From positions 23,748 to 87,747 of the forward strand of contig CACZST010000034.1 in NCBI GenBank assembly GCA_902783895.1: a DNA stretch of 64,000 nucleotides, read 5' to 3'. This DNA is from an uncultured Erysipelotrichaceae bacterium. GTDB lineage: Bacteria > Bacillota_I > Bacilli_A > RF39 > UBA660. The translations under genes were made by a program, and so were the position numbers. The notes beneath the pieces are model-generated. The model saw nothing but the letters and a program-made list of their open reading frames with translations, had not been told where the DNA came from and did no database searches. This document shows positions 1 to 64,000 of this stretch, one piece after another (the first letter of the stretch is position 1; every line of letters begins with the position of its first letter).

Positions 1-816
1 TTTTCGAAGTAATTGCGAACTTTTTTCTAGTTTCGCTTGTAAATCTTTATTTTCTTCTTTTAAAGATTTATTTTCTTCTTTTGCTTTTTCTAAATCAGTT
101 GTCAATTTTATTTGTTTTTCGTCTGATTTTTTATTTTCATTTTTGATTAGAGTTAAACTTTTTTCTAATTCTTTATTTTCTTCTTTTAATTTAGCTAAAT
201 CAGCTTCAAGTTTTTTAACTTGATCTTTTTGACTTTTGTATTCTTTTTTAGTTTCATCATATTCATTAAGGAAACCAGAAATTGCATCAGTCATGTCTTC
301 AAATGATTCTGCTTTTACTTCTTCTTTTTCGGAAATAACTTCTTCAACAACGTCAGATAGATTTTCAATTTCATCTAATAAGGTTTCAGCTTGTTTTGGT
401 GAAAGTTTTGTCATTTCACTTACGAAGTCTAATTCTTCTTTTGGCTCTTCTTTAGTTTCAGAAGCATAATTTCCATAAAGGTTTAACTCAGTTATTTTAC
501 TCATAATGTCTTCGATACTTACAGCATACTTATTCATTAAATTACGAATGTTTTTATCATTTGAATAGCTGGTGAAAAATTCTTTATCATCAGGAATTAA
601 AATGTTAGCTCTTAACATTTGATTTTCTTCTTTTCCTTCGTCACCTTCGCTAAAGTGAATATCCATTTTTTTGATTGTTTCATTTATGAATTCATCTTTA
701 TTTTTTACTGCTTCAGCAACTTCTTCTTTGGCTAAAGTTTTAAATAACTTTTCATTATCGTTTCTAATATTTTGCGCTAATTTTTTGATTGCTAAATATT
801 TATCTTTGTCTAACAT
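1..816 (-). CDS. hypothetical K/E-rich coiled-coil protein, partial (C-terminus runs off left window edge); absent from ORF track because no stop in window
   Basis: ATG at 816 with GAGGTG SD (821-826 on + strand is CACCTC). I translated 272 codons by hand (MLDKDKYLAIKKLAQNIRNDNEKLF...KLEKSSQLLRK) down to position 1 without a stop. The + strand ORFs 236..469 and 671..1000 are low-complexity antisense artefacts of this gene. Confidence 0.55.
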   Translation of the reverse strand, partial: MLDKDKYLAIKKLAQNIRNDNEKLFKTLAKEEVAEAVKNKDEFINETIKKMDIHFSEGDEGKEENQMLRANILIPDDKEFFTSYSNDKNIRNLMNKYAVSIEDIMSKITELNLYGNYASETKEEPKEELDFVSEMTKLSPKQAETLLDEIENLSDVVEEVISEKEEVKAESFEDMTDAISGFLNEYDETKKEYKSQKDQVKKLEADLAKLKEENKELEKSLTLIKNENKKSDEKQIKLTTDLEKAKEENKSLKEENKDLQAKLEKSSQLLRK

Positions 817-843
817 ATTCCACCTCTTTATTCTTTTATATAG

Positions 844-1401
844 TTATGCTCTTGAATCGTATTTCCCTTCTTTTGTTGATACGATTACTCTATCGTTTTC
901 ATTTACAAATAATGGAACTTTGATTGTTAAGCCATTTTCTAATGTAGCTTCTTTAGTCGCATTTGTGGCAGTGTTTCCTTTTACTCCTGGTTCTGTGTGA
1001 GCAATTTGATATTCAATTTTTTCTGGTAATGTTATTCCTAAAACTTCACCTTGATAGAAAGTTACGTCTACTTCTAGACCTTCTTTAAGGTATTTAGCTT
1101 CGTCACCTAATTGATTTTTATCAAGATCAATTTGTTCATATGTTTCCATATTCATGAAATTATATGAATCTCCATTACCATATAGGAATTGCATTGTTAC
1201 TTTATCGATAATTGCTTTTTCAAATTTAATATTTGTATTAAAAGTTTTTTCGATTGTAGAACCTGTTCTTAAATTCTTAAGTTTTATTCTGACAAAAGCT
1301 GGGCCTTTACCAGGTTTAACATGTTGGAATTCTTGAATTAAGTAAATATTTCCATCACTAATGATTGTCATTCCATTTTTAATATCATTGATATTAATCA
1401 T
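844..1401 (-). CDS. efp: elongation factor P
   Basis: 185 aa; MININDIKNGMTI...KPGKGPAFVRIKLKNLRTG, typical EF-P N-terminus and KPGKG loop. Confidence 0.95.
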   Translation of the reverse strand: MININDIKNGMTIISDGNIYLIQEFQHVKPGKGPAFVRIKLKNLRTGSTIEKTFNTNIKFEKAIIDKVTMQFLYGNGDSYNFMNMETYEQIDLDKNQLGDEAKYLKEGLEVDVTFYQGEVLGITLPEKIEYQIAHTEPGVKGNTATNATKEATLENGLTIKVPLFVNENDRVIVSTKEGKYDSRA

Positions 1402-1412
1402 TTCTTCTCACC

Positions 1413-1580
1413 TTATTTCTTTTCATTGTGTTCTGTTGTTTTATTACATTTAGGACAGTGTCTTCTTAATTTTAGACGTTCAGGAGTATTTCTTTTGTTT
1501 TTTTCAGTTCTATAGTTTTCACTTTTACATACTGAACAAACTAATGTTGTATTCTCTCTTGCTTCTCCTTTTTTTGCCAT
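1413..1580 (-). CDS. rpmG: 50S ribosomal protein L33
   Basis: Hand-translated 55 aa MAKKGEARENTTLVCSVCKSENYRTEKNKRNTPERLKLRRHCPKCNKTTEHNEKK. The CxxC...CxxC zinc ribbon and the NKRN(T/N)PERLxLxxxCPxC motif match L33. Too short for the ORF track. Confidence 0.85.
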   Translation of the reverse strand: MAKKGEARENTTLVCSVCKSENYRTEKNKRNTPERLKLRRHCPKCNKTTEHNEKK

Positions 1581-1621
1581 AATATCCCTCCTTTTCGCAT
1601 TTCTTATAGTATTATATCAAA

Positions 1622-3775
1622 TTATTTGTAAATTTCAAAGTATTTTTGAGAAACTCTTTGGGCTAAACGCTTATTTATTGATGATTGATGAGTTGTTTTT
1701 CCATCTTGTCTTGATACATCTGGTGAAATAATAGTAAACGCTACCTTAGGATTATCATATGGAGCATAAGCAGCAAAGGTTGTTGAAATGGTTTGCTGAT
1801 CTACTTTTCCATCTTTGTCAGTATCAATAAAACTTTGAGATGTTCCAGTTTTTCCAGCTGGTTTATAAGCCATATCAATATAACCTGCTCCTGTTCCATA
1901 TTTAAGGACAGCTTCAAATCCTTCATGAACTTTATCCATGTATTCTTGTTTAGTATTTACTTTGTTTAAAACTTTTACTTCGTTTTCATTTGTTATTTTA
2001 CCATTATCATAATATCCTTTAAATACAGATAATTGTTTTCTTTCACCATTATCAGCAATTGTATCTATATACTGCGCTAATTGAATTGGGGTATAGTTAT
2101 CATACTGACCGATTGAAAAGTCTAGTAATAATCCAGATGTTGTACTTGTTCCTTTAAGTCCTGTACTTTTTTCAGGAAGATCAATTCCTGTTTTTACTCC
2201 TAGTCCAAATTCAGCAAAGGTGTTACGGTAAGTATTAAAAGCTTCGGTATCAATTGAAAGTGGTTTATTATATTGATAATTTCCTTTACCTATTTTAATA
2301 GCTGTATAGTACTGATATGTATTTGATGAGTAAGCTAAAGCTGTTACATCATTTAATTTTCCCAGTGGTTTCCAAGAACATTTTTCAGGAGTAGCAGCAA
2401 TTTTAACACAATTATCATATCTTACCTCACCTATTTTTAAAGCTCCGGTATTGTATCCAGTTATTTGTGAGGCTCCCTTGACAACTGAACCCATAACAAC
2501 TGATGATGTTAAAGCGCCAGTTGTATAGTCGACTATTTCTTTTTTACCATTTTCGTCTTTGACTTGTTTACCAGACATAGCTAACACTTCACCGGTTTTT
2601 GGATCTGTGATGATTACAAATGAGTGGTCATAAAATTCAGTATTAGCTTCTGATTTTGTTTGCATAACTTCTTCTGATAAAATTTGCTCAATTTCTTTTT
2701 GAAGTTCAATATCAATTGAAAGGACAATATCCTGACCTCTTTTACCTTCTTTTATTAGTTTATATGTTCCATCACCTAGTACTTGATATTTATTTTTTTC
2801 TCCTCTTAGAATATCTTCGTATTGGTATTCAATGTAGCTTGTACCTACTCTATCGTCTAAACTATAACCTTTTTTTAGATAGTAATCTTTTAGTTCGGCA
2901 GGGATACCACTTTTACTACTAGAAACATTTCCTAAAATACTTCTAAATACATTACCATAAGGATAAGATCTTGCCCAATCTAATTTGGTGTTTACACCTT
3001 TTAAATTACTTATATTTTCAGAAATTAAAGCATATTCAGCGTCCGATACATCGGTGTTTTTTATTACTTTTTCATCATAAGAATAACCAGTGTTCATAAG
3101 CGTATATATATATGCAGCTTTTTTATCTTCATCATTATATGTGGATAACTCTTCTGGAGTAATTCTTTCAAGTTCTAATTTGTATATATCATCACTTGTT
3201 AATTTTCTTTCTTCAAGTTTTTTCCATTCAGCATCAGTTATTTTGGATTTTAATTTTTTAGGATTATTTTTGGCCCAAAATACTTTTAAATTATTATCAT
3301 TTAATTTTGAAAAATCAATGTCTATCATACTTGCTAATTTATAAGCTGTTTCGATTTCTTCTTTTGCAGTTATTTTATTTGGCTTTTTATAATAAATAAC
3401 TTTAATTGGAGTATTATCAACAATTAATTTACCATTTCTATCATATATACGTCCACGAGGTGCGGTTTCACCGTCAGTTGTTTTTAAAGTTAAGGTATTT
3501 AATTCTTTTGTATATTTTTCTTTACTGACTATTTGGATAAAAAATAGGCAGAATAATAAGACAAAGAGAATTAAAATAATTATAAATGTTAATATGTTAT
3601 ACCTTTTTTCGATTTCAATTTTGACGTCTTTATTATTTTTATATGAATTAAGGTTACTATAACTTGGATTTTTTTGTCTTTTTTTAATTTTTAATGAGTT
3701 TTTTCTTCTTTGATTTATCTCAGAAATTGATGGGATATTTTGAAAAAAGTTTTTTATCTTATTTATTATTCGCAA
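1622..3775 (-). CDS. class B penicillin-binding protein (peptidoglycan D,D-transpeptidase, PBP2/SpoVD-like) with roughly 60 aa basic cytoplasmic N-terminal tail
   Basis: 717 aa; TM segment; SVVK (SxxK), SSN (SxN), KTGT motifs; PBP dimerisation region. Confidence 0.85.
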   Translation of the reverse strand: MRIINKIKNFFQNIPSISEINQRRKNSLKIKKRQKNPSYSNLNSYKNNKDVKIEIEKRYNILTFIIILILFVLLFCLFFIQIVSKEKYTKELNTLTLKTTDGETAPRGRIYDRNGKLIVDNTPIKVIYYKKPNKITAKEEIETAYKLASMIDIDFSKLNDNNLKVFWAKNNPKKLKSKITDAEWKKLEERKLTSDDIYKLELERITPEELSTYNDEDKKAAYIYTLMNTGYSYDEKVIKNTDVSDAEYALISENISNLKGVNTKLDWARSYPYGNVFRSILGNVSSSKSGIPAELKDYYLKKGYSLDDRVGTSYIEYQYEDILRGEKNKYQVLGDGTYKLIKEGKRGQDIVLSIDIELQKEIEQILSEEVMQTKSEANTEFYDHSFVIITDPKTGEVLAMSGKQVKDENGKKEIVDYTTGALTSSVVMGSVVKGASQITGYNTGALKIGEVRYDNCVKIAATPEKCSWKPLGKLNDVTALAYSSNTYQYYTAIKIGKGNYQYNKPLSIDTEAFNTYRNTFAEFGLGVKTGIDLPEKSTGLKGTSTTSGLLLDFSIGQYDNYTPIQLAQYIDTIADNGERKQLSVFKGYYDNGKITNENEVKVLNKVNTKQEYMDKVHEGFEAVLKYGTGAGYIDMAYKPAGKTGTSQSFIDTDKDGKVDQQTISTTFAAYAPYDNPKVAFTIISPDVSRQDGKTTHQSSINKRLAQRVSQKYFEIYK

Positions 3776-3826
3776 TTTTTATCACCTCGCTTTTTGATTT
3801 ACATATATTTAGTTAGGGGGTATTTT

Positions 3827-4084
3827 ATGAAATATTTGATTGAAAGATATATTAGTAGTATTACTAAGAAAGATATTATTAGTTTTGCGGGAAGTAATAA
3901 TATTTATTTAGATGATTATGAAGTCACTATTTTATATGAATGTATGCATAAACATTATAACGATTTTCTAAATGGTGATGAATCTTTTTTAGAAGACATT
4001 AAAAAGAAATTTGATAAAGAAAAATTTAACAAAATTTACAATTTATATTTACTTTATAAGGAAAAATATAAAGGTTATCTATAA
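3827..4084 (+). CDS. small hypothetical protein (85 aa)
   Basis: ATG at 3827 follows GGGGG SD. The ORF-track start at 3740 overlaps the PBP gene and is unlikely. Confidence 0.4.
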   Translation: MKYLIERYISSITKKDIISFAGSNNIYLDDYEVTILYECMHKHYNDFLNGDESFLEDIKKKFDKEKFNKIYNLYLLYKEKYKGYL

Positions 4085-5016
4085 TAATTTCTAATTTCAG
4101 TTAACATGTTTTTATCAAATTTATCATTTCTAATCATTTCGATTTCAAATTTATATGGTGGATAACTACGGTCAGTACCATCTTTTTCTTTACTTACATA
4201 TGGTGTTTCTAGGATAAGAGGTAATTTTCTTACTCTAGGATTATAAGCTATTTTTTCGATGTTTTCAAAGCCTATTGTTCCAAAGCCAATATTTGCATGT
4301 CTATCTTTATGTGATCCCATTTGATTTTTATCATCATTTAAATGGATACATCCCAATTTATCAAGTCCAATTACTTCATCAAAATCATCTAAGACTGCAT
4401 CGAAATTTGAGACATCATATCCAGCATCATATATATGACATGTATCTATGCACACCATTATTCTTTTTTTATTTTTAACGTTTTTAATAATTTGGTTTAA
4501 CTGCAGAAAATCAGTTCCAACTTCTGTTCCTTTACCAGCCATTGTTTCAAGACAGATAATTGGTCCTTCTTCTTCAGTTAAAACTAAATTTAAGCCATTT
4601 GCAATGTTTTCTAAGCCTTTTTCAACACCTAATCCAACATGACTTCCTGGGTGTAGAACTATTTTATTAACACCGAATTTTTTTGCTCTTTCTACTTCTT
4701 CTTTTAGGAAGTTTACAGTAAATTTCCATTTTTCTTCATCTTTATTATTAGCTAGATTTATAATATATGGAGCATGAATAATAACATTTTTGATGTCAAT
4801 ATTGTTTTCTTTCATTAATTTTTGAGCATTTTTTACATTTTCTTCATCTATTTTACTTCTAAATGTATTTTGAGGAGCTCCTGTATAAAACATAAATGTA
4901 TTTGCATTATAGCTTAATGTTTCCTTTACAGATCCAGTTAATCCTTCATTTTTATTGTAAGAAACGTGGCTTCCTAAAATTATATTTTCCAAAGTAATCA
5001 CCTCTTTAGATATCAT
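4075..5016 (-). CDS. nfo: endonuclease IV (AP endonuclease)
   Basis: 313 aa; HAPYIINLAN...VLHPGSH...ICLETMAGKGTE...IDTCHIYDAGYD TIM-barrel metal ligands of Nfo. Confidence 0.9.
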   Translation of the reverse strand: MISKEVITLENIILGSHVSYNKNEGLTGSVKETLSYNANTFMFYTGAPQNTFRSKIDEENVKNAQKLMKENNIDIKNVIIHAPYIINLANNKDEEKWKFTVNFLKEEVERAKKFGVNKIVLHPGSHVGLGVEKGLENIANGLNLVLTEEEGPIICLETMAGKGTEVGTDFLQLNQIIKNVKNKKRIMVCIDTCHIYDAGYDVSNFDAVLDDFDEVIGLDKLGCIHLNDDKNQMGSHKDRHANIGFGTIGFENIEKIAYNPRVRKLPLILETPYVSKEKDGTDRSYPPYKFEIEMIRNDKFDKNMLTEIRNYYR

Positions 5017-5032
5017 ACCACATTTTTTATTT

Positions 5033-5359
5033 TTATCCTAGTAATTTACTGAAAACTTTAAAGAAGCCTGCGATTAATTTTTGAATTAATTTTTCGGAAT
5101 TTTGAGAGACTGATAAACCGGCTTTACCAAGGTTATTATCATAATTTTTTTCTTTGACAATATAGTTATTTATATCAACATTTTTTCCATTTTTTACATC
5201 ACTTTCAAATTTTTGAATTTGCTTTTGGGTTAAAGCAGATCTTTTATTATTTTGATATTCAAAGTATCCAGAAGCTTGAGAGACATATAAAGCTATAAAT
5301 GATGTGAATAAAAGAAAAAAACAATATTTTACAGTTTTACTAAATATTTTAATTTTCAT
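5033..5359 (-). CDS. small secreted/membrane hypothetical protein
   Basis: 108 aa, N-terminal hydrophobic signal-like segment. Confidence 0.35.
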   Translation of the reverse strand: MKIKIFSKTVKYCFFLLFTSFIALYVSQASGYFEYQNNKRSALTQKQIQKFESDVKNGKNVDINNYIVKEKNYDNNLGKAGLSVSQNSEKLIQKLIAGFFKVFSKLLG

Positions 5360-6311
5360 TAATATATTCTCCTATTATTGGACTTAAAAGTTCAATGGTA
5401 TTTAAGACTTCATCAATTGTACTTTCTTGTGAGCCAATTTCTAGAAGGGTCATTTTTCCGTTTAAATCTTGATTATATATTCCATTTACATCATCACCTT
5501 CTTTGGTTAAAACTCCTCTTGAAAGGTCTTTATATTTTTCAGTTATTTTATCATTTAATATATTTGTTATGTTTAAGTTTTCTTCATAATTTGGATTATT
5601 TTTTCCAATAACGAAGACAATTTTAGCACATGATTTATTATTAATAATTGTTGTTACTTTATCTTTAGGCATGGCATCACGGTGAAGGTCGATGATTAAT
5701 TTTAATGATGGTGTGCTTTCTATTACTGGTTTTATAAAGGCGCGGCTGGCAATATAACTTTTACTATGTTTCATATTATTTAAATTCATATAGTCAATTA
5801 TATTATCTTCTAAAACTATTGTATTTATATTTAATTTAGATAGTTTATCTTGAAGGATATATGATGCCATCATGACACCAGGTTTGATATTATATTCTTC
5901 TAGTCCTTGTCCTTGATATTCTTCGGACTGATGAGAATTATATATTAAAATCGTTGGTGATGTGTTTTCGTTTTTTATGGGATTAGGATTCTTAACATAT
6001 GTCATCGGTACTTGTTTTTCTTTAAATGGTAGTGACCCTTCAAGTATACTTAAAGGTTTATTTACGTCAATTATTTTTGAAAACATTTTAGTAAGTAAAT
6101 TACTAGCTTTTTTTTCGTATAGTAAATGATAATTAGAATCAGTTATTAAAGCTTTTACAAAATCTTCATTGCTTTTTGCAAGTTTAAAATCCATGATAGT
6201 ATTATAAGATACTTCATATCCTATAAATACTAGTAAAAGATATAAAAGAAGTCTAAATTTGAATCTTCTTTTTTTAACGAGTTTCATTTTTTTTGCCATA
6301 TTATCCCTCAT
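5349..6311 (-). CDS. spoIIP: stage II sporulation protein P (engulfment peptidoglycan hydrolase)
   Basis: 320 aa; N-terminal TM; ILIYNSHQSEEY...IDLHRDA...FVIGKNNPNYEENL...LSRGVLTKEG...NGIYNQDL...LLEIGSQ pattern of the SpoIIP family; adjacent to gpr as in Bacillus. Confidence 0.8.
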   Translation of the reverse strand: MRDNMAKKMKLVKKRRFKFRLLLYLLLVFIGYEVSYNTIMDFKLAKSNEDFVKALITDSNYHLLYEKKASNLLTKMFSKIIDVNKPLSILEGSLPFKEKQVPMTYVKNPNPIKNENTSPTILIYNSHQSEEYQGQGLEEYNIKPGVMMASYILQDKLSKLNINTIVLEDNIIDYMNLNNMKHSKSYIASRAFIKPVIESTPSLKLIIDLHRDAMPKDKVTTIINNKSCAKIVFVIGKNNPNYEENLNITNILNDKITEKYKDLSRGVLTKEGDDVNGIYNQDLNGKMTLLEIGSQESTIDEVLNTIELLSPIIGEYINEN

Positions 6312-6353
6312 TTCTAGGATAATTATATGTTTTTTTATTTAAATAAAATGTAG

Positions 6354-6380
6354 AAAAAAACTGATTAGTTATCAGTTTTT
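6354..6380 (-). terminator. rho-independent terminator of gpr (hairpin overlaps stop codon, followed by U-run on minus strand)
   Basis: aaactgat-tagtt-atcagttt on + strand; the minus-strand transcript ends in a uuuuuuu run. Confidence 0.5.
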
Positions 6381-7372
6381 AGATGATGAAGGGATTTGTT
6401 TATAGAATTACTTATAAGGTTAGATAATTTTTCAATAATAAAATCCTCTTCTTTTGGGGTGACCATTAGATTATATCCGATGGGATTTAAGACTTCTTTG
6501 ATTAATGATTTTGTCTGATCTTCATCAAGGGTTCCAACTAAACCAAATAGTTTTTCTTTATCTTCTTTTTTGATTTCTTCTTTTTTATTTAAGTAGTTTA
6601 TATTTATAGCTAGTTTGTTTTTAGGGTTATTTATATTTTCTTTTTGATATGCGAAATTTTTATATAGATATTTAATTGTATCACTAACTATTGAAACAGC
6701 ATCAACAACAGTTGGAACACCAATAGCTATAACGGGAATACCTAAGGTATCTTTACTTATTTCTTTTCTTTTATTACCTACTCCACTTCCAGGATTTATG
6801 CCTGATGTTGATAATTGGATGGTTTTGTTTACTCTTTCAATTGATGAGGCGGCTAAGGCATCAATTACTATAACAAAATTGGGATTAATAGTTTTGATGA
6901 TACTTTTAATTAAATCACTTGTTTCGATACCTGTTTCACCCATAACCCCTGGGGCGATTGCGAAGGTTCTTCTATAATTTTCGTCTAAATCACCATATAG
7001 GTATAGATGATTTGTGACTACTATGTTTGATACTGCGAGTGGTCCTAGACTATCTGGGGTTGATTTTTCATTTCCAAGCCCTAAAATTAAACAAGAATCA
7101 TCCTTTTTAATATTTAATTTATTAAGGATTTTCTCTATTTCATTTGATAATATTTTTTCTACTTCTTTTTGATTTGAACTATCAGTTATGTCTTCAAATT
7201 CTATGTTTATATAAGTTCCTTTCTTTTTATTTATTTCTTTAGATATTTTTTCATCTAAATTTATGGTTGTTATTTTGTTTTTACCAATTTTTTCTAATGT
7301 CCCATTTTGGGTAAGTTCGATTGCTAGATCGGTTCGAACATTAAAATTTTTCATATCTATTTTATGATTCAT
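6365..7372 (-). CDS. gpr: germination protease (spore endopeptidase GPR)
   Basis: 335 aa; MNHK...VRTDLAIE...GPLAVSNIVVTNHLY...IAIGVPTVVDA, GPR peptidase A25 family. Confidence 0.85.
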   Translation of the reverse strand: MNHKIDMKNFNVRTDLAIELTQNGTLEKIGKNKITTINLDEKISKEINKKKGTYINIEFEDITDSSNQKEVEKILSNEIEKILNKLNIKKDDSCLILGLGNEKSTPDSLGPLAVSNIVVTNHLYLYGDLDENYRRTFAIAPGVMGETGIETSDLIKSIIKTINPNFVIVIDALAASSIERVNKTIQLSTSGINPGSGVGNKRKEISKDTLGIPVIAIGVPTVVDAVSIVSDTIKYLYKNFAYQKENINNPKNKLAININYLNKKEEIKKEDKEKLFGLVGTLDEDQTKSLIKEVLNPIGYNLMVTPKEEDFIIEKLSNLISNSINKSLHHLKTDN

Positions 7373-7415
7373 ATTATCACCTTTAAAATATTTTACCCAA
7401 AAAGTAATGTTTTTA

Positions 7416-7444
7416 TTGCTTTTTTTATATTTTTTTGTTAAAAT
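7416..7444 (+). promoter_or_regulatory. sigma-A-like promoter for rpsT (TTGCTT-17-TGtTAAAAT, extended -10)
   Basis: -35 at 7416-7421, TG at 7436-7437, -10 TAAAAT at 7439-7444. Confidence 0.4.
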
Positions 7445-7474
7445 GGTTATACGAGTGGCTTGGAGGTGAAATTT

Positions 7475-7738
7475 GTGGCCAATTTAAAAAATGCGAAAAA
7501 AAGAATTAGAGTTAATGAGAAAAAAGAGGTTCGTAACAATAATTATTTAGCTAGTGTTAAAACTGCAATTAAGAAAACTATGAGAGCAGTTGAGAAAAAA
7601 GATAAAGAACTTGCTAATGAAGATTTAAAAGTTGCCATCAATAGAATCGACAAGGCAGCTGGCGCTAAAGTAATGCCAAAGAATACTGCTTCTAGAAAAA
7701 AATCTAGATTAACTAAAAAAGTAAATGCAATGGATTAA
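7475..7738 (+). CDS. rpsT: 30S ribosomal protein S20, GTG start
   Basis: GGAGGTG SD then GTG at 7475. ANLKNAKKRIRVNEKKEV...ASVKTAIKK is a typical S20 N-terminus. The ORF-track ATG at 7460 lies inside the SD. Confidence 0.85.
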   Translation: MANLKNAKKRIRVNEKKEVRNNNYLASVKTAIKKTMRAVEKKDKELANEDLKVAINRIDKAAGAKVMPKNTASRKKSRLTKKVNAMD

Positions 7739-7819
7739 TTTACTTTTTTTATTTTTTTAAAATATCATTTGGAAGTTTTAATGACTTAATGTATAATGTA
7801 TATTGAAAGAGGTGTGGCT

Positions 7820-8743
7820 ATGAAAAAGATTATAAGTTTTATTGTGATAATTATTTTAGGTATTTCTTTATATTTTGCTTATAATAACAGAATGATAATT
7901 ATCCAAAATGTAGATAAATTAATGAACGAACCTGTTGCTTTAACAGATAAGCCTTTATATCATAATGATTTTAATTTTGAGCTTGTAAAAGAAACAAATG
8001 ATTTTAATGTTAAAAGTAGACAAGATTTTTTAAATATTATGTATACTGTTTTAAACAATGGGATGACAGAATTTAATTTTTATTGTGATCCTAGTTATAA
8101 AGATTGTTTAAAAGACTTTGACAGTATTAGTAAAGATTCTGTTTTACTTGGAACAATAAATAATATGGTATCACCTTTCAATAGTTATGATAAAATTTCT
8201 TTTGTGATTAGTAATTATGGTAAAGTTAAAGTAGAAGTTACAAAATTATATACGGATGATGAGATTAAACAAATTAATGAAAAGATTGATGAAATAGTTA
8301 AAACCATTGATCCTAATTTAACTGATAGAGAAAAGATTGAAATATTCCATGATTATATAGTTAATAATAGTTCTTATGATAAGGAAAATGCGGATAGAAT
8401 TACTAATGGTGAGTCTATTACAAATTCTTCACATAAAGCTATTGGTCCTTTAATTGAAGGTAAAGGTTTATGTAGTGGATATAGTGATGCGATGAAATTA
8501 TATTTAGATAGATTAGGTATTCCTAACTATAAAATTACTAATGAAAATCATTGTTGGAATTTAGTTTATATTGATGGTAAATGGTTACATTTAGATTTAA
8601 CTTGGGATGATCCTATTACTTCTACTGGTGATAATTTACTTCTTCATAAATTTTTCCTAATAACTACTGATGAACTTAAGAATTTAAATGTTAAGAGTCA
8701 TGATTTTAATGTAGAATATTATAATGAAACAGAAAAAGCCTAA
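7820..8743 (+). CDS. transglutaminase-like cysteine protease domain membrane-anchored protein
   Basis: Start MKKIISFIV after AAAGAGGTG. Cys-His-Asp triad context GKGLCSGYS...NHCWNLVYIDGKW...HLDLTWDDP. Confidence 0.7.
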   Translation: MKKIISFIVIIILGISLYFAYNNRMIIIQNVDKLMNEPVALTDKPLYHNDFNFELVKETNDFNVKSRQDFLNIMYTVLNNGMTEFNFYCDPSYKDCLKDFDSISKDSVLLGTINNMVSPFNSYDKISFVISNYGKVKVEVTKLYTDDEIKQINEKIDEIVKTIDPNLTDREKIEIFHDYIVNNSSYDKENADRITNGESITNSSHKAIGPLIEGKGLCSGYSDAMKLYLDRLGIPNYKITNENHCWNLVYIDGKWLHLDLTWDDPITSTGDNLLLHKFFLITTDELKNLNVKSHDFNVEYYNETEKA

Positions 8744-8757
8744 TAGGCTTTTTTTAT
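8733..8757. terminator. bidirectional rho-independent terminator between convergent genes
   Basis: aagcct-aat-aggctt hairpin flanked by A-run upstream and T-run downstream. Confidence 0.6.
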
Positions 8758-9966
8758 TGGTAAGATGACAGTTACTAGAGTATACTCTTTAATTTTTGAT
8801 TTATAATTTAAACTTCCTCCATGGGCAGTTATTATTTCACTTGATAGTGATACTCCAAGTCCTGTTCCTTTTACTTTAGTTGTATAAAATGGTTCTTTTA
8901 TTTTATTTATTGTATTTTTATCCATTCCTTCCCCATTATCTTTGATAAATATTTTTACTTTATCTTTTGAATTTTCAGTCCATATTTTTATTTGGCTGAC
9001 GCCTTTAGCTTCACAGCTATTTTTTAAAAGGTTTACAAAAACTTGAATTAATCTATTATAATCTCCATTTATATATATTTCATCATCTGATATATTATTT
9101 ATTAGTTTTATTTTATTACTATCAAATAACAGTTTAGTACTTTCTAAAACATCTTCTAATATTAAATTTATGTCAACAATATCCTTTTGAATTTTAATTT
9201 TATTCATAGCAAGAAAGTCTTCAAGAAGTAGTAATGTCCTGTTTATTTCTTCTTTTATTATGGGAATATATTTTTGGGCGTGCTCGGGATTATTTGGGTC
9301 AAACATATCTAAATATCCTTTACAAACTGCGATTGGATTTTTTATTTCGTGGGTTATTTGAAAAAGTGATGTTTTTATTTGTTTGTCTTTTTGTATTTCT
9401 TTATATTTCAAATGTAGTTTAAGCATGTCTTCAGTTTTTCTATTAAATAAAGTAATAAACATACTTAACACTATGAACAATACTATTGAAATTATTATTT
9501 CGTTTTCTGTTTGATAATTTAAATTGTTTTTAAAGAAAACATATAGGTTAAGCATTACTGCTTTTATATTTGTAAATATGATAATAAATTTATTTATATT
9601 GAAATTTTTGTAATTAATCATATATATTAAATAGTATAGTAGATATTCTAATATTATTAAAAATTTGTATTCTTCAAAATATGATATATAGTAACATATT
9701 ATTGTAAAGGATGTTGTTATAATAGCCATATTTGATTTTTTTAAATATGTGAGTATTAAGGGAATATTTATAAGTATTAAAGGAAAATCTTTTGAATGGG
9801 TACCATTTTTTAAAATCATATATATCATTGTAAATACCATAAACATAAAAACTAGATTATTTTCTTTTTTACTGAAAGTATTTGAATATGCAGTATATAA
9901 TAGATATATTGCAAGTGGAAGAAGTATGTTTGTTAAATCAAGTAAAACTATATTAATTATATTCAT
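8740..9966 (-). CDS. orphan membrane sensor histidine kinase (multi-TM N-terminus; no cognate response regulator adjacent)
   Basis: 408 aa; at least 6 predicted TM helices; H-box ITHEIKNPIAV; HATPase N/G boxes LIQVFVNLLKNSCEA...DNGEGMD...GTGLGVSLS. Confidence 0.8.
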   Translation of the reverse strand: MNIINIVLLDLTNILLPLAIYLLYTAYSNTFSKKENNLVFMFMVFTMIYMILKNGTHSKDFPLILINIPLILTYLKKSNMAIITTSFTIICYYISYFEEYKFLIILEYLLYYLIYMINYKNFNINKFIIIFTNIKAVMLNLYVFFKNNLNYQTENEIIISIVLFIVLSMFITLFNRKTEDMLKLHLKYKEIQKDKQIKTSLFQITHEIKNPIAVCKGYLDMFDPNNPEHAQKYIPIIKEEINRTLLLLEDFLAMNKIKIQKDIVDINLILEDVLESTKLLFDSNKIKLINNISDDEIYINGDYNRLIQVFVNLLKNSCEAKGVSQIKIWTENSKDKVKIFIKDNGEGMDKNTINKIKEPFYTTKVKGTGLGVSLSSEIITAHGGSLNYKSKIKEYTLVTVILPIKKAY

Positions 9967-10079
9967 TTTATCACCTGATTAAAATTATACTATTTAACCA
10001 TGTCGAAAAATGTCGAATAAAGATATATCTTGTAAAAATATATAATATTTAGTCAAAAAAAATAAAATACATTTATATT

Positions 10080-10520
10080 TTATTTTTTAAATATTACTAA
10101 TTTACTTAATACGTAGTTGAATATAATAACAATTATTTGAGCTGCTAGTTTAGCTATATCATCATTCATAGAAAGCATTGAAACAGTTACATACATGAAT
10201 ATCATCTCAATAAATAATGATGATAGTCTGGCTAGGAAGAAACTTGTAATTTCTTTTAATTGGCTTTTTCCTTTAACATAACTTTTGAAAACAAAGTATT
10301 TGTTTGTGAAATAAGCAAAGGTAACTGCTACAACCCATGATATAACAGTAGCAATTTGAATATCTAATGGTGTTTTTGATGATAATATTGTTATCATAAG
10401 TAATTTATATGTTATTAAATTTATAACAGTTGTTAGGACACCAAAGACTAAATAATTTATCATTTCTTCGTATTTTTTATAAAGGGTTTTTATTTTATCT
10501 AACATATATTCCCCCCACAA
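10080..10520 (-). CDS. GtrA-family membrane protein
   Basis: 146 aa, 4 TM; MLDKIKTLYKKYEEMINYLVFGVLTTVINL... typical of the GtrA-like family. Confidence 0.65.
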   Translation of the reverse strand: MWGEYMLDKIKTLYKKYEEMINYLVFGVLTTVINLITYKLLMITILSSKTPLDIQIATVISWVVAVTFAYFTNKYFVFKSYVKGKSQLKEITSFFLARLSSLFIEMIFMYVTVSMLSMNDDIAKLAAQIIVIIFNYVLSKLVIFKK

Positions 10521-10870
10521 GTTTCAACATATGTATATTTGTATTGGTTATATGATGGATCTTTTGTTATTCTTACACATCCATCCATTTTATTACCAGT
10601 TGTTGGATCTTTAATTTCTTTTTTAGAGCTTAAATAACCTTCAGTTTTTAAACTATCTACTTTAATATCACATGATGTATCTGGCAATTTTTGAGTATTA
10701 TCAGTTCCCCATCTTTTTGCGGCGGTGATAATAGTTTGTTTTTGCTCTTTAAGTGTTTTTTCTTTAGATTTGTTTAACGTATCTGATACTGTTGGCATAA
10801 CTATTACAGCAATAATGGCAAGTAATGTAATTACACCAAGAAGTTCAACTAAGGTAAATCCTTTTTTCAT
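10499..10870 (-). CDS. prepilin-type N-terminal cleavage/methylation domain protein (type IV pilin / ComGC-like), orphan
   Basis: AGGTGAGGAG SD then ATG at 10870. MKKGFTLVELLGVITLLAIIAVIV has the class III signal G/FTLVE; two Cys pairs in the C-terminal part. Confidence 0.75.
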   Translation of the reverse strand: MKKGFTLVELLGVITLLAIIAVIVMPTVSDTLNKSKEKTLKEQKQTIITAAKRWGTDNTQKLPDTSCDIKVDSLKTEGYLSSKKEIKDPTTGNKMDGCVRITKDPSYNQYKYTYVETCGGNIC

Positions 10871-10943
10871 ACTCCTCACCTAGTTTAAATTATACTTTGA
10901 GTTTTTTAATTAGTCAACTTTATAGTAAAAAAGTATTATCCTT

Positions 10944-11222
10944 TTAGAATAATACTTTTTGGTTTCCCTCTTCAGGTTCATCTTTTTGTTCTTTAGTAAT
11001 TTTGTCTAAATAATCAATATCATTGTTAAGCATTTCCAATCTATTTTGAATAGCTTGGTTAGCTAGGAATTCTGCAGTTTCTTCAATATTATCAGCATTT
11101 CCTTGAGCCATTAATGTTTTGATAAAGTTTTCTTTGATTTCTTCTTTTTGCTGAACCATTTTTTGAGCAAATCTAATATTTTCTTTTAATTTTTCAATAT
11201 TTGTTTTTACGATTTCATCCAT
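10944..11222 (-). CDS. hypothetical acidic coiled-coil protein
   Basis: ORF 10944..11270; internal Met start chosen to avoid overlap. Confidence 0.35.
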   Translation of the reverse strand: MDEIVKTNIEKLKENIRFAQKMVQQKEEIKENFIKTLMAQGNADNIEETAEFLANQAIQNRLEMLNNDIDYLDKITKEQKDEPEEGNQKVLF

Positions 11223-11223
11223 A

Positions 11224-11739
11224 TTATTTACCTCCTTTAGCTTTTTGTTTTGCTTTTGTTTGATATTCATCTAATTTAATATCGTGCAATTTACAATAAT
11301 TGTTAACTTCATTTATTTGTTGATTTATGTAATTGCAGTGGTTTACAATGTTGTTACGGAAAAAGCTTTCATAAAATTCTTCTTCTGATAGTGCAGATAC
11401 AGATTTTGTATATCTTTGAACATTAATTTTTTTAGATCTTTCATAGTCGCTTAAAAATAAACTAAAACCTTGATTTAAAAAGTGAGAGGCATTTGCGATT
11501 TGTTGTCTTAATTTCTTAATGATATTATTACTTTCAAATGATAGTTCTTGTTTCTCATATGCTCTTAATACTTCAATAGTAGTTGTTATTTGACTATCTA
11601 TATATTCTTCTGCAGCTTTTTCAAAAGCTTTTAAAATATTTTCTCCTTCTTTAATTACCTCGAATAATTCGATGTTATCATTATTATACATTTCCATGGC
11701 TCTTTCTTCGCCATATACTTCTAATTCTTTATTTGTCAT
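11224..11739 (-). CDS. hypothetical protein
   Basis: 171 aa ORF, codon usage consistent with neighbours. Confidence 0.45.
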   Translation of the reverse strand: MTNKELEVYGEERAMEMYNNDNIELFEVIKEGENILKAFEKAAEEYIDSQITTTIEVLRAYEKQELSFESNNIIKKLRQQIANASHFLNQGFSLFLSDYERSKKINVQRYTKSVSALSEEEFYESFFRNNIVNHCNYINQQINEVNNYCKLHDIKLDEYQTKAKQKAKGGK

Positions 11740-11824
11740 ACTTTTTCCTCCATGTGTGTATATTTTACCCTTTTTTTATAAATTGTCAAATTTGCATATA
11801 AAAATGTAGTATTTTCGTACTACA

Positions 11825-12667
11825 TTAACTTTTTTGATATTTTTTGACTTTTTTACTATCTTCTTCTTTTTCAATTTTTTCTATATCTATATCTTGGGTA
11901 AGTCTTTTTACTTCTCTGTCGTCACGGACTTTTTCAAGTCCCATTTTTTTAATGACTCCTTGTGCATAACACATATCAAGATAACCATTTATAATTTCGT
12001 CTTTATATGTTGTGTATCTTTCTACTGTTTCAAATATCTCTGAGTTTTCTCTTTTTAATTTTTCGATTTTTCCATCGCTTAACCAGTTGTTTAAGACATA
12101 TTCAGCACTTCTAATATATTCTTCACATATTGCTATTACAACTATGAAATTAGTTCTGTTTAATCTTCTTTCTAGACTACCTATTTTTCCAAGTTCACAA
12201 TCAATTGAATATTTAGCGTATAGATAATATTTTCCTAAGGTATTTTTTACTTCAAGATTTTCATTTAAGAACTTTTCTTTCTTTTTTGTATCCTGCCAAC
12301 TTTCTAGAATTATATTTATAAATTTTGTTTTCTTTTCACATTCATCTAGAATGTATGGATTATCATCATTTATTCCTTTTTCTAATACTTTTATTTGTTT
12401 AATTTCATTTAAAATTTGGCTTTCATTTATTGTTTCTTCAACATCTGAATGCATGCTTAAATAGAGTTTTCTGACTTCGCTTTTCATCCAATTATTTAAA
12501 ACAAAATTTATTCTTTTTATGCATTCAAAATAATCATCTGCGTTTTTATTTGGTAAATGACTTATTTTTTTCATTTCAGCATTAATGCTTTCTTCACAGA
12601 TTACATAAAAATCTTGTTCATCTTTTGTTTCTAAATATTCTTTTATTCTCTCGTCCATAAGGCTCAC
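11825..12667 (-). CDS. hypothetical acidic protein
   Basis: 280 aa ORF. Confidence 0.45.
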   Translation of the reverse strand: MSLMDERIKEYLETKDEQDFYVICEESINAEMKKISHLPNKNADDYFECIKRINFVLNNWMKSEVRKLYLSMHSDVEETINESQILNEIKQIKVLEKGINDDNPYILDECEKKTKFINIILESWQDTKKKEKFLNENLEVKNTLGKYYLYAKYSIDCELGKIGSLERRLNRTNFIVVIAICEEYIRSAEYVLNNWLSDGKIEKLKRENSEIFETVERYTTYKDEIINGYLDMCYAQGVIKKMGLEKVRDDREVKRLTQDIDIEKIEKEEDSKKVKKYQKS

Positions 12668-12796
12668 TCCCCCACAAACTCTACTATACCTGTATTATAT
12701 AAATATTTAATTATTTTGTCAAATACACATTATGTGCGCTAAAATTGTTTAAGTTTTAATCTTATGTTAAAATATTTTAAGAAAAGCGGTGATTTG

Positions 12797-13915
12797 ATGA
12801 AAGCAGTTGGAATTATTTGTGAATATAATCCGATGCATAACGGACATTTATATCATTTAAAAAAAGTTAGAGAGTTATTTCCTGGATATACAATTATACT
12901 TGTTTTAGGTGGAAATTATACCCAAAGAGGTGAATTTAGTATAATAGATAAATGGAAGAAAACTGAGATTGCGCTTAATTATGTTGATTTAGTTATTGAA
13001 CTTCCTTTTGTTTTTGCGGTACAAGCGGCAGATATTTTCGCAAAAGGGGCCTGCGAAATTTTAAAAAATTTAAAAGTTGATGCGGTTGTTTTTGGTAGTG
13101 AGTGCGATAATATTTCTAATTTAAAGAAGATGGTTAAAATTCAAGAAAGTGATGATTATCATAAAAGAGTTAATTATTTTTTGGATAAAGGTCTTAATTA
13201 CCCTACTGCTTTGTCTAAATCTTTGGAAGATCTAGGTGGAGATAATATAAAGGATTCTAATGATTTATTAGCTTTAGGATATGTTAGAAATTTAATGGAT
13301 AGTGATATTATAATTAAAACAATTAAAAGAACTAATGATTATAATAGTTTAGATTTAAATTTAGAATATGCATCTGGCACTGGAATTAGAAAAGCTTTAA
13401 GGGAAGGTATTGATGTTAGTAAGTTTGTTCCTAAAGTAACTTATGATAATCTTAATAATTTACATTTTTTTGAGGATTATTTTGAACTTTTAAAATATAA
13501 AATAATTAGTGATGATGATTTAAGTAAATATCAAACGGTTGATGAAGGTATTGAAGGCAGAATTAAAAAAGAAATTTATAAAGCTACATCTTTAGATGAT
13601 CTAATTAAAAGAGTTAAAAGTAAAAGATATACATATGCGAAAATAAATCGAATGTTTTTGCATATATTTGTAGGTTTTACTAAGGAGGAAGCTAAACGTT
13701 TTAACAAATTAGAATATATTAGAGTTTTAGGTTTTAATAATAAAGGAAGAGGCTATTTAAAATATATTAAAGATAAATGTAGTCTTCCTATTATTACAAA
13801 ATATTCAAAGGACTTTCCAATGCTTGATTTAGAAAATAGAGTTAATGAAATATATAATATAAAAGAAAAAGATGATTTAGAAAGTGATTATAAACATAAG
13901 CCTATTATTTTCTAA
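12797..13915 (+). CDS. tmcAL: tRNA(Met) cytidine acetate ligase (YlbM/UPF0348 nucleotidyltransferase family)
   Basis: Start MKAVGIICEYNPMHNGHLYHL after GGTGA SD; HxGH-like NPxHNGH motif of the family. Confidence 0.7.
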   Translation: MKAVGIICEYNPMHNGHLYHLKKVRELFPGYTIILVLGGNYTQRGEFSIIDKWKKTEIALNYVDLVIELPFVFAVQAADIFAKGACEILKNLKVDAVVFGSECDNISNLKKMVKIQESDDYHKRVNYFLDKGLNYPTALSKSLEDLGGDNIKDSNDLLALGYVRNLMDSDIIIKTIKRTNDYNSLDLNLEYASGTGIRKALREGIDVSKFVPKVTYDNLNNLHFFEDYFELLKYKIISDDDLSKYQTVDEGIEGRIKKEIYKATSLDDLIKRVKSKRYTYAKINRMFLHIFVGFTKEEAKRFNKLEYIRVLGFNNKGRGYLKYIKDKCSLPIITKYSKDFPMLDLENRVNEIYNIKEKDDLESDYKHKPIIF

Positions 13916-15335
13916 TGTCATCTTTTTTTATTGTTTCAATTTTAAGGAAATTTGTGGTTTTTAATTTATTCATATCTGGGAAGCCACCAGTTATGATTAT
14001 TAAATCATCTTCTTTTAATTTTAATTTATCTATAGCTTTTAATTTACAATTTTCAACTAATGATTCAATATCATCATACGGTTTTACAATAGCTGGGTAA
14101 ACGCCGTAATTTAAAGCTAAAGATTTGGCAACTTTTTCATTATTGCATGCGGCTAAAACTAATGATTTTGGTTTTAAAGTTCCTATTAATTTTGCTGTGT
14201 AACCGGTAGCAGTTGCGACTACAATACCTTTTATGTTTAATAGTTTATCTGTATCAATAACATTTTGCGCAATGGCGGAAGGAATTCTATCACATCTTGC
14301 ATATGATTTTTGATTTTTATAATCATAGTATTCTTCAGCTGTTTTAGCGGCCTGGCTCATATACTGTACTGCTTTAATAGGATGTTTTCCTACAGTTGTT
14401 TCTCCTGATAACATTATGGCATCTGTTCCATCTAATACAGCATTAGCAACATCGGAAATTTCAGCTCTTGTTGGTCTTGCACTTGTATACATTGAGGCAA
14501 GCATTTCAGTTGCGACAATACTTGTTCTTCCAATTGTACGGCATTTTTCAATAATTTGTTTTTGCAGGATTGGTAATTTATCCATAGGCATTTCTACACC
14601 CAAATCACCTCTAGCCACCATAATACCATCACTTACTTTGATAATTGAATCAATGTTTTTAATAGCAGTTTCACTTTCAATTTTAGATATTAATTGCATA
14701 TCTTCTCTTCCCTGTGATTTTAGTATTTCTCTAACTGCAAGTACATCTTCAGCACATGATACGAAAGATAAAGCTAGGAAATCACCATCATTTTGACAAG
14801 CATATATTATATCTTCTTCATCTTGTTTAGATATAAAGTTTAAGTTTAAATTTACACCCGGTACACTTACACCTTTTTTATCTTTTAAAATTCCGCCATC
14901 AATTATTTTACATATTAATTCCTCATCATTTTTATCTATAACTTCTAATTTCATTAAACCATCTTCAAGCAAGATAGTATTCCCTACTTCAATATAGTCT
15001 AATGTTTCTTTATAATTAACAGTAAATTTTTCTTCAGTTCCAAGGATATCTTCTTTTACAATTTTTATTGTTTCTCCAGGTATTAGTTCAATACTTCCGG
15101 TTTTAGTTTTGCCAGTTCTAAAGTCTGGTCCTTTGGTATCATATAAAACAGCTACATGATGATCTAAATCCTCATTTACTTTTTTAACTAAGTTTAATAC
15201 TGTTTCTACTTCTTCTTTGGTTGCATGTGAAAAATTTATACGGGCAACATTCATGCCATTTTCAACCATTTGTTTAAATACTTTATAATCAGAGCTTGCT
15301 GGCCCGATTGAACAAATTATTTTTGTTTTTTTCAT
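13905..15335 (-). CDS. pyk: pyruvate kinase
   Basis: Start MKKTKIICSIGPAS (internal Met of ORF 13905..15386); ...TKGPDFRTG...MVARGDLGVE, the PK signature. Confidence 0.9.
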   Translation of the reverse strand: MKKTKIICSIGPASSDYKVFKQMVENGMNVARINFSHATKEEVETVLNLVKKVNEDLDHHVAVLYDTKGPDFRTGKTKTGSIELIPGETIKIVKEDILGTEEKFTVNYKETLDYIEVGNTILLEDGLMKLEVIDKNDEELICKIIDGGILKDKKGVSVPGVNLNLNFISKQDEEDIIYACQNDGDFLALSFVSCAEDVLAVREILKSQGREDMQLISKIESETAIKNIDSIIKVSDGIMVARGDLGVEMPMDKLPILQKQIIEKCRTIGRTSIVATEMLASMYTSARPTRAEISDVANAVLDGTDAIMLSGETTVGKHPIKAVQYMSQAAKTAEEYYDYKNQKSYARCDRIPSAIAQNVIDTDKLLNIKGIVVATATGYTAKLIGTLKPKSLVLAACNNEKVAKSLALNYGVYPAIVKPYDDIESLVENCKLKAIDKLKLKEDDLIIITGGFPDMNKLKTTNFLKIETIKKDDIRK

Positions 15336-15336
15336 T

Positions 15337-16167
15337 TTACTTCTCCTTTTGACAGTTTGGACAGAAATATGTTCCTCTTCCACCAACTGTGATTTTTTCT
15401 ATTTTAGTTTGACAATTTGGACATATATCTTTTGTGTGAACTAAAAGTTTGTTTTGAAATCTTCCGTGAACACCTTCACTTGAGGTATAACTTTTTATAG
15501 TTGTGCCACCTTCTTTTATAGCTTCATCTAAAACTTTTTTGGTATTTTCAATTATTTTATAAATCTTTTCATCTGATAATGTTTTGGCATTTTCAAGTGG
15601 ATTTATTTTACTTAAGAAAAGTATTTCATCAGCGTATATATTTCCAATACCAACTATTATACTTTGGTCTAATAGTTCTGTTTTAATTGGTTTGTTTTTA
15701 AATTTTTGTTTTAGGTAATTGATATTTAAATTACTATCCCATGGTTCTAGTCCTAAATCTTTAAGAGGTTTTGTTTTAAATACCTCCTCTTTGGGGATTA
15801 GGTACATTTTTCCAAATTTTCTAGTATCATGATATCTAAGCTGTTCATGACTATTTTTTATTTTATTTTCAAAGGTAAATACTATATGTTCATGTTTGGA
15901 AAGTTCATCTTCTTCATTTTTAATAAAATATTTTCCTTCCATTCTTAAATGACTAAGTAAATAATAATCATTTAATTCAAACATTAACCATTTTCCTCTT
16001 CTTTTAATATCAATTATATTTTGATTTTTTATTTCTCTTTTAAATTCTTTAGGAGATGGATAGGCAATTATGTTATCCCAATATATTTTAGAAGCTATTA
16101 TTTTCTTATGTAATATTTGTTTTTTTAAGGTGTTTTTGACAGTTTCTACTTCTGGTAATTCTGGCAT
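15337..16167 (-). CDS. mutM: formamidopyrimidine-DNA glycosylase
   Basis: MPELPEVETV N-terminus (catalytic Pro2, Glu3); C-terminal CxxC-x16-CxxC zinc finger. Confidence 0.9.
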   Translation of the reverse strand: MPELPEVETVKNTLKKQILHKKIIASKIYWDNIIAYPSPKEFKREIKNQNIIDIKRRGKWLMFELNDYYLLSHLRMEGKYFIKNEEDELSKHEHIVFTFENKIKNSHEQLRYHDTRKFGKMYLIPKEEVFKTKPLKDLGLEPWDSNLNINYLKQKFKNKPIKTELLDQSIIVGIGNIYADEILFLSKINPLENAKTLSDEKIYKIIENTKKVLDEAIKEGGTTIKSYTSSEGVHGRFQNKLLVHTKDICPNCQTKIEKITVGGRGTYFCPNCQKEK

Positions 16168-16382
16168 TATTTTTCCTTATATTCAGCTTCTATAATAACA
16201 CTTTTTACTTTTTTATTTTTCGTTTGTTTCTCTCTTGGTTTTCTTTCTTTGATAACTCTATAAATTGTGTAAATTACTACTCCTATTAAAAGAAAAATTA
16301 AAAAATATGCGAAAAATGTAAAAAATAATACTACTATAATTATTCCTAAAACAATGTATAATGCTTTTTTTAATGTGTCCAT
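16167..16382 (-). CDS. small membrane protein
   Basis: 71 aa, two hydrophobic helices, basic tail. Confidence 0.35.
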   Translation of the reverse strand: MDTLKKALYIVLGIIIVVLFFTFFAYFLIFLLIGVVIYTIYRVIKERKPREKQTKNKKVKSVIIEAEYKEK

Positions 16383-16473
16383 TTGATCACCAATCTTTCT
16401 TTTTAAATTATAACATCTAAGGTATAAAAAGACAAATAAAAAGGCACGATATTTGTGCCTATAGTAATTATTT

Positions 16474-17595
16474 TTATTTTTTATTTTTTGTAGTTTTTCT
16501 CATTATGACAGCTGATCCAATTACACAAGCTATTCCAAGTCCTGCAATTATTATTGAACCAAATGCGGATGTGGATGGTACTTCTACTACCTGTCCATTG
16601 TCCACTTTTACTTCATCTTTCTTATTTTCTTCATTTTTTGGTTCTTCTTTGACTTCTTCCACATATTTTGAAACTGTATATGGGTTTGTTTCTGTGCCTT
16701 CTCCATTTAATGTAGTTTCAGAAGAAAGGTAGAACGCAGGACAAACACTTCGCTCATAGCGTGGGTAACTGTAGCCTAAGAAACCACCACTATAGACGCG
16801 GTACACATTGTATGAGTCTGATGATGCGTTAAGAGAAAGTGTCCATGAATTATTGTCTGAATATAAATAATTATGTGTTTCGCTATTATTATAGCATGAT
16901 GTATTATAGGCATATGCATTTACATTTGTACATTCACTATTTGTTGATGCTTTTACATAATCTGTCGCATTCATAAGTGCTATTTTACCATTCCATTTAT
17001 ATGATGATTCTTCTTTTATACTTTCCGATAAATTAGTTTGATTATATGTGATTGGTCCAATATTCCATGTTTTTTCTACTATTAAACTTTTTACAATATC
17101 ATTCAAACCATTGTAAAAATCATTGTTTAAATATGTATTTAAAGTTGCTTCTTTATCTGGCAAATTTTTAAGTGTTCCATTTGCTTCCCATGGCATTTGA
17201 GTTACTTTATTCCCATTTGCATCAAGTGTCGTTGTATTGTTTCCCCATGATTTACAACCATCTTCACTTGTACAATAATCTTCACTATTAGTAGAATATC
17301 TAGCATTTTTCGCATCCCATGCTATTTTTCCAAGAGTCTCCTGTTTTATTACTTTTATTGTTCCATCTTTTTCTACTGATATTATTCTATATAAATCATC
17401 ACCTAATTTAATATAGTTATTAGGGTTACCTCCCCTTTAAATATATCTTCCATCAATAGTGGAATCTGCATAAAGTCCATCTCCAGTTGTTACTGCATTT
17501 TTCTTTAGTATATCTGCTGCCCTCTCCATTGCACTTACTGGATAAAAAGATATACTTAAAATAAATATTGTTAATGTTAAAAATAATTTCTTCAT
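16474..17595 (-). pseudogene. surface-protein family paralog (same family as 61421..62548) inactivated by an in-frame TAA at 17437..17439 (Tyr codon in the intact paralogs)
   Basis: ATG at 17595 encodes MKKLFLTLTIFILSISFYPVSAMERAADILKKNAVTTGDGLYADSTIDGRYI-stop-RGGNPNNYIKLGDDLYRII. The stop is in the same frame as ORF 16474..17196. Paralog 61421..62548 reads YIYRGGNPNNY at this position. Confidence 0.75.
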
Positions 17596-17678
17596 ATATT
17601 TAATCCTCTCCTACTTTACTATAACCATTTTATCAAAAAAATTAATATTTTTTACGAATAATTTACTTGTATTAAAAC

Positions 17679-17915
17679 TTAATCTATATTTAAATTCTTT
17701 TTTACAATTGGCATAAGGAGTTTCTTTATTTCTTCTAAATCTTCATTTTTAATTTCATTACTAGAAGAAGATATTATTTTATATTCATCTAAGATATCAT
17801 CTTCTTTATCATTTACTCTTACTATATAGCTGTATGTGTTATTTTTATAATCTACAGTAGCAATAACTAGCCATTTTTCATTATTTTCTAAGGTTATTAT
17901 TTTATCCATTTTCAA
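17679..17915 (-). CDS. small acidic protein, DUF1292-like
   Basis: 78 aa; ITLENNEKWLVIATVDYKNNTYSYIV pattern resembles the DUF1292/YrzB-like family (from memory). Confidence 0.4.
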   Translation of the reverse strand: MKMDKIITLENNEKWLVIATVDYKNNTYSYIVRVNDKEDDILDEYKIISSSSNEIKNEDLEEIKKLLMPIVKKNLNID

Positions 17916-17978
17916 TCCTCTTTTCTATATTAAATTGTAACATCATTTTGCTTCGATAGGCAATACATTATATTAATT

Positions 17979-18007
17979 TTGACATTTTTTTAAACGTGTG
18001 CTATTAT
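17979..18007 (+). promoter_or_regulatory. sigma-A promoter driving the serS T-box leader (TTGACA-17-TATTAT)
   Basis: TTGACA at 17979-17984, 17 nt spacer, TATTAT at 18002-18007. Confidence 0.6.
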
Positions 18008-18009
18008 AA

Positions 18010-18215
18010 TTCTAATAAATCGAAGAAAAAGACTAGTAATATAAGTTAATGTATTAAAGAGAGTTAGTGGTTGGTGTGAACTAATATACATTTTTATATG
18101 AATCTACTTTGGAGAGAAGCTAATCACTTCCGGCCTAGCCGTTATTTTAATTAAGATCTATATTAGGATGGTACCGTAATTTATTTACTCCTATATTATA
18201 GGTCTTTTTATTTTC
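18010..18215 (+). promoter_or_regulatory. T-box riboswitch leader of serS, with terminator/antiterminator
   Basis: AGAGAG stem I motif (18058-18063). UCC Ser specifier candidate in cacTTCCggc. Conserved T-box sequence attaGGATGGTACCGtaa (18163-18179). Terminator hairpin cctat-atta-tagg followed by tcttttta. Confidence 0.75.
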
Positions 18216-18244
18216 TTTTGGTTTATTTGGAAAAGAGGGATAAA

Positions 18245-19531
18245 ATGATTGATATTAAAATTATTAGGGAAAAACCTGATGTAGTTAAAGAAAACATTAG
18301 AAAAAAGTTTCAAGATGATAAATTACCTTTAGTAGATGAGATAATTAATCTCGATGAAGAAGTTAGAAAAGTTAAGGCTCGTGGTGATGAACTTAGATCT
18401 ATTCGTAATAAAACTAGTGCGTTAATTGGTCAATTAATAAGTGAAGGCAATGAAGCTGAGGCTATGAATGTTAAAAAAGAGGTTTCAAAATATGGAAAAG
18501 AAATAGATGAACTTTCTAAGAAGGAAGCTCATTTAAATGAAGAAATTAAAAAAAGAATGATGGTTATTCCAAATATTATTGATGCTTCTGTTCCTATTGG
18601 GGAAGATGACACTAAAAATGTTGAAAACGAAAAATTTGGTGAACCTATGGTTCCTGATTTTGAGGTTCCTTTCCATGCAGATATTTGTGAAAGACTTAAT
18701 GGTTTAGATAAGAAAAGTGCTGGTAGAACTAGTGGTAATGGATTTTATTATTTAATGGGTGATGTGGCAAGACTTCATTCTGCAATGCTTTCTTATGCCC
18801 GTGATTTTATGATTGATAAAGGATTTACATATGTCGTTCCTCCATTTATGATTAGAAGTGATGTTGTTAATGGCGTTATGAGCTTTTCTGAGATGGAAGA
18901 TATGATGTATAAAATTGAAGGTGAAGATTTATATTTGATTGGTACTTCTGAACATTCAATGATTGGTAAATTTAAAGATCAAATTATTAAAGAGGATGAA
19001 CTTCCTATTACATTAACTTCTTATTCTCCATGTTTTAGAAAAGAAGTTGGTGCTCATGGTATTGAGGAACGTGGTTTATATAGAGTTCATCAATTTGAAA
19101 AAGAGGAAATGATTGTTTTATGTAAGCCTGAAGATGGTATGAAATGGTATGACAAGATGTGGAAATATACTGTTGAATTTTTCAGAAGTTTAGATATTCC
19201 TGTTAGAACCTTAGAATGTTGTAGTGGTGATTTAGCTGATTTGAAAGTTAAATCTTGTGATGTTGAGGCTTGGAGTCCTAGACAAAAGAAATATTTTGAG
19301 GTTGGTTCTTGTTCTATTTTAGGTGATGCTCAGGCTAGAAGACTTGGTATTCGCATGAAGACTGATCATGGAAATGAGTATGTTACAACTTTAAATAATA
19401 CTGTTTTGGCTACTCCTCGTGGACTAATCGCTTTTCTTGAAAATAATGTTAATGAAGATGGTAGTGTTAATATTCCAGTGGCTTTAAGACCTTATATGGG
19501 TGGAATTGAAAAAATTACACCTAAAAAGTAA
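18245..19531 (+). CDS. serS: seryl-tRNA synthetase
   Basis: Start MIDIKIIREKPD after AAGAGGG SD; N-terminal coiled-coil arm; class II core. Preceded by the T-box leader. Confidence 0.9.
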   Translation: MIDIKIIREKPDVVKENIRKKFQDDKLPLVDEIINLDEEVRKVKARGDELRSIRNKTSALIGQLISEGNEAEAMNVKKEVSKYGKEIDELSKKEAHLNEEIKKRMMVIPNIIDASVPIGEDDTKNVENEKFGEPMVPDFEVPFHADICERLNGLDKKSAGRTSGNGFYYLMGDVARLHSAMLSYARDFMIDKGFTYVVPPFMIRSDVVNGVMSFSEMEDMMYKIEGEDLYLIGTSEHSMIGKFKDQIIKEDELPITLTSYSPCFRKEVGAHGIEERGLYRVHQFEKEEMIVLCKPEDGMKWYDKMWKYTVEFFRSLDIPVRTLECCSGDLADLKVKSCDVEAWSPRQKKYFEVGSCSILGDAQARRLGIRMKTDHGNEYVTTLNNTVLATPRGLIAFLENNVNEDGSVNIPVALRPYMGGIEKITPKK

Positions 19532-19552
19532 CTCATTTTTTGAGTTACTTTT
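19527..19552. terminator. shared hairpin terminator between convergent serS and polA
   Basis: gtaactca-ttttt-tgagttac palindrome; U-run on the minus-strand side. Confidence 0.5.
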
Positions 19553-22133
19553 ATTTTGCTTCAGCCCAGTTTTTACCATAATGAACATCAGCTTTTAATG
19601 GCACTTTTAATTTATAAACATTTTCCATGGTATTTGATAGAATTTCTTTTACTTTTTCTAATTCTTCTTTATAAGTATCTATTATAAGTTCATCGTGAAT
19701 TTGAATAATCATTTTACTTTTTAAATTATTTTTACTAAATTCATCATATACTTTAACCATGGCAAGTTTTATTATATCTGCGGCAGTTCCTTGAATTGGA
19801 GTATTTAAAGCAATTCTTTCTCCGCTTTGTCTAATTGTGTAAACAGTGTTTTTAAGTTCTGGGATATTTCTTTTTCTTTCAAATAAGGTTTTAACATAAC
19901 CTTTTTCTTTGGCATGTTTAATCGTATTTTCCATATATTCTTTTATACCTGGATATGCTTTTAAATATGTATCTATAAAGTTTTGGGCTTCTTTTGGTGT
20001 CATTCCAATATTTTCTGCAAGTCCATAACTACTAATTCCATATATTATTCCAAAGTTTACGGCCTTAGCTACTCTACGCATGTGTGATGTTACTTCACTT
20101 TCTGGAACTTTAAAAATATCACTTGCGGTTTTAGAGTGGATGTCTTTGCCTTCTTTGAATGCTTCTATTAGAGATTTAACACCGGCTATATGGGCTAAAA
20201 CTCTAAGCTCAATTTGTGAATAATCAGCTCCAGCAATATAATCAAACGACGGTACAAATGCTTGCCTTATTTCCCTACCAATTTCATCTCTTATAGGAAT
20301 GTTTTGTAAATTTGGTTCAATTGAAGAAAGTCTTCCTGTTCTTGTTAAGTTTTGGGTATATATGGTGTGGATTTTTCCATCTTCTTTGATATATGTTTGT
20401 AGTCCTTCAATATATACACTATATATTTTAGATAATTTTCGATATTCAATTATTAAATTTATTATAGGATGTTCATGTTTTAATTTATTTAAAACTTCAA
20501 TAGCTGTTGAATAACCGTTAGCAGTTTTCTTTTTATGAGGTAAATTTAATTTTTCAAATAGAATAACACTAAGCTGACTTGGTGATGATATATTAAATTC
20601 TTCACCGGCAAGGTTATATATATCTTTTGTTAGTAATTCTAATTTTATTTTTATTTTTTCGCCCATTTCGTTTAGCAAAGTTCTGTCTACTTTTACACCA
20701 GTATATTCCATATCAGCCAAAACTAATGATAGTGGAAGTTCAATAGTATTAAATAGTTCATTTAGATTTTCTTGGTTTAATTTTTTTTCAAGTAAATCTT
20801 TTGTTTCATAAATAAATTTTGCTCTTTTAACAAGATTTTCAGCAACTAAGTTTTCATCAGGCATTTTTAATTTATTAAATTTGCCAAATATGTTTTCATA
20901 AAATTCTAGATTATAGTCTAATTGACCAGCTAGATAAGCCATGTCATCTTTAATATTATAATCAAGTAATGACCCTGCTATCATCGCATCGAATGTAACA
21001 TTTTTTATATCAATATTTAAATATTTTAAGGCAACTGCTATTTTTTTAAGATCATAGGTATATTTTATGTTTTCTTTTAAGAATTTTGGATTTTGTTTAA
21101 TTATTTCTTTTGGAATATAATAGGCAATATTTTCGTTATAAACTCCCATACCTACTATTTCACTATTATGATAATTACTACCAAAGACTTCTAGACTTAT
21201 GGCGACATCACCTTCAACATTAATTTCATTTATATCTTTTATTATTTTAAAATTAATTTTATCTAGTTTTTTAGGTGTTTCTTTTTTTAAAAATGAATAA
21301 AATTCTAGTTCTTCATATATTTGATTTAATTTATCAGTATTTGAGCCTTCGTATTTGGTGTCGTCAATATTAATATTAAGTGGAACATCTTTGACAATAG
21401 TTGCGAGGTGGTATGATTTATAAGCATTTTCTTTATCATTTTCTAATTTTTCTTTTAATTTACCTTTTATACTATCAATATTTTCATAGATTCCATCTAA
21501 TGTTTTATAATCTTGAAGTAATTTTAAAGCGGTTTTTTCACCTACTCCTTTAACACCTGGAATATTATCAGAACTATCTCCCATTAAGGATTTTAAATCT
21601 ATTATATTTATTGGTTTAATTCCATATTCAGCCTCAAATGATGTTTCATTATATCTAATATAGTCATGGCTTTTGAGTAATTTAATGTCAACGTCACTTG
21701 ATATTAGCTGTAGTAAATCTTTGTCACTACTTACAATAGTTCCAATAAAATCTGGCTCGTCATCACAAAATTTAGCAAAGGTTCCAATAATGTCATCTGC
21801 TTCATAGTTGTCAATTTCATAATATTTTATTCCCATGGCAGTTAATAGATTTTTAGCGACTGGAAACTGTTTTTTGAGTTCATCTGGTGTTTCTGTTCTT
21901 CCACCTTTATAATCTTGGTACTCTTCATGTCTAAAAGTTTTTCCTTTATCAAAAGCCACCAAAATATATGTTGGTTTTTCTTCATTTATTATTTTATTAA
22001 TCATATTAGTAAAACCAAATAAGGCATTTGTTGGAAAATCTTTACTATTTTTCATAAAATTACCATTATAAGCGGTTGCATAATAGCTTCTAAACATTAG
22101 ATTGTTACCATCTATTAAAATTATCTTTTTCAT
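19551..22133 (-). CDS. polA: DNA polymerase I
   Basis: Start MKKIILIDGNNLMFRSYYA (5'-3' exonuclease domain); C-terminal family A polymerase motifs ...RRVAKAVNFGIIYG...QIHDELI. Confidence 0.9.
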   Translation of the reverse strand: MKKIILIDGNNLMFRSYYATAYNGNFMKNSKDFPTNALFGFTNMINKIINEEKPTYILVAFDKGKTFRHEEYQDYKGGRTETPDELKKQFPVAKNLLTAMGIKYYEIDNYEADDIIGTFAKFCDDEPDFIGTIVSSDKDLLQLISSDVDIKLLKSHDYIRYNETSFEAEYGIKPINIIDLKSLMGDSSDNIPGVKGVGEKTALKLLQDYKTLDGIYENIDSIKGKLKEKLENDKENAYKSYHLATIVKDVPLNINIDDTKYEGSNTDKLNQIYEELEFYSFLKKETPKKLDKINFKIIKDINEINVEGDVAISLEVFGSNYHNSEIVGMGVYNENIAYYIPKEIIKQNPKFLKENIKYTYDLKKIAVALKYLNIDIKNVTFDAMIAGSLLDYNIKDDMAYLAGQLDYNLEFYENIFGKFNKLKMPDENLVAENLVKRAKFIYETKDLLEKKLNQENLNELFNTIELPLSLVLADMEYTGVKVDRTLLNEMGEKIKIKLELLTKDIYNLAGEEFNISSPSQLSVILFEKLNLPHKKKTANGYSTAIEVLNKLKHEHPIINLIIEYRKLSKIYSVYIEGLQTYIKEDGKIHTIYTQNLTRTGRLSSIEPNLQNIPIRDEIGREIRQAFVPSFDYIAGADYSQIELRVLAHIAGVKSLIEAFKEGKDIHSKTASDIFKVPESEVTSHMRRVAKAVNFGIIYGISSYGLAENIGMTPKEAQNFIDTYLKAYPGIKEYMENTIKHAKEKGYVKTLFERKRNIPELKNTVYTIRQSGERIALNTPIQGTAADIIKLAMVKVYDEFSKNNLKSKMIIQIHDELIIDTYKEELEKVKEILSNTMENVYKLKVPLKADVHYGKNWAEAK

Positions 22134-22300
22134 TTTTATCACCATTATATATTGTAGCATAAAAATACTATAGTATCTATTGTTTTATCATTTAAACTCT
22201 TTGGTGTATCAATATGGTGGAGATGATTAAAATGTTATTTAATTTCTTTATTTTTTTTTATTTTTGATAAAGACATAATAAAAATAGGACCTTGTATTCC

Positions 22301-22591
22301 CTATTTATTAAAGATTTGGTTATGGGTGCCAGTATTTACTAATAGTAAAATAATTTCTTCATCTAAATATTTATAAATAAGTAACCAATCAGGTTCAATG
22401 TGACAGTCTCTACAATCTTTAAATTTCTTATCGCTATATAGAGAGTGGTCCTTATACTTTGAATCTAATGGTTGCTTTTTAGAAAGAATATCTACCACGT
22501 TTAACAATTTTTCGATGTTTTTACCTTGTTTTATCGTTTTTTTTAAAGATTTTTTAAATTCTTTAGAATATTTTACTTTATAATTAATCAT
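22301..22591 (-). CDS. yafQ: type II toxin YafQ/RelE-family mRNA interferase
   Basis: 96 aa; YSKEFKKSLKKTIKQGKN...YKDHSLYSDKKFKDCRDCHIEPDWLLIYKYLDEE..LLLVNTGTHNQIF matches the YafQ pattern. Confidence 0.75.
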   Translation of the reverse strand: MINYKVKYSKEFKKSLKKTIKQGKNIEKLLNVVDILSKKQPLDSKYKDHSLYSDKKFKDCRDCHIEPDWLLIYKYLDEEIILLLVNTGTHNQIFNK

Positions 22592-22898
22592 CTGATAATA
22601 AAGCTTTCTTTAAATCTTCCATATTGTCATAACTTGGATATTCGTCTAAATGCTTTTCCATATAAGCGAGTTCTTTTGCTGTTTTTTCAATTTCTTCTTT
22701 AGAAAAAAATTTATATATATCATTTTTTTCTTGAGGAATTGATACTTCAAACGGAATACTTTCCCTCATTATTAGTTGTTTGATAGTCATGTTTATTAAA
22801 CCACTCATACTAACGCCTAATTTTTGAAGTATTTCTGTGGCTTTTTCTTTATCCTCTTTATCAATTTGAACACTTATAGCTGTTGTTAAATTAGCCAT
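22584..22898 (-). CDS. dinJ: DinJ/RelB-family antitoxin
   Basis: 104 aa; ISVQIDKEDKEKATEILQKLGVSMSGLINMTIKQLIMRESIPFEVSIP ribbon-helix-helix DinJ pattern; overlaps the toxin gene by 8 nt. Confidence 0.75.
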   Translation of the reverse strand: MANLTTAISVQIDKEDKEKATEILQKLGVSMSGLINMTIKQLIMRESIPFEVSIPQEKNDIYKFFSKEEIEKTAKELAYMEKHLDEYPSYDNMEDLKKALLSDD

Positions 22899-23073
22899 AC
22901 ATAATCATCTCACTTTCTATTAGTAATATATCACTTTTTGAATAATAAGTCAACAAAAATATATAATACTTATATATTTTTCATATGATTATTATATATT
23001 TATTATATGATTATATTTATATTTAATACATTATAATTTAAAATATTAATATAACATATACAAAATTTTAACT

Positions 23074-24153
23074 TTATATAGTATATTTTTTGATATTTGT
23101 ATATTTTAATTTTTTCTCGTTTATATTAATTAAATTTTTATTTAGGATAATATAATAATTATTTTGATTTTTATATAATCTTCCTTTAGTTATATTTCTT
23201 TTTATAAAAATATTTTTGTCAATTAATGGGATTATTACTTGTTTTGATAAGGTATATGGATTTTTTCTTGGATTAAATTTATTATAAAATCTGACTAAAT
23301 CTTTAATTGTTAAATTACTATTTAAAGAAATAAAATATTCAATTATTTGTTTTTCTTCTTGATTTAGATCTATATTAATATTTCTGATTATATATTCTTT
23401 TTCTAATTGTTTTAAAACTTCTTTCATCATATATTTTAAAAATAATGTTATATCACCTTTCTTAGATAATATTATATTTTTTTCATATTCTTTTTGGTTA
23501 TAGGTAATTGCCTTAGTAAATATCGTAAAAGGATAAGCATTATTATTTAGTAAATACCAAAGGGCTAAAGTACGACTTGTTCTTCCATTAACATCGAAGT
23601 ATGGATGGATATAAACGAAATAGAAATGCATTATTTGAGATTTTATAAAAGGATCAAAGTTTTCATCATTTATAAACTCAAATAATTCATTCATATGTTT
23701 ATCAATATGTTTTTCATCTATTCCCATGTATGGTTCAATCGATAAATTTCTTCCTTTTAAAATATAAACTTTATCATTTCGGTAATACTTTCCCATCATG
23801 TTTAAGTCACATTCATCTAATAAATTATTTGATAAAATTGAATATAATTTTTTTAATGTTTCCTTATTTATTTCTTTATTTTCTAAAATATATTTATAAC
23901 CTTTTGATAAATTTTTAATTCTATCTGGAACATCTGCTTTTTCAATTTCCATGATATCATCATTTTCCCCTTCAATTGTATTATTAGCTTTTATTTCACC
24001 ATTTAAAATACTTTTGGCAAATTCTAGTTTCTTCATATAATCTAAGTCTTTTAAAAAAAATAAGATGTCATCTTCAAATCTTTGGAGATAATTTTGATTA
24101 AAATAAAAACTATTATTATTTTCATCAGTTAAATTTAGATATGTAAAATCCAT
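23074..24153 (-). CDS. Fic-family protein (AMPylase-type Fido domain plus C-terminal winged helix)
   Basis: 359 aa; Fic motif HPYFDVNGRTSR, i.e. HxFx(D/E)xNGRxxR. Confidence 0.75.
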   Translation of the reverse strand: MDFTYLNLTDENNNSFYFNQNYLQRFEDDILFFLKDLDYMKKLEFAKSILNGEIKANNTIEGENDDIMEIEKADVPDRIKNLSKGYKYILENKEINKETLKKLYSILSNNLLDECDLNMMGKYYRNDKVYILKGRNLSIEPYMGIDEKHIDKHMNELFEFINDENFDPFIKSQIMHFYFVYIHPYFDVNGRTSRTLALWYLLNNNAYPFTIFTKAITYNQKEYEKNIILSKKGDITLFLKYMMKEVLKQLEKEYIIRNINIDLNQEEKQIIEYFISLNSNLTIKDLVRFYNKFNPRKNPYTLSKQVIIPLIDKNIFIKRNITKGRLYKNQNNYYIILNKNLININEKKLKYTNIKKYTI

Positions 24154-24189
24154 AGTATCCTCCTTTTTCTCGGGTTATTATAACATATT

Positions 24190-24226
24190 TTGGAATAAAA
24201 AAAGTTTATTTTTAAAATAAACTTAA
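24190..24226 (-). terminator. rho-independent terminator overlapping the polC stop codon
   Basis: Palindrome aagtttatttt-taa-aataaactt; the minus-strand transcript is followed by uuuuuuu. Confidence 0.5.
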
Positions 24227-27200
24227 TTGGCTAGACTCTTCCATACCATCTAGGATTCCCATGGATCTTAATTTTTCAATTAATGTTGTGGAAAGTTTAG
24301 CACGTTTTTGAAGGTCTTCGATACTTATGTATTCACCTTTTTTTCTTTCTTCAACGATGTTTTTAGCAACAACATCACCTAGCCCATCTATTGATCTAAA
24401 TGGTGGGATTAAGTTACCTTCTTCGTCAATAACAAAGTTTGTAGAATCACTTTTATATAAATTAATTGGTTTAAATTTGATGCCTCTTGCGAGTGCTTCT
24501 AAGGCAACTTTTAAACATTCTAGTATTGATGATTCTTTATTTGTTGCTTCATATCCTTTTTCATTTATTTCTATTATTCTGTTTTTTACAAATTCATATC
24601 CTTTTATCATACTTTCAATATCAAAGTCATCATATTCGACAGAGAACTGTGCGGCATAATATACAGATGGCTTATGAACTTTATAATAAGCTAAACGCAT
24701 AGCATTAATAACATAAGCAACAGCATGAGCTTTGGGGAACATATACTGAATTTTATAACAAGATTCAATATACCAATCTTCTATTCCAGCTTCTTTCATG
24801 TCTTTTACATATTCATTCCATTGATCTGGGATTTTTTTAGCTTTTCCTTTACGAACAAATTCCATTATTTTAAATGCTTTAAATGGAGCCATACCTTTAT
24901 ACATAAGATAAACCATAATATCATCACGACATCCGATAACATCACTGAAAGGTACTGTTCCACTATCAATTAAATCTTTAGCGTTACCATTCCATACATC
25001 TGTACCATGAGATAAACCAGATATTTTAACAAGTTCGGCAAAGGTTTTAGGTTTTGTATCTCTAACCATTTGTAAGGTAAATGGTGTTCCAAATTCTGGG
25101 ATACCTAATGTTCCTGTATCATTCATTATTTGGTCTTTGGTTACACCTAATGGTTCTGGTGATAAGAATATTTTCATTGTTTCTTTATCATCCATGGGTA
25201 TTTTAGTGACATCATCACCAGTTATATTTTGAATTAATCTTAATTTTGTTGGGCCTGAATGGCCTAAGATATCAAGTTTTAAAACGTCTTGGTCAATGGC
25301 ATGGTAGTCAAAGTGTGTGGTTCGCCAAGGTGATGTAGCATCGTCAGCAGGATATTGGAAAGGAGTAAAATCAAATACATCCATATACTGAGGAATAACA
25401 ACTATTCCACCTGGGTGCTGGCCGGTTGTTCTTTTAATTCCAGTACATCCTTGAGCTAATCTTTCAATTTCAGCATTTCGCATTGAAATTCCTTTATCTT
25501 CACAGTATCCTTTAACATATCCAAAAGCCGTTTTTTCGGCTACTGTACCAATAGTTCCGGCACGATAAACATTATCTTTACCGAATAATACTTTGGTATA
25601 TTCATGGGCTGCTGCTTGATTTAAATCAGAGAAATTTAAATCGATATCTGGTACTTTATCAGCGTGGAAACCTAAGAATGTAGCAAATGGCATGTCTTGT
25701 CCTTCTTTTATCATTTTTGTTTGACATTTTGGACAGTTATAATCTGGAAGATCATATCCACTTCCGTAATCACTTCCAAGTGGTCTACCATTTAATTCAA
25801 ATATAGAATGTTTACAATTTGGACAAACATAATGTGGAGGCAGGGCATTTACTTCAGTTATTCCCATCATTGTGGCAACAAGTGACGAACCAACAGATCC
25901 TCTACTTCCAACCAAATAACCATCATCATTTGATTTTTTAACTAATTTTTGGGATATTAAATAAATTACATCGAAGTTAGCACCTATGATACCAGTTAGT
26001 TTTTCTTTAATGCCTTTTTCATCTATATCAGGGTTATCTTCTTTTAATAAATTTATAATTCCTTTTTTATAACTTCGCATAACATCATGGAGTTTTTTAT
26101 ATATTATTTTATTATATTCCTCATCAGACATATCACCTTGAGGATTTTGTTTTTTTATTATATTAAATGGTTCATCTCCATAAAGTTCAGTGGCAAGTCT
26201 TTCTTCAATATTGTATGGTAATGGATTACCATAAATTTCTTCAGCTTTATCATATACCATATCAGTCGTTGTTTCGGAACAATTTTCAATATTTGGGGCG
26301 AAAGGAATTCCACCTGTGTCAATTATTACTTCAATTATGTCAACCATATCAGCAATTTTATTTGGATTAGTAATTACAATTTCTTTAGCTTCATCCTCGT
26401 CTAAGAAATTAAAATCTTCAAGCATTTCGGTTGTTGTTCGGAAATATTGATTTGGTATTTCTTTAATATTATTTCTAGATAGTGGGTGTCTTCCACCTCC
26501 AGGAACTTTTTGTCTTACAATGATTTCTCTATAAATTTTATCTTCAGGATTTATTTGGTGAACATCTCCGGTCGCCACTATTAGTTTTCCAGACTCTTTA
26601 GTTACTTTGATTATTTTTTTAATATGGTTAATTAGTTCAGCTTTATTACCAAAGTCACCCATTTGAATTAAGTGGTCATATACTTCTGGTGACTGAACTT
26701 CAACATAATCATAGAAGCCGATTAGATTTGCTAATTCTTCTTCTGATTTACTTCTGGCAAGTTTGAATATTTCACTTTCATAGCAGCCACTACCAATTAG
26801 TAATCCTTCTCTATGGCTTTCAATTTCACTTCTTAATATCCTTGGTGTTTTATATAAATATGTTGTGTTTGCTTTAGAGATTAATTTAAACATATTTTTA
26901 AGTCCAGTTTTATTTTTAGCTAAAATATTTACGTGATACGCTGCACCATATTTATAAATTTCATCTTTGGAAACTAGTTTTTCTAAGTCGGCAATTGTTT
27001 TAAAATTACGGTCAGTAAGTTTTTTTATCATTTTGTGAAATACTAAGGCAGTTCCTTCGGCATCATAATCACCACGGTGGTGAGCATTTTCATCCCAAGG
27101 GACATCATATCTTTTAACTAAAGCAGATAAACTATGTCTAGCATATCCGGTATCTAAGGCTCTTGAAAGTTCTAATGTATCAATAACTGGATTATCGAAT

Positions 27201-28717
27201 GAACCTAAATTGTATTTTTGATAAGCCATACTTATGAATGAAGTATCAAATTTGGCATTATGAGCGACTAATGGTAAGTCACCTATCCATTCTTTGAATC
27301 TTTTAACAGCATTTTCTTCATTATCTTTATCTTTTAACATATCATCTGTTATATTGGTAAGTTCAGTTATTTTATATGGAAGTGGTCTTTCTGGATTAAT
27401 TAATTCATCATAATGTTCTAGGATTTCTCCTTCTTTTATTTTAACGGCACCAATTTCAATTATAGAATCAGCACCACCAGCGTTAAATCCTGTAGTTTCT
27501 AAATCGAAAACAACATATGTTGATTTTAATAAATCTTCATTATTTTTTCTTACAACTATTCCTACAGTATCATCAATTAAAGTTAATTCGGTTCCATATA
27601 TGGCTTTGAATTTATCTTTATCTTCTTTACCTTTGTTATAACTTGTTACTGTATTAAATACATGTGGGAATGCTTGACATCCGTTATGATCAGTTATGGC
27701 AATGGCTTTATGGCCCCATTTAATTGCTTGGTTTACTAGGGCAATTTCGTCAGCTACACCATCCATTTGACTCATTTTTGTATGAGTGTGCAATTCTACT
27801 CTTTTTTCTTTAGCATTATCTTCTCTTACTTCATCTTCTTTTTCTAAGATATTAATAGCTCTTGCGTTTAAAACTATTTCATTTGAGTATTTATCATTTT
27901 TAGCATAACCTTTTATTAAATACCATTTCCCATTTTTTAGACTCTTTTTATATTTATTAAATTCTTCCTCTTCACGGCAGAATATTTTACAGTACATACT
28001 ATCTGATTTATCAGTTATTTTTAAGGTAATTATTTTGAAATTACTTTTACTTGACTCAAAAAAATCTACACCAAATATTTGTGCTTCAACAGTAACATTA
28101 TCCATTTCAAATGTGATTAAATTTATTTTAGTTGGAGTATCTTTTATTTCGCCGCCCATAATAAAAGGATTTTCTTTTATTACAGGTTTAGGAATTTCTT
28201 TTAATTTTTCTTTTTCTATTTCTTTTTCTATTTCTAAAGATTTTTCTTTGTTTATATTTGTTTTAATTTTTATTTTAAATCCAGCATAGTTTAACTGTTT
28301 TTCAAGTTCTTCTTTGATACTTGAAAACTTCATTTCTTCGGCAATATTTCCTACTTCAACTGATAAAATATTATCATCTAAATTTAATTTACTTTCCATA
28401 AAAATGGATAAAAGTGGAGCATTTTTACTATAGTCTTCTATAAAGTATCTATAGTAGTCAGTAAGCTTTTCTAAGTCAAATGATTCAACCTTAATATCAA
28501 CCTTTACACTTTCAGCGGTATTAAAACATTTAACCATTAGATTGCAGAAAGTAAAGTAAAGATTTTTGGGCAAAGTTTGTTTTAGGTTAAGACAAAAAAG
28601 ATATTTAGTTTTTCCTCTATTACAAATAATTTTTTCAAGTTTTCCACCATCAAAATATTTAAAATCGTCTTTATCTAAGTTAATTTGATTAAGTAATAAA
28701 TTAAGTTTATCGTTCAT
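24212..28717 (-). CDS. polC: DNA polymerase III PolC-type (Gram-positive replicative polymerase)
   Basis: 1501 aa; PHP, OB, 3'-5' exonuclease (DEDDh, e.g. VVFDLETTG) and polymerase core domains. Confidence 0.95.
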   Translation of the reverse strand: MNDKLNLLLNQINLDKDDFKYFDGGKLEKIICNRGKTKYLFCLNLKQTLPKNLYFTFCNLMVKCFNTAESVKVDIKVESFDLEKLTDYYRYFIEDYSKNAPLLSIFMESKLNLDDNILSVEVGNIAEEMKFSSIKEELEKQLNYAGFKIKIKTNINKEKSLEIEKEIEKEKLKEIPKPVIKENPFIMGGEIKDTPTKINLITFEMDNVTVEAQIFGVDFFESSKSNFKIITLKITDKSDSMYCKIFCREEEEFNKYKKSLKNGKWYLIKGYAKNDKYSNEIVLNARAINILEKEDEVREDNAKEKRVELHTHTKMSQMDGVADEIALVNQAIKWGHKAIAITDHNGCQAFPHVFNTVTSYNKGKEDKDKFKAIYGTELTLIDDTVGIVVRKNNEDLLKSTYVVFDLETTGFNAGGADSIIEIGAVKIKEGEILEHYDELINPERPLPYKITELTNITDDMLKDKDNEENAVKRFKEWIGDLPLVAHNAKFDTSFISMAYQKYNLGSFDNPVIDTLELSRALDTGYARHSLSALVKRYDVPWDENAHHRGDYDAEGTALVFHKMIKKLTDRNFKTIADLEKLVSKDEIYKYGAAYHVNILAKNKTGLKNMFKLISKANTTYLYKTPRILRSEIESHREGLLIGSGCYESEIFKLARSKSEEELANLIGFYDYVEVQSPEVYDHLIQMGDFGNKAELINHIKKIIKVTKESGKLIVATGDVHQINPEDKIYREIIVRQKVPGGGRHPLSRNNIKEIPNQYFRTTTEMLEDFNFLDEDEAKEIVITNPNKIADMVDIIEVIIDTGGIPFAPNIENCSETTTDMVYDKAEEIYGNPLPYNIEERLATELYGDEPFNIIKKQNPQGDMSDEEYNKIIYKKLHDVMRSYKKGIINLLKEDNPDIDEKGIKEKLTGIIGANFDVIYLISQKLVKKSNDDGYLVGSRGSVGSSLVATMMGITEVNALPPHYVCPNCKHSIFELNGRPLGSDYGSGYDLPDYNCPKCQTKMIKEGQDMPFATFLGFHADKVPDIDLNFSDLNQAAAHEYTKVLFGKDNVYRAGTIGTVAEKTAFGYVKGYCEDKGISMRNAEIERLAQGCTGIKRTTGQHPGGIVVIPQYMDVFDFTPFQYPADDATSPWRTTHFDYHAIDQDVLKLDILGHSGPTKLRLIQNITGDDVTKIPMDDKETMKIFLSPEPLGVTKDQIMNDTGTLGIPEFGTPFTLQMVRDTKPKTFAELVKISGLSHGTDVWNGNAKDLIDSGTVPFSDVIGCRDDIMVYLMYKGMAPFKAFKIMEFVRKGKAKKIPDQWNEYVKDMKEAGIEDWYIESCYKIQYMFPKAHAVAYVINAMRLAYYKVHKPSVYYAAQFSVEYDDFDIESMIKGYEFVKNRIIEINEKGYEATNKESSILECLKVALEALARGIKFKPINLYKSDSTNFVIDEEGNLIPPFRSIDGLGDVVAKNIVEERKKGEYISIEDLQKRAKLSTTLIEKLRSMGILDGMEESSQLSLF

Positions 28718-28810
28718 CTTAAACCACCCTACATTCGATTATAACATACGGGATTATTTTTCGTAAATAATTTTTTAAGAAAATAAAAAAATCATTTATT
28801 TTTAAATGAT

Positions 28811-29773
28811 TTATTCAGATATACTATATGGATTTGCTTCTGTACCTTCTCCGCATAATTTTATATCTGAGCTTAAATAGAATGATGGGTAAAAGCTTAT
28901 TAGACTACTTGCATTATTTTGTCTTATACTTGTTGTTGAAAACATGTACCATATTGCATCTGCAGCTGAATGACTAAATGGTGATAATAACCAGCTTTGC
29001 TTTGTGGACGTTAGATAGTTATGAGATTGACTATTGTTATAACATGCGGATGTACTCCTATATGCACCAGCACTAACACATGCGGAGTTATTACTTGCTT
29101 TTACATAATCTACGACACTAATTAAAGCTATTTTACCTTTCCACCTATATGCAGATGCTTCTTGCATATTTTGCGCAATACTTGACATATCATATCCAAC
29201 AGGACCGACATCCCAATATTTTTCTTCGATATATTTTTTTACGTTACTATCTAGACTATTATACCACTCATTATTTAAATATGTATTAAGTGTTGCTTCT
29301 TTATCTGGAATTTCTTTTAAAGCCTCTCCTATTTTTATTGGCATTTTTGTTACACTATTGCCGTTTGCGTCAAATGTTGTTGTTTTGCTCCCCCAGACTT
29401 TACAACCTTTTGCACTTGTTCCACAATATTCTGATGTCCTTGAGCTTGCCTTATCCCATGCTTGTCCGCTAACATAATCTTTCTTCATTACTTTTATAGT
29501 TCCATCATTTTCAAGTGATATTATTCTATAAAGGTCATTACCTAATTTAATATAATTTTCAGGGGTACCCCCTTTGAAAACATATCTACTTGTGTCGTTA
29601 GGGTCGATATATAAGCCCGAACCTGTTTTGGTTAATTTCTGCATTAATTTTTCACTTGGAGTTTCCGATTTACATACTATTTTACTTTTACCAGTTATTT
29701 TTACACTTGTACTGAAAGCAGCATAACCAATAGTCATTAAAGTTACAACTGCAAGTAAACTTATAAACATCAT
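28811..29773 (-). CDS. surface-protein family paralog lacking the C-terminal anchor; currently out of frame with an upstream leader ORF (ATG 29808) because of a poly-A(13) tract
   Basis: 320 aa ORF MMFISLLAVVTLMTIG...GDGLYID..NDLYRIISLENDGTIKV...LPDKEATLNTYLNNEWYNSL...KWKGKIALISVVDYVKAS...GEGTEANPYSISE. It ends before the VPxTS anchor seen in the paralogs. Confidence 0.7.
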   Translation of the reverse strand: MMFISLLAVVTLMTIGYAAFSTSVKITGKSKIVCKSETPSEKLMQKLTKTGSGLYIDPNDTSRYVFKGGTPENYIKLGNDLYRIISLENDGTIKVMKKDYVSGQAWDKASSRTSEYCGTSAKGCKVWGSKTTTFDANGNSVTKMPIKIGEALKEIPDKEATLNTYLNNEWYNSLDSNVKKYIEEKYWDVGPVGYDMSSIAQNMQEASAYRWKGKIALISVVDYVKASNNSACVSAGAYRSTSACYNNSQSHNYLTSTKQSWLLSPFSHSAADAIWYMFSTTSIRQNNASSLISFYPSFYLSSDIKLCGEGTEANPYSISE

Positions 29774-29782
29774 TGTTTTTTG

Positions 29783-29795
29783 TTTTTTTTTTTTT
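29783..29795 (-). repeat. homopolymeric A(13) tract (T13 on + strand) in the 5' coding leader of the surface-protein gene; candidate slipped-strand phase-variation switch
   Basis: ATG(29808) AGA AAG ATT C + A13 + C AAAAAA CAA TGA gives MRKIQKKKNKKQ-stop. With A14 or A11 it reads MRKIQKKK(K)QKT fused in frame to MMFISLLAVVTLMTIG, giving a complete signal peptide. Confidence 0.7.
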
Positions 29796-29833
29796 GAATC
29801 TTTCTCATATATTTCCTCGCTTATTATATTTAT

Positions 29834-29862
29834 ATTATATATAGGTATTTGGGATAAATCAA
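29834..29862 (-). promoter_or_regulatory. sigma-A promoter of the phase-variable surface-protein gene (TTGATT-17-TATAAT)
   Basis: -35 at 29857-29862 and -10 at 29834-29839 on the minus strand. Confidence 0.5.
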
Positions 29863-29896
29863 CATTTTTGGTTTAAAAAAAATAAGATTATAAATC

Positions 29897-32077
29897 CTAT
29901 TTTCTTAATTTTAATGTTTTTGTTTTAACTGTTTTTTCCTCTTCAATATTATTTTCTTCAGTTTCTTCTTTGAATTTTTCTTTGGAAACAACTAAATAAA
30001 TTGTTCTGTCTGGGATTGATACAGCTTTAACTAAAGCATATACTCTTCCACCTAATTTATATTTAGGTTTTTCACCATTTTTATTTGGTTTTCTTATAAT
30101 ATCATCGTTAGCGACAATACCCCTTATATGGTTATCAAGTTTAATTTCCATTTTTGAAGGAGTGATTCTAGTAATTTTTCCTTCAAATGTTTCATTAATG
30201 TGTTCACTCATGAACTGAGCCATTTTTAATTCCATAGTTTCTCTTTCAGCTGTGTCAGCTTCTCTTTCCATGAATGATGAATGTTCACATATTTCTGGTA
30301 GTTCTTTTTCTAACTTATCTAACCCTTCATATGTTTGGTAATGATTAATTAGGTTATGAACTTCTAAATCTGGGAATCTTCTGATTGGTGATGTAAAGTG
30401 TGTATAATGAGTTAATGATAACCCATAATGTCCTTCATTTTGGTGAGAATAGATAGCTTTACTCATTCCTCTTAAAAGCTGGTTAGAAATTATTGTATAA
30501 TTTTCTGTATTTTTATAACTTTCTAAGAAATCTTTTATGTCTTTTGAGGTATAACCTTTATTTTTTATTTTATTTATTAATCTATCGGCTATGACACTAT
30601 CACAAAGTTCTTCTTCTTTTAGAGTTTTTAGTATTTCAACTATTTTATCAGGATCTGGAATGGCATGAATTCGGTATACGAATGGTCCTTCCATATATGA
30701 GTAATATTTTGTGACTGTTTCGTTTGCTGCTATCATAAAGTTTTCAATCAATTTTTCAGCAGGTCCTTGATATCTTTGTTTGAAATCTAATGGATTTCCA
30801 TTTTCATCTACTTCTACTTTTAATTCATCAGAATAAAAATCTATATTACCTCTTTGTTTACTATTTTCACTTAATATTTTAGATAATTCATACATTAACT
30901 TTAAATCAGATTCAAATTCTTCATAACCTTCAACTGTTTGATTTTTATCAATTATTAGGTTTACATCATCATAGTTCATTTTTTTCCTTGATCTTATGAC
31001 ACTGTCATATATCTTACTATCAATTATTTTACCATTTTTATTTATCTTCATTTCGACTGTTTTAGTTAATCTGTCAACTTTTTCATTTAATGAGCAAATT
31101 CCATTTGATAGTTGATGTGGAAGCATTGGTACGACAGAGTTAGCAAGATATGCGGATGTTCCTCTTTCCATAGCTTCACTATATAAAGCCATATTTTCTT
31201 TTACATAGTGAGTTACATCAGCAATATGAACACTTAAGATGTAATTACCATCATTATCCTTTTCGATGCTTATGGCATCATCCATATCTTTAGTGTCTAT
31301 ACCATCTATTGTGAAAATGGTTTTATCTCTTAAATCTTCTCTTCCTTTTATTTCTTCAGAAGTTACACAACTTGGAATTTTTTCTAATTCTTTTAGTGCT
31401 TTATCTGAAAATTCAGGCATAAATCCATGTCTGGCAGCAATGGCTTTAATATCAATATCTGGATCATCTTTGTGACCGAGAATTTTTTGCAACTTGCCGT
31501 CATAGATTAATTTACCATTAATAATGGCGTGAAGATCTTTTTCTAGTCTAACAAGTACTCTATGTCCTGCTACGATACCTGTTAATGTTGATTTTGGACA
31601 TAAGAATGTGATGTTATTTTTTAGACCGTATGGTATAAATTCTTTACCATCATATTCAAATATAGCAAATCCAGGATCTCTTTTTATTATTTTTTCTACT
31701 CTTCCTTTGAAACGTAATTTTCCACTTTTTTCTATATCTGTTAGGACGACTACGTCACCGTCTAAAGCTCCCCCTAAATTTTTTTCTGAAACAATATATT
31801 TTTCTTCATTTTGACCTTTTTTTAATATGATATACCCAGTACCATACTTGTCAATAGAAATTTTTCCTTGTATTTTGTGCAAATTTCTTGCACTAAATAT
31901 TTGATAATGATCACTTTCATCATAATATATTTGTCCATTTTCTTCTAAATCTTTTAATGCATTAGAAAAAGAAGCACAATCATCCTCACCTTTTACATGC
32001 AAAATTTTGCGCAATTGGCTTTCAGTGTGCTTCTTTTCTTTTAATAATTTAATTATTTGTCCTTTGATATCATTCAT
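29897..32077 (-). CDS. rnr: ribonuclease R
   Basis: 726 aa; cold-shock/OB domains, RNB catalytic domain, C-terminal S1 and basic tail. Confidence 0.9.
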   Translation of the reverse strand: MNDIKGQIIKLLKEKKHTESQLRKILHVKGEDDCASFSNALKDLEENGQIYYDESDHYQIFSARNLHKIQGKISIDKYGTGYIILKKGQNEEKYIVSEKNLGGALDGDVVVLTDIEKSGKLRFKGRVEKIIKRDPGFAIFEYDGKEFIPYGLKNNITFLCPKSTLTGIVAGHRVLVRLEKDLHAIINGKLIYDGKLQKILGHKDDPDIDIKAIAARHGFMPEFSDKALKELEKIPSCVTSEEIKGREDLRDKTIFTIDGIDTKDMDDAISIEKDNDGNYILSVHIADVTHYVKENMALYSEAMERGTSAYLANSVVPMLPHQLSNGICSLNEKVDRLTKTVEMKINKNGKIIDSKIYDSVIRSRKKMNYDDVNLIIDKNQTVEGYEEFESDLKLMYELSKILSENSKQRGNIDFYSDELKVEVDENGNPLDFKQRYQGPAEKLIENFMIAANETVTKYYSYMEGPFVYRIHAIPDPDKIVEILKTLKEEELCDSVIADRLINKIKNKGYTSKDIKDFLESYKNTENYTIISNQLLRGMSKAIYSHQNEGHYGLSLTHYTHFTSPIRRFPDLEVHNLINHYQTYEGLDKLEKELPEICEHSSFMEREADTAERETMELKMAQFMSEHINETFEGKITRITPSKMEIKLDNHIRGIVANDDIIRKPNKNGEKPKYKLGGRVYALVKAVSIPDRTIYLVVSKEKFKEETEENNIEEEKTVKTKTLKLRK

Positions 32078-32116
32078 AATAATTACCCCACTCTCCCTCT
32101 GGTTTTATTATAACAT

Positions 32117-32848
32117 TTATTTTCTATTTGACAATATTATTTTATTAAAAATGAATAAATATCTATCTTTCTCTGTTAAGTCTTTTTCTATTTTTATAGT
32201 ACTTTCATTAAAATATTTTCTAGCAATTTCTTTTAATTTTTCACCTTGATTCATTCCGATTTCAAAGGCTAAAATACTTTTGTCATTTAAATATTTTTTG
32301 GCTTCTTTAAGTATTTTTTTATAGAAATATAATCCATCATCTTCTGCGAATAATGCTAAATGTGGTTCATTATTTTTTACAATTTCTTCTATTTCTTCAT
32401 CAACGGCAATATAAGGTGGGTTACTTATTATAATATCAAATTTCCCATTTATGTTTTCAAACAAATCACTTTGGATAAATTCTACATTTAAATTATTTTT
32501 TAGAGAATTTTCTTTGGCAACTGTTAGAGCTTCTTTTGAAATATCACAAGCGGTAACATTTGCGTTTAAATGTTTTTTTAAGGTTAAGGCGATAGCCCCT
32601 GAACCAGTTCCAATATCTAATATATTTATTTTATCTGTAAAAATTTTTTCAGCATAATTTATGGTTTTTTGAACTAAATATTCTGTTTCAAATCTTGGGA
32701 TTAAAACATTTTCGTTAACTTTTAAATTTAAATCATAAAAATCAACATTACCAACAATATATTGAAGAGGTTTTCCTTTTTTATATGCCTCTAATCCTTT
32801 TTCATAATCTTTACTTAGATATTTTTTTAAGTACTCTTCGGGACTCAC
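32117..32848 (-). CDS. prmC: release factor glutamine N5-methyltransferase
   Basis: 243 aa; SAM-binding [10 protein letters not shown]; NPPY motif IIISNPPYI; overlaps prfA by 4 nt. Confidence 0.85.
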
Positions 32849-33903
32849 TCTTGACCTCTTAGTTTTTGATTTTGATCTTCTGTAATTAGGGCTTCAATAA
32901 TGTCATCTAAGTTACCTTCCATAACACGGTCTAAGTTTTTTGTAGTATAACCAATACGATGGTCAGTTACTCTATTTTGTGGATAGTTATATGTTCTTAT
33001 TTTTTCTGATCTATCTCCGGTTCCTATTTTACTACGTCTTTCATTTCCTAGTTCTTCGGCTACTTCATTTAATTTAGCTTCATATAAACGCGCTCTTAAA
33101 ACTTGCATACATTTTTCTTTGTTTTGAATTTGGCTTCTTTCATTTTGACTGGTAACAACTGTGCCCGTTGGAAGGTGGGTTATTCTTACGGCACTATCAG
33201 TTGTGTTAACACCTTGGCCACCAGCTCCAGAACTTCTAAAAACATCGATTCTTAAATCTGATGGGTTTATTTCAATATCGACTTCTTCAGCTTCTGGCAT
33301 TATTAAGACTGTCGCCGTTGAAGTATGAACTCTTCCTTGAGTTTCTGTAACTGGTACTCTTTGAACACGGTGAGAACCACTTTCATATTTTAATTTTGAA
33401 TAAACCATATTACCTTTAACCATAAATTCAACTAATGGGAATCCACCAGCATCAGAATGTTCTTCGGTGATTACTTCGATTTTCCATCCTTGTTTTTCCG
33501 CATATTTGGTATACATACGGTATAAATCACCAGCGAAGATATTTGCTTCATCACCACCTGCAGCACCTCTTATTTCAACAATAACGTTTTTATCATCATT
33601 TGGATCTTTGGGTAAAAGCATAACTTCAATTTCTTTTTCTAAGTTTTCTTTTTCTAAAGAAAGTCTTGTAACTTCTTCTTTGGCAAATTCGCCAAGGTCT
33701 GGGTCTTTGGTTAATTCTTTAGACTGTTCTAGATCTTCTTCTATTTTTTTTAATTTTTGATATGCTTCATAAGCTGATTTTAATGATGCTTCTGTTTTTG
33801 AAAGTTCAGTTATTTTTTTAATATCACTTAGTACTTCAGGCTTACTTAATTCATTTGTTATTTCGATATATTTTTCTTCAATTGTTTTTAATCTCTCAAT
33901 CAT
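32845..33903 (-). CDS. prfA: peptide chain release factor 1
   Basis: 352 aa; PxT-type decoding region; GGQ in [23 protein letters not shown]. Confidence 0.95.
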
Positions 33904-33973
33904 TTTTTCACCTTTTCTAATTTTAATTTCACCTTATTTTACAATAAAATTTATTATAAGTCAAAAAAACGAA

Positions 33974-34414
33974 TTAATCTTCTAATTCGTCTTCTTCTAT
34001 TACAGTTAGATCGTCAGTTTCTTCTAATGTTTCATCAATTTCATCATCAACATCATCAATGTCATCGTCATCTTCAGAGATGATATCGTCTAATTTTTCA
34101 TCTTCCTCTTCTTCGGTTTCTATTAATTCTTCATCCTCATCATCATCGTCAAGTTCGATTTTTATACTGTGGCGATCACGTAAGTCCCATGTTCCATCAT
34201 TTAGGGAAATGAAATTTTTGTCAGTAGTTAATGATGTGTAAAAATCACCTATTTTATTTGCGTAATCATCATCAGATAATTTAAGTAAACTGCATATTTT
34301 TTTAAATAATTCTGGAGTGTTTAAATTTTTACCTGATTCATCCAAAATCATTTTAGCAAGTTCCTGATAAGAATGTTGTTCTAACTCCTCTTGTGACATT
34401 TTTTCTAACTTCAT
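33974..34414 (-). CDS. rpoE: RNA polymerase delta subunit
   Basis: 146 aa; N-terminal HARE-HTH-like region (FYTSLTTDKNFISLNDGTWDLRD matches the RpoE FYTDLNxDGRFxxLGDNxWGLR pattern) followed by a long D/E-rich acidic tail. Confidence 0.75.
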   Translation of the reverse strand: MKLEKMSQEELEQHSYQELAKMILDESGKNLNTPELFKKICSLLKLSDDDYANKIGDFYTSLTTDKNFISLNDGTWDLRDRHSIKIELDDDDEDEELIETEEEEDEKLDDIISEDDDDIDDVDDEIDETLEETDDLTVIEEDELED

Positions 34415-34461
34415 GTTCTCACCTTCCTACGTTATAAATCTTAAAACATTGTATCATATTT

Positions 34462-34827
34462 TTATAGACTGTCAATAGAAAAATCTAAAATATATTCAAA
34501 GGTGTCAATTATTTGTTTATCAATAATTAATTTATACTTTATTTTTATTTTGTTTGCAGACTTTTCTATATTTAGAGTTTCTGTTTCTAAGTCAAAGTAA
34601 CCAAATGGGGTTTTATATTTTCCTTTTAATATGGAGTTTTCTTTAAAGTTTAATTCAATTAGATAATCTTTTATTCTGATAATTTTTATAGTATCATCAA
34701 GAATTATTTTTGTTTTTACTTCTCCATCTATATAAGAAATAGAGCTTCCGTTTTTAATAGCTTTTCCTTTAAATTCATGATTTTCTTCTTTACTTTTGGT
34801 CTTTGCCTTTATATTTATCTTACTCAT
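34462..34827 (-). CDS. hypothetical small beta-rich protein (possibly DUF1934/YwiB-like)
   Basis: 121 aa ORF downstream of rpoE. Confidence 0.35.
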   Translation of the reverse strand: MSKINIKAKTKSKEENHEFKGKAIKNGSSISYIDGEVKTKIILDDTIKIIRIKDYLIELNFKENSILKGKYKTPFGYFDLETETLNIEKSANKIKIKYKLIIDKQIIDTFEYILDFSIDSL

Positions 34828-34926
34828 TTTGTCACTTCCGATGACAAGATTATAACATATATTTTGTTTTTTACTTATATTTTTTTAAAATTTTCTAATA
34901 ATAATGTTAGAAAGTGACGTGATTTT

Positions 34927-36891
34927 ATGAAAAAAGTTCGTAAAAAACGCAGAATTTGGGCTTTTATAATTGTGTTACTACTACCTTTTATTATTTACAC
35001 AGGACTTTACATTTATGCGAAATGTAGTCCTAAACTTAGAGTTGATGGGGCTAATGGATATTATTTTTATGATAAAGATGAGAAGGCTTATGATACAGGA
35101 GCAAGTGAAAATTGGGTTAGTTTAGATGATATATCTGATGATTTAATTAAAGCTACTATTGCGACTGAGGATAAGCATTTTTATAAACATCAAGGATTCG
35201 ATTTTTTAAGAATTATTAAGGCGTTAGCGGTAAATTTTAAATCTGGATCTAAGCTTCAAGGTGCTTCGACAATTACTCAGCAATATTCAAAAAATTTATT
35301 TTTAGATTTTGATAAAACTTGGGATAGAAAAATAAAGGAAGCTTTCATTACTTTAAGGCTTGAGGCTCATTATAGTAAAGATGAGATTTTAGAGGGTTAT
35401 TTAAATACAATTAATTATGGTGGGATATTTGGAATTGAAAATGCATCTAAATATTATTTTAATAAAAAAGCAAAGGACTTGACTTTAGCTGAGGCTAGTA
35501 TGCTGGCGGGGATACCAAAAAATCCTAGTAGTTATTCACCTTTAGCTAATGAAAATAAAGCTAAAGAAAGGCAAAAGGTTATTTTAGATTCAATGGTTAA
35601 TAACAAAGACATTAAGGAAAGTGAGGCAAAAATTGCTTATAATACTAATCTTGTTTATCAAAAAGGAGATTTAAATAATAAAAGTTCTAATATGGTTCGC
35701 TATTATCAAGATGCGGTTATGCAGGAACTTTCGACTATAAAGACAATACCAACTTCATTTTTGGAAACTGGTGGTATTAAAATTTATACAAATTTAGATA
35801 ATACTGTTCAAAATTCTCTTGAAGAGTCTTCTAAAAATAATATGAAAAATAAAAATATTCAGATGTCTGGAGTTGCGTTGGATCCAAAAAATGGTAAGGT
35901 TTTAGCTTTGACTGGTGGGATGGATTACAATAAAAGTGAATATAATAGAGCTTTAAAGTCAAAAAGACAAGTTGGGTCCACTATTAAACCTTTTCTTTAT
36001 TATTCTGCTTTAGAAAATGGTTTTACACCATCAACGACATTTACTTCAGAGAAAACTATATTTACATTTTCGGGTGATAAGAGGTATTCGCCTAAAAATT
36101 ATAATGACAAATATGCGAATGGTCCACTTAGTTTAGCGGCGGCAATTAGTTATTCTGATAATATTTATGCGGTAAAAACAAATTTATTTTTAGGAGATAA
36201 TGCTCTTTCTGATATATTAAAACGAGTTGGTATTAATGAAAATCTTAGTTCTCTTCCCTCTTTAGCTTTGGGAGCTGAGGAGATAAGCATGATGGATATG
36301 ATTAGTGCTTATGGAACTTTAGCAAGTGAAGGATATAAAAATAAACCTTATTTTATTAGTAAGGTTACTGATATGAGTGGTAATGTTTTATATGAACATA
36401 AGTCTAATCCGGAAAATGTTTTAAATAAGAATACAGTTTATATTTTAAACGAACTTTTAACGACAACGTATGCGAAGGAGTTTGAAGATTATAATGTACC
36501 GACATGTTTATCAATTGCGCCAAAAATGAGTCATAAATATGCTTTAAAAAGTGGGACAACCCAGACTGATAATTTAATATTTGGATACAATAAAGAACTG
36601 GTACTTGGTCTTTGGAGTGGATATGATGATAATAAGGAAGTGAGTGGTGAGGATAGTAGTAATTTAAAAAATGTTTGGGTTGATACAATGGAAAAATCTT
36701 TAGAGGGTAAAAAAGATGAGATGTGGTACGATGTGCCTAGTAATGTGGTTGGTGTGGCAATAGATCCTATTAGTGGTAAACTTGCGGATAATGGTAAAAA
36801 AGCTAAAATTTTATATTATTTAAAAGGTACTGAACCGACACTTCAAAAGACTTCTTTAGATGATGAGGTTCCAGCAGTTAGAGCAGAATAA
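34927..36891 (+). CDS. class A penicillin-binding protein (bifunctional glycosyltransferase/transpeptidase, PBP1A-like)
   Basis: 654 aa; N-terminal TM; GT51 motifs IATEDKHFYKHQGFD, GASTITQQ; TPase motifs STIKP (SxxK), SDN, KSGTT. Confidence 0.9.
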   Translation: MKKVRKKRRIWAFIIVLLLPFIIYTGLYIYAKCSPKLRVDGANGYYFYDKDEKAYDTGASENWVSLDDISDDLIKATIATEDKHFYKHQGFDFLRIIKALAVNFKSGSKLQGASTITQQYSKNLFLDFDKTWDRKIKEAFITLRLEAHYSKDEILEGYLNTINYGGIFGIENASKYYFNKKAKDLTLAEASMLAGIPKNPSSYSPLANENKAKERQKVILDSMVNNKDIKESEAKIAYNTNLVYQKGDLNNKSSNMVRYYQDAVMQELSTIKTIPTSFLETGGIKIYTNLDNTVQNSLEESSKNNMKNKNIQMSGVALDPKNGKVLALTGGMDYNKSEYNRALKSKRQVGSTIKPFLYYSALENGFTPSTTFTSEKTIFTFSGDKRYSPKNYNDKYANGPLSLAAAISYSDNIYAVKTNLFLGDNALSDILKRVGINENLSSLPSLALGAEEISMMDMISAYGTLASEGYKNKPYFISKVTDMSGNVLYEHKSNPENVLNKNTVYILNELLTTTYAKEFEDYNVPTCLSIAPKMSHKYALKSGTTQTDNLIFGYNKELVLGLWSGYDDNKEVSGEDSSNLKNVWVDTMEKSLEGKKDEMWYDVPSNVVGVAIDPISGKLADNGKKAKILYYLKGTEPTLQKTSLDDEVPAVRAE

Positions 36892-36916
36892 AAGCATAGA
36901 TAATTTCTATGCTTAT
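36891..36916. terminator. bidirectional hairpin terminator between PBP1A and the convergent Fic/Doc gene
   Basis: aagcataga-taatt-tctatgctt followed by atttta. Confidence 0.5.
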
Positions 36917-37623
36917 TTTATGCTTTTAGCGTTTGCTATATCAACTTCTTGCTGTAATGTTTTATTGTCAATATCTTCAAGAATTGGTATATTTTCTGTA
37001 GCTTTATAAAAACCAACCATTGTTAAATTTTCAATATTTGATCTTTGTCTTAAGAATTCAGCAAAGCCCATATAATCTTGGGTATTTATAAATCTATAAT
37101 ATTCATCAATATCAGCTTTGGTAATGATAACTGGTGGAATGTTTTGTTTTAATAAATTTGTAGTTGTAATTAATTTTGCGCTTCTTTTATTTCCATCTTC
37201 AAATGGATGGATACGCATGTATGCGATATGAAACATTGCTTCTTTTAAAAATGGGTCAATTCCTTCCCACATATAATAATATTGAGCAAGCAATTGATTT
37301 AAATCATTAATAATATGTTCTGGTTCACTTGGGATAAAGCCAGCTTTATCTCCTGGGTCAACATCAATTCTTCTAAAGTTTTGTGGTACTTCTTCACCTT
37401 CATTTACTTTATCTCCAACAAAACGTATGTCACCTATGTTTAAATGTTCATCTTCCGGTTTTGACTGAAGATATTTAAAGGCTTCTAAAGTGTTTCTTAA
37501 TAATCTTTCTTTTTCTTTTTTACTTTCTGGTTTCTCTACTTCAACTGTTCCATATACAAATCTTTCAACAAAGAATTTAGCATATTTTTCATTAAATTTT
37601 CTTATGTCCATAATCTCGTCCAT
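36913..37623 (-). CDS. Fic/Doc-family protein (Doc-like HxFx(D/E)GNKR motif), no adjacent Phd-like antitoxin
   Basis: 236 aa; IHPFEDGNKRSAKL. Confidence 0.7.
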   Translation of the reverse strand: MDEIMDIRKFNEKYAKFFVERFVYGTVEVEKPESKKEKERLLRNTLEAFKYLQSKPEDEHLNIGDIRFVGDKVNEGEEVPQNFRRIDVDPGDKAGFIPSEPEHIINDLNQLLAQYYYMWEGIDPFLKEAMFHIAYMRIHPFEDGNKRSAKLITTTNLLKQNIPPVIITKADIDEYYRFINTQDYMGFAEFLRQRSNIENLTMVGFYKATENIPILEDIDNKTLQQEVDIANAKSIK

Positions 37624-37759
37624 AATAACACCTCACTTTTTGGTATTATATTAGAAATAAAAGTAATTGTCAAATTTACACTAACAAATTATTTAAACTT
37701 TTATACATTATGGAATATTTATTTATACCTTTAATATAATTTTTTAGGAGATGATATTA

Positions 37760-38113
37760 ATGAATAACAGTTTTTCGAATCAAAATAATTTTCCTGGAGC
37801 TCCCCTTTATTCAGGTGGAACCGCTGTTCCTAATCAACAGATGCAAAATAATACCCAGTTTGAACAATCATATATTGAAAACATTTTAAGACTTAACAGA
37901 GGAAAAAAGGTTGAAATTTATGCTTCATATCCTGATTCTACTGAATGGCGAGATAAGGTTTTTAGTGGTATAATTGAGCAATCAGGACGTGATCATATTA
38001 TTTTAAGCGATCCTAAAACTGGCAATTGGTATTTAATTTTAATCATTTATGTTGATTATATTAAGTTTGATGAGCGAATAATTTCTAGTAGTGAATTTTA
38101 TCCAAATAATTGA
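37760..38113 (+). CDS. spore coat protein GerQ-like (Gln/Asn-rich N-terminus plus conserved C-terminal domain)
   Basis: MNNSFSNQNNFPGAP...QFEQSYIENILRLNRGKKVEIY...GRDHIILSDPKTGNWYLILIIYVDYIKFDE resembles the GerQ family as I recall it; second ATG after AGGAG chosen. Confidence 0.5.
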   Translation: MNNSFSNQNNFPGAPLYSGGTAVPNQQMQNNTQFEQSYIENILRLNRGKKVEIYASYPDSTEWRDKVFSGIIEQSGRDHIILSDPKTGNWYLILIIYVDYIKFDERIISSSEFYPNN

Positions 38114-38156
38114 AAATAAAATAGGTATTTGTTATAATGATTATAGGTGATGATAG

Positions 38157-38702
38157 GTGGCAGTAATTATTGTTTGTTTGTCCGTTATTATCGTTGTTTG
38201 TATAGCTTTTGTTTGGATGGCAAATACTTATAATAAAATTCAAATAATGTCTATTAGAATAAATGAGGCAGAGGCTAATATTGATTCTGTTTTAAGGAAA
38301 AGATTTGATTTACTTAATAAGTCAATTGAGGTTATTAAGAATTTTGCTTCTGAAGAAGATGATGTACTTTCAATGATAGTAAAGCTTAGATCAAGAAAAC
38401 TTAGTAATTTCGAGCTTGATAGAAAGCTTTATGATGGTCTTAAAGAATTTTGCAAATATAAAGAGATGTATCCAAAGCTTAAGGTTAATGAGTCTTTTAT
38501 GAAGATTGATATTGCTTTAGGTGAGTCTGAGGCTGAAATAAGTGCTTTTAGAAAATATTATAATGATATTATTACTGATTATAATAAACTTGTTAAATCG
38601 TTTCCAGCTAATTTAGTTGCTTGGATGTTCAAGTTTAAAAGTAAGCCATATTTTGATGGTAAAAATATGGATGATGATATTATTAATGACTTTAAACTTT
38701 AA
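38157..38702 (+). CDS. lemA: LemA-family membrane protein, GTG start
   Basis: AGGTGA SD then GTG at 38157; N-terminal TM then YNKIQIMSIRINEAEANIDSVLRKRFDLL... typical of LemA. Confidence 0.75.
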   Translation: MAVIIVCLSVIIVVCIAFVWMANTYNKIQIMSIRINEAEANIDSVLRKRFDLLNKSIEVIKNFASEEDDVLSMIVKLRSRKLSNFELDRKLYDGLKEFCKYKEMYPKLKVNESFMKIDIALGESEAEISAFRKYYNDIITDYNKLVKSFPANLVAWMFKFKSKPYFDGKNMDDDIINDFKL

Positions 38703-38780
38703 AAACGGGAATACCTGTTTTTTAATTTGACATTATTTTATATTGGTGTATAATACACATATTCAAAAGGAGGGGTTGTT

Positions 38781-39593
38781 ATGGAAAGAATTGAAAAAGA
38801 AAATATTAATATTTCAAATTTAGAAGTTCTTAAAGAAAGAAAAAAGAAAAATAATGTAGATAGAGGTATTTTAGTTGCCCATGATAATAAACGTGTATAT
38901 AAGTTTTTTGATTGTGATTCAAAAAAATATATGGGTGAAATGCAGAAAAGAATCGAGCTATTAGGTGATGAAAATTATGATCGTCCCCTACTTTCTGTTT
39001 TCCCGGACGAAGAAATTTTTGATGGTGATAAATTTGTTGGGTATACTCAAGAATATATCCCTGATGCTGTATCTTTAAATGATGTTGTTATGTTTGATGA
39101 TAAAGACCTTTATGATTTTGTAAGATTATCTTCTAAGGCATCTGAGATATTAGATTATATTCATGGTGATTTTAGGGGTATTGTTTTATGTGATATGAAT
39201 TTTACAAATATAATTATTTCAAAAAAAGATAAATATAAAATACCATATTTTATTGATTTTGATGATTGTGCGATTGGTGGTAGAGTTGGTCCGACTGCAA
39301 TTTCAGTTAATTTAAATGCATTCTTGAAGGACAAAGGATTACCAAGAGTTGTGAGTCAGGAAACTGATAAAATATCTATGGCTATAAGTTTCTTTAATAT
39401 AATTTTTGGAACAAATAATTTTGCAATTTCACTTTATGATTTTGATATGATGTGTGAAAAATATCCTTTTTTAGAGGATATGAGAGATTTGTTTAAAAGT
39501 TTAAAAAGTGAAAGATGTTTATATGGTATTGATTATTTACATGATGTAATTGATCCAGATAAACTTGGTGAAGGTAAGAAACTAATTAAATAG
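38781..39593 (+). CDS. protein-kinase-like fold protein (APH/CotS-like), paralog 1 of a tandem pair
   Basis: 270 aa; IHGDFRGIVLCDMNFTNIII (HGD....N catalytic loop) and YFIDFDDCAIG (DFD = DFG-like metal-binding). Confidence 0.5.
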   Translation: MERIEKENINISNLEVLKERKKKNNVDRGILVAHDNKRVYKFFDCDSKKYMGEMQKRIELLGDENYDRPLLSVFPDEEIFDGDKFVGYTQEYIPDAVSLNDVVMFDDKDLYDFVRLSSKASEILDYIHGDFRGIVLCDMNFTNIIISKKDKYKIPYFIDFDDCAIGGRVGPTAISVNLNAFLKDKGLPRVVSQETDKISMAISFFNIIFGTNNFAISLYDFDMMCEKYPFLEDMRDLFKSLKSERCLYGIDYLHDVIDPDKLGEGKKLIK

Positions 39594-39603
39594 GAAGTGT
39601 TTT

Positions 39604-40464
39604 ATGGAAAAAATTGATAGAAAAGATATAGATTATTCAAAATTGACAATATTAAAAGAATGGTCAGCAACTAGGCCATCATCTGTTTTTACCGATGGTG
39701 ATAATGTTTATAAACTGTTTATGCATAATGACCGTTCTGAATTAAAACGCATTGAAAAAAGAGTTAGTATTTTGAGTACAGATGATATTTCGGATTATAC
39801 TATTTTACCTAAAACGGAAATTTATGATAATGGTCAATTTTCGGGATATGCACAAGATTACCTTCCAGATAGTAAAAGTTTATATTCTTATCGTGGATGT
39901 TTGAGTGAAGATTTACCTAATTTTATTTGGCTTGCTTCAGCTAGCTCAATGACATTAGACTTAATTCATAGTGATTATAGATTAATTAGAATGTGTGATA
40001 TGAACTTTAGCAATATTCTTATTTCAAAGGATCAAATTCCTTATTTTATTGATTTTGATGAAATAAAGGTTGGTCCGATAAGTCCAAGTGTTATTACATC
40101 TAAATTAAGTGCTTATTTAAATAAAAAAGGATTTGATGTTTATAGTTTGGCCGACAATAATTGTAAGGCAAATTTTAGATTATTAGATAATATTGCATTT
40201 ATGATATTTTTCTTCAATATATTTTTTGATAGGGATTTCTTTAAGATAACTATTGACGAATATGACGAAATGAGTGAAAAATTTTCTACACTTAAAAATT
40301 TAAGAGATATATTTTTAGATATTCAAAATTTAAAAGATATTAAAGGTATGGATTATTTATATGAAAGAGTTGATCCTAAAGATTTTCCTGAAGGAATTTT
40401 AGAAAGTGATAAAGCTTTAGATTTCTTTGAGGATTTTAATGATAGAAAAGAAAGACGTTTTTAA
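39604..40464 (+). CDS. protein-kinase-like fold protein, paralog 2 (HGD replaced by HSD)
   Basis: 286 aa; IHSDYRLIRMCDMNFSNILIS and YFIDFDEIKVG are collinear with paralog 1. Confidence 0.5.
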   Translation: MEKIDRKDIDYSKLTILKEWSATRPSSVFTDGDNVYKLFMHNDRSELKRIEKRVSILSTDDISDYTILPKTEIYDNGQFSGYAQDYLPDSKSLYSYRGCLSEDLPNFIWLASASSMTLDLIHSDYRLIRMCDMNFSNILISKDQIPYFIDFDEIKVGPISPSVITSKLSAYLNKKGFDVYSLADNNCKANFRLLDNIAFMIFFFNIFFDRDFFKITIDEYDEMSEKFSTLKNLRDIFLDIQNLKDIKGMDYLYERVDPKDFPEGILESDKALDFFEDFNDRKERRF

Positions 40465-40892
40465 TTACGTCTTTTATTTTTTCTATGTTTTATGATGATG
40501 AAAAGGATAATTAATATTGCTCCTGCACCACATCCATAATATATATATTTTTGATTTTCATTCACTTTTTTTGTAGTTGTTGCTTTTTCTTTGCTTTTAT
40601 CAATTTTTATAACATATTCTCCATCTTTTGTATAAAGATAATTTTCTCTAGCATATCTTGCGACATAATCTTTATCTTGAAGTTTTGTGATTTCTGTTTT
40701 GAGGCTTGTTGCATCTGATTTTAATTCAGTTAACTTATTTTGAAGTTCCTTTTCTTCTTTATTTAATGAATATATGTTGATAACTGTTGTTACTAGGGTA
40801 AAAATAAAGTAACAGATGATAAAAGCAGCAATTGGTGCGAGAATAAATAAGCGTCTTTTAGCAGTCTTAGGAACTTTTTTGTTTTTCGCCAT
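40461..40892 (-). CDS. divIC: septum formation initiator family protein (DivIC/FtsB-like)
   Basis: Start MAKNKK; TM, coiled coil LQNKLTELKSDATSLKTEITKLQDKDYVARYARENYLY (DivIC YARE motif); positioned after yabP-yabQ as in Bacillus. Confidence 0.6.
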   Translation of the reverse strand: MAKNKKVPKTAKRRLFILAPIAAFIICYFIFTLVTTVINIYSLNKEEKELQNKLTELKSDATSLKTEITKLQDKDYVARYARENYLYTKDGEYVIKIDKSKEKATTTKKVNENQKYIYYGCGAGAILIILFIIIKHRKNKRRN

Positions 40893-41178
40893 TTTTATCA
40901 CCTCTTATCATCTTAAAGTATAGCATTTTTTTGATTTATTTACAATGTTACTTTTTATTATAGACAAATAGTTTACTAATATAAAAAGGCATTTAAATAT
41001 CATTAACTTTAAATACATGATAAAACATTTTTATTTATTTTCTTATGTATTATAAACTTAAAAATGCATATACTATATATACAATATCTATCTATATATC
41101 ATATATATAATAGATTTACATAATTTGAATGTAAAAAACATCAAAAAGATAAATACCTTTTGATATACATATATTGAG

Positions 41179-41463
41179 TTATTTTTTAAATACTTTTTTT
41201 ATTTTTGTATTTAATATATTTTCTAGAATATAACCTAAAATTAAAGTTAATATAAGATATGGATGAAAGGCTGCATAGTCAATTTTTCTTAGGCCAATAA
41301 AGTATAAAAGCATGCTGATAATGATTATTAAAAATGTACCTAAATACTTTATAAATTTGTTTTTACAATATATTATTTTTTTATTAAGATTTAAAAAAAG
41401 TGAAAAGAATATTCCAAAGAAAAAAGAAAAAATAAGGGTTTGGATTTGTATATTTAAAGGCAT
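41179..41463 (-). CDS. yabQ: spore cortex biosynthesis membrane protein YabQ
   Basis: 94 aa, 3 TM, immediately downstream of yabP with a 1-nt overlap (conserved yabP-yabQ arrangement). Confidence 0.55.
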   Translation of the reverse strand: MPLNIQIQTLIFSFFFGIFFSLFLNLNKKIIYCKNKFIKYLGTFLIIIISMLLYFIGLRKIDYAAFHPYLILTLILGYILENILNTKIKKVFKK

Positions 41464-41753
41464 TATTTAAATAGTTTACTTAAAAATCCATTTTCTTTTT
41501 CTTTTGTATCGCCTTCGGAATATGTTAGACTATCCACTTTTCCTTTAATTGAGACATTTCCTTGATATGTATCTAATTTTATTATTTCTAGTTCTTCTCC
41601 TTTTAGTGTTAAATTACCCATACTTGTAATCATTAAAAACTCATTTTCATCAAAATTTTCTATTTTTTTAACTCCTGTTATGATTATATTTTTCCTTTCG
41701 TTTACGGTTATGCTGTGATTTAAAGATGTTATTACGCTATCTATTTTATCCAT
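41463..41753 (-). CDS. yabP: sporulation protein YabP
   Basis: 96 aa; HSITVNERKNIIITGVKKIENFDENEFLMITSMGNLTLKGEELEIIKLDTYQGNVSIKGKVDSLTY matches the YabP beta-barrel pattern. Confidence 0.8.
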   Translation of the reverse strand: MDKIDSVITSLNHSITVNERKNIIITGVKKIENFDENEFLMITSMGNLTLKGEELEIIKLDTYQGNVSIKGKVDSLTYSEGDTKEKENGFLSKLFK

Positions 41754-41821
41754 GTTTGGCCTCCCTTATTTAAATATATGAAAGGGTTTATTATTTATTC
41801 AAAGAATATAAAAAAAGCAGA

Positions 41822-42076
41822 TTATTCTGCTTCATTATAAGCTTTAATTATAGCTTCTTCTATCATACTACGGCATTCTTGAGTTACCGGATGAGCGATG
41901 TCATGATATTTTCCATCGTTAGTTTTTCGACTAGGCATAGCAGTGAATAATCCGTTATCCCCTTCAATAATTCTAATTCCATGAATAGCAAAACATTCAT
42001 CTATTATAATTGATGCGATTGCTTTCATTTTACCCGCATCTTCTACTTTGCGGATTTTTATAGCTGTAATTTTCAA
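41822..42076 (-). CDS. spoVG: septation protein SpoVG
   Basis: 84 aa; MKITAIKIRKVEDAGKMKAIASIIIDECFAIHGIRIIEGDNGLFTAMPSRKTNDGKYHDIAHPV, near-canonical SpoVG. Confidence 0.9.
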   Translation of the reverse strand: MKITAIKIRKVEDAGKMKAIASIIIDECFAIHGIRIIEGDNGLFTAMPSRKTNDGKYHDIAHPVTQECRSMIEEAIIKAYNEAE

Positions 42077-42151
42077 GCTAACCTCTCCCTTCTAGTCTAT
42101 TACCATCTTCAGTATACAATATTTTTATTTAAAATGTCAATAATTATGCGG

Positions 42152-42391
42152 TTATTCAGATATTTTTATAGTTTTGCTTATAACATCGGCATAAGAAAAA
42201 GATTTGACTGACTTTTGTTTACCGTTTATTTCAACCAGGAAAAGAAAATTATATATTTTTTTAATTGTTGCTTCAAATGTTTCATATTTATTGCGACCGA
42301 GATTGCATTTTATTTTAACGGTTTTACCAATATAAGGAGCTAATGTTTTTTTAATACTGTCTGCGCTATTTCTACCTTGGATATCCAACAT
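42152..42391 (-). CDS. veg: biofilm formation stimulator Veg
   Basis: Internal Met start (MLDIQ...) chosen by alignment to the Veg family (SIKKTLAPYIGKTVKIKCNLGRNKYETFEATIKKIY...SFSYADV). The ORF-track start at 42436 overlaps yabG. Confidence 0.75.
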   Translation of the reverse strand: MLDIQGRNSADSIKKTLAPYIGKTVKIKCNLGRNKYETFEATIKKIYNFLFLVEINGKQKSVKSFSYADVISKTIKISE

Positions 42392-43154
42392 ACATTGTTC
42401 CTTTCGTGATAATACCACCCATTCCATCTTTTCCATACTTGGTTTTTTCTAATATTTCTTTTAAATCAATATCTTTATTTATATCTGCAAGTGCCATGTT
42501 TGCGGCAATTATTGCTGGATCTAAGGCATGAATATTTATTCTTTTTGGGCTTGAAGCAAAGTTAGCTCCTGATGTTATTAGTTTTTCATAATATGATGAG
42601 CAGCCACCAGCTATAATAATTAATTTTTCATGACTTCCTTCATACTGTCTAGCTTTTTCTATTGCATCGGCGAAATATTTACTATTTTTATAGGCATTAA
42701 TATCGTTTTTTTCACCTTTTTTGGGCGAATATACATCGTGACCTGTTATTACAAGAATATTAGGTTTGTATTCTTGCAAGAGATCTTTAACGTTATTTTT
42801 AACGTCTATTTCAGCCTCATTTATTCCTAATGCCCATATATTCATTTTTTTATAATAATCAAGGCATCTTTCTAAGTAGTCTTTATCACTATCTATATGA
42901 AGAATTTTTCCTGGTAAATAAAAGAAATCATCCCTGTTTAATTCTTTTGGTTTGTTTACTCTTTCTAGGAATGGTTTTTCTTCTTCAATGTCTTCATCAT
43001 TATATTGTTTTAAATCACTTATTTGACTGTCAACAATTAGTCTAATATTTACTCCTTTTAAATGACATAATTCTCCTTCAATTTTTATTATTTTGAAGAT
43101 TATATCATTATTATGGGAGTTTCTGGTTACCAAATCTCCTACTTTAAATTCCAT
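42372..43154 (-). CDS. yabG: sporulation-specific protease YabG
   Basis: 260 aa; NILVITGHDVY...LIIIAGGCSSYYE... peptidase U57-like; lies upstream of veg as in Bacillus subtilis. Confidence 0.7.
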   Translation of the reverse strand: MEFKVGDLVTRNSHNNDIIFKIIKIEGELCHLKGVNIRLIVDSQISDLKQYNDEDIEEEKPFLERVNKPKELNRDDFFYLPGKILHIDSDKDYLERCLDYYKKMNIWALGINEAEIDVKNNVKDLLQEYKPNILVITGHDVYSPKKGEKNDINAYKNSKYFADAIEKARQYEGSHEKLIIIAGGCSSYYEKLITSGANFASSPKRINIHALDPAIIAANMALADINKDIDLKEILEKTKYGKDGMGGIITKGTMYVGYPR

Positions 43155-43252
43155 AATATCACCTAGATAAATATATGTATTTTTTTTAAATTAATTCTTT
43201 AAAAATATAATATATTAAATTTTTATATAAATAAAAAAGGTATAAATACCTT

Positions 43253-44152
43253 CTATATTTTTAAATGTTTTCTAACGGCTCTCCAAGAACCAAACATACC
43301 AACTAATATACCAATTATTACTAGGATTAAAGACGTTTCATATACAAATGGTACTGGTTTAATTAGTTTGATAAATGGTGAAAATAATTGTCCATTAAAG
43401 TGGTTATACAAGGATGTGTATCCATATATTGTTAAAATAACAGGGATGATAGAACCTAATAGTCCTAAGATTAAACCTTCAATTATAAATGGGATTCTAA
43501 TATTTAGGTTTGATGCACCTATTAATCTCATGATTCCGATTTCTCTTTGTCTTGAAGATATTGTTATTTTAATTGTATTAGAAATTAAGAATGCAGTTAC
43601 TAAAATTAAGGCAACTACGGCGCCCAAGCATAATTTGTGAACAAATTCAAAAGTGGAAATTAAACTGTCTATTGTTCCTTCTCCATATTTTACTAAGGTT
43701 ATACCATCAATCTTTTTAACTTTATTGGCAACTCCATCAATTTCTTTGATATCAGTTACTTTTATTTGATAAGTATTTTGTATTGGACTTTCTTCATCAT
43801 TCCAATTTTTCATAATACTATCAAATACTTCAGAGGAATCACGCATCTCTGATGTGATGTCTTGTTTTGATTTAAATTCATATTTTTCAACGTTATCGAT
43901 TGATGATATTTCATCTTTTATTTCATCTATTTTTTCTTTTGAGGCATCATTATCGATGAAGGCAACTATTGTAACATCTTTTTCAACTAGTTTTGTAAAG
44001 TTATTTACATTATCAGATAAAATTATGGAAATTGCGACAACTATTAGGGTTATTGTTATACAAGAAATTGAAGCAAAAGATAAAGAAAAGTTTCTGAATA
44101 CACCTTTAAAGGCATCTCTGATATTTCTACCTATTATTCTTAATGTTTTCAT
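43253..44152 (-). CDS. ftsX: cell division ABC-transporter-like permease FtsX
   Basis: 299 aa, 4 TM with large extracellular loop; overlaps ftsE by 4 nt. Confidence 0.8.
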   Translation of the reverse strand: MKTLRIIGRNIRDAFKGVFRNFSLSFASISCITITLIVVAISIILSDNVNNFTKLVEKDVTIVAFIDNDASKEKIDEIKDEISSIDNVEKYEFKSKQDITSEMRDSSEVFDSIMKNWNDEESPIQNTYQIKVTDIKEIDGVANKVKKIDGITLVKYGEGTIDSLISTFEFVHKLCLGAVVALILVTAFLISNTIKITISSRQREIGIMRLIGASNLNIRIPFIIEGLILGLLGSIIPVILTIYGYTSLYNHFNGQLFSPFIKLIKPVPFVYETSLILVIIGILVGMFGSWRAVRKHLKI

Positions 44153-44835
44153 TTATTATAAGTTCCTTCCGCATAATCTTTTACCACTCTTCCTGAATCT
44201 AAAACAATAACTCTTTTTTGTAATTTTTTAACTATATCTATATCATGAGTAACCATAATAATTGTTGTGCCTAATTTATTAATTTCTTCAAGCACTCTCA
44301 TTATTTCCATACCAGTATTTTTATCTAGGTTTCCTGTAGGTTCATCACAAATCAATAATTTTGGTCCATTTACTATAGCTCTTGCTATAGCTACTCTTTG
44401 TTGCTCTCCACCTGATAATTGGGCTGGATAATTTTTTATTTTTGATTTTAATCCAACAAGTTCAAGTGCTTTTATTACTTTCGAATGAATTTCATCTTTT
44501 GGTAGTCCAAATATTTCTAGGGCAAAGGCAACATTTTCATAAACTGTTGATTTTGGTAATAGTTTAAAGTCTTGGAATACAACTCCTATTTTTCTTCTTA
44601 TTTTATAAACTTTACCATTTCTTAGTTTTCCAACATCGATTCCTCCAACAATTATTTGACCGGCAGTTGGTTTTTCTTCACGGTATAACATTTTTATTAG
44701 GGTTGATTTACCACATCCAGTTGAACCTATAATAAAGACAAATTGTCCTTTTTTGATTGAAAGGTTCAAGTCTTGAATAGCGGTTACACCGGTTTTATAA
44801 GTTTTTCTAACCTTAGTTAATCTTATTAACTCCAC
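44149..44835 (-). CDS. ftsE: cell division ATP-binding protein FtsE
   Basis: 228 aa; Walker A GSTGCGKST, ABC signature LSGGEQQR, Walker B LLICDEPT. Confidence 0.9.
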   Translation of the reverse strand: MELIRLTKVRKTYKTGVTAIQDLNLSIKKGQFVFIIGSTGCGKSTLIKMLYREEKPTAGQIIVGGIDVGKLRNGKVYKIRRKIGVVFQDFKLLPKSTVYENVAFALEIFGLPKDEIHSKVIKALELVGLKSKIKNYPAQLSGGEQQRVAIARAIVNGPKLLICDEPTGNLDKNTGMEIMRVLEEINKLGTTIIMVTHDIDIVKKLQKRVIVLDSGRVVKDYAEGTYNK

Positions 44836-44849
44836 TTTATCACTTCTTT

Positions 44850-45749
44850 CTATTCTTCTTCAGGTTTTTTACTTGAAAGTTCATATGTATCCATAGTAAT
44901 TATAAAGGCTTCTGGATCAATTTTTCTAATACTTTCGGTTGCTAAAAAGTATTCTCTTGTTGGTATTGCTGATATTAATACTTTTTTATGTCTATTTGTA
45001 AAACCACCTTCAGCATTTATAACGGTTACTCCATGATTTAATTTGTTTAAAATAAAGTCTTTAATACTTTCTTCTTTATCGGTTATTATTTCCATTGTTT
45101 TATACTCTGAAATACCAAGTATTACTCTATCACTAACATAACCAACTATGGCTAAAGTAATTATTGAGTATAGGAATGATTGCCATCCGAAGGCAATTGC
45201 ACCAAGCGTTACGATTACTCCTTCTGAGTATAAGTTTGCTTTACTAAAAGGTACTTTAAAGTAAACTGTCATTATTTGTTTTAATATATCACTACCACCT
45301 GAAGTAAAATTGTTTTTAAATATCAGTCCTGTACCAAATCCAGATAAAACTGCACCGGCTAATACTAAAACAATCATTTCAGTATTTCCTAAATCAATAT
45401 AATTTGAAACGTTATCTGTTAATTTAATTAATAATGGGAATAATAATGAACCTAAGATAGAGCCTTTAGTTTTTTCTTTACCAAGAAGAAAATAACTGGC
45501 AATTAACAGCAATACATTTCCAATTAAGATTACTATCCACGGCTGAATATTAAAGTATTTTTCAGTGATGATTGAAAGACCACTAACACCTGAAATAATG
45601 TGATTTTCTTTCATAAAAATATTGAAAGAAAGTGCACAAATTAATACTCCGATGAAAAAGTATATATATCTTTTTAGTTTTTTTGAATTATATACTTCTT
45701 TGATTATTTCTTCGTTGTTTATTTTCTTTTTGGTAAGTTTAAATATCAT
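44850..45749 (-). CDS. YitT-family membrane protein (DUF161 + DUF2179)
   Basis: 299 aa; 5 TM then a soluble C-terminal domain. Confidence 0.65.
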   Translation of the reverse strand: MIFKLTKKKINNEEIIKEVYNSKKLKRYIYFFIGVLICALSFNIFMKENHIISGVSGLSIITEKYFNIQPWIVILIGNVLLLIASYFLLGKEKTKGSILGSLLFPLLIKLTDNVSNYIDLGNTEMIVLVLAGAVLSGFGTGLIFKNNFTSGGSDILKQIMTVYFKVPFSKANLYSEGVIVTLGAIAFGWQSFLYSIITLAIVGYVSDRVILGISEYKTMEIITDKEESIKDFILNKLNHGVTVINAEGGFTNRHKKVLISAIPTREYFLATESIRKIDPEAFIITMDTYELSSKKPEEE

Positions 45750-46844
45750 ATTACATTTCTCCTTAGATTATCATTTATAAATTTATCAAGGTCACCATCT
45801 AATACTTTATTTACATTTACATCTTCTGTATTAGTTCGGTGGTCTTTTACTAAAGAGTATGGATGCATTACATAACTTCTTATTTGTGAGCCAAAATTTA
45901 TATCTTGTTTCTCACCTTGAATTTTTTTCATTTCATCCTCTTTATTTTTTTGCTCTATTTCATATAACTTACTACGTAAAATTTGCATTGCTTTTGCTTT
46001 ATTTTGAACTTGACTACGTTCATTTTGACATGTAACTACAATTCCAGTTGGAAGGTGGGTTATTCTAACAGCACTATCAGTTGTGTTTACTGACTGTCCA
46101 CCAGCTCCACTACTATGGTAAACATCGATTTTTAAATCTTTATCATCAATATCAATTTTTATTGTATCGTCAATAACAGGAGTTACAGTTACGGAAGCAA
46201 ATGAAGTATGTCTTCTGGCCCCAGAATCAAAAGGTGATATTCTTACTAGTCTATGAATACCCTTTTCATTTTTTAAATATCCATAAGCATTTAATCCTTT
46301 AACGATTAATGTAATACTTTTTATACCGGCTTCTAAACCTGGCTGGGTATCAACAACTTCTACTTTATAATTATGTTTTTCACAGTATCTTGAATACATA
46401 CGGTAAAGCATATTGGCCCAATCACAAGCTTCGGTTCCACCAGCCCCAGAATGTATTTCTAAAACTGCATCGTTTTTATCATATTCATTATTAAGTAATA
46501 TTTCGACTTCTACTTTTTCTATTTCTTTCCCAATATTTATACTTTCTTTTTCTAACCATTGTAGACTATTTACATCGTCTGGATCAATTTCTATTGCCAT
46601 TTCTAAATAATCTTTAGTTTCCGAAAGTAAATTTTTAACGTTTTCTAGTGTTTTCTTTTCACTATTTAAAATTGAAATTACTTCTTCACTATGTTTACGG
46701 TCATCCCAAAAATTTGGTAAATTCATTTCTTCTTCAAGTTTTTTTATTTTTTCTTCTTTAGCTTTTGGGTCAAAGTGACCTCCATAATTCATTTATTTTA
46801 TTTAGGCTTTTTTCATATATATTTATTGCTTCTTTTTTTTCCAT
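45746..46844 (-). CDS. prfB: peptide chain release factor 2 with programmed +1 ribosomal frameshift: join(46773..46844, then skip 46772, 45746..46771)
   Basis: ATG at 46844 (AGGGAGG SD) encodes MEKKEAINIYEKSLNKINELWRSL then CTT TGA C (46770-46776) with internal SD GGAGG 3 nt upstream. A +1 shift reads GAC CCA AAA = DPK and continues as ORF-track frame 45746..46792 (…SPFDSGARRHTSF, GGQ in [23 protein letters not shown]). Confidence 0.9.
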
Positions 46845-46962
46845 TTTTTTGCCTCCCTATCATTAAATCATTATATCAAATTTTTATATTTTTTTAAAGT
46901 CACTGCTTGACTTTTTATGAAAGCTATTTAAGTTAAAAAAGAATGATTTACTTTAAACCATT

Positions 46963-48180
46963 CTAATTATTTATTTTTATCATTTTTCTTGATACAATTA
47001 TTGCTAAACTAATAAATATAATTCCAATTGATGCGATTATTATTGATGCTTTTGCGGAGGTAGCTGGAACTTCAACTATTTGCGGGTTGTCTGTTTTACT
47101 ATTCTTATCATCTTTTATAGTATCTTTTATAATATCTGTTGCATTGGCTTTTTTATCATCTACTTCATCATCTTTTTCATCATCTTTTGGTGCATATAAT
47201 GTATATGGACTTTCTTTAGTACCTTCTCCTTCTAAAGTAGTTTCACTTGATATATAGAAGGCTGGGCGAACGCCTAATGTAGATGTTGCAACATTAAAGT
47301 CAATTACTCCTGTTAAAGATGAATTTGCTGAATCAAGATGAAGGTTATCCTGGGAATAATAAGGATTTGATATTGGATTTAAAAACCATGGAGAGATTTT
47401 TGAATACAAATAATTATGACTTGTTATGTTTTTATGACAAGACTCTTTGGCTTGATAATTTCTAAAGGCTGCAAATCCGTTACATTCAGGGTTTGTGCTT
47501 GCTTTAATATAATCAGTTACATTCATTAAAGCTATTTTGCCTTTCCATTTATATGTAGCTTCCTCATTTAAAGTTTCACTTACTGGAGCATCACTTTTTA
47601 CGTAGTAATAATCTACACTACCTATATTCCAAATATAATCTACTATTATTTTTTTAATATCATCAGATAGGCTATTATACCAAGTTGTATTTAAATATGT
47701 ATTTAAACTTGCCTCTTTATCTGGCAAATTATATAGTTTATCACCTATTCCTTTTGGCATTTGAGTTACATTATTACTGTTTGAATCTAGTGTAGTTGTA
47801 TTACTTCCCCAGACATTACATCCATAATCTGAATTACAATAGTCTTCGGAATTTGTGGATTTTCTATTTTCTTTTGTATCAAAATTGGCAGATGATGAAT
47901 TATATACTGTACCATTAGCGTCATTTTTTACTATTTTCATTTTACCATCTACTTCAATTGATATTATTCTATATAAGCTATTATTTAGTTTTAAGTAATT
48001 ATTTGGACTACCACCTTTATAGATATATCTCCCTTCTTCATCATTATCTATATAAAGCCCATCTCCTGATGTCACTGTATTTAAAACTAGGTTTCTGGAA
48101 GTAATGCTTTGAGCTTTTACTTGTGTATTTAAAGTTAGAGGTATTCCAATTAAACCTAAATAAGTCAAAATATTTTTCAT
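46963..48180 (-). CDS. surface-protein family paralog with VEVPATSA + TM + basic tail C-terminus
   Basis: Start MKNILTYLGLIGIPLTLNTQVKA after AGGAGGA; conserved blocks GDGLYID..GRYIYKGGSPNNYLKL, LPDKEASLNTYLN, KWKGKIALMNVTDYIKAS, RPAFYISSETTLEGEGT. Confidence 0.7.
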   Translation of the reverse strand: MKNILTYLGLIGIPLTLNTQVKAQSITSRNLVLNTVTSGDGLYIDNDEEGRYIYKGGSPNNYLKLNNSLYRIISIEVDGKMKIVKNDANGTVYNSSSANFDTKENRKSTNSEDYCNSDYGCNVWGSNTTTLDSNSNNVTQMPKGIGDKLYNLPDKEASLNTYLNTTWYNSLSDDIKKIIVDYIWNIGSVDYYYVKSDAPVSETLNEEATYKWKGKIALMNVTDYIKASTNPECNGFAAFRNYQAKESCHKNITSHNYLYSKISPWFLNPISNPYYSQDNLHLDSANSSLTGVIDFNVATSTLGVRPAFYISSETTLEGEGTKESPYTLYAPKDDEKDDEVDDKKANATDIIKDTIKDDKNSKTDNPQIVEVPATSAKASIIIASIGIIFISLAIIVSRKMIKINN

Positions 48181-48268
48181 AGGTTTTCCTCCTATTATTA
48201 CTATACCCATAATACTTGAAAAGTTAATTAGAAAATAGCAATTAGATATATAAAAAAAGATATCATTT

Positions 48269-49756
48269 TTATTTACTGATATCCTTCTTTTTAAATACTT
48301 TTAAATATAAGTATCCACTTACTGCAAGTAATATGACTGCACCTACTATTACAAATATTGATGTGAATAATGAAGTTGGTGGTACATCTACTATTTGGGT
48401 AATACTTGATGTTATATTATTTGAATTAGCAGATCCTCCCATATTTGATAAAGTATATGGACTGTTTTCGCTTCCTTCTCCACCAGTTATACTAATAGAT
48501 GAATTTAAATGAACAACTGGTCTTATTGAGAATGAATTATAATATACTGCACCAAAATCTTGGTAAACATATTGTGGGTTTAATCCTTGATTTGAGGCTG
48601 AATACACAAGTTCATTACTGTTATAAACTGGTGTGATTAATAAATAATTATAATCAGTAAATTTGTATGTCTCAGGTGGAATTAAATAATTTGATTTATC
48701 ACAATTATTTTTTAAGGTTGGGTATCTAAATTTTGCATATGTACCATATTTTTCACTTCCATCTACTAATTTGTCATCACTCCAACTATTAGCACATCCT
48801 CCCCAATTATCTTTTTGTGTGCATTCTCCGTTAGTATTAACTAATGTCATCGTTCCACATGTTTTTTCATCATTAGTTGCTTCAAGTACATCTGTTAATG
48901 TTGGCATAGCAACATTACCATTCCATGTATATTTACTTTCTTCTTCATTATTTTCTTTTATAATATTATTAATTTCTGTAAAATAACTATCATAAGTAGG
49001 TTTTAACTCCTCCATTTTTTGCTTTTCTTTTTCCATTTGAGATTTATAATATGTTGAATTAGTACCACTTGGATCATTTTCATAATTTTTTTTATTTGTC
49101 TCATAAAAATCTTTAGCACCCAAGTATCCTACCACTTTTTCTTCATATACTTTATCTTTTAAAGATACACCACCAATATTATAATTGTATTTTACGATTT
49201 GATTTTTGGCATTTTCTGATAGCTTTTTATAATAATCATTATTTAAATAATCATTAATATCTGAGTTATTTTCAACTTTACCTTTTAATTCAAACGTTTT
49301 GTCATATTGATCATAATCTAAGCTATTGGGCCCGCTATAGCCACTAAGACCATTTTCTGTTACACCTGCATAGACACCGTTACTGAAGCTATCTGTTTTA
49401 GCCCAGGCATTACATCCAAATTGGGCATAATCACAGTATCTATTCCCTGTTGGTTTTTGCTGATCAATGTCAAATGTTGCATTATTATCTAGGGTATTTG
49501 ATCTAATTATTTTTAATGTTCCATCTTTTTCGATGGCCATTACTCTCCAAAGTTCATTATTGAATTTGATATAGTTATTTGGATTTGCTCCTTTATAGAC
49601 ATATCTGCCTTCAGTTACTTCATCTTTGTAAAGTCCTTCACCTTCAGTTACTACTTTACTTTTTAAAGTTTCTGAAGCAGTACTTGCGGCGTTTACCTGT
49701 GATATCATAGTAAAAGGTATACTAAATAAGCTTAAAAATAATAAAAATTTTTTCAT
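48269..49756 (-). CDS. surface-protein family paralog (divergent middle) with DVPPTSL + TM + basic tail C-terminus
   Basis: 495 aa; signal peptide MKKFLLFLSLFSIPFTMISQVNA; GEGLYKD..GRYVYKGANPNNYIKFNNELWRV N-terminal block. Confidence 0.7.
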   Translation of the reverse strand: MKKFLLFLSLFSIPFTMISQVNAASTASETLKSKVVTEGEGLYKDEVTEGRYVYKGANPNNYIKFNNELWRVMAIEKDGTLKIIRSNTLDNNATFDIDQQKPTGNRYCDYAQFGCNAWAKTDSFSNGVYAGVTENGLSGYSGPNSLDYDQYDKTFELKGKVENNSDINDYLNNDYYKKLSENAKNQIVKYNYNIGGVSLKDKVYEEKVVGYLGAKDFYETNKKNYENDPSGTNSTYYKSQMEKEKQKMEELKPTYDSYFTEINNIIKENNEEESKYTWNGNVAMPTLTDVLEATNDEKTCGTMTLVNTNGECTQKDNWGGCANSWSDDKLVDGSEKYGTYAKFRYPTLKNNCDKSNYLIPPETYKFTDYNYLLITPVYNSNELVYSASNQGLNPQYVYQDFGAVYYNSFSIRPVVHLNSSISITGGEGSENSPYTLSNMGGSANSNNITSSITQIVDVPPTSLFTSIFVIVGAVILLAVSGYLYLKVFKKKDISK

Positions 49757-49820
49757 TTTTCTCCTCCTATTTTTACTATACCCATTTTAGCAAAAAAAAG
49801 TAATATTTTTGATGGATAAT

Positions 49821-51323
49821 TTACACTTGTTTTGCTTTGTTTTGAAGTTTTTTTATTTGATTTTCAATAAGTAATATTTTAAACTTATTTTCATTAATTT
49901 TAAAGTTTGATTTTTCAATATTTTGCAATAATTTCATTTTTTTATTGTTAAGTAAAAAGTCTTTGCCGATGCTTACTAATTTTGGAAGATAAAATTTTTC
50001 AATACAGGCATTCATAGCAATGAATTCATCACCAACAGTTTTTAAATTAGGTTTATTTATTTCTTTTAACTCTCCATTACATATTAAGAAGGAGTTTCCT
50101 ACTTTGGTTAGGTTTGGAAAATTTATTTTACTAATGTTTGAATTACAATAGATGAAATCATTTCCTACTTCTTTTAAATTTGGTAATGATATTTTTTTCA
50201 TGTTATAGTTATAAGTTAAAAAATCATCTTCTATTTTTTCTAAGTTTGGCATATTAATTTCTTCTAAATATTCACTGTGGTATAAAAATTTACTACCTAT
50301 TTCTTTTAGGTTTTTATTTTCGTAAGAGATTAATCTATTTTGATTATCCAATGTTATTAAAGTTTCACCCTTTTCAGTAATTAACGTTATTAACTTTTTT
50401 TCTTTTGTTTTACTTATATTAATTTTTTTAATATTTTTTAAATTATCTAAAAAAGAATTTTCTGCTTCTTCATTATAAGTATATATTTTTTTATTTTGAA
50501 TGTCTAAGATGAATTCATCAAATAATATATAGGAATCTTTTTTATAAGTGATTACTTTATCACCATCAATTATAATGTTGTTTGGACAGTAAAATATACC
50601 GTTTATTTCAAGGTTATACTTATATAATTTACCGTTTTTATCCTCAATGTATTTTTCTAATCTTAATCCTTCTTCAGGATTTGTTTGGGTAAGACCATAT
50701 GTTGTTTCAAAGGCATACGTAAGTCCTGGAATGATATTTTCTAAATTATTACTAAAAGTTGCGTCTGGATTATCTACTGTATGATTATATCTATTTTTTA
50801 TTGATAATGTTTTATATTTATCTTTTGTAAATTGAATACTGATAACTGATGTACCGTATTCATCTTGTCTTTTTGGATCATTAAAGTTTTCTCTTTTTAT
50901 TTCATTTACGTTTTTTTTAATGGCCCAAAAGACATGGCATCTTTCTAATCGATTACTGTGAAATGAACATAATTCTTCATTTTGAGTAAAATACCTTTTA
51001 AAGCTTTCAAGCTGTTCTTCAGTATGACACTCATAAAAATCATAGCCTGCTTCTTCTAATAATTCTTTTGGGGTTTTATCTGTCTTTGTTTTAGTTATTA
51101 CATTTTCAACTTTACTGAAGATAAATTGTTTGAAGGTATTTGTTACGCCAGCTGAGATGATATCATCATAGAGGTATTTATTTTCTTCGAAATTTTTTTC
51201 TAATATTTTAGGAAGTAATCCTTTAGTTTCTAATATAGTTGAAAAAAGTTCTCGGCAGAGATGCATCATTTTTTCCCCATATTTTTTCTTAATCCATTTT
51301 AAATCATCATTCATATATATCAT
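49821..51323 (-). CDS. cytoplasmic NTD-LRR family protein, copy 1 (conserved roughly 220 aa N-domain plus about 6 BspA-type 23-aa LRRs)
   Basis: 500 aa; no signal peptide; invariant RQDEYGTSVISIQFTKD; repeats of the form FPNLxxVGNxFLxxNxxLKEINKPNL. Confidence 0.7.
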   Translation of the reverse strand: MIYMNDDLKWIKKKYGEKMMHLCRELFSTILETKGLLPKILEKNFEENKYLYDDIISAGVTNTFKQFIFSKVENVITKTKTDKTPKELLEEAGYDFYECHTEEQLESFKRYFTQNEELCSFHSNRLERCHVFWAIKKNVNEIKRENFNDPKRQDEYGTSVISIQFTKDKYKTLSIKNRYNHTVDNPDATFSNNLENIIPGLTYAFETTYGLTQTNPEEGLRLEKYIEDKNGKLYKYNLEINGIFYCPNNIIIDGDKVITYKKDSYILFDEFILDIQNKKIYTYNEEAENSFLDNLKNIKKINISKTKEKKLITLITEKGETLITLDNQNRLISYENKNLKEIGSKFLYHSEYLEEINMPNLEKIEDDFLTYNYNMKKISLPNLKEVGNDFIYCNSNISKINFPNLTKVGNSFLICNGELKEINKPNLKTVGDEFIAMNACIEKFYLPKLVSIGKDFLLNNKKMKLLQNIEKSNFKINENKFKILLIENQIKKLQNKAKQV

Positions 51324-51343
51324 CCTTTATATTCTTTGAATGG

Positions 51344-53110
51344 TTAAACTTGTTTTGGTTTTTCTTCAATATTTTTGTTTGTATTTATAACGGCTAGAAC
51401 AAACCTATAGTCATCTTTTATTATTTTGTATTTACTATTTACTTGAATTTCTTGTTCTTTATTTAATAGTTTTTGCATAAACTGATAAGGAACACTGCTT
51501 AGTTTTGGTAAATTAATACTTTCTAAAACAACATTACAGTATAGGAAACCACTTCCAAAATCTGATAAATTTGGGAAATCAATGTTTCTTATTTCTCTAT
51601 TTTGGAATAGGAAATCTGATCCGACTTTCGTTAAATTTGGAAGATAAACTTCTCTTATTTTTTGATTAGATTTTATAAAGTTATATCCTGCATCTTGTAG
51701 ACATGGGGCATATAGCTGAGTTAATTCTTCATTTTGGCCTAAAAAGTTTCCTTTTATTTCAGTTAATTTTGGAATATTAATATTTCTTAGTTTTTTATCT
51801 GATTGAAGGAAACTTTCACCAGCATAAATTAAATTTGGGAATTTTGCTTCTTCAATTTCATTATTAAAGCCTAAAAACATATCACCAGATACTTGTAAAT
51901 TTGGAAGATTTATATTATTTAATATTTTATTATAGTATATAAAATAATTGCCTACTTTTTGTAAATTAGGGAAATCTATTTCAGTTAATTCTCTATTTTC
52001 TTTTAAGAAGTTATGGCCAATTTCAGTTACATTTTGCATGCTTATATGTTTTACACATTTAGCATTTTCTAGGTAATTATTTGGAACTATTTTAATATTT
52101 TCATCTGTTAACCCAATTATTCTATTTTGTTTATTTAAAATCACTTCAACGATTCTATCTTTTAATTCTATGATTATTTTTTTATTATCATTTTCCTTTT
52201 TTATATCTATTTTTTGAATATCATTTAGTGTATCAACGAATCCGTCATAAGATAAGGGATCATAATTGGTTATTTTTTTATTTTGCAAATCCAAAATATA
52301 ATTTTCAAATATTAAGTAATTTTCTTTGCTGTATTTTTTAACATTTCCATTATCAACTATGACATTGTTTTGGCAGTAATATATACCATCGATAGTAAAA
52401 TTATATCTATAAAATTTTCCGTCTTTGGCTTTTATGTAATTTGGAATTGCAAATTCTTCGTCTTTATTTGTCTGCTTTAAACCATATTTTTTCCCAAAGG
52501 CATCTGTCAGTCCTGGGATGATGTTATCTAGATTATTGGCAAAAGTCGCATCTGGATTATCTACTGTATGATTATATCTATTTTTTATTGACAAAGTATT
52601 ATAATTATCTTTGGTAAATTGGATACTTATAACCGATGTGCCATACTCATCTTGTCTTTGGGGTTTTTCAAAATTCTCTCTTTTTATTTCGTCTACATTT
52701 TTCTTAACTGCAAAGAAGACATAACATCTATTTAGACGTCCCCCTTGAAATGTACATATTGCTTCATCTAAAGCATAATATTTTTTAAAAGACTGGATTT
52801 CTTCTTCAGTTTTACATTCATATAAATCATAGCCAGCTTGATTTAATAATTCCTCTGGGTCTTTATCTGCTTTTATATTTTCATCATTTAAGCTTGCTTT
52901 ATTGTAGATAAAACTTTTAAAAGAATATTTTAAACAATTATTAATAATATCATCATATAAGTTTCTATTTTCATCAAAATTTTCTTCAAATATTTGGGTA
53001 AGTAAACCTTTTTCTTCTAGGATTGTTGGGAAAAGTTCTCGGCAGAGATGCATCATTTTTTCCCCATATTTCTTTTTAATTTTTTTTAAATCTTCATTCA
53101 TTGTTTTCAC
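51344..53110 (-). CDS. cytoplasmic NTD-LRR family protein, copy 2
   Basis: 588 aa; same N-domain, about 10 LRRs; ATG abuts the stop of the small partner ORF. Confidence 0.7.
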   Translation of the reverse strand: MKTMNEDLKKIKKKYGEKMMHLCRELFPTILEEKGLLTQIFEENFDENRNLYDDIINNCLKYSFKSFIYNKASLNDENIKADKDPEELLNQAGYDLYECKTEEEIQSFKKYYALDEAICTFQGGRLNRCYVFFAVKKNVDEIKRENFEKPQRQDEYGTSVISIQFTKDNYNTLSIKNRYNHTVDNPDATFANNLDNIIPGLTDAFGKKYGLKQTNKDEEFAIPNYIKAKDGKFYRYNFTIDGIYYCQNNVIVDNGNVKKYSKENYLIFENYILDLQNKKITNYDPLSYDGFVDTLNDIQKIDIKKENDNKKIIIELKDRIVEVILNKQNRIIGLTDENIKIVPNNYLENAKCVKHISMQNVTEIGHNFLKENRELTEIDFPNLQKVGNYFIYYNKILNNINLPNLQVSGDMFLGFNNEIEEAKFPNLIYAGESFLQSDKKLRNINIPKLTEIKGNFLGQNEELTQLYAPCLQDAGYNFIKSNQKIREVYLPNLTKVGSDFLFQNREIRNIDFPNLSDFGSGFLYCNVVLESINLPKLSSVPYQFMQKLLNKEQEIQVNSKYKIIKDDYRFVLAVINTNKNIEEKPKQV

Positions 53111-53389
53111 CTATCCATAATATCTTTTTAATTTCATTTTTTTAGTTTTGGTTATTACTTCTATCACATCAGCATCATTTTCCTTGACATTTTTACCATA
53201 TTTACCAGATAATGGGCCAAATGATAATGGTATATGTTCATCGAGTAAATATTCATCCATGATTATGGAATCTTCTGATTTAGGATCTTCAACATCATAA
53301 AATTGCATGTTTACGCTATAATCATTATTATTTTCATCTTCTAAAATATAGTTATAATCTTCAATGTTTTTAATTGTTAATTTTTTCAT
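53111..53389 (-). CDS. small partner protein of the NTD-LRR array (copy B)
   Basis: AAGGAGA SD then ATG at 53389; MKKLTIKNIEDYNYILEDENNNDYSVNMQFYDVEDP...LSFGPLSGKYG...KRYYG; paralogous to 58598..58876. Confidence 0.65.
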   Translation of the reverse strand: MKKLTIKNIEDYNYILEDENNNDYSVNMQFYDVEDPKSEDSIIMDEYLLDEHIPLSFGPLSGKYGKNVKENDADVIEVITKTKKMKLKRYYG

Positions 53390-53390
53390 T

Positions 53391-55043
53391 TTATCTCCTT
53401 TTTCTTTTGTTTTTATTTTTATCTTCAAATTTTAATATTAATAATTTTGCTTTAGTATCTTTTTCTATTTTATAATTTGTATTTCTTTTATATTTATCTC
53501 TTAGAAAACCGAATGGGAATACTGTATTTTTCCCCGGCTTTAGTTTTAATGTAAGACTTTCGATAGTTTGATTATGATCGAGAAAGTCATTACCAATAAT
53601 TTCAAGATTTGGGAAATATAGATTTTTAATGTTTTGATTGTTTTTTAAAAAATTACTACCAACTTGAGTTAAATTTGGGATATTTATGCTTTCTAAATTT
53701 TGATTATATCCTAGAAAATAATCTCCTATTATTCTGACATTTGGCAGGCTTATTTCTTTTAATTGGTTTTTGCAACCTAGAAAATAGTCTCCAATTATTT
53801 CAACATTTGGCATATTTATTTTTTCAATATTTTCATTTTGCATATTGAAGTTATTACCTATTTTTTTTACATTTGGTAAATTAATCTCTTTTAAGCTAGA
53901 GGCTAGTGTTAGAAAGCTATTTCCTATTGTTTGTACATTTGGTAAATTTAAAAACCTTATTTTTCTGGCAAAAGGTAAAAAACTATCACCAATTTCTTTT
54001 ATATTTTCATTACTATAACCTACTATTTGGTTTAAATTGTCTAAATATAAATATGACTCTTCATTATCTTTAGTTTTAAACTTAATTATTTTAATATCAT
54101 TTTCTTTGATTATATCAATATTTTTTATATTAAATAAAATGTTTTTAAAGCTATCTCGTCTTCTTTCATTATACTGATAGATTATTTTCTTTTTTAAATC
54201 AAGTATTAGGTCATCGAAAACTATGAAAGAATCTTTATCAAATTTGTGAATTCCAGTTTTTCTACTATAAGTACTTCCTTTATCAATTATTATATTATTT
54301 GGGCAGTAATAAATACTTAGGTGTTTGAAATTGTATTTATAGTATCTTCCATCATTTGCTTTGACATATTTTGGTAGGTTAAAAGGTTCATCTGAATCAT
54401 TCTCATAAATACAGTATGTTTGTTTAAAAGCGTTTGTTAGCCCTGGAATTATGTTTTCTAAATCGTTACCAAAGGTTGCATCTGGATTTTCGACGGTATG
54501 GTTATATCTGTTTTTTATTGATAGTGTATTTGACATATCTTTGGTAAATTGAATACTTATTACAGATGTACCATATTCATCTTGTCTTTGGGGATTAGTG
54601 AAATTCTCTCTTTTTATTTGATTTACGTTTTTTTTAACGGCAAAGAAGACATGACAATTATTTAATCTTCCTCCATCAAAGGTACATAATTCTTCGTCTT
54701 CTTTAAAGTATTTTTTAAATTTTTGGATTTCCTCTTCCGTTTTACATTCATAAAAATCATAGCCTGCTTCTTCTAATAATTCTTTTGGGGTTTTATCTGT
54801 ATCTATTTTTATATTATCTTTGATATCTGTTTTACTGAAAATGAAGTTTTTAAATGAAGTTTTTATCCCATTTTCTATGATATCATTATATAAAAATTTA
54901 TTTTCTGCAAAATTTTCCATTAGTATTTTAGGAAGTAATCCTTTTTCTTCCAATATTGTTGGGAAAAGTTCACGGCATAAATGCATCATTTTTTCGCCAT
55001 ATTTCTTTTTTATTATTTTTAAATCTTCATTCAATTTTATCAC
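53391..55043 (-). CDS. cytoplasmic NTD-LRR family protein, copy 3
   Basis: 550 aa; start overlaps the stop of copy 4 (ATGA). Confidence 0.7.
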   Translation of the reverse strand: MIKLNEDLKIIKKKYGEKMMHLCRELFPTILEEKGLLPKILMENFAENKFLYNDIIENGIKTSFKNFIFSKTDIKDNIKIDTDKTPKELLEEAGYDFYECKTEEEIQKFKKYFKEDEELCTFDGGRLNNCHVFFAVKKNVNQIKRENFTNPQRQDEYGTSVISIQFTKDMSNTLSIKNRYNHTVENPDATFGNDLENIIPGLTNAFKQTYCIYENDSDEPFNLPKYVKANDGRYYKYNFKHLSIYYCPNNIIIDKGSTYSRKTGIHKFDKDSFIVFDDLILDLKKKIIYQYNERRRDSFKNILFNIKNIDIIKENDIKIIKFKTKDNEESYLYLDNLNQIVGYSNENIKEIGDSFLPFARKIRFLNLPNVQTIGNSFLTLASSLKEINLPNVKKIGNNFNMQNENIEKINMPNVEIIGDYFLGCKNQLKEISLPNVRIIGDYFLGYNQNLESINIPNLTQVGSNFLKNNQNIKNLYFPNLEIIGNDFLDHNQTIESLTLKLKPGKNTVFPFGFLRDKYKRNTNYKIEKDTKAKLLILKFEDKNKNKRKRR

Positions 55044-56872
55044 CCCACTTTTTTGGGAATATTGGTTTCATTTGTATTTTGATTATTATCAATAAGAATT
55101 AATTCAAAATTACTATCTCCCCTTTGTAATTTATATTTCGGACTTATTTTTATTGATTCATATTTTTTATACAGATTATATAAAAATAAATATGGAACTT
55201 CTTTTAGATTTGGTAAGTATACTTCATTTATTTTTTCATTACTATAAAAGCTACCGCTGCCCGCAATTTCTAGATTTGGTAGTGATAAATTTGTAAGTTC
55301 ATTATTTGACTGCATAAAATAAGAACCAACTCTTTTTATATTAGGCATATTTATTTTTTCCATTATTTCATTATAACGTAAACTATTATGACCAATTGAA
55401 ATTATGTTTGGAAGGCTTAATTCTTTTAAGCCTTGGTTATACATAAGAAATCCGCTACCTGCAGTTTCTAGATTTGGAGCGATAAATGTATCAATGATTC
55501 GGTTACTATTTAAAAAATAATTACCAACTTCTTTTAAATTTGGTAAATTTAAATACTGCAATTTTTTATTAAATTGCATAAATGAATTTCCAACAGTTTC
55601 TAGATTAGGTAAATTTACTTCATTAACTGATTCATTAAAATATAAAAAGTTATCTCCAACTGTTTTTAAATTAGGAAAATCAATTTCTTTTAAATAAAAA
55701 TTTCGAGTAAGAAATCTATTCCTAATGTTTTCAAGATTAGGAAGCTCAAGTTTCTTTATATATTTATTTTCGGTTAAAAAATTATCATTTGCTTCTTTGA
55801 TATTTTCATCTTTTAAGTATATCATTCTACCGAGTTTATCTAAGGTTATTTCTATAACTTCATTATTTTCTTTGGTTATAGTTATTGTTTTAGTTTCTTT
55901 ATCTTTGGTTATATCAATATTTTTAATATTTTGCACTCTTTCTAAAAAAGATTCTTTTATGTTTTTATCATATGTTTTAATTGTTTTTGATTTTAAATCT
56001 ATAATAAAATTATCGAATAGTAAATAAGATTCTTTATCAAATTTCTTTACTTGATCATTATCAATTATTATATTATCTTGGCAGTAAAATATATCATCAA
56101 TAACAAGGTTATATCTATATAATTTTCCATCATTTGCTTTTACATAGTTTTCTAAATTTAGACAATCCGATTTTGTAGTTGGATGGGTAGCATTATAGCC
56201 AAAATCATACACTATATCTTTTTCTTCCTCTTTTAAAGATGATTGAATTAATCCATATGTTTTTTCAAAGGCATGTGTTAAACCTGGAATAATATTATCA
56301 AGATTATTACTGAATGTTGCATCTGGATTGTCGGCTTTGTGATTATATCTATTTTTTATTGATAGGCTATGATAAACATCTTTGGTAAATTGAATACTTA
56401 TAACGGATGTACCGTATTCATCTTGTCTTTGGGGAATACTAAAATTTTCCCTCTTTATTTCATTTACATTTTTTTTAACGGCCCAAAAGACATAACATCT
56501 ATCTAATCTTTTTTCTTCAAAGGTACATAATTCTTCACCCTCAGCATAATATTTTTTAAAAGATTGGATTTCTTCTTCAGTTTTACATTCATAAAAATTG
56601 TATCCTGCTTCTTCTAATAATTCTTTTGGAGTTTTATTTGTTTCAATTGTTTTATTTTGAATGTTTGCTTTACTATAAATAAAATTTCTAAATGAATATA
56701 TCATATTTTGGTCAATGATATCAAAATATAGTTGATGACTTATTGCGAAATTTTCTTTCAGTATTTTTGGTAATAGTCCTTTTTTTTCAATTATTGTGGG
56801 GAAATTTTTTCGGCATAAATGCATCATTTTTTCGCCGAATTTTTTCTTTATCCATTTTAAATCCTCGTTCAT
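55040..56872 (-). CDS. cytoplasmic NTD-LRR family protein, copy 4
   Basis: 610 aa, about 11 LRRs. Confidence 0.7.
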   Translation of the reverse strand: MNEDLKWIKKKFGEKMMHLCRKNFPTIIEKKGLLPKILKENFAISHQLYFDIIDQNMIYSFRNFIYSKANIQNKTIETNKTPKELLEEAGYNFYECKTEEEIQSFKKYYAEGEELCTFEEKRLDRCYVFWAVKKNVNEIKRENFSIPQRQDEYGTSVISIQFTKDVYHSLSIKNRYNHKADNPDATFSNNLDNIIPGLTHAFEKTYGLIQSSLKEEEKDIVYDFGYNATHPTTKSDCLNLENYVKANDGKLYRYNLVIDDIFYCQDNIIIDNDQVKKFDKESYLLFDNFIIDLKSKTIKTYDKNIKESFLERVQNIKNIDITKDKETKTITITKENNEVIEITLDKLGRMIYLKDENIKEANDNFLTENKYIKKLELPNLENIRNRFLTRNFYLKEIDFPNLKTVGDNFLYFNESVNEVNLPNLETVGNSFMQFNKKLQYLNLPNLKEVGNYFLNSNRIIDTFIAPNLETAGSGFLMYNQGLKELSLPNIISIGHNSLRYNEIMEKINMPNIKRVGSYFMQSNNELTNLSLPNLEIAGSGSFYSNEKINEVYLPNLKEVPYLFLYNLYKKYESIKISPKYKLQRGDSNFELILIDNNQNTNETNIPKKVG

Positions 56873-56884
56873 TTTTACCTCCGA

Positions 56885-58588
56885 TTATATTTTCTTTTCA
56901 TATTCGTTATTTTCTTTCTTGTTTTTAATTTCTTTATCAATAACCATTAATTCAAAATTGTAGTTTCTTCTTTCTAGTTTATATTCATGACTTATATTTA
57001 TTGTCCTTTTTGTTTCTGATAATTCTTGCAAGAATCCAAAACCAATTTTTCTTATTTTAGGTAAATAAATTTTGTTTATTTTTTTATTTTGGCTTAAACT
57101 TTCTGTACCTATTACTTGAACATTTGGCAAGATAAGTTCTTTTAAATTTTCATTTGCATAAAGAAAATATGCGCCAACTTCTTTTAGATTTGGTAAATTA
57201 ATACTACTTAATTGTTTATTACTTTCAAGAAAATATGAACCTATTATTTGAATGTTTGGCATGTAAATTTCTTTAATATTTTTATTTTGTAGTAAACAAA
57301 AATTATCTATCTTTTTAGCACTTGGTAAATTTAATGATTTTAACTTTACATTTGTGATTAGAAATTCTTCACCAATTGTTTGAACATTTGGTAAATTTAT
57401 TTTTACCAAATCAAAATTATTATTTAAAAAATTATTACCTATTCTTATGACATTTGGCAGATTTATTTCTTTTAAATGTTCATTTTCAATCAAAAAATTA
57501 TCATCAAGCTCTTTAATGTTATCATTTTTATATCCAATAAAACGATTTTGTTTATCAATTGTGATTGTTGATTTAGTCTTATCTTTTAAGGTTATAACGA
57601 TATCTTTTGTTTCTTTATTTTTAATAATATCAATATTTTTGATATCTTTATATAATTCGGAAAAAACTCTTTCTAAAAAAGGATCATATGATTTTAATAT
57701 TTTATTTTTTAAATCTAGTATGAAATTATCAAATACTATATATGATTCTTTTGAAAATTCAACGACTTCACCACATTCGATTATAACGTTATTTGGACAA
57801 TAATATATATTATTGTGACACATATTATATTTGTATAATTTTCCATTTCCAGCTCTTACATAATTATCTAAATTAAAACGATTATTTTTATTTTCTTGAA
57901 TCATATTTAAAAAAATAAATCCGTGTTTACTTTTTTCTTTTTTAGATATATCATTATTTTGAATTAAATTATATGTTTTTTCAAAGGCATATGTTAAACC
58001 TGGAATAATATTGTCTAAATTGTTTCCAAAAGTGGCATCAGGATTATCAACCATATGATTATATCTATTTTTAATTGATAATGTTTGGTGACTATCTTTT
58101 GTAAATTGAATACTTATTACAGATGTACCATACTCATCTTGTCTTTGGGGGTTATGAAAGTTTTCCCTTTTTATTTCATCTACATTTTTCTTAACCGCCC
58201 AGAAGACATAGCATTTTTTTAATCTGTTTTCTTCGAAAGTACATAACTCTTCGCTTTCTTTATAATATTTTTTAAAGGCATTGATTTCTTCTTCGGTTTT
58301 GCATTCATAAAAATCATAACCAGCTTCTTCTAGTAATTCTTTCGGAGTTTTTTCTGTTTGCGTGATTGTAAAATTTATTTGGGCTTTACTATATATGAAA
58401 GCTTTAAAGGATTGGACCATTTGGGCATTTATTATATCATCACATAACTGGTGACTTTCAGCAAAATTTTCTTCTAATAATTTTGGAAGCAATCCTTTTG
58501 TTTCTAAAATTGTTGGGAAGATTTTTTTACATAAATGGCTCATTTTTTCGCCATATTTTCTTTTTATTTCTTTTAAATCTTCGTTCAT
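56885..58588 (-). CDS. cytoplasmic NTD-LRR family protein, copy 5
   Basis: 567 aa, about 9 LRRs. Confidence 0.7.
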   Translation of the reverse strand: MNEDLKEIKRKYGEKMSHLCKKIFPTILETKGLLPKLLEENFAESHQLCDDIINAQMVQSFKAFIYSKAQINFTITQTEKTPKELLEEAGYDFYECKTEEEINAFKKYYKESEELCTFEENRLKKCYVFWAVKKNVDEIKRENFHNPQRQDEYGTSVISIQFTKDSHQTLSIKNRYNHMVDNPDATFGNNLDNIIPGLTYAFEKTYNLIQNNDISKKEKSKHGFIFLNMIQENKNNRFNLDNYVRAGNGKLYKYNMCHNNIYYCPNNVIIECGEVVEFSKESYIVFDNFILDLKNKILKSYDPFLERVFSELYKDIKNIDIIKNKETKDIVITLKDKTKSTITIDKQNRFIGYKNDNIKELDDNFLIENEHLKEINLPNVIRIGNNFLNNNFDLVKINLPNVQTIGEEFLITNVKLKSLNLPSAKKIDNFCLLQNKNIKEIYMPNIQIIGSYFLESNKQLSSINLPNLKEVGAYFLYANENLKELILPNVQVIGTESLSQNKKINKIYLPKIRKIGFGFLQELSETKRTINISHEYKLERRNYNFELMVIDKEIKNKKENNEYEKKI

Positions 58589-58597
58589 TGCTTTCTC

Positions 58598-58876
58598 CTA
58601 TCCGTAATATCTTTTTAGTATTATTTCTTTATCTTCAGTTATTACTTTTATAACATCTTTGTCTCCTTCAGTAACTTCTCTTCCATATTTACCTGATAAT
58701 GGGCCGAATGAAAGGGGAACATTTTCTTCTAATAAATATTCATTCATTAATAAGTAATTGTTTTCTTTTGGGGTTTCTACTGAATAAAATTCTAAATTTA
58801 AGTTATATAGATTTTTGTTTTCATCTTCTAAAATATAATTATATCCATCTTTTTTTATTATTTTTAATGTTTTCAT
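58598..58876 (-). CDS. small partner protein of the NTD-LRR array (copy A)
   Basis: AAGGTGA SD then ATG at 58876; MKTLKIIKKDGYNYILEDENKNLYNLNLEFYSVETP...LSFGPLSGKYG...KRYYG. Confidence 0.65.
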   Translation of the reverse strand: MKTLKIIKKDGYNYILEDENKNLYNLNLEFYSVETPKENNYLLMNEYLLEENVPLSFGPLSGKYGREVTEGDKDVIKVITEDKEIILKRYYG

Positions 58877-59157
58877 TTTTTCACCTTTTCTAATATAAAA
58901 TATTTGCATCCATAAGCACAGCTATCTTTTATATATGTGTGGACTTTTTTAAAATCATTTATTTTATTAAATAAGTAGTTTTTAGGTTTACAAAAACCTT
59001 TTAGTCTTAATTTTCCATATGACCAATCACCTAATATATAATCGTAATCTTTAAAATAATCGGTTATAATTTTTTCAATTTCTTCTTCTTGAAAAGCATC
59101 TTTATAATTTTCTAATAATTTATAGTGATTTTCAATTAACTCTATATTATTTTCCAT
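58873..59157 (-). CDS. yutD: YutD-family protein (DUF1027)
   Basis: Start MENNIELIE after GGGTGA; ILGDWSYGKLRLKGF...CAYGCKYFILEKV matches the YutD pattern; overlaps the start of small partner A by 4 nt. Confidence 0.7.
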   Translation of the reverse strand: MENNIELIENHYKLLENYKDAFQEEEIEKIITDYFKDYDYILGDWSYGKLRLKGFCKPKNYLFNKINDFKKVHTYIKDSCAYGCKYFILEKVKK

Positions 59158-59182
59158 AGCATCACCCGCTTTAATTATAACA

Positions 59183-59944
59183 TTATTCGGATGGAACAGC
59201 AATATTAGGGGTTACTTCAGATTTACCATTTACATAGTAATTTGGCACTGTACCAGTAACTATTTTGATACCTACTGGTATTTCTTTGGATATTTTGATG
59301 TCTTCACTTAAAAAAGGAAGGATCATTTTCTCATTTACTTTTATTTCTACATACACTTGAATTACAGCATTGTTTATTCCATAGTTTTTAATATTTGTTT
59401 TTATATTACTACTTACATTCCCAATCAGAATTATTTTAATCGGTATTTTAGGTCCAACTGATGATAAAACATTATTGTTAAAGGCAGCACCCATACTAAA
59501 ACGATATATTATTCCCTTTTCTAAATCATTTTTATTATAGTCATTAAATATATATTTTTTATACTTTAAATTATCAATATTTCCTGATTGGATATTCTTT
59601 ATTTCTTGCTGGATATCAGTTGTCGTTTGGGTTAATAATTTATTTATTATATTTGAATTATAATCAATTGATTTTATTTCACCGTTACTATCGTTAGTTA
59701 CTTTAAATAACTCTTTTTCGGTTATTTTATTTGATATATTTTCTTTAACAGCTTCATTTATGATTATATTTGATATTTTTTTTGCTTCTGATTTTGAGTA
59801 TGAAAATACAATGGGACCAATTTGATTACTTAAATGTTTAATCATTAATACTACACTTAAAGCAATTATTAATAATGTGATTATTATAATTTGAAATTTA
59901 TTTAACTTAATTTTTATTTTTTTCTTTAATTTAGCTTTTTTCAT
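59183..59944 (-). CDS. yunB: sporulation protein YunB
   Basis: 253 aa; N-terminal TM; ISNIIINEAVKENISN region resembles the YunB family signature (from memory). Confidence 0.6.
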   Translation of the reverse strand: MKKAKLKKKIKIKLNKFQIIIITLLIIALSVVLMIKHLSNQIGPIVFSYSKSEAKKISNIIINEAVKENISNKITEKELFKVTNDSNGEIKSIDYNSNIINKLLTQTTTDIQQEIKNIQSGNIDNLKYKKYIFNDYNKNDLEKGIIYRFSMGAAFNNNVLSSVGPKIPIKIILIGNVSSNIKTNIKNYGINNAVIQVYVEIKVNEKMILPFLSEDIKISKEIPVGIKIVTGTVPNYYVNGKSEVTPNIAVPSE

Positions 59945-59981
59945 ATTTAAATATATTAAAAAAAGAATTATTAAATTCTTT

Positions 59982-61304
59982 TTAAGCTGTTTTACGATAT
60001 TTAAATTTATATGTTACATCAAGTTTTTTATCTTCTCTGTAAGCAAAATCTGGGAGATCCATTTTAACTTTTTCTTCAAATTCATCAAGTGGTAATGGTT
60101 CTTTTAAAACTTTTAAAGATAATATTTCATATACTTCTCTATATCTTGTGACAGTTCTTGTTTCTTCACTACGATAAATTTCATTAGAACCATTTACTTT
60201 ACTCTCATCTTCCCATGATGAGAAACTACCATATGTTGCGGTATCTTCATCCTTTAAGTTTAAACCTACTGGAGCATAAGAATATAACATACTATATTTT
60301 CTTTTTTGACCATTATACCAACGCCATTGTTTATCTCTATATCTGTATAATTTGGCGGGATCTGGTTCTTGCATATTATATTTTGTTTGATCTACTTCCT
60401 CTGGATTAACATATTGACCACTTTTATAATAAACTTTTTTGCCATTTTTATCTTCATAATAATATCTATATCCATCTACTGATTGAATTTCACGGTATGA
60501 TTTAGCTTCTGGAGAATTTTGTGAATAATCTGTCCAGTCAGTGTATACAGATACTTGTTCATCTTTGTTTGCATATCCATCTGGCATTTCAGATGAATAT
60601 TCCGAATAATCGCCTTCAATATCATACCAGTTCCACATTAAATCTTGATATCTGTATTGAATTTTATCTTCAGTTTCAATATCAATTATTTTACCTTCTT
60701 TTGGAACTATTGGTAGTGTATCTTCATCTTTTGGAAGATATACTCCATATTTAGATTCTTTATCAGATATTTGGTCCTGGGTATAGTACTCTGACCATGC
60801 GGTATTATTTATTTCTTTTTCATAATAGTTATAGTAAGGAATAACATCTATTATCGCGTGACTTGATGGATATGCAGAAGTTTCATTACTCCAATCTCCA
60901 TATCTTATGTTTGTAGAACATTCTTTGCATCCTCTTACATCTAAAGTATAAAGATAAGTTTCTTTGTATTTCGTTACTTTTACAGTACCAGAGCATCTAA
61001 TATCGTTGGTTTGTGAACTTCTTAAGAATCCATCATATAATTTATCAATGTGAACTATAGTGTTTTCACCTTCTATTTCTGGTAATTCTTCTCTATCCTT
61101 TAAGTAATTTAATGCGGATTGTTCGATAGCTTTATATATTTTATCACAAGTGTTATTTTGAACCATTGTATATATGATTAATCCAATTATAATTAAGGGA
61201 ATAACTGTACCAAAAAGGAAGAAACACGCTAAAAGTGGTTTCTTATTTTCAAATGATTGATTTACGACATTTCCTGATTTATCCACATATGTAGGTCTTT
61301 TCAT
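59982..61304 (-). CDS. membrane-anchored Tyr/Trp/acid-rich hypothetical protein with internal (Y)RYxDxxWxWY repeats
   Basis: 440 aa; single N-terminal TM; repeats IQYRYQDLMWNWYDIEGDY / LYRYRDKQWRWYNGQKRKY. Confidence 0.5.
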   Translation of the reverse strand: MKRPTYVDKSGNVVNQSFENKKPLLACFFLFGTVIPLIIIGLIIYTMVQNNTCDKIYKAIEQSALNYLKDREELPEIEGENTIVHIDKLYDGFLRSSQTNDIRCSGTVKVTKYKETYLYTLDVRGCKECSTNIRYGDWSNETSAYPSSHAIIDVIPYYNYYEKEINNTAWSEYYTQDQISDKESKYGVYLPKDEDTLPIVPKEGKIIDIETEDKIQYRYQDLMWNWYDIEGDYSEYSSEMPDGYANKDEQVSVYTDWTDYSQNSPEAKSYREIQSVDGYRYYYEDKNGKKVYYKSGQYVNPEEVDQTKYNMQEPDPAKLYRYRDKQWRWYNGQKRKYSMLYSYAPVGLNLKDEDTATYGSFSSWEDESKVNGSNEIYRSEETRTVTRYREVYEILSLKVLKEPLPLDEFEEKVKMDLPDFAYREDKKLDVTYKFKYRKTA

Positions 61305-61420
61305 GAATATCCCCTCTATTCTAATTAATATTTTAACATAGATAATTGTTTTTTTAAAGTATTTATTGACGAAAAAGAATTAACACTTTTAGTTAATTCT
61401 TTAAGATAATATCATCTTTT

Positions 61421-62548
61421 TTAAATCCTTTTATTTTTTGTCATTTTTTTCGTAATTATTACAGCTAAAGATATAAATATAATTCCAATAGATGCGATTA
61501 TTATAGACATCTGAGCGGATGTGGATGGTACTTCTACTAATTGCCTGTTATCTATATCGACTTCATTATTATTTTCTTCATCTTTTGTTTCTTCAACATA
61601 TTTTGAAACTGTATATGGATTAGTCTCTGTACCTTCTCCATTTAGTGTAGTTTCAGAGGATAGGTAGAATGCGGGACGGACATACATATTAATCCATGTG
61701 TGTTGATAACCTAAATATCCTCGACCAGTTGTAATACTTGAATTATATCTATTTGCATTCTCGGAGTAGGAAGAAATCGTCCATTCACTATTCTTAGGAT
61801 ATAAATAATTATGCGTTTCACTATTATTGTAACACGATGAATTTCCATTGGCATAGTAATAATCTTTTATACTTATGCAAGCACTATTATTAGAACCTTT
61901 AATATAATCTATAGCGCTAATCAAAGCTACTTTACCTTTCCATTTATATGCTGTTTCTTCTTTTACACTTTCTTTTAAATCTTCTTGATTATAATTTATT
62001 ACTCCTACACCCCAATATTTTTCCTTAATGTATTCTTTAATATTATCACTTAATCCGTTATAAAAATCATTATTTAAATATGTATTTAATGTTGACTCCT
62101 TTTCTGGAAGATTCTTTAAGTTCCCTCCTATCTCCCATGACATTTGGATTACTTTGTTTCCACTCTCATCTAACATAGTCTCATTACTTCCCCAGACTTT
62201 GCAGCCAAGTGAACCAGTTGAATAGCAAAAATCATCACCAGCCTTCGATGGTCTTGAATCACCCTTGTCCCAAGGCGTTTCCCCAATACTATCTTGTTTT
62301 ACTACTTTTATAGTTCCATCTTTTTCTACTGATATTATTCTGTAAAGGTCATCACCTAATTTAATATAGTTATTTGGATTCCCACCCCTATAAATATATC
62401 TTCCATCTATAGTGGAATCTACATATAAACCATCTCCTGACGTTACTACATTTTTCTTTAAGATATCTGCAGTTTTTTCCATAGCTTTTACTGGATAAAA
62501 AGATATACTTAAAAGAATTACTGAAAGTGTAAAAAATAATTTTTTCAT
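61421..62548 (-). CDS. surface-protein family paralog (intact reference copy) with VEVPSTSA + TM + basic tail
   Basis: 375 aa; signal peptide MKKLFFTLSVILLSISFYPVKA; all conserved family blocks present. Confidence 0.75.
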   Translation of the reverse strand: MKKLFFTLSVILLSISFYPVKAMEKTADILKKNVVTSGDGLYVDSTIDGRYIYRGGNPNNYIKLGDDLYRIISVEKDGTIKVVKQDSIGETPWDKGDSRPSKAGDDFCYSTGSLGCKVWGSNETMLDESGNKVIQMSWEIGGNLKNLPEKESTLNTYLNNDFYNGLSDNIKEYIKEKYWGVGVINYNQEDLKESVKEETAYKWKGKVALISAIDYIKGSNNSACISIKDYYYANGNSSCYNNSETHNYLYPKNSEWTISSYSENANRYNSSITTGRGYLGYQHTWINMYVRPAFYLSSETTLNGEGTETNPYTVSKYVEETKDEENNNEVDIDNRQLVEVPSTSAQMSIIIASIGIIFISLAVIITKKMTKNKRI

Positions 62549-62587
62549 ATATTTAATCCTCTCCTACTTTACTATACCCATTTTATC

Positions 62588-62607
62588 AAAAAAAAAAAAA
62601 AAAAAAC
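62588..62607. repeat. A(20) on + strand, T(20) on the coding strand: a homopolymer in the promoter spacer of the surface-protein gene 61421..62548, replacing T8/T7 at the same position in the paralogous promoters
   Basis: Coding-strand context attacttg-T20-gataaaatgggtatagtaaagtaggagagg, versus attac-T8-gctaaaatgggtatagtaaaaataggaggag upstream of 49756 and T7 upstream of 17595. Confidence 0.7.
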
Positions 62608-62648
62608 AAGTAATATTTTTGATAAATAAATTTACTTGTTTATAACTA

Positions 62649-63200
62649 TTAAATATATATTTTACTATTTTTTTCTGGTCCCATTTTTGTATCTTTATCT
62701 TGCATATATTTTTCTATAACTACTGTTTTCCCTTCTTTTAGGGATTTTTGTACATCAATAACCCTTTGGTTTCTAGAACCTCGGAAATATATATTTAGAC
62801 TTCTTTCAGCTAATATGAATTTACCATCTATTAAAACATCAACGTGTTTTAATAGGTCTAACATTGGTTTTCTTTTTAGTAAGTCTTCATATGTAAATCC
62901 TGTGTAACACCAAACGGTAAGTCCAATTTCATGAGCATGTTTGGCGATTTCAGCGGATGCTTGCGGTTGGAAAAGTGGATCTCCTCCGGATAAAGTTATA
63001 CCATCTTGACCTTCTAATTTGTCAAGTTCTTTATTTACTTCATCTGTGTCGGTTAGAAATCCACCATTAAAATCCCAAGTCTCAGGGTTGTGACATCCGG
63101 GACATGCATGAGCACAGCCTTGAGTCCATATAACTGTTCTAATACCTTCACCATCAACTATACTATCAGGTTGAAGGGTACTAGCTAAACGAATTTTCAT
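62649..63200 (-). CDS. nrdG: anaerobic ribonucleoside-triphosphate reductase activating protein (radical SAM)
   Basis: 183 aa; CAHACPGC cluster motif; its ATG overlaps the TAA of the upstream glycyl-radical ORF (TAATG). Confidence 0.85.
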   Translation of the reverse strand: MKIRLASTLQPDSIVDGEGIRTVIWTQGCAHACPGCHNPETWDFNGGFLTDTDEVNKELDKLEGQDGITLSGGDPLFQPQASAEIAKHAHEIGLTVWCYTGFTYEDLLKRKPMLDLLKHVDVLIDGKFILAERSLNIYFRGSRNQRVIDVQKSLKEGKTVVIEKYMQDKDTKMGPEKNSKIYI

Positions 63201-63355
63201 TATTTTGTAATGCCAGTAGTGTCGTGTTTTACTCTATCATGTTCTTCGGCTTTTTTTCCATTATTGAATTTATCTGTAGTTCCAACTAAGTAACCTGTAA
63301 TTCTTCTTATTCTTTCAAATTTTACACCTTGTCCAACTAATTTTTCTTTTTCCAT
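63200..63355 (-). CDS. stand-alone glycyl-radical domain ORF corresponding to the NrdD C-terminus (51 aa)
   Basis: Hand-translated MEKEKLVGQGVKFERIRRITGYLVGTTDKFNNGKKAEEHDRVKHDTTGITK. RRITGYL..FNNGK..E..RVKH matches the NrdD glycyl radical region (E. coli RRVCGYLGSPDARPFNAGKQEEVKRRVKH). AGGAGGA SD sits 7 nt upstream of the ATG. It is in frame with the upstream nrdD ORF, separated from it by a TAG and 4 codons. Confidence 0.65.
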   Translation of the reverse strand: MEKEKLVGQGVKFERIRRITGYLVGTTDKFNNGKKAEEHDRVKHDTTGITK

Positions 63356-63367
63356 AATAAATTCCTC

Positions 63368-64000
63368 CTATCTTCCGCAGCAAGTTAGGTCTGCGTTTTT
63401 TACTCTTTCTATTGGTACGCCTTCACAATCTCTTCTACCACATCCTGGGCAGTAATCTCCAATTACTCCATTAAATCCACATACTGGATCACGGTCTACT
63501 GGGTGGTTGATTGCAGCGTATCCCATTTTATTATCGTGCATTAAGCGAACGATTTTTTCAAAAGCTTCGACATTTGAAGCAGTGTCACCGTCAAGTTCGA
63601 TGTAACTGATATGTCCACCATTTGTTAAGGCATGGTATGGACCTTCTATTTTTAATTTATCCGCGATTGAGATATTGTAATATACTGGAACGTGGAATGA
63701 ATTTGTATAGTAATCTCTATCAGTAACACCTTTTATTTTTCCATAAATTGCTTTATCAATATTTGTAAATCTTCCTGACAATCCTTCAGCAGGAGTTGCG
63801 ATAAGTGAGAAGTTTAAGTTATATTCTTCAGCATATTTATCAGTTTTATCTCTCATGAATTTAATAATTTTTAATCCTAATTCTTGAGCTTCTTTACTTT
63901 CACCTTGATGCTTACCAATTAGTGCTTTTAAACATTCAGCAAGTCCGATGAAACCAACTGTTAATGTTCCGTGTTTATATACTTTTCTTAATCTGTCATT
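63368..64000 (-). CDS. nrdD: anaerobic ribonucleoside-triphosphate reductase, catalytic body, partial (N-terminus beyond right window edge); ends at an in-frame TAG before the glycyl-radical region
   Basis: The frame is open to position 64000 (…RLRKVYKHGTLTVGFIGLAECLKALIGKHQGESKEAQELGLKIIKFMRDKTDKY…). C-terminal Cys-rich ribbon ...CGFNGVIGDYCPGCGRRDCEG...LTCCGR then TAG at 63368-63370. Confidence 0.8.
   Translation of the reverse strand, partial: NDRLRKVYKHGTLTVGFIGLAECLKALIGKHQGESKEAQELGLKIIKFMRDKTDKYAEEYNLNFSLIATPAEGLSGRFTNIDKAIYGKIKGVTDRDYYTNSFHVPVYYNISIADKLKIEGPYHALTNGGHISYIELDGDTASNVEAFEKIVRLMHDNKMGYAAINHPVDRDPVCGFNGVIGDYCPGCGRRDCEGVPIERVKNADLTCCGR

What the first reader, a model, noticed from the sequence alone, without database searches (positions are those of the whole stretch)
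62549..62640. T(20) homopolymer in the promoter spacer of a surface-protein paralog, versus T8 and T7 in the sister promoters
The upstream regions of the paralogs at 62548, 49756 and 17595 are alignable (…attac-Tn-g(a/c)taaaatgg(g/t)tatagtaaa…aggag…ATG). The tract is T20 before 61421..62548 (A20 at 62588-62607 on the + strand), T8 before 48269..49756 and T7 before the pseudogene. The tract sits immediately upstream of the conserved TGGGTATAGT -10-like element. Length changes would alter -35/-10 spacing or UP-element phasing, giving graded or ON/OFF transcriptional phase variation.
Basis: seen in the sequence. Interest (0 to 1): 0.6.

Follow-up and report, generated by a model that had tools for sequence, protein, structure and literature searches.

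The report
Slippery poly-T tract in surface-protein promoter
A run of 19 T's sits inside the promoter of a surface-protein gene in an uncultured gut bacterium; its length differs between samples, so it probably acts as a mutational dial on that gene's expression, a well-known bacterial trick seen here in a new lineage and gene family.

Summary
The tract is real but is 19 bases long, not 20 (A19 at 62588..62606 on +, T19 on the coding strand). T8 (49792..49799) and T7 in the sister promoters are confirmed. It lies in a conserved ~100-nt cassette 5' of DUF6273 surface-protein paralogs. The cassette runs: AT-rich hairpin, ATCAAAAATATTAC, TTG, T-rich spacer, TG(A/C)TAAAAT, GGG, TATAGT, Shine-Dalgarno, ATG.

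At four independent loci in related strains the spacer is an interrupted T-rich stretch of exactly 18 nt. That places TTGTTT 17 nt from an extended -10 (TGnTAAAAT), the same layout as a promoter positioned just upstream of a T-box leader in this window. Where the spacer is a pure homopolymer, its length differs between assemblies: T19/T18 at this locus, T16/T17 and T30 at two others. For two of these loci the downstream protein is identical.

Every homopolymer of 10 nt or more in the window and in 206 kb of related DNA belongs to this gene family.

Best reading: a slippage-prone promoter spacer giving graded or ON/OFF expression, probably also serving as the U-tail of the nrdG terminator. No read-level or transcript data exist. 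T7/T8 are a shorter, stable architecture, not slippage variants. This is a new member of a known kind (Mycoplasma vlp, H. pylori sabA).

The parts
62588..62606 (-). T19 homopolymer (A19 on the + strand). Under model A its first 3 T's complete the -35 hexamer, the other 16 lie in the spacer, and its last T supplies the T of the extended -10 TG.
   Evidence: The same place is T19 in L019, T18 in L020, and an 18-nt interrupted stretch (TTTTTAATTTTGCTTTTT) in L003-5.
62604..62609 (-). Candidate -35 hexamer TTGTTT: the TTG of the conserved TTACTTG plus the first three T's of the tract.
   Evidence: TTG is invariant in all long-spacer cassettes. It lies exactly 17 nt from TAAAAT/TAAACT in the four interrupted alleles. 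Inferred; no transcription start site data.
62580..62587 (-). GA followed by TAAAAT. With the last T of the tract this gives the extended -10 TGaTAAAAT (model A).
   Evidence: The layout matches the serS T-box promoter in this window, TTGACA-17-TGcTATTAT.
62571..62579 (-). GGG followed by TATAGT.
   Evidence: Conserved in all cassettes as TATAGT or TATTGT. The 48180 paralog has TTAACT-16-TATAGT, which favours model B for that copy.
62549..62570 (-). Short leader with the Shine-Dalgarno sequence AGGAGAGG (62558..62565), 9 nt before the ATG.
62610..62623 (-). Conserved upstream block ATCAAAAATATTAC: an A-tract resembling an UP element, which also forms part of the loop and 3' arm of the hairpin.
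   Evidence: Conserved in nine of the twelve aligned cassettes, including the T8 sister, and partly in the T7 sister, L016 and L026.
62604..62641 (-). AT-rich hairpin AAACAAGUAA...UUACUUGUUU, -8.0 to -8.3 kcal/mol, followed by the U-run. Terminator-like element starting 7 nt after the nrdG stop codon.
   Evidence: Present at the nrdG, uvrA and rsgA loci; its 5' arm is absent at the tmk and aspS loci.
61421..62548 (-). DUF6273 protein, 375 aa, with an N-terminal signal peptide, a C-terminal VEVPSTSA motif, a transmembrane segment and a basic tail.
   Evidence: Pfam PF19789, 32.9 bits against a cutoff of 23.5. Translation. Family alignment.
62649..63200 (-). nrdG (anaerobic ribonucleotide reductase activase), the upstream gene whose 3' end abuts the cassette.
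49792..49799 (-). T8 in the sister cassette of paralog 48269..49756. There is no TTG, and it is followed by GCTAAAATGGGTATAGT.
17635..17641 (-). T7 in the sister cassette of the pseudogene (ATG at 17595; TAA stop at codon 53, 17437..17439).
   Evidence: The intact ortholog in L031 has the same T7.

Best explanation
The T19 run is the T-rich spacer of a portable sigma-A-type promoter cassette that precedes DUF6273 surface-protein paralogs in an uncultured, low-GC (27%) gut Bacilli lineage carrying sporulation genes. In this lineage the spacer has become a pure homopolymer.

The cassette reads: A-tract (UP-like), -35 TTGTTT, spacer, extended -10 TGnTAAAAT, GGG, short leader with Shine-Dalgarno sequence, ATG. 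The common ancestral-type spacer segment is 18 nt, which gives the optimal 17-nt distance between -35 and -10. T19 gives 18 nt.

Because a pure 16-30-nt homopolymer slips during replication, single-base gains and losses move the promoter on and off its optimal spacing. That would give heritable but reversible, graded or ON/OFF expression of this surface protein, independently at each paralog that carries a pure tract. At this locus the same T-run, preceded by a 10-bp AT-rich hairpin, very probably also serves as the U-tail of the nrdDG terminator.

Shown: the tract, the cassette conservation, the invariant 18-nt length of interrupted alleles, the length differences among pure alleles, and the exclusive association of long homopolymers with this gene family.

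Inferred: which hexamers RNA polymerase uses, that slippage occurs at high frequency within populations, and that length changes alter expression.
For: 1. Tract and cassette.
2. Interrupted T-rich spacers are exactly 18 nt at four independent loci (nrdG-adjacent L003-5, uvrA-adjacent L017/18, rsgA-adjacent L037-42, DUF421-adjacent L016). There is no length variation across the 12 contigs that carry them.
3. Pure tracts differ in length:
   - this locus: T19 (window, L019) versus T18 (L020, protein identical to L019);
   - aspS-adjacent locus: T16 (L034, L035) versus T17 (L036), identical protein;
   - tmk-adjacent locus: T30 (L026), with other contigs breaking inside the tract (L027-29).
4. 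In the 18-nt alleles TTGTTT lies 17 nt from TGnTAAAAT. This organism demonstrably uses that layout: TTGACA-17-TGcTATTAT ends 7 nt before the Rfam T-box leader start at 18014. TTGATT-17-TATAAT precedes another paralog (L030).
5. Every homopolymer of 10 nt or more in 206 kb of related loci is in this cassette. The only two in the window are this tract and an A13 in the 5' coding region of another paralog.
6. nrdG is 99.6% identical in DNA between strains, while the adjacent DUF6273 protein is only 66% identical. This is the pattern expected for a surface gene under diversifying pressure.
7. Precedents: spacer indels switch vlp, maa2 and vmm (PMC2268961); the sabA T-tract acts as a rheostat (PMC4081817); an intergenic homopolymer controls R28 in S. 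pyogenes (PMC7098570).
Against: - No transcription start site, transcript or read-level data are available.
- Length differences of one base in 16-19-nt homopolymers between Illumina assemblies could be consensus errors. L020 begins only 16 nt upstream of the tract and carries two unusual substitutions there.
- Most contigs with identical neighbours were collapsed by the look-up tool, so the sample of alleles is small.
- An extended -10 promoter depends less on -35, so spacing changes might have only a modest effect.
- A second -10 candidate (TATAGT) is equally conserved. It fits the 48180 paralog better. Under it the tract would not set -35/-10 spacing.
- The consensus promoter scan calls nothing here.
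- In M. agalactiae, a T-tract immediately upstream of the vpma -10 was shown to play no role in variation (PMC2268961).
- T7 and T8 cassettes precede intact genes, so a long spacer is not essential for the family.
Confidence: 0.55

Rival explanations
1. The T-run is primarily the U-tail of an intrinsic terminator for the nrdD-nrdG operon. Its length is irrelevant to expression of the downstream gene.
For: - A hairpin (AAACAAGUAA...UUACUUGUUU, -8.0 to -8.3 kcal/mol) starts 7 nt after the nrdG stop codon and runs directly into the T-run.
- No other terminator lies between nrdG and the next gene.
- The same hairpin precedes the tract at the uvrA and rsgA loci.
Against: - The hairpin's stability is not significant against shuffled sequences (z = -1.5).
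- The terminator scan does not call it, because it has too few G-C pairs and too large a loop.
- At the aspS locus a separate GC-containing terminator lies upstream and the hairpin's 5' arm is missing, yet the T16/T17 tract is present. The 5' arm is also missing at the tmk locus.
- A terminator tail needs about 8 U's. That explains neither 16-30 T's nor the invariant 18-nt length of interrupted alleles.
- This role is compatible with the promoter role rather than exclusive of it.
Confidence: 0.2
2. The tract is a neutral by-product of AT-rich drift in a T-rich spacer. It mutates in length but has no meaningful effect, because an extended -10 promoter (or TATAGT as -10) is insensitive to what lies upstream.
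For: - TGn extended -10 elements reduce dependence on -35 (established knowledge).
- T7/T8 cassettes without the TTG precede apparently functional genes.
- The M. agalactiae vpma T-tract precedent shows a tract at a promoter can have no role (PMC2268961).
Against: - Homopolymers of 9 nt or more are otherwise almost absent from this genome: 19 runs of 8, one of 9, none of 10-12. Yet pure tracts arose at three or more independent paralog loci.
- Interrupted alleles keep exactly 18 nt despite sequence divergence, which shows that length is under constraint.
- Observed nrdG- and aspS-locus lengths cluster at 16-19, around that value.
Confidence: 0.15
3. The conserved block ATGGGTATAGT, together with TATTAC/TTAC, is recognised by an alternative sigma factor or a dedicated regulator. 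The tract then sets the distance between two protein-binding sites rather than between sigma-A hexamers.
For: - The block is 18/18 identical between paralogs that share only 33% protein identity.
- It loosely resembles the -10 ATGTTATA of clostridial group-5 sigma promoters. This resemblance is recalled from memory and was not tested.
Against: - A canonical sigma-A reading fits without extra assumptions.
- No regulator gene is linked to the cassettes across the six genomic contexts seen.
Confidence: 0.1

Closest known systems
Mycoplasma hyorhinis vlp promoters (also M. arthritidis maa2 and M. mycoides vmm)
   Same: - A multigene family of surface proteins, each gene with its own promoter.
- A homopolymer or simple repeat lies in the -35/-10 spacer, and insertions or deletions there turn transcription ON or OFF (PMC2268961; PMC10502178).
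- Low-GC host. In the GTDB taxonomy the mycoplasmas fall within class Bacilli (my own knowledge).
   Different: - The host here has sporulation genes (YunB, CotE, SpoIIIAH), so it is presumably walled.
- The proteins are DUF6273 lectin-like proteins with a C-terminal anchor, not lipoproteins.
- Only some paralogs and strains carry a pure tract.
- The promoter has an extended -10, so the effect may be graded.
- Switching has not been demonstrated.
Helicobacter pylori sabA T-tract rheostat
   Same: - An intergenic T-tract at or next to the -35 of an adhesin promoter, with A-rich UP-like sequence upstream.
- Length varies widely between strains (T5-T28) and tunes RNA polymerase binding in a multiphasic way.
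- The same gene family also carries coding-region repeats that switch by frameshift (PMC4081817). This parallels the A13 in a paralog here.
   Different: - In sabA the tract lies upstream of -35 and acts through the axial alignment of UP elements.
- Here, under the preferred model, the tract is inside the -35/-10 spacer.
- Different phylum and a different protein family.
Streptococcus pyogenes M28 intergenic homopolymer between Spy1336/R28 and Spy1337
   Same: A Firmicute in which one-nucleotide indels in an intergenic poly-T tract change transcript levels of a surface protein (PMC7098570).
   Different: That tract lies between divergent genes and acts together with a linked regulator. It is not a cassette repeated across a gene family.
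Mycoplasma agalactiae vpma promoter T-tract (negative precedent)
   Same: A homopolymeric T-tract immediately upstream of the -10 of a surface-protein promoter.
   Different: It was shown experimentally not to generate variation; switching there is by Xer1-mediated inversion (PMC2268961). This shows that position alone does not prove function.

Membership tests
Promoter-spacer simple-repeat phase variation (vlp type) | The repeat lies between the -35 and -10 hexamers of the gene's own promoter. | tested here: inconclusive
   Met by sequence under model A (TTGTTT, 18 nt, TGaTAAAAT), which is supported by the invariant 17-nt spacing in four interrupted alleles and by the in-window reference promoter. 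The transcription start site is unknown and TATAGT is an alternative -10.
Promoter-spacer simple-repeat phase variation (vlp type) | Tract length changes at high frequency within a clonal population. | not testable with these tools
   Only assembled contigs are available. Between-assembly differences are seen (T19/T18; T16/T17; T30), in two cases with identical downstream proteins, but not within-population heterogeneity.
Promoter-spacer simple-repeat phase variation (vlp type) | Expression depends on tract length (ON at one length, OFF or reduced at others). | not testable with these tools
   No expression data.
Promoter-spacer simple-repeat phase variation (vlp type) | It controls surface-exposed proteins, typically a paralogous family with individual promoters. 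| tested here: met
   There are five DUF6273 paralogs in the window. They have a signal peptide and a C-terminal anchor. Four of the five window paralogs carry the -10/leader part of the cassette individually (three with the upstream ATATTA block), as do orthologs at six genomic contexts in related strains; the fifth (28811..29808) has a different, canonical promoter.
T-tract rheostat next to -35 (sabA type) | T- or A-tract directly upstream of -35, with A-rich UP-like elements further upstream. | tested here: inconclusive
   The A-tract block AAAAATATTA is conserved upstream. Under model B the tract would cover the -35 region and separate the core promoter from this block. Under model A the tract is in the spacer instead.
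Intrinsic (factor-independent) terminator | A stable G+C-rich stem-loop immediately followed by a U-run at the end of a transcription unit. | tested here: inconclusive
   The position and U-run are met. The stem is AT-rich (2 G-C pairs), -8.0 to -8.3 kcal/mol, z = -1.5 against shuffles, and the consensus scan does not call it.
Pfam DUF6273 (PF19789) | Score above the Pfam gathering threshold. | tested here: met
   32.9 bits against a cutoff of 23.5, E = 7e-8, residues 150-297. The literature describes the domain as C-type-lectin-like (PMC10743442). My AlphaFold model was too poor to confirm this (pLDDT 43).
Sortase-dependent LPXTG surface protein | LPXTG-type motif, then a hydrophobic segment and a basic tail; match to a curated model. 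| tested here: not met
   The hydrophobic segment and basic tail are present, but the motif is VPSTS, not LPXTG. The NCBIfam NF053819 hit scores 23.6 bits against a cutoff of 47.

The most novel reading that the evidence does not exclude
A family-wide contingency system in a spore-forming gut Bacilli lineage. A portable terminator-promoter cassette with a length-constrained 18-nt T-rich spacer is repeatedly 'purified' into a homopolymer at individual DUF6273 paralogs. Each such paralog gains its own mutational switch. Together with a coding-region poly-A frameshift switch in another paralog, and cassette replacement between strains, this would give combinatorial surface variation of lectin-like proteins. 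It would be the functional equivalent of the Mycoplasma Vlp system in a commensal Firmicute, and would capture contingency loci in the act of evolving from ordinary promoters.
Probability: 0.35. Interest if true: 0.6.

Novelty: new member of a known kind. Interest (0 to 1): 0.45.

Why it matters
Phase variation by simple repeats is documented mostly in pathogens such as Neisseria, Haemophilus, Helicobacter, Campylobacter and the mycoplasmas. If confirmed, this would show the same strategy in an uncultured commensal gut Firmicute, acting on a lectin-like surface-protein family (DUF6273) that is otherwise known as a target of diversity-generating retroelements in phages.

The comparison of interrupted alleles (fixed at 18 nt) with pure alleles (variable length) of the same cassette is a natural experiment on how an ordinary promoter spacer becomes a contingency locus.

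Practically, these tracts break metagenome assemblies, and they flag genes whose ON/OFF state varies between samples.

Tried and rejected
- **JGI metagenome pattern scan**: only three chance matches.
- **Two genome-contig scans**, with the protein and with the family alignment: no close relative. Strain comparison therefore rested on the look-up of encoding contigs, all 12 look-ups used.
- **Viral-contig pattern scan**: chance matches inside a phage coding sequence.
- **Logan contig ends at the tract** (L006-L010) first looked like evidence of heterogeneity. A Logan contig also starts right after the stable T8 (L033), and others break in the paralog-shared 3' end. I do not count the Logan contig ends at this locus as evidence.
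- **Rfam**: nothing at the locus; the only hit is the serS T-box.
- **Consensus promoter/terminator scan**: no call at the locus.
- **AlphaFold model of the protein**: pLDDT 43, unusable, so no fold search was run.
- **PDB profile search**: no significant hit.
- **U-tract pairing with the Shine-Dalgarno sequence** in a read-through transcript: not better than shuffled sequence (z = -0.3).
- **Taxonomic naming** through RF-2 homologs: only 'Bacilli bacterium' MAG labels.
- **A gene split between L037 and L039**: a 4-nt deletion in an unrelated gene.

Full report
**Observation.** The coding strand between the nrdG stop codon (62649) and the ATG at 62548 reads: TAA-TAGTTAT-AAACAAGTAAATTTATTTATCAAAAATATTACTTG-T19-GATAAAATGGGTATAGTAAAGTAGGAGAGGATTAAATAT-ATG. 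The run is 19 bases (A19 at 62588..62606 on the + strand; 62607 is C), not 20. T8 at 49792..49799 and T7 before the pseudogene ATG at 17595 are as described.

The window is 27% G+C. Its A/T run lengths fall from 102 runs of 7, to 19 of 8, to 1 of 9, and then there are only two outliers, of 13 and 19. A first-order Markov model expects 4e-5 A-runs of 19 or more. A second, independent assembly also has T19 here (L019).

**The gene and its family.**
- The downstream ORF (61421..62548, 375 aa) has a signal peptide, a Pfam DUF6273 domain (32.9 bits against a cutoff of 23.5), and a C-terminal VEVPSTSA motif followed by a hydrophobic segment and a basic tail.
- That tail is invariant in the family. 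It is not LPXTG, and it scores below the NCBIfam cutoff for a sortase substrate.
- DUF6273 is described as C-type-lectin-like and as a target of diversity-generating retroelements in phage receptor-binding proteins (PMC10743442). My own structure model was too poor to check this.
- The window holds five paralogs: 62548, 49756, 48180, 29773/29808 and the pseudogene at 17595.
- Relatives exist only in uncultured MAGs labelled 'Bacilli bacterium'. The neighbourhoods carry sporulation genes.

**The cassette.** I fetched contigs that encode the window's own proteins or close homologs. The same roughly 100-nt 5' cassette turned up at six different genomic contexts: after nrdG, uvrA, rsgA, a DUF421 gene, tmk and aspS. 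Its conserved parts are:
- ATCAAAAATATTAC;
- TTG;
- a T-rich segment;
- G(A/C)TAAA(A/C)T;
- GGG (less conserved);
- TAT(A/T)GT;
- the Shine-Dalgarno sequence.

**The key comparison.**
- Where the T-rich segment is interrupted, it is exactly 18 nt at four independent loci. There is no length variation across the 12 contigs that carry these alleles.
  - TTTTTAATTTTGCTTTTT at the nrdG locus of another strain;
  - TTTTTTAGTTTGCTTTTT;
  - TTTTTTATTTATGTTTTT;
  - TTTTTACTTTTTATTTTT.
- Where it is a pure homopolymer, the length differs.
  - nrdG locus: T19 (window, L019) against T18 (L020, whose protein is identical to L019's).
  - aspS locus: T16 (L034, L035) against T17 (L036), with an identical protein.
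  - tmk locus: T30 (L026), while other contigs break inside the tract (L027-29).
- T7 is identical in a strain where the pseudogene's ortholog is intact (L031).

In 206 kb of related DNA, every homopolymer of 10 nt or more lies in this cassette.

**Which promoter.** With an 18-nt segment, TTGTTT lies 17 nt from TAAAAT. The last T of the tract plus the invariant G form the TG of an extended -10 (TGnTAAAAT). I call this model A.

This organism uses exactly that layout elsewhere:
- TTGACA (17979..17984), 17 nt, then TGcTATTAT (the hexamer at 18002..18007), ending 7 nt before the Rfam T-box leader start at 18014;
- TTGATT-17-TATAAT before the 29808 paralog.

Model A predicts a leader of about 25 nt. 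However, model B has no conserved -35 in the long-spacer cassettes, no TG at -15/-14, and would leave the Shine-Dalgarno sequence 2-3 nt from the 5' end of the transcript.

Under model A, T19 gives an 18-nt spacer and T18 the optimal 17, so slippage changes -35/-10 spacing directly, as in vlp. Under model B, slippage would shift the upstream A-tract block relative to the core promoter, as in sabA. The fixed 18-nt length of interrupted alleles shows a distance constraint between the two conserved blocks under either model.

**Terminator role.** At the nrdG, uvrA and rsgA loci a 10-bp AT-rich stem (AAACAAGUAA/UUACUUGUUU, about -7 to -8 kcal/mol) runs into the T-run. At the nrdG locus it is the only terminator-like element after nrdG, so a dual role as terminator tail and promoter spacer is likely.

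This is not the conserved reason for the tract. The hairpin's 5' arm is missing at the tmk and aspS loci. The aspS locus has its own upstream terminator. The hairpin's stability is not significant against shuffled sequences.

**The sister promoters.** The T8 and T7 cassettes lack the TTG and about 11 nt of spacer. Under model A they would rely on the extended -10 alone. They are a distinct, stable architecture, not slippage states of the T19 tract.

**Limits.**
- There are no reads, no transcripts and no start site.
- One-base differences between assemblies at 16-19-nt homopolymers can be consensus errors.
- L020 starts only 16 nt upstream of the tract.
- The look-up tool hides contigs whose neighbours are the same, so few alleles were seen.
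- Contig ends at the tract are not specific evidence.
- A T-tract upstream of a -10 can be functionally silent, as at M. agalactiae vpma (PMC2268961).

**Comparison and verdict.** The closest known systems are:
- the spacer repeats of Mycoplasma vlp, maa2 and vmm (PMC2268961; PMC10502178);
- the sabA T-tract rheostat (PMC4081817);
- the S. pyogenes R28 intergenic homopolymer (PMC7098570).

This is a new member of a known kind, in a new lineage and protein family. I put about 0.55 confidence on the full mechanism.

Noticed in passing
window 29783..29795 (T13 on +, A13 on the coding strand), paralog 28811..29808 (-): The second-longest homopolymer in the window lies in the 5' coding region of another DUF6273 paralog. 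From the ATG at 29808 (Shine-Dalgarno GAGGAAATAT) the frame ATG AGA AAG ATT C-A13-C hits a TGA stop. Related strains carry an in-frame 332-aa version, MRKIQKRKKQKTMMF... (P0125, 20 or more contigs), with C-A6-G-A7-C (L030). The window allele is one base shorter and is called only from an internal ATG with no Shine-Dalgarno sequence. It is a candidate frameshift OFF allele or switch.
   Followed up: partly
window 61421..62548 compared with L003:3652-4485: nrdG is 99.6% identical in DNA between the window and strain L003, but the adjacent DUF6273 protein is only 66% identical. The two proteins are nearly identical over the first 75 or so residues (signal peptide and N-terminal region) and then diverge. 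The gene looks like a cassette replaced or gene-converted between strains, with the promoter cassette at its 5' boundary.
   Followed up: partly
window 16495..17595 (-), stop at 17437..17439: The DUF6273 pseudogene is disabled by a single TAT-to-TAA change at codon 53. The ortholog in GCA_948496045.1 (P0014, 97.5% identical protein) is intact and has the same T7 promoter.
   Followed up: yes
window 17979..18195 (+): A T-box leader (Rfam RF00230, 96.3 bits) precedes serS. It has a textbook promoter, TTGACA-17-TGcTATTAT, ending 7 nt before the leader. I used it as this organism's reference promoter.
   Followed up: yes
window 61421..61540 (C-terminus of the 375-aa protein) and the family alignment A1: An invariant VxVPSTS motif is followed by a hydrophobic helix and a basic tail in all close family members. 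It is shaped like a sorting signal but is not LPXTG, and the match to a sortase-substrate model is sub-threshold. It may be a non-canonical anchoring signal.
   Followed up: partly
L026:1435-1464; starts of L027, L028 and L029: At the tmk-adjacent paralog (P0032) the tract is assembled as T30 and runs straight into AAAATGGG with no GAT. At least three other assemblies begin within or just after the tract. The true length there is uncertain and may exceed the assembler's k-mer size.
   Followed up: partly
window 48215..48270 (-): A clear intrinsic terminator (GGATATCA-loop-TGATATC followed by T7) separates paralog 49756 from paralog 48180. The 48180 copy keeps ATGGGTATAGTAA but has TTAACT-16-TATAGT and no T-tract.
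   Followed up: no
one search hit list (P0056, P0066, P0072 and others): Some DUF6273 relatives carry a prepilin-type N-terminal methylation domain (PF07963). Others, such as P0051 (MRRLRRNFRKNQSK...VGYAAFQT), have a charged N-terminus, a hydrophobic segment and a GYAAF motif that resembles SipW-type signal peptides (recalled from memory, not tested). The family therefore appears to use several export routes.
   Followed up: no

What the first reader, a model, noticed from the sequence alone, without database searches (positions are those of the whole stretch)
63200..63370. Class III RNR split at an in-frame TAG into a catalytic body and a separately initiated 51-aa glycyl-radical ORF coupled to nrdG
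The nrdD reading frame (open to the window edge) ends …LTCCGR then TAG (63368-63370). The TAG overlaps a perfect SD AGGAGGA, and 7 nt later an ATG (63355) starts MEKEKLVGQGVKFERIRRITGYLVGTTDKFNNGKKAEEHDRVKH…, which is the NrdD glycyl-radical motif region. That ORF's TAA overlaps the nrdG ATG (TAATG at 63198-63202). The piece carrying the radical-bearing Gly is therefore encoded separately from the body, yet stays in frame with it (TAG plus 4 codons). There are three possibilities. It may be a genuine two-piece anaerobic RNR in which a small spare-part glycyl-radical protein associates with the body, analogous to GrcA/YfiD with pyruvate formate-lyase. It may be a recent nonsense mutation rescued by reinitiation. 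Or it may be a sequencing error. The precise SD and ATG placement argues against a purely accidental stop.
Basis: partly seen in the sequence, partly recalled or inferred. Interest (0 to 1): 0.7.

Follow-up and report, generated by a model that had tools for sequence, protein, structure and literature searches.

The report
Two-piece anaerobic ribonucleotide reductase
In this gut bacterium and many related anaerobes, the oxygen-sensitive enzyme that makes DNA building blocks is encoded as two genes. The roughly 50-residue piece that carries the enzyme's radical is a separate small protein, an arrangement I could not find described in the literature.

Summary
On the minus strand, the nrdD body ends ...LTCCGR-TAG (63370-63368). 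An AGGAGGA overlaps that stop, and an ATG at 63355 opens a 51-aa ORF carrying the NrdD glycyl-radical motif (RIRRITG21YLVG). The ORF's TAA overlaps the nrdG ATG.

It is not an error, a recent nonsense mutation or recoding:
- The exact 51-aa protein occurs on 49 contigs from independent assemblies.
- At least 66 other species have the same body / small ORF / nrdG layout.
- In those species the body stop is TAA, TAG or TGA, the frame offset is 0, 1 or 2, and the spacer is -1 to 262 nt. Every small ORF has its own ATG and an SD-like site.
- The small ORF is under strong purifying selection.
- Hundreds of sequence clusters of stand-alone 49-70-aa proteins exist.

The body keeps the barrel, the Cys finger loop and the Zn ribbon, plus a short tail. 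That tail is a decayed copy of the radical module, so the split probably arose by duplication of the 3' end followed by degeneration.

The best reading is an obligate two-subunit class III RNR whose radical subunit is supplied in trans and activated by NrdG. Six literature searches found no description of this. A 2026 review states that small glycyl-radical proteins are known only for formate lyases. I rate it a new variant of a known kind, of high interest.

The parts
63371..64000 (-). 3' part of the nrdD 'body' gene (catalytic subunit). The gene runs off the window edge. The full protein is 765 aa in identical loci L001-L003 and contains an ATP-cone and the NRDD barrel with finger loop EVGYMGCRTRV.
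   Evidence: ORF and translation. (Pfam NRDD 2.2e-71, profile 346-535 of 562). (full-length body from L001: NF005497 1016 bits, ATP-cone plus NRDD). (600 bits to P. copri NrdD, PDB 8P23).
63437..63505 (-). Zn-ribbon segment of the body (NHPVDRDPVCGFNGVIGDYCPGCG). It stays with the body, not with the radical piece.
   Evidence: translation. H165, C173, C183 and C186 are invariant in 105 homologous fragments; in P. copri NrdD the glycyl-radical domain consists of a Zn site followed by the buried Gly loop.
63371..63436 (-). 22-aa C-terminal tail of the body (RRDCEGVPIERVKNADLTCCGR). It is a glycine-less, decayed copy of the start of the radical module and ends in a Cys pair.
   Evidence: the body tail and the small ORF both align to the same model or structure positions (NF005497 710-715; 8P23 residue 707); tails align in one register to GEGVxFERI of the small-protein HMM; long tails of relatives align over 40 columns to the small protein (hhalign P 4.2e-5). 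AF2 predicts a short helix at IERVKN, and the last 5 residues have pLDDT below 50.
63368..63370 (-). TAG stop codon of the nrdD body.
   Evidence: TAG also ends 7 other long ORFs in the window. The equivalent stop in relatives is TAA in 48, TAG in 16 and TGA in 3 loci.
63363..63369 (-). Shine-Dalgarno AGGAGGA for the small ORF. It overlaps the body's stop and lies 7 nt before the ATG.
   Evidence: All 67 split loci have an ATG preceded by an SD-like site with at least 4 of 6 matches to AGGAGG; 60 of the 67 have 5 or 6 matches.
63200..63355 (-). 51-aa glycyl-radical subunit gene (stop codon included). It corresponds to the buried Gly loop, the following short helix and the tail of the NrdD glycyl-radical domain.
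   Evidence: NRDD C-terminus only. (residues 13-44 align to 8P23 chain residues 707-738). (the best 120 homologues are all 49-68 aa). (the best 150 representatives are all 51-124 aa). (pN/pS 0.17 with pS 0.84).
63293..63295 (-). GGT codon of Gly21, the predicted radical-bearing glycine in RIRRITG*YLVG.
   Evidence: sequence. G21 and Y22 are invariant in 22 small proteins; they align with Gly711-Tyr712 of P. copri NrdD.
62649..63200 (-). nrdG, the radical-SAM activase (183 aa). Its ATG overlaps the small ORF's TAA (TAATG).
   Evidence: (Fer4_12 and Radical_SAM). (TIGR02491 NrdG, 154 bits against a cut-off of 126.1); in 38 of the 56 loci where nrdG was located, it starts within -11 to +3 nt of the end of the small ORF.
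62588..62641 (-). Terminator-like A/U-rich hairpin followed by a run of about 19 T. This is the likely end of the nrdD-body / small ORF / nrdG operon.
   Evidence: sequence. (hairpin of -8.3 kcal/mol, not better than shuffles, z -0.76). The consensus scan did not flag it because it has too few G-C pairs. Weak evidence.

Best explanation
This is a naturally split, obligately two-polypeptide class III (anaerobic) ribonucleotide reductase.

The 765-aa body carries the ATP-cone, the 10-stranded barrel with the Cys finger loop (MGCR, formate-type), the Zn ribbon and a short vestigial tail. It has no radical glycine.

The 51-aa protein encoded 12 nt downstream is the missing part of the glycyl-radical domain. 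It supplies the loop with Gly21-Tyr22 and the helix and tail that lie over the barrel.

The proposed mechanism is as follows:
1. The three genes are translated from one mRNA. The SD for the small ORF overlaps the body's stop, and the small ORF overlaps nrdG by one base.
2. NrdG, with SAM and a reduced 4Fe-4S cluster, abstracts the H atom from Gly21 of the small protein.
3. The small protein inserts its loop into the barrel of the body, opposite the finger-loop cysteine, to form the active enzyme.

Shown here: the two-gene architecture, its conservation, selection on the small ORF, the absence of a radical glycine in the body, and homology of each piece to the matching part of single-chain NrdD.

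Inferred: physical assembly, activation of the small protein by NrdG, and any benefit of the split. One possible benefit is that only a 6-kDa piece needs replacing after oxygen cleaves the chain at the radical glycine.

The split most likely arose by tandem duplication of the 3' end of nrdD. The upstream copy then decayed into the body's tail and the downstream copy became a gene of its own. Split and fused forms have interconverted several times.
For: Sequence anatomy:
- The junction is as described.
- The body matches NrdD models up to the Zn ribbon and the small ORF matches only the last ~33 positions.
- Against P. copri NrdD (8P23), body residues 12-747 align to chain residues 8-707 (600 bits). 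Small ORF residues 13-44 align to 707-738, which contains the radical Gly-Tyr.

Not an artefact:
- The exact 51-aa protein is indexed in 101 blocks of the collection and occurs on 49 contigs from NCBI MAGs, ENA and Logan. The three loci fetched carry the same TAG junction.

Conservation:
- Of the 80 best loci from a one-genome-per-species collection, 66 have a Gly-less body followed by a 48-75-aa ORF with the invariant FERIRRITGYLVGT...AEE.DRVKH.
- The labels on these records include Bacilli, Oscillospiraceae, Lachnospiraceae, Desulfovibrio and Treponemataceae. Isolates include Allofournierella massiliensis DSM 100451 and Scatolibacter rhodanostii. Labels on metagenome bins may be unreliable.

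Separate genes:
- Body stops are TAA 48, TAG 16 and TGA 3. Frame offsets are 18, 24 and 25. Spacers run from -1 to 262 nt. All 67 starts are ATG with an SD-like site.

Selection:
- pN/pS is 0.17 with pS near saturation at 0.84 over the 38-codon core in 66 species.

Size of the family:
- The best 120 of 6974 clusters at 90% identity are all 49-68 aa, one of them on 744 contigs.
- The best 150 of 2569 representatives at 50% identity are all 51-124 aa.

Less biased check:
- Among the 102 closest C-terminal body fragments, 80 end in a Gly-less tail and 22 are fused.
- All 3 body-seeded contigs examined have a small NRDD ORF and then nrdG directly after the body.

Origin:
- The body tail and the start of the small ORF both carry GEGVxxE[RK][IV].
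- The long tails of some relatives align over 40 columns to the whole small protein with the radical Gly replaced (hhalign P 4.2e-5).
- Fused forms interleave with split forms, with at least 7 state changes on a rough NJ tree.

Structure prediction:
- AF2 gives the small protein no confident fold on its own (pLDDT 52.6). This fits a piece that folds on its partner.
Against: - There is no direct evidence of expression, assembly or activity. I had no proteomics, transcript or biochemical data.
- I could not check whether these genomes also carry a second, complete nrdD or another RNR class. The possibility that the small protein serves another partner is therefore not formally excluded.
- Small ORFs that are not next to an nrdD body exist (Desulfovibrio/Mailhella loci L025, L029, L055, L069). 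Linkage is therefore not universal.
- In E. coli the Zn-ribbon cysteines are needed for radical generation (from memory, not checked here). The Zn ribbon is on the other polypeptide here, so activation may need the assembled complex rather than the free peptide.
- The evidence for duplication is moderate. The hhalign probability is 70%, and the short tails align over only 10-13 residues.
- The trees are crude NJ trees.
Confidence: 0.85

Rival explanations
1. Facultative spare part. The small protein is a GrcA/YfiD-like repair piece for a complete, single-chain NrdD encoded elsewhere in the genome. The Gly-less body next to it would then be something else, such as a regulatory or decaying paralogue.
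For: Stand-alone NrdD-type radical proteins do occur beside a complete NrdD (L078). They also occur away from any nrdD (L064, L084-L087 and the Desulfovibrio loci). I could not search the rest of any genome for a second nrdD.
Against: In 66 species the small ORF sits between a Gly-less body and nrdG, often translationally coupled. The bodies keep the full catalytic apparatus, score above the equivalog cut-off (1016 against 764 bits) and are well conserved. Closely related fused enzymes (66-78% identical) occupy the same sequence neighbourhood, so the split pair is the counterpart of a single functional NrdD.
Confidence: 0.07
2. Recoding. The two ORFs are joined into one chain by UAG read-through, by pyrrolysine or suppressor decoding, or by frameshifting.
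For: In this window the two ORFs are in frame, separated by TAG plus 4 sense codons.
Against: TAG ends 7 other long ORFs in the window and no tRNA gene is present in it. In relatives the stop is mostly TAA and the frame offset is spread evenly over 0, 1 and 2. Spacers reach 262 nt, and every small ORF has its own ATG with an SD-like site.
Confidence: 0.02
3. Recent nonsense mutation in a once-continuous nrdD, rescued by reinitiation or on the way to becoming a pseudogene.
For: Fused relatives exist at 66-78% identity, so the fused state is evolutionarily close.
Against: The split is shared by at least 66 species with diverged junctions. Relative to fused forms the junction holds a ~20-aa body tail and a ~12-aa small-protein leader, not a point change. 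The small ORF is under strong purifying selection.
Confidence: 0.02
4. Sequencing or assembly error that created a false stop.
For: None beyond the general error rate of metagenome assemblies. A few relatives do have broken body ORFs (L011, L043, L082).
Against: The identical 51-aa product is called on 49 contigs from independent samples and pipelines, and the three loci fetched carry the same TAG junction.
Confidence: 0.01

Closest known systems
Single-chain class III RNR NrdD with activase NrdG (E. coli, phage T4, Prevotella copri; PDB 8P23, 1H7A)
   Same: It shares the ATP-cone, the barrel, the finger-loop Cys with Met two residues before it (formate type), the Zn ribbon, the RxxGY radical motif with conserved Tyr, an adjacent nrdG and the nrdD-nrdG gene order. 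The body scores 600 bits against P. copri NrdD.
   Different: In all described enzymes the glycyl-radical domain (Zn site plus Gly loop plus tail) is the C-terminus of the same chain. Here the chain is cut between the Zn site and the Gly loop. The loop is a separate 51-aa protein, and the body carries a vestigial glycine-less tail.
GrcA/YfiD (and T4 Y06I), the autonomous glycyl-radical 'spare part' of pyruvate formate-lyase
   Same: Both are small stand-alone proteins that consist essentially of a glycyl-radical loop, are presumably activated by the partner's activase and dock into a barrel that lacks a working radical loop.
   Different: GrcA rescues a PFL that was made complete and then cleaved by oxygen, so it is facultative. 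Here the partner never has its own glycine, so the small protein is obligate. GrcA belongs to the PFL-type Gly_radical family (PF01228). This protein matches only the NrdD C-terminus. GrcA is 127 aa, against 51 aa here.
Split class II RNR NrdJa/NrdJb (Pseudomonas aeruginosa, Thermus phage phiYS40)
   Same: An RNR catalytic chain is encoded by two consecutive ORFs separated by a few nucleotides, and the C-terminal functional module is on the second chain.
   Different: It is a different RNR class that uses a B12 cofactor. The second chain is a large folded domain carrying a Zn finger and a redox Cys pair, not the radical site.
Phage nrdD genes interrupted by group I introns, homing endonuclease genes or unexplained breaks (T4 nrdD; Aeromonas phage phiAS4)
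   Same: nrdD is annotated as more than one coding piece.
   Different: In most cases these interruptions are mobile elements that are spliced out; the phiAS4 break is unexplained. They lie at other positions and are sporadic. Here there is no intervening element (12-nt spacer), the position is fixed, and each piece has its own translation signals.
Multi-subunit glycyl radical enzymes (benzylsuccinate synthase alpha-beta-gamma; 4-hydroxyphenylacetate decarboxylase large and small subunits)
   Same: These are glycyl radical enzymes with additional small subunits (from general knowledge and the review read).
   Different: In those enzymes the radical glycine stays on the large catalytic subunit, and the small subunits carry Fe-S clusters or structural roles.

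Membership tests
Class III ribonucleotide reductase (NrdD/NrdG system) | Catalytic chain with the NrdD barrel (Pfam PF13597; NCBIfam NrdD equivalogs) | tested here: met
   Body: NF005497 scores 1016 bits against a cut-off of 764, and TIGR02487 scores 588 bits. Pfam NRDD scores 2.2e-71 on the window fragment. The body scores 600 bits against PDB 8P23.
Class III ribonucleotide reductase (NrdD/NrdG system) | Finger-loop radical cysteine and first-strand cysteine | tested here: met
   EVGYMGCRTRV and TTTCCQINL are present in the full body from L001. The assignment rests on motif position and on homology to P. copri Cys416 and Cys171. It was not verified by a residue-level alignment.
Class III ribonucleotide reductase (NrdD/NrdG system) | C-terminal glycyl-radical motif (RxxGY) on the same polypeptide as the barrel | tested here: not met
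   The body ends ...CPGCGRRDCEGVPIERVKNADLTCCGR with no such motif. The motif RIRRITGYLVG lies on the separate 51-aa ORF. The system as a whole has the feature; the single chain does not.
Class III ribonucleotide reductase (NrdD/NrdG system) | Structural Zn site before the Gly loop | tested here: inconclusive
   The segment PVCG-x10-CPGCG has three invariant Cys and an invariant His upstream. A fourth ligand and metal binding cannot be tested with these tools.
Class III ribonucleotide reductase (NrdD/NrdG system) | Adjacent radical-SAM activase NrdG | tested here: met
   TIGR02491 scores 154 bits against a cut-off of 126.1. Fer4_12 and Radical_SAM domains are present, and the start codon overlaps the small ORF's stop.
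Class III ribonucleotide reductase (NrdD/NrdG system) | Glycyl radical formation and NTP reduction | not testable with these tools
   This needs anaerobic biochemistry and EPR.
GrcA/YfiD autonomous glycyl radical cofactor family (InterPro IPR011140; Pfam PF01228 Gly_radical) | Sequence membership in the PFL-type Gly_radical family | tested here: not met
   The small ORF hits only PF13597 NRDD (1.7e-08). There is no PF01228 hit at E up to 0.01. In NCBIfam only NrdD models match.
GrcA/YfiD autonomous glycyl radical cofactor family (InterPro IPR011140; Pfam PF01228 Gly_radical) | The partner enzyme is complete, has its own radical glycine and is rescued only after oxygen cleavage | tested here: not met
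   The adjacent body has no radical glycine in any of the 66 species.
GrcA/YfiD autonomous glycyl radical cofactor family (InterPro IPR011140; Pfam PF01228 Gly_radical) | Small stand-alone protein that carries the radical loop and is activated by the partner's activase | tested here: inconclusive
   The stand-alone small protein with the loop is shown. Activation by NrdG is inferred from adjacency only.
Pyrrolysine or stop-codon recoding | In-frame UAG conserved in orthologues, with decoding machinery present | tested here: not met
   Relatives use TAA in 48, TAG in 16 and TGA in 3 loci. Frame offsets 0, 1 and 2 occur in 18, 24 and 25 loci. TAG ends 7 other long ORFs and no tRNA gene lies in the window. 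The rest of the genome was not searchable for pylT or pylS.
Intron-, intein- or homing-endonuclease-split RNR genes | An intervening mobile element between the coding pieces | tested here: not met
   The spacer is 12 nt in the window and -1 to 262 nt in relatives. No Rfam intron is found in the window.

The most novel reading that the evidence does not exclude
The radical-bearing glycine of a class III RNR sits on a cheap, exchangeable 6-kDa 'cartridge' subunit.

- NrdG would charge the free or loosely bound peptide.
- After oxygen cleaves the chain at the radical, only the cartridge is discarded and replaced. This would be a constitutive version of the GrcA repair principle.
- Because the body keeps an ATP-cone, dATP inhibition could work by releasing the cartridge, in the same way that dATP makes the glycyl-radical domain of P. 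copri NrdD dynamic.
- The vestigial tail of the body could act as a placeholder in the barrel when no cartridge is bound.
- Together with the separate 87-94-aa Ruminococcus-type proteins encoded next to rubrerythrin, this would mean that trans-acting glycyl-radical proteins are a general strategy of gut anaerobes for RNR, not a peculiarity of pyruvate formate-lyase.
Probability: 0.3. Interest if true: 0.85.

Novelty: new variant of a known kind. Interest (0 to 1): 0.75.

Why it matters
Class III RNR is described in the literature I read as a homodimer whose C-terminal domain holds the radical. How that buried domain leaves the barrel to meet the activase, and how it is controlled by the ATP-cone, are active questions.

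- A natural enzyme in which the radical loop is a separate 50-aa protein gives a direct experimental handle. The loop can be labelled, titrated, pre-activated, damaged and replaced independently of the 88-kDa body.
- It tests whether the spare-part principle, so far validated only for pyruvate formate-lyase, extends to the enzyme that anaerobes need for DNA synthesis.
- It matters for annotation. Hundreds of sequence clusters of these small proteins are unnamed, called hypothetical or given the full-length enzyme's name. No Pfam or NCBIfam model is dedicated to them. Surveys that require a C-terminal glycine would discard the bodies as truncated.
- The organisms are common gut Bacillota, so the arrangement may bear on how strict anaerobes survive oxygen exposure.

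Tried and rejected
- Chimeric body plus small structure prediction. No multimer tool is available.
- Body-seeded homologue search. It returned only C-terminal fragments from contig ends and no full-length body. The full body could therefore not be modelled. The fragments were still useful for counting split against fused forms.
- AF2 of the small protein alone. Confidence was low (pLDDT 52.6), so I ran no fold search on it.
- AF2 of the 209-aa body fragment. It says only that the tail has a short helix and a floppy Cys-pair end.
- HMM of small proteins against body tails. Scores were weak (median 1.2 bits against -1.5 for shuffles, and only 30% above the 99th percentile of shuffles). The alignments were in one consistent register over GEGVxxERI. 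Profile-profile comparison was convincing only for the long tails, not for the 29-aa Clostridial tails.
- Redox-tail idea. I considered whether the terminal Cys pair acts like the class I/II C-terminal dithiol. I set this aside because the finger loop is Met-x-Cys, the formate type, as in P. copri. The Cys pair remains unexplained.
- NrdR-box search upstream of nrdD in L001. There were no hits near the gene using a consensus I recalled from memory.
- pN/pS of the body tail. The result (0.88) is not usable because the tails differ by one-residue indels and the comparison was ungapped.
- Short-fragment search of the PDB with the body's last 57 aa. It was uninformative.
- Phage collection. It holds only fused nrdD genes of C. 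difficile phages and unannotated fragments.
- Literature. Six full-text searches and ten papers read found no split NrdD of this kind. Subscription-only papers were not searchable.
Full report
**1. The observation**

On the minus strand, the reading frame that enters the window at 64000 translates as the C-terminal 209 residues of an anaerobic ribonucleotide reductase. It ends ...DPVCGFNGVIGDYCPGCGRRDCEGVPIERVKNADLTCCGR, followed by TAG at 63370-63368.
- AGGAGGA (63369-63363) overlaps the stop.
- Seven bases later, an ATG at 63355 opens a 51-codon ORF: MEKEKLVGQGVKFERIRRITGYLVGTTDKFNNGKKAEEHDRVKHDTTGITK.
- The TAA of this ORF (63202-63200) shares its last base with the ATG of the next gene.

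Domain scans agree with this reading.
- Pfam places the upstream fragment on NRDD profile positions 346-535 of 562 and the small ORF on 532-562. The next gene has Fer4_12 and Radical_SAM domains.
- NCBIfam calls the next gene NrdG (TIGR02491, 154 bits, cut-off 126). It places the small ORF on the last 35 positions of the NrdD equivalog NF005497.

**2. Genetic code**

The window has 27% G+C. Of its 45 long ORFs, 32 end in TAA, 8 in TAG and 5 in TGA. No tRNA gene lies in the window. TAG is therefore an ordinary stop in this organism.

**3. Not an error or a private mutation**

- The exact 51-aa sequence is indexed in 101 blocks of the assembly collection and occurs on 49 contigs from NCBI MAGs, ENA assemblies and Logan.
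- Three loci were fetched (L001-L003). They come from different samples and carry the same TAG junction and the same SD.
- These loci supply the full body. It is 765 aa, has an ATP-cone and NRDD, and scores 1016 bits on NF005497 against a cut-off of 764.

**4. Conservation across species**

Small-protein searches:
- A search with the 51-aa protein found 6974 clusters at 90% identity. The best 120 are all proteins of 49-68 aa, and one of them occurs on 744 contigs.
- A profile of 22 of these proteins was run against 1.84 billion representatives at 50% identity. It found 2569 hits, and the best 150 are all 51-124 aa. The longer ones I inspected are gene-calling extensions.

Genomic loci:
- In a one-genome-per-species collection, the conserved peptide matched at least 594 places. 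I analysed the best 80.
- 66 have a 700-830-codon nrdD body without a radical motif, followed by a 48-75-aa ORF that carries it.
- 5 have the small ORF without a body nearby.
- 5 are ordinary fused NrdDs.
- The labels on these records include Bacilli, Oscillospiraceae, Lachnospiraceae, Butyricicoccus, Desulfovibrio, Mailhella and Treponemataceae. Isolates include Allofournierella massiliensis DSM 100451, Scatolibacter rhodanostii and Holdemanella biformis. Labels on metagenome bins may be unreliable.

Junction statistics, counted over 67 loci. The script's 'split' class also included L078, whose nrdD is complete and is followed by an extra small ORF.
- Body stop codon: TAA 48, TAG 16, TGA 3.
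- Frame of the small ORF relative to the body: 0, 1 or 2 in 18, 24 and 25 cases.
- Spacer: -1 to 262 nt.
- Start of the small ORF: always ATG with an SD-like site.
- nrdG: in 38 of the 56 loci where it was located, it starts within -11 to +3 nt of the end of the small ORF.

These numbers rule out read-through, pyrrolysine and frameshifting as the way the protein is made. They also show that the in-frame relation in this window is coincidence.

Selection: over the 38-codon core, mean pS is 0.84 and mean pN is 0.14 among 66 species.

**5. A less biased count**

The loci above were found with the small protein, so I also searched with the body fragment.
- That search returned only C-terminal fragments from contig ends. 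Of the 102 that include the Zn motif (65-83% identical to the window), 80 stop after an 18-31-aa glycine-less tail and 22 run on into FERIRRITGYLVG.
- All three body-seeded contigs I examined have a 53-72-aa ORF with an NRDD hit directly after the body, followed by nrdG.

**6. Where the cut lies**

The closest solved structure is Prevotella copri NrdD (8P23).
- Body residues 12-747 align to chain residues 8-707 (600 bits). Small ORF residues 13-44 align to 707-738.
- In that enzyme, residues 676-739 form the glycyl-radical domain. It consists of a structural Zn site, the buried loop with Gly711-Tyr712, a short helix and a tail that crosses the top of the barrel and contacts the substrate flap.

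The cut therefore falls inside this domain, between the Zn site and the loop. The Zn site stays on the body. The loop, with Gly21-Tyr22, becomes the small protein.

The body has the finger loop MGCR, the Met-x-Cys type of formate-using enzymes such as P. copri NrdD.

**7. The body's tail and the likely origin**

Fused relatives read CPxCGRxExDGVxFERIRRITGY. Split bodies read CPxCGRxEGEGVxxE[RK][IV]... and the small proteins start again with ...VGEGVxFERIRRITGY. The strand before the loop is therefore present twice.
- Both copies align to the same model and structure positions.
- In one group of relatives the tail is about 44 aa long. It aligns to the whole small protein over 40 columns: eGEGVplekLrkLg.Y...EE.Dr against vGeGVkFERIRRITGYLVGT.DRFNngKkAEEhDRV. 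The radical glycine is replaced (hhalign P 4.2e-5, probability 70%).
- Shorter tails, including the one in this window, keep only the first 10-13 residues of the similarity.

I infer that the 3' end of nrdD was duplicated in tandem. The upstream copy then lost its glycine and decayed, and the downstream copy became a gene.

Fused forms are scattered among split forms. A rough NJ tree of 102 sequences needs at least 7 state changes. A deletion between the two GEGV repeats would recreate a fused gene. This interconversion argues that the two architectures are functionally equivalent.

**8. Mechanism**

What is shown is the architecture, its conservation and the homology of each piece. What is inferred is how the pieces work together:
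1. The small protein is made in step with the body and NrdG by translational coupling.
2. NrdG installs the radical on Gly21.
3. The loop inserts into the body's barrel opposite the finger-loop cysteine.

AF2 gives the small protein no confident fold on its own (pLDDT 52.6), as expected for a piece that folds on a partner. The body tail is predicted as a short helix with a disordered Cys-pair end.

Why the split is kept is open. The most attractive idea is cheap replacement after oxygen cleaves the chain at the radical glycine. This is the principle shown for GrcA/YfiD and pyruvate formate-lyase. A neutral origin by duplication and degeneration is equally compatible with the data.

**9. Comparison with what is known**

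- By every tested feature the system is a class III RNR, except that the radical motif is not on the catalytic chain.
- It works like GrcA/YfiD in that a small protein supplies the radical loop. It is not a member of that family (no PF01228 hit), and its partner never has its own glycine.
- Split class II RNR (NrdJa/NrdJb) is a precedent for two consecutive ORFs, but in a different RNR class with a different module on the second chain.
- Phage nrdD genes are mostly split by introns or homing endonuclease genes, and at other positions.

Six full-text searches and ten papers gave no description of this architecture. [quoted passage not shown] The library lacks most subscription journals, so prior mention cannot be excluded.

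**10. Verdict**

The arrangement is widespread and conserved. I rate it a new variant of a known kind, with interest 0.75.

The main uncertainty is functional. No data here show assembly or activity, and I could not check whether these genomes have another RNR.

Noticed in passing
L078:1485-4663 (Bacillota MAG JAEWRE010000033.1): A complete, fused nrdD (779 aa, NRDD profile 1-562 of 562, with its own FERIRRITGYLVG) is followed 29 nt later by an extra 94-aa ORF and then by nrdG. The extra ORF has a ~55-aa N-terminal domain and a second copy of the glycyl-radical module. It looks like a true spare-part arrangement for class III RNR, and like the 'duplicated' state proposed as the origin of the split.
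   Followed up: partly
L064:~2600-3490 (Ruminococcus flavefaciens FD-1); L084-L087:5186-6867: There is a second family of stand-alone NrdD-type glycyl-radical proteins of 87-88 aa (MKVNVIGE..SQ.EIDAY...DG.FVD..Y.FE.VPFDRIRRITGYLVGT...). At least 120 clusters exist, mostly Ruminococcus, and one is indexed in 2071 blocks of the collection. The gene is not next to nrdD. In L064 and in three of the four L084-L087 loci (in L085 the neighbouring ORF has no Pfam hit) it sits directly upstream of rubrerythrin. In L084-L087 it also lies divergent from a cNMP-binding (Crp/Fnr-like) regulator gene. This context suggests an oxygen-stress role. Most are annotated as hypothetical proteins. Whether the nrdD of these genomes is complete is unknown.
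   Followed up: partly
L025:~3950-4120; also L029, L055, L069 (Desulfovibrio/Mailhella MAGs): Here the small glycyl-radical ORFs of the ordinary type have no nrdD body within 450 nt upstream. In L025 the upstream gene is a FIST-GGDEF-HD signalling protein. The small subunit can therefore be encoded away from the body.
   Followed up: partly
window 63371-63385 (TCCGR) and body tails in L004-L083: Most body tails end in a Cys pair (CCGR, CGCGR, CNC, CDC, CGC, CCK, CCE). Many small proteins, and some fused NrdDs, also end in CxC or CC (for example GICSCCK and SECNCD). The Zn ribbon of this subfamily has only three Cys plus an invariant His. The role of the terminal Cys pairs is unexplained.
   Followed up: partly
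L011, L043, L082: In these three loci the nrdD body ORF is broken (488, 148 and 125 codons before the tail). Two of them are complete-chromosome MAG records, CP091726.1 and CP091739.1. I did not determine whether these are assembly frameshifts or real pseudogenes.
   Followed up: no
window 62588-62641 (-): An A/U-rich hairpin followed by a run of about 19 T lies right after nrdG. It looks like an intrinsic terminator, but its folding energy is no better than that of shuffled sequence, and the consensus scan missed it because it has too few G-C pairs.
   Followed up: partly
window 18014-18195 (+): A T-box leader (Rfam RF00230, 96.3 bits against a gathering score of 93) lies at the start of a 455-aa ORF (18167-19531). 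It is the only Rfam family found in the window.
   Followed up: no
window 61421-62548 (-): The gene downstream of the nrd operon encodes a 375-aa protein with an N-terminal signal-like segment, a C-terminal hydrophobic anchor and a weak DUF6273 hit. The next gene (59982-61304) encodes a 440-aa Tyr/Trp-rich protein with no Pfam hit on record in the matching L001 gene. Both are conserved in L001 and L002. Their function is unknown.
   Followed up: no
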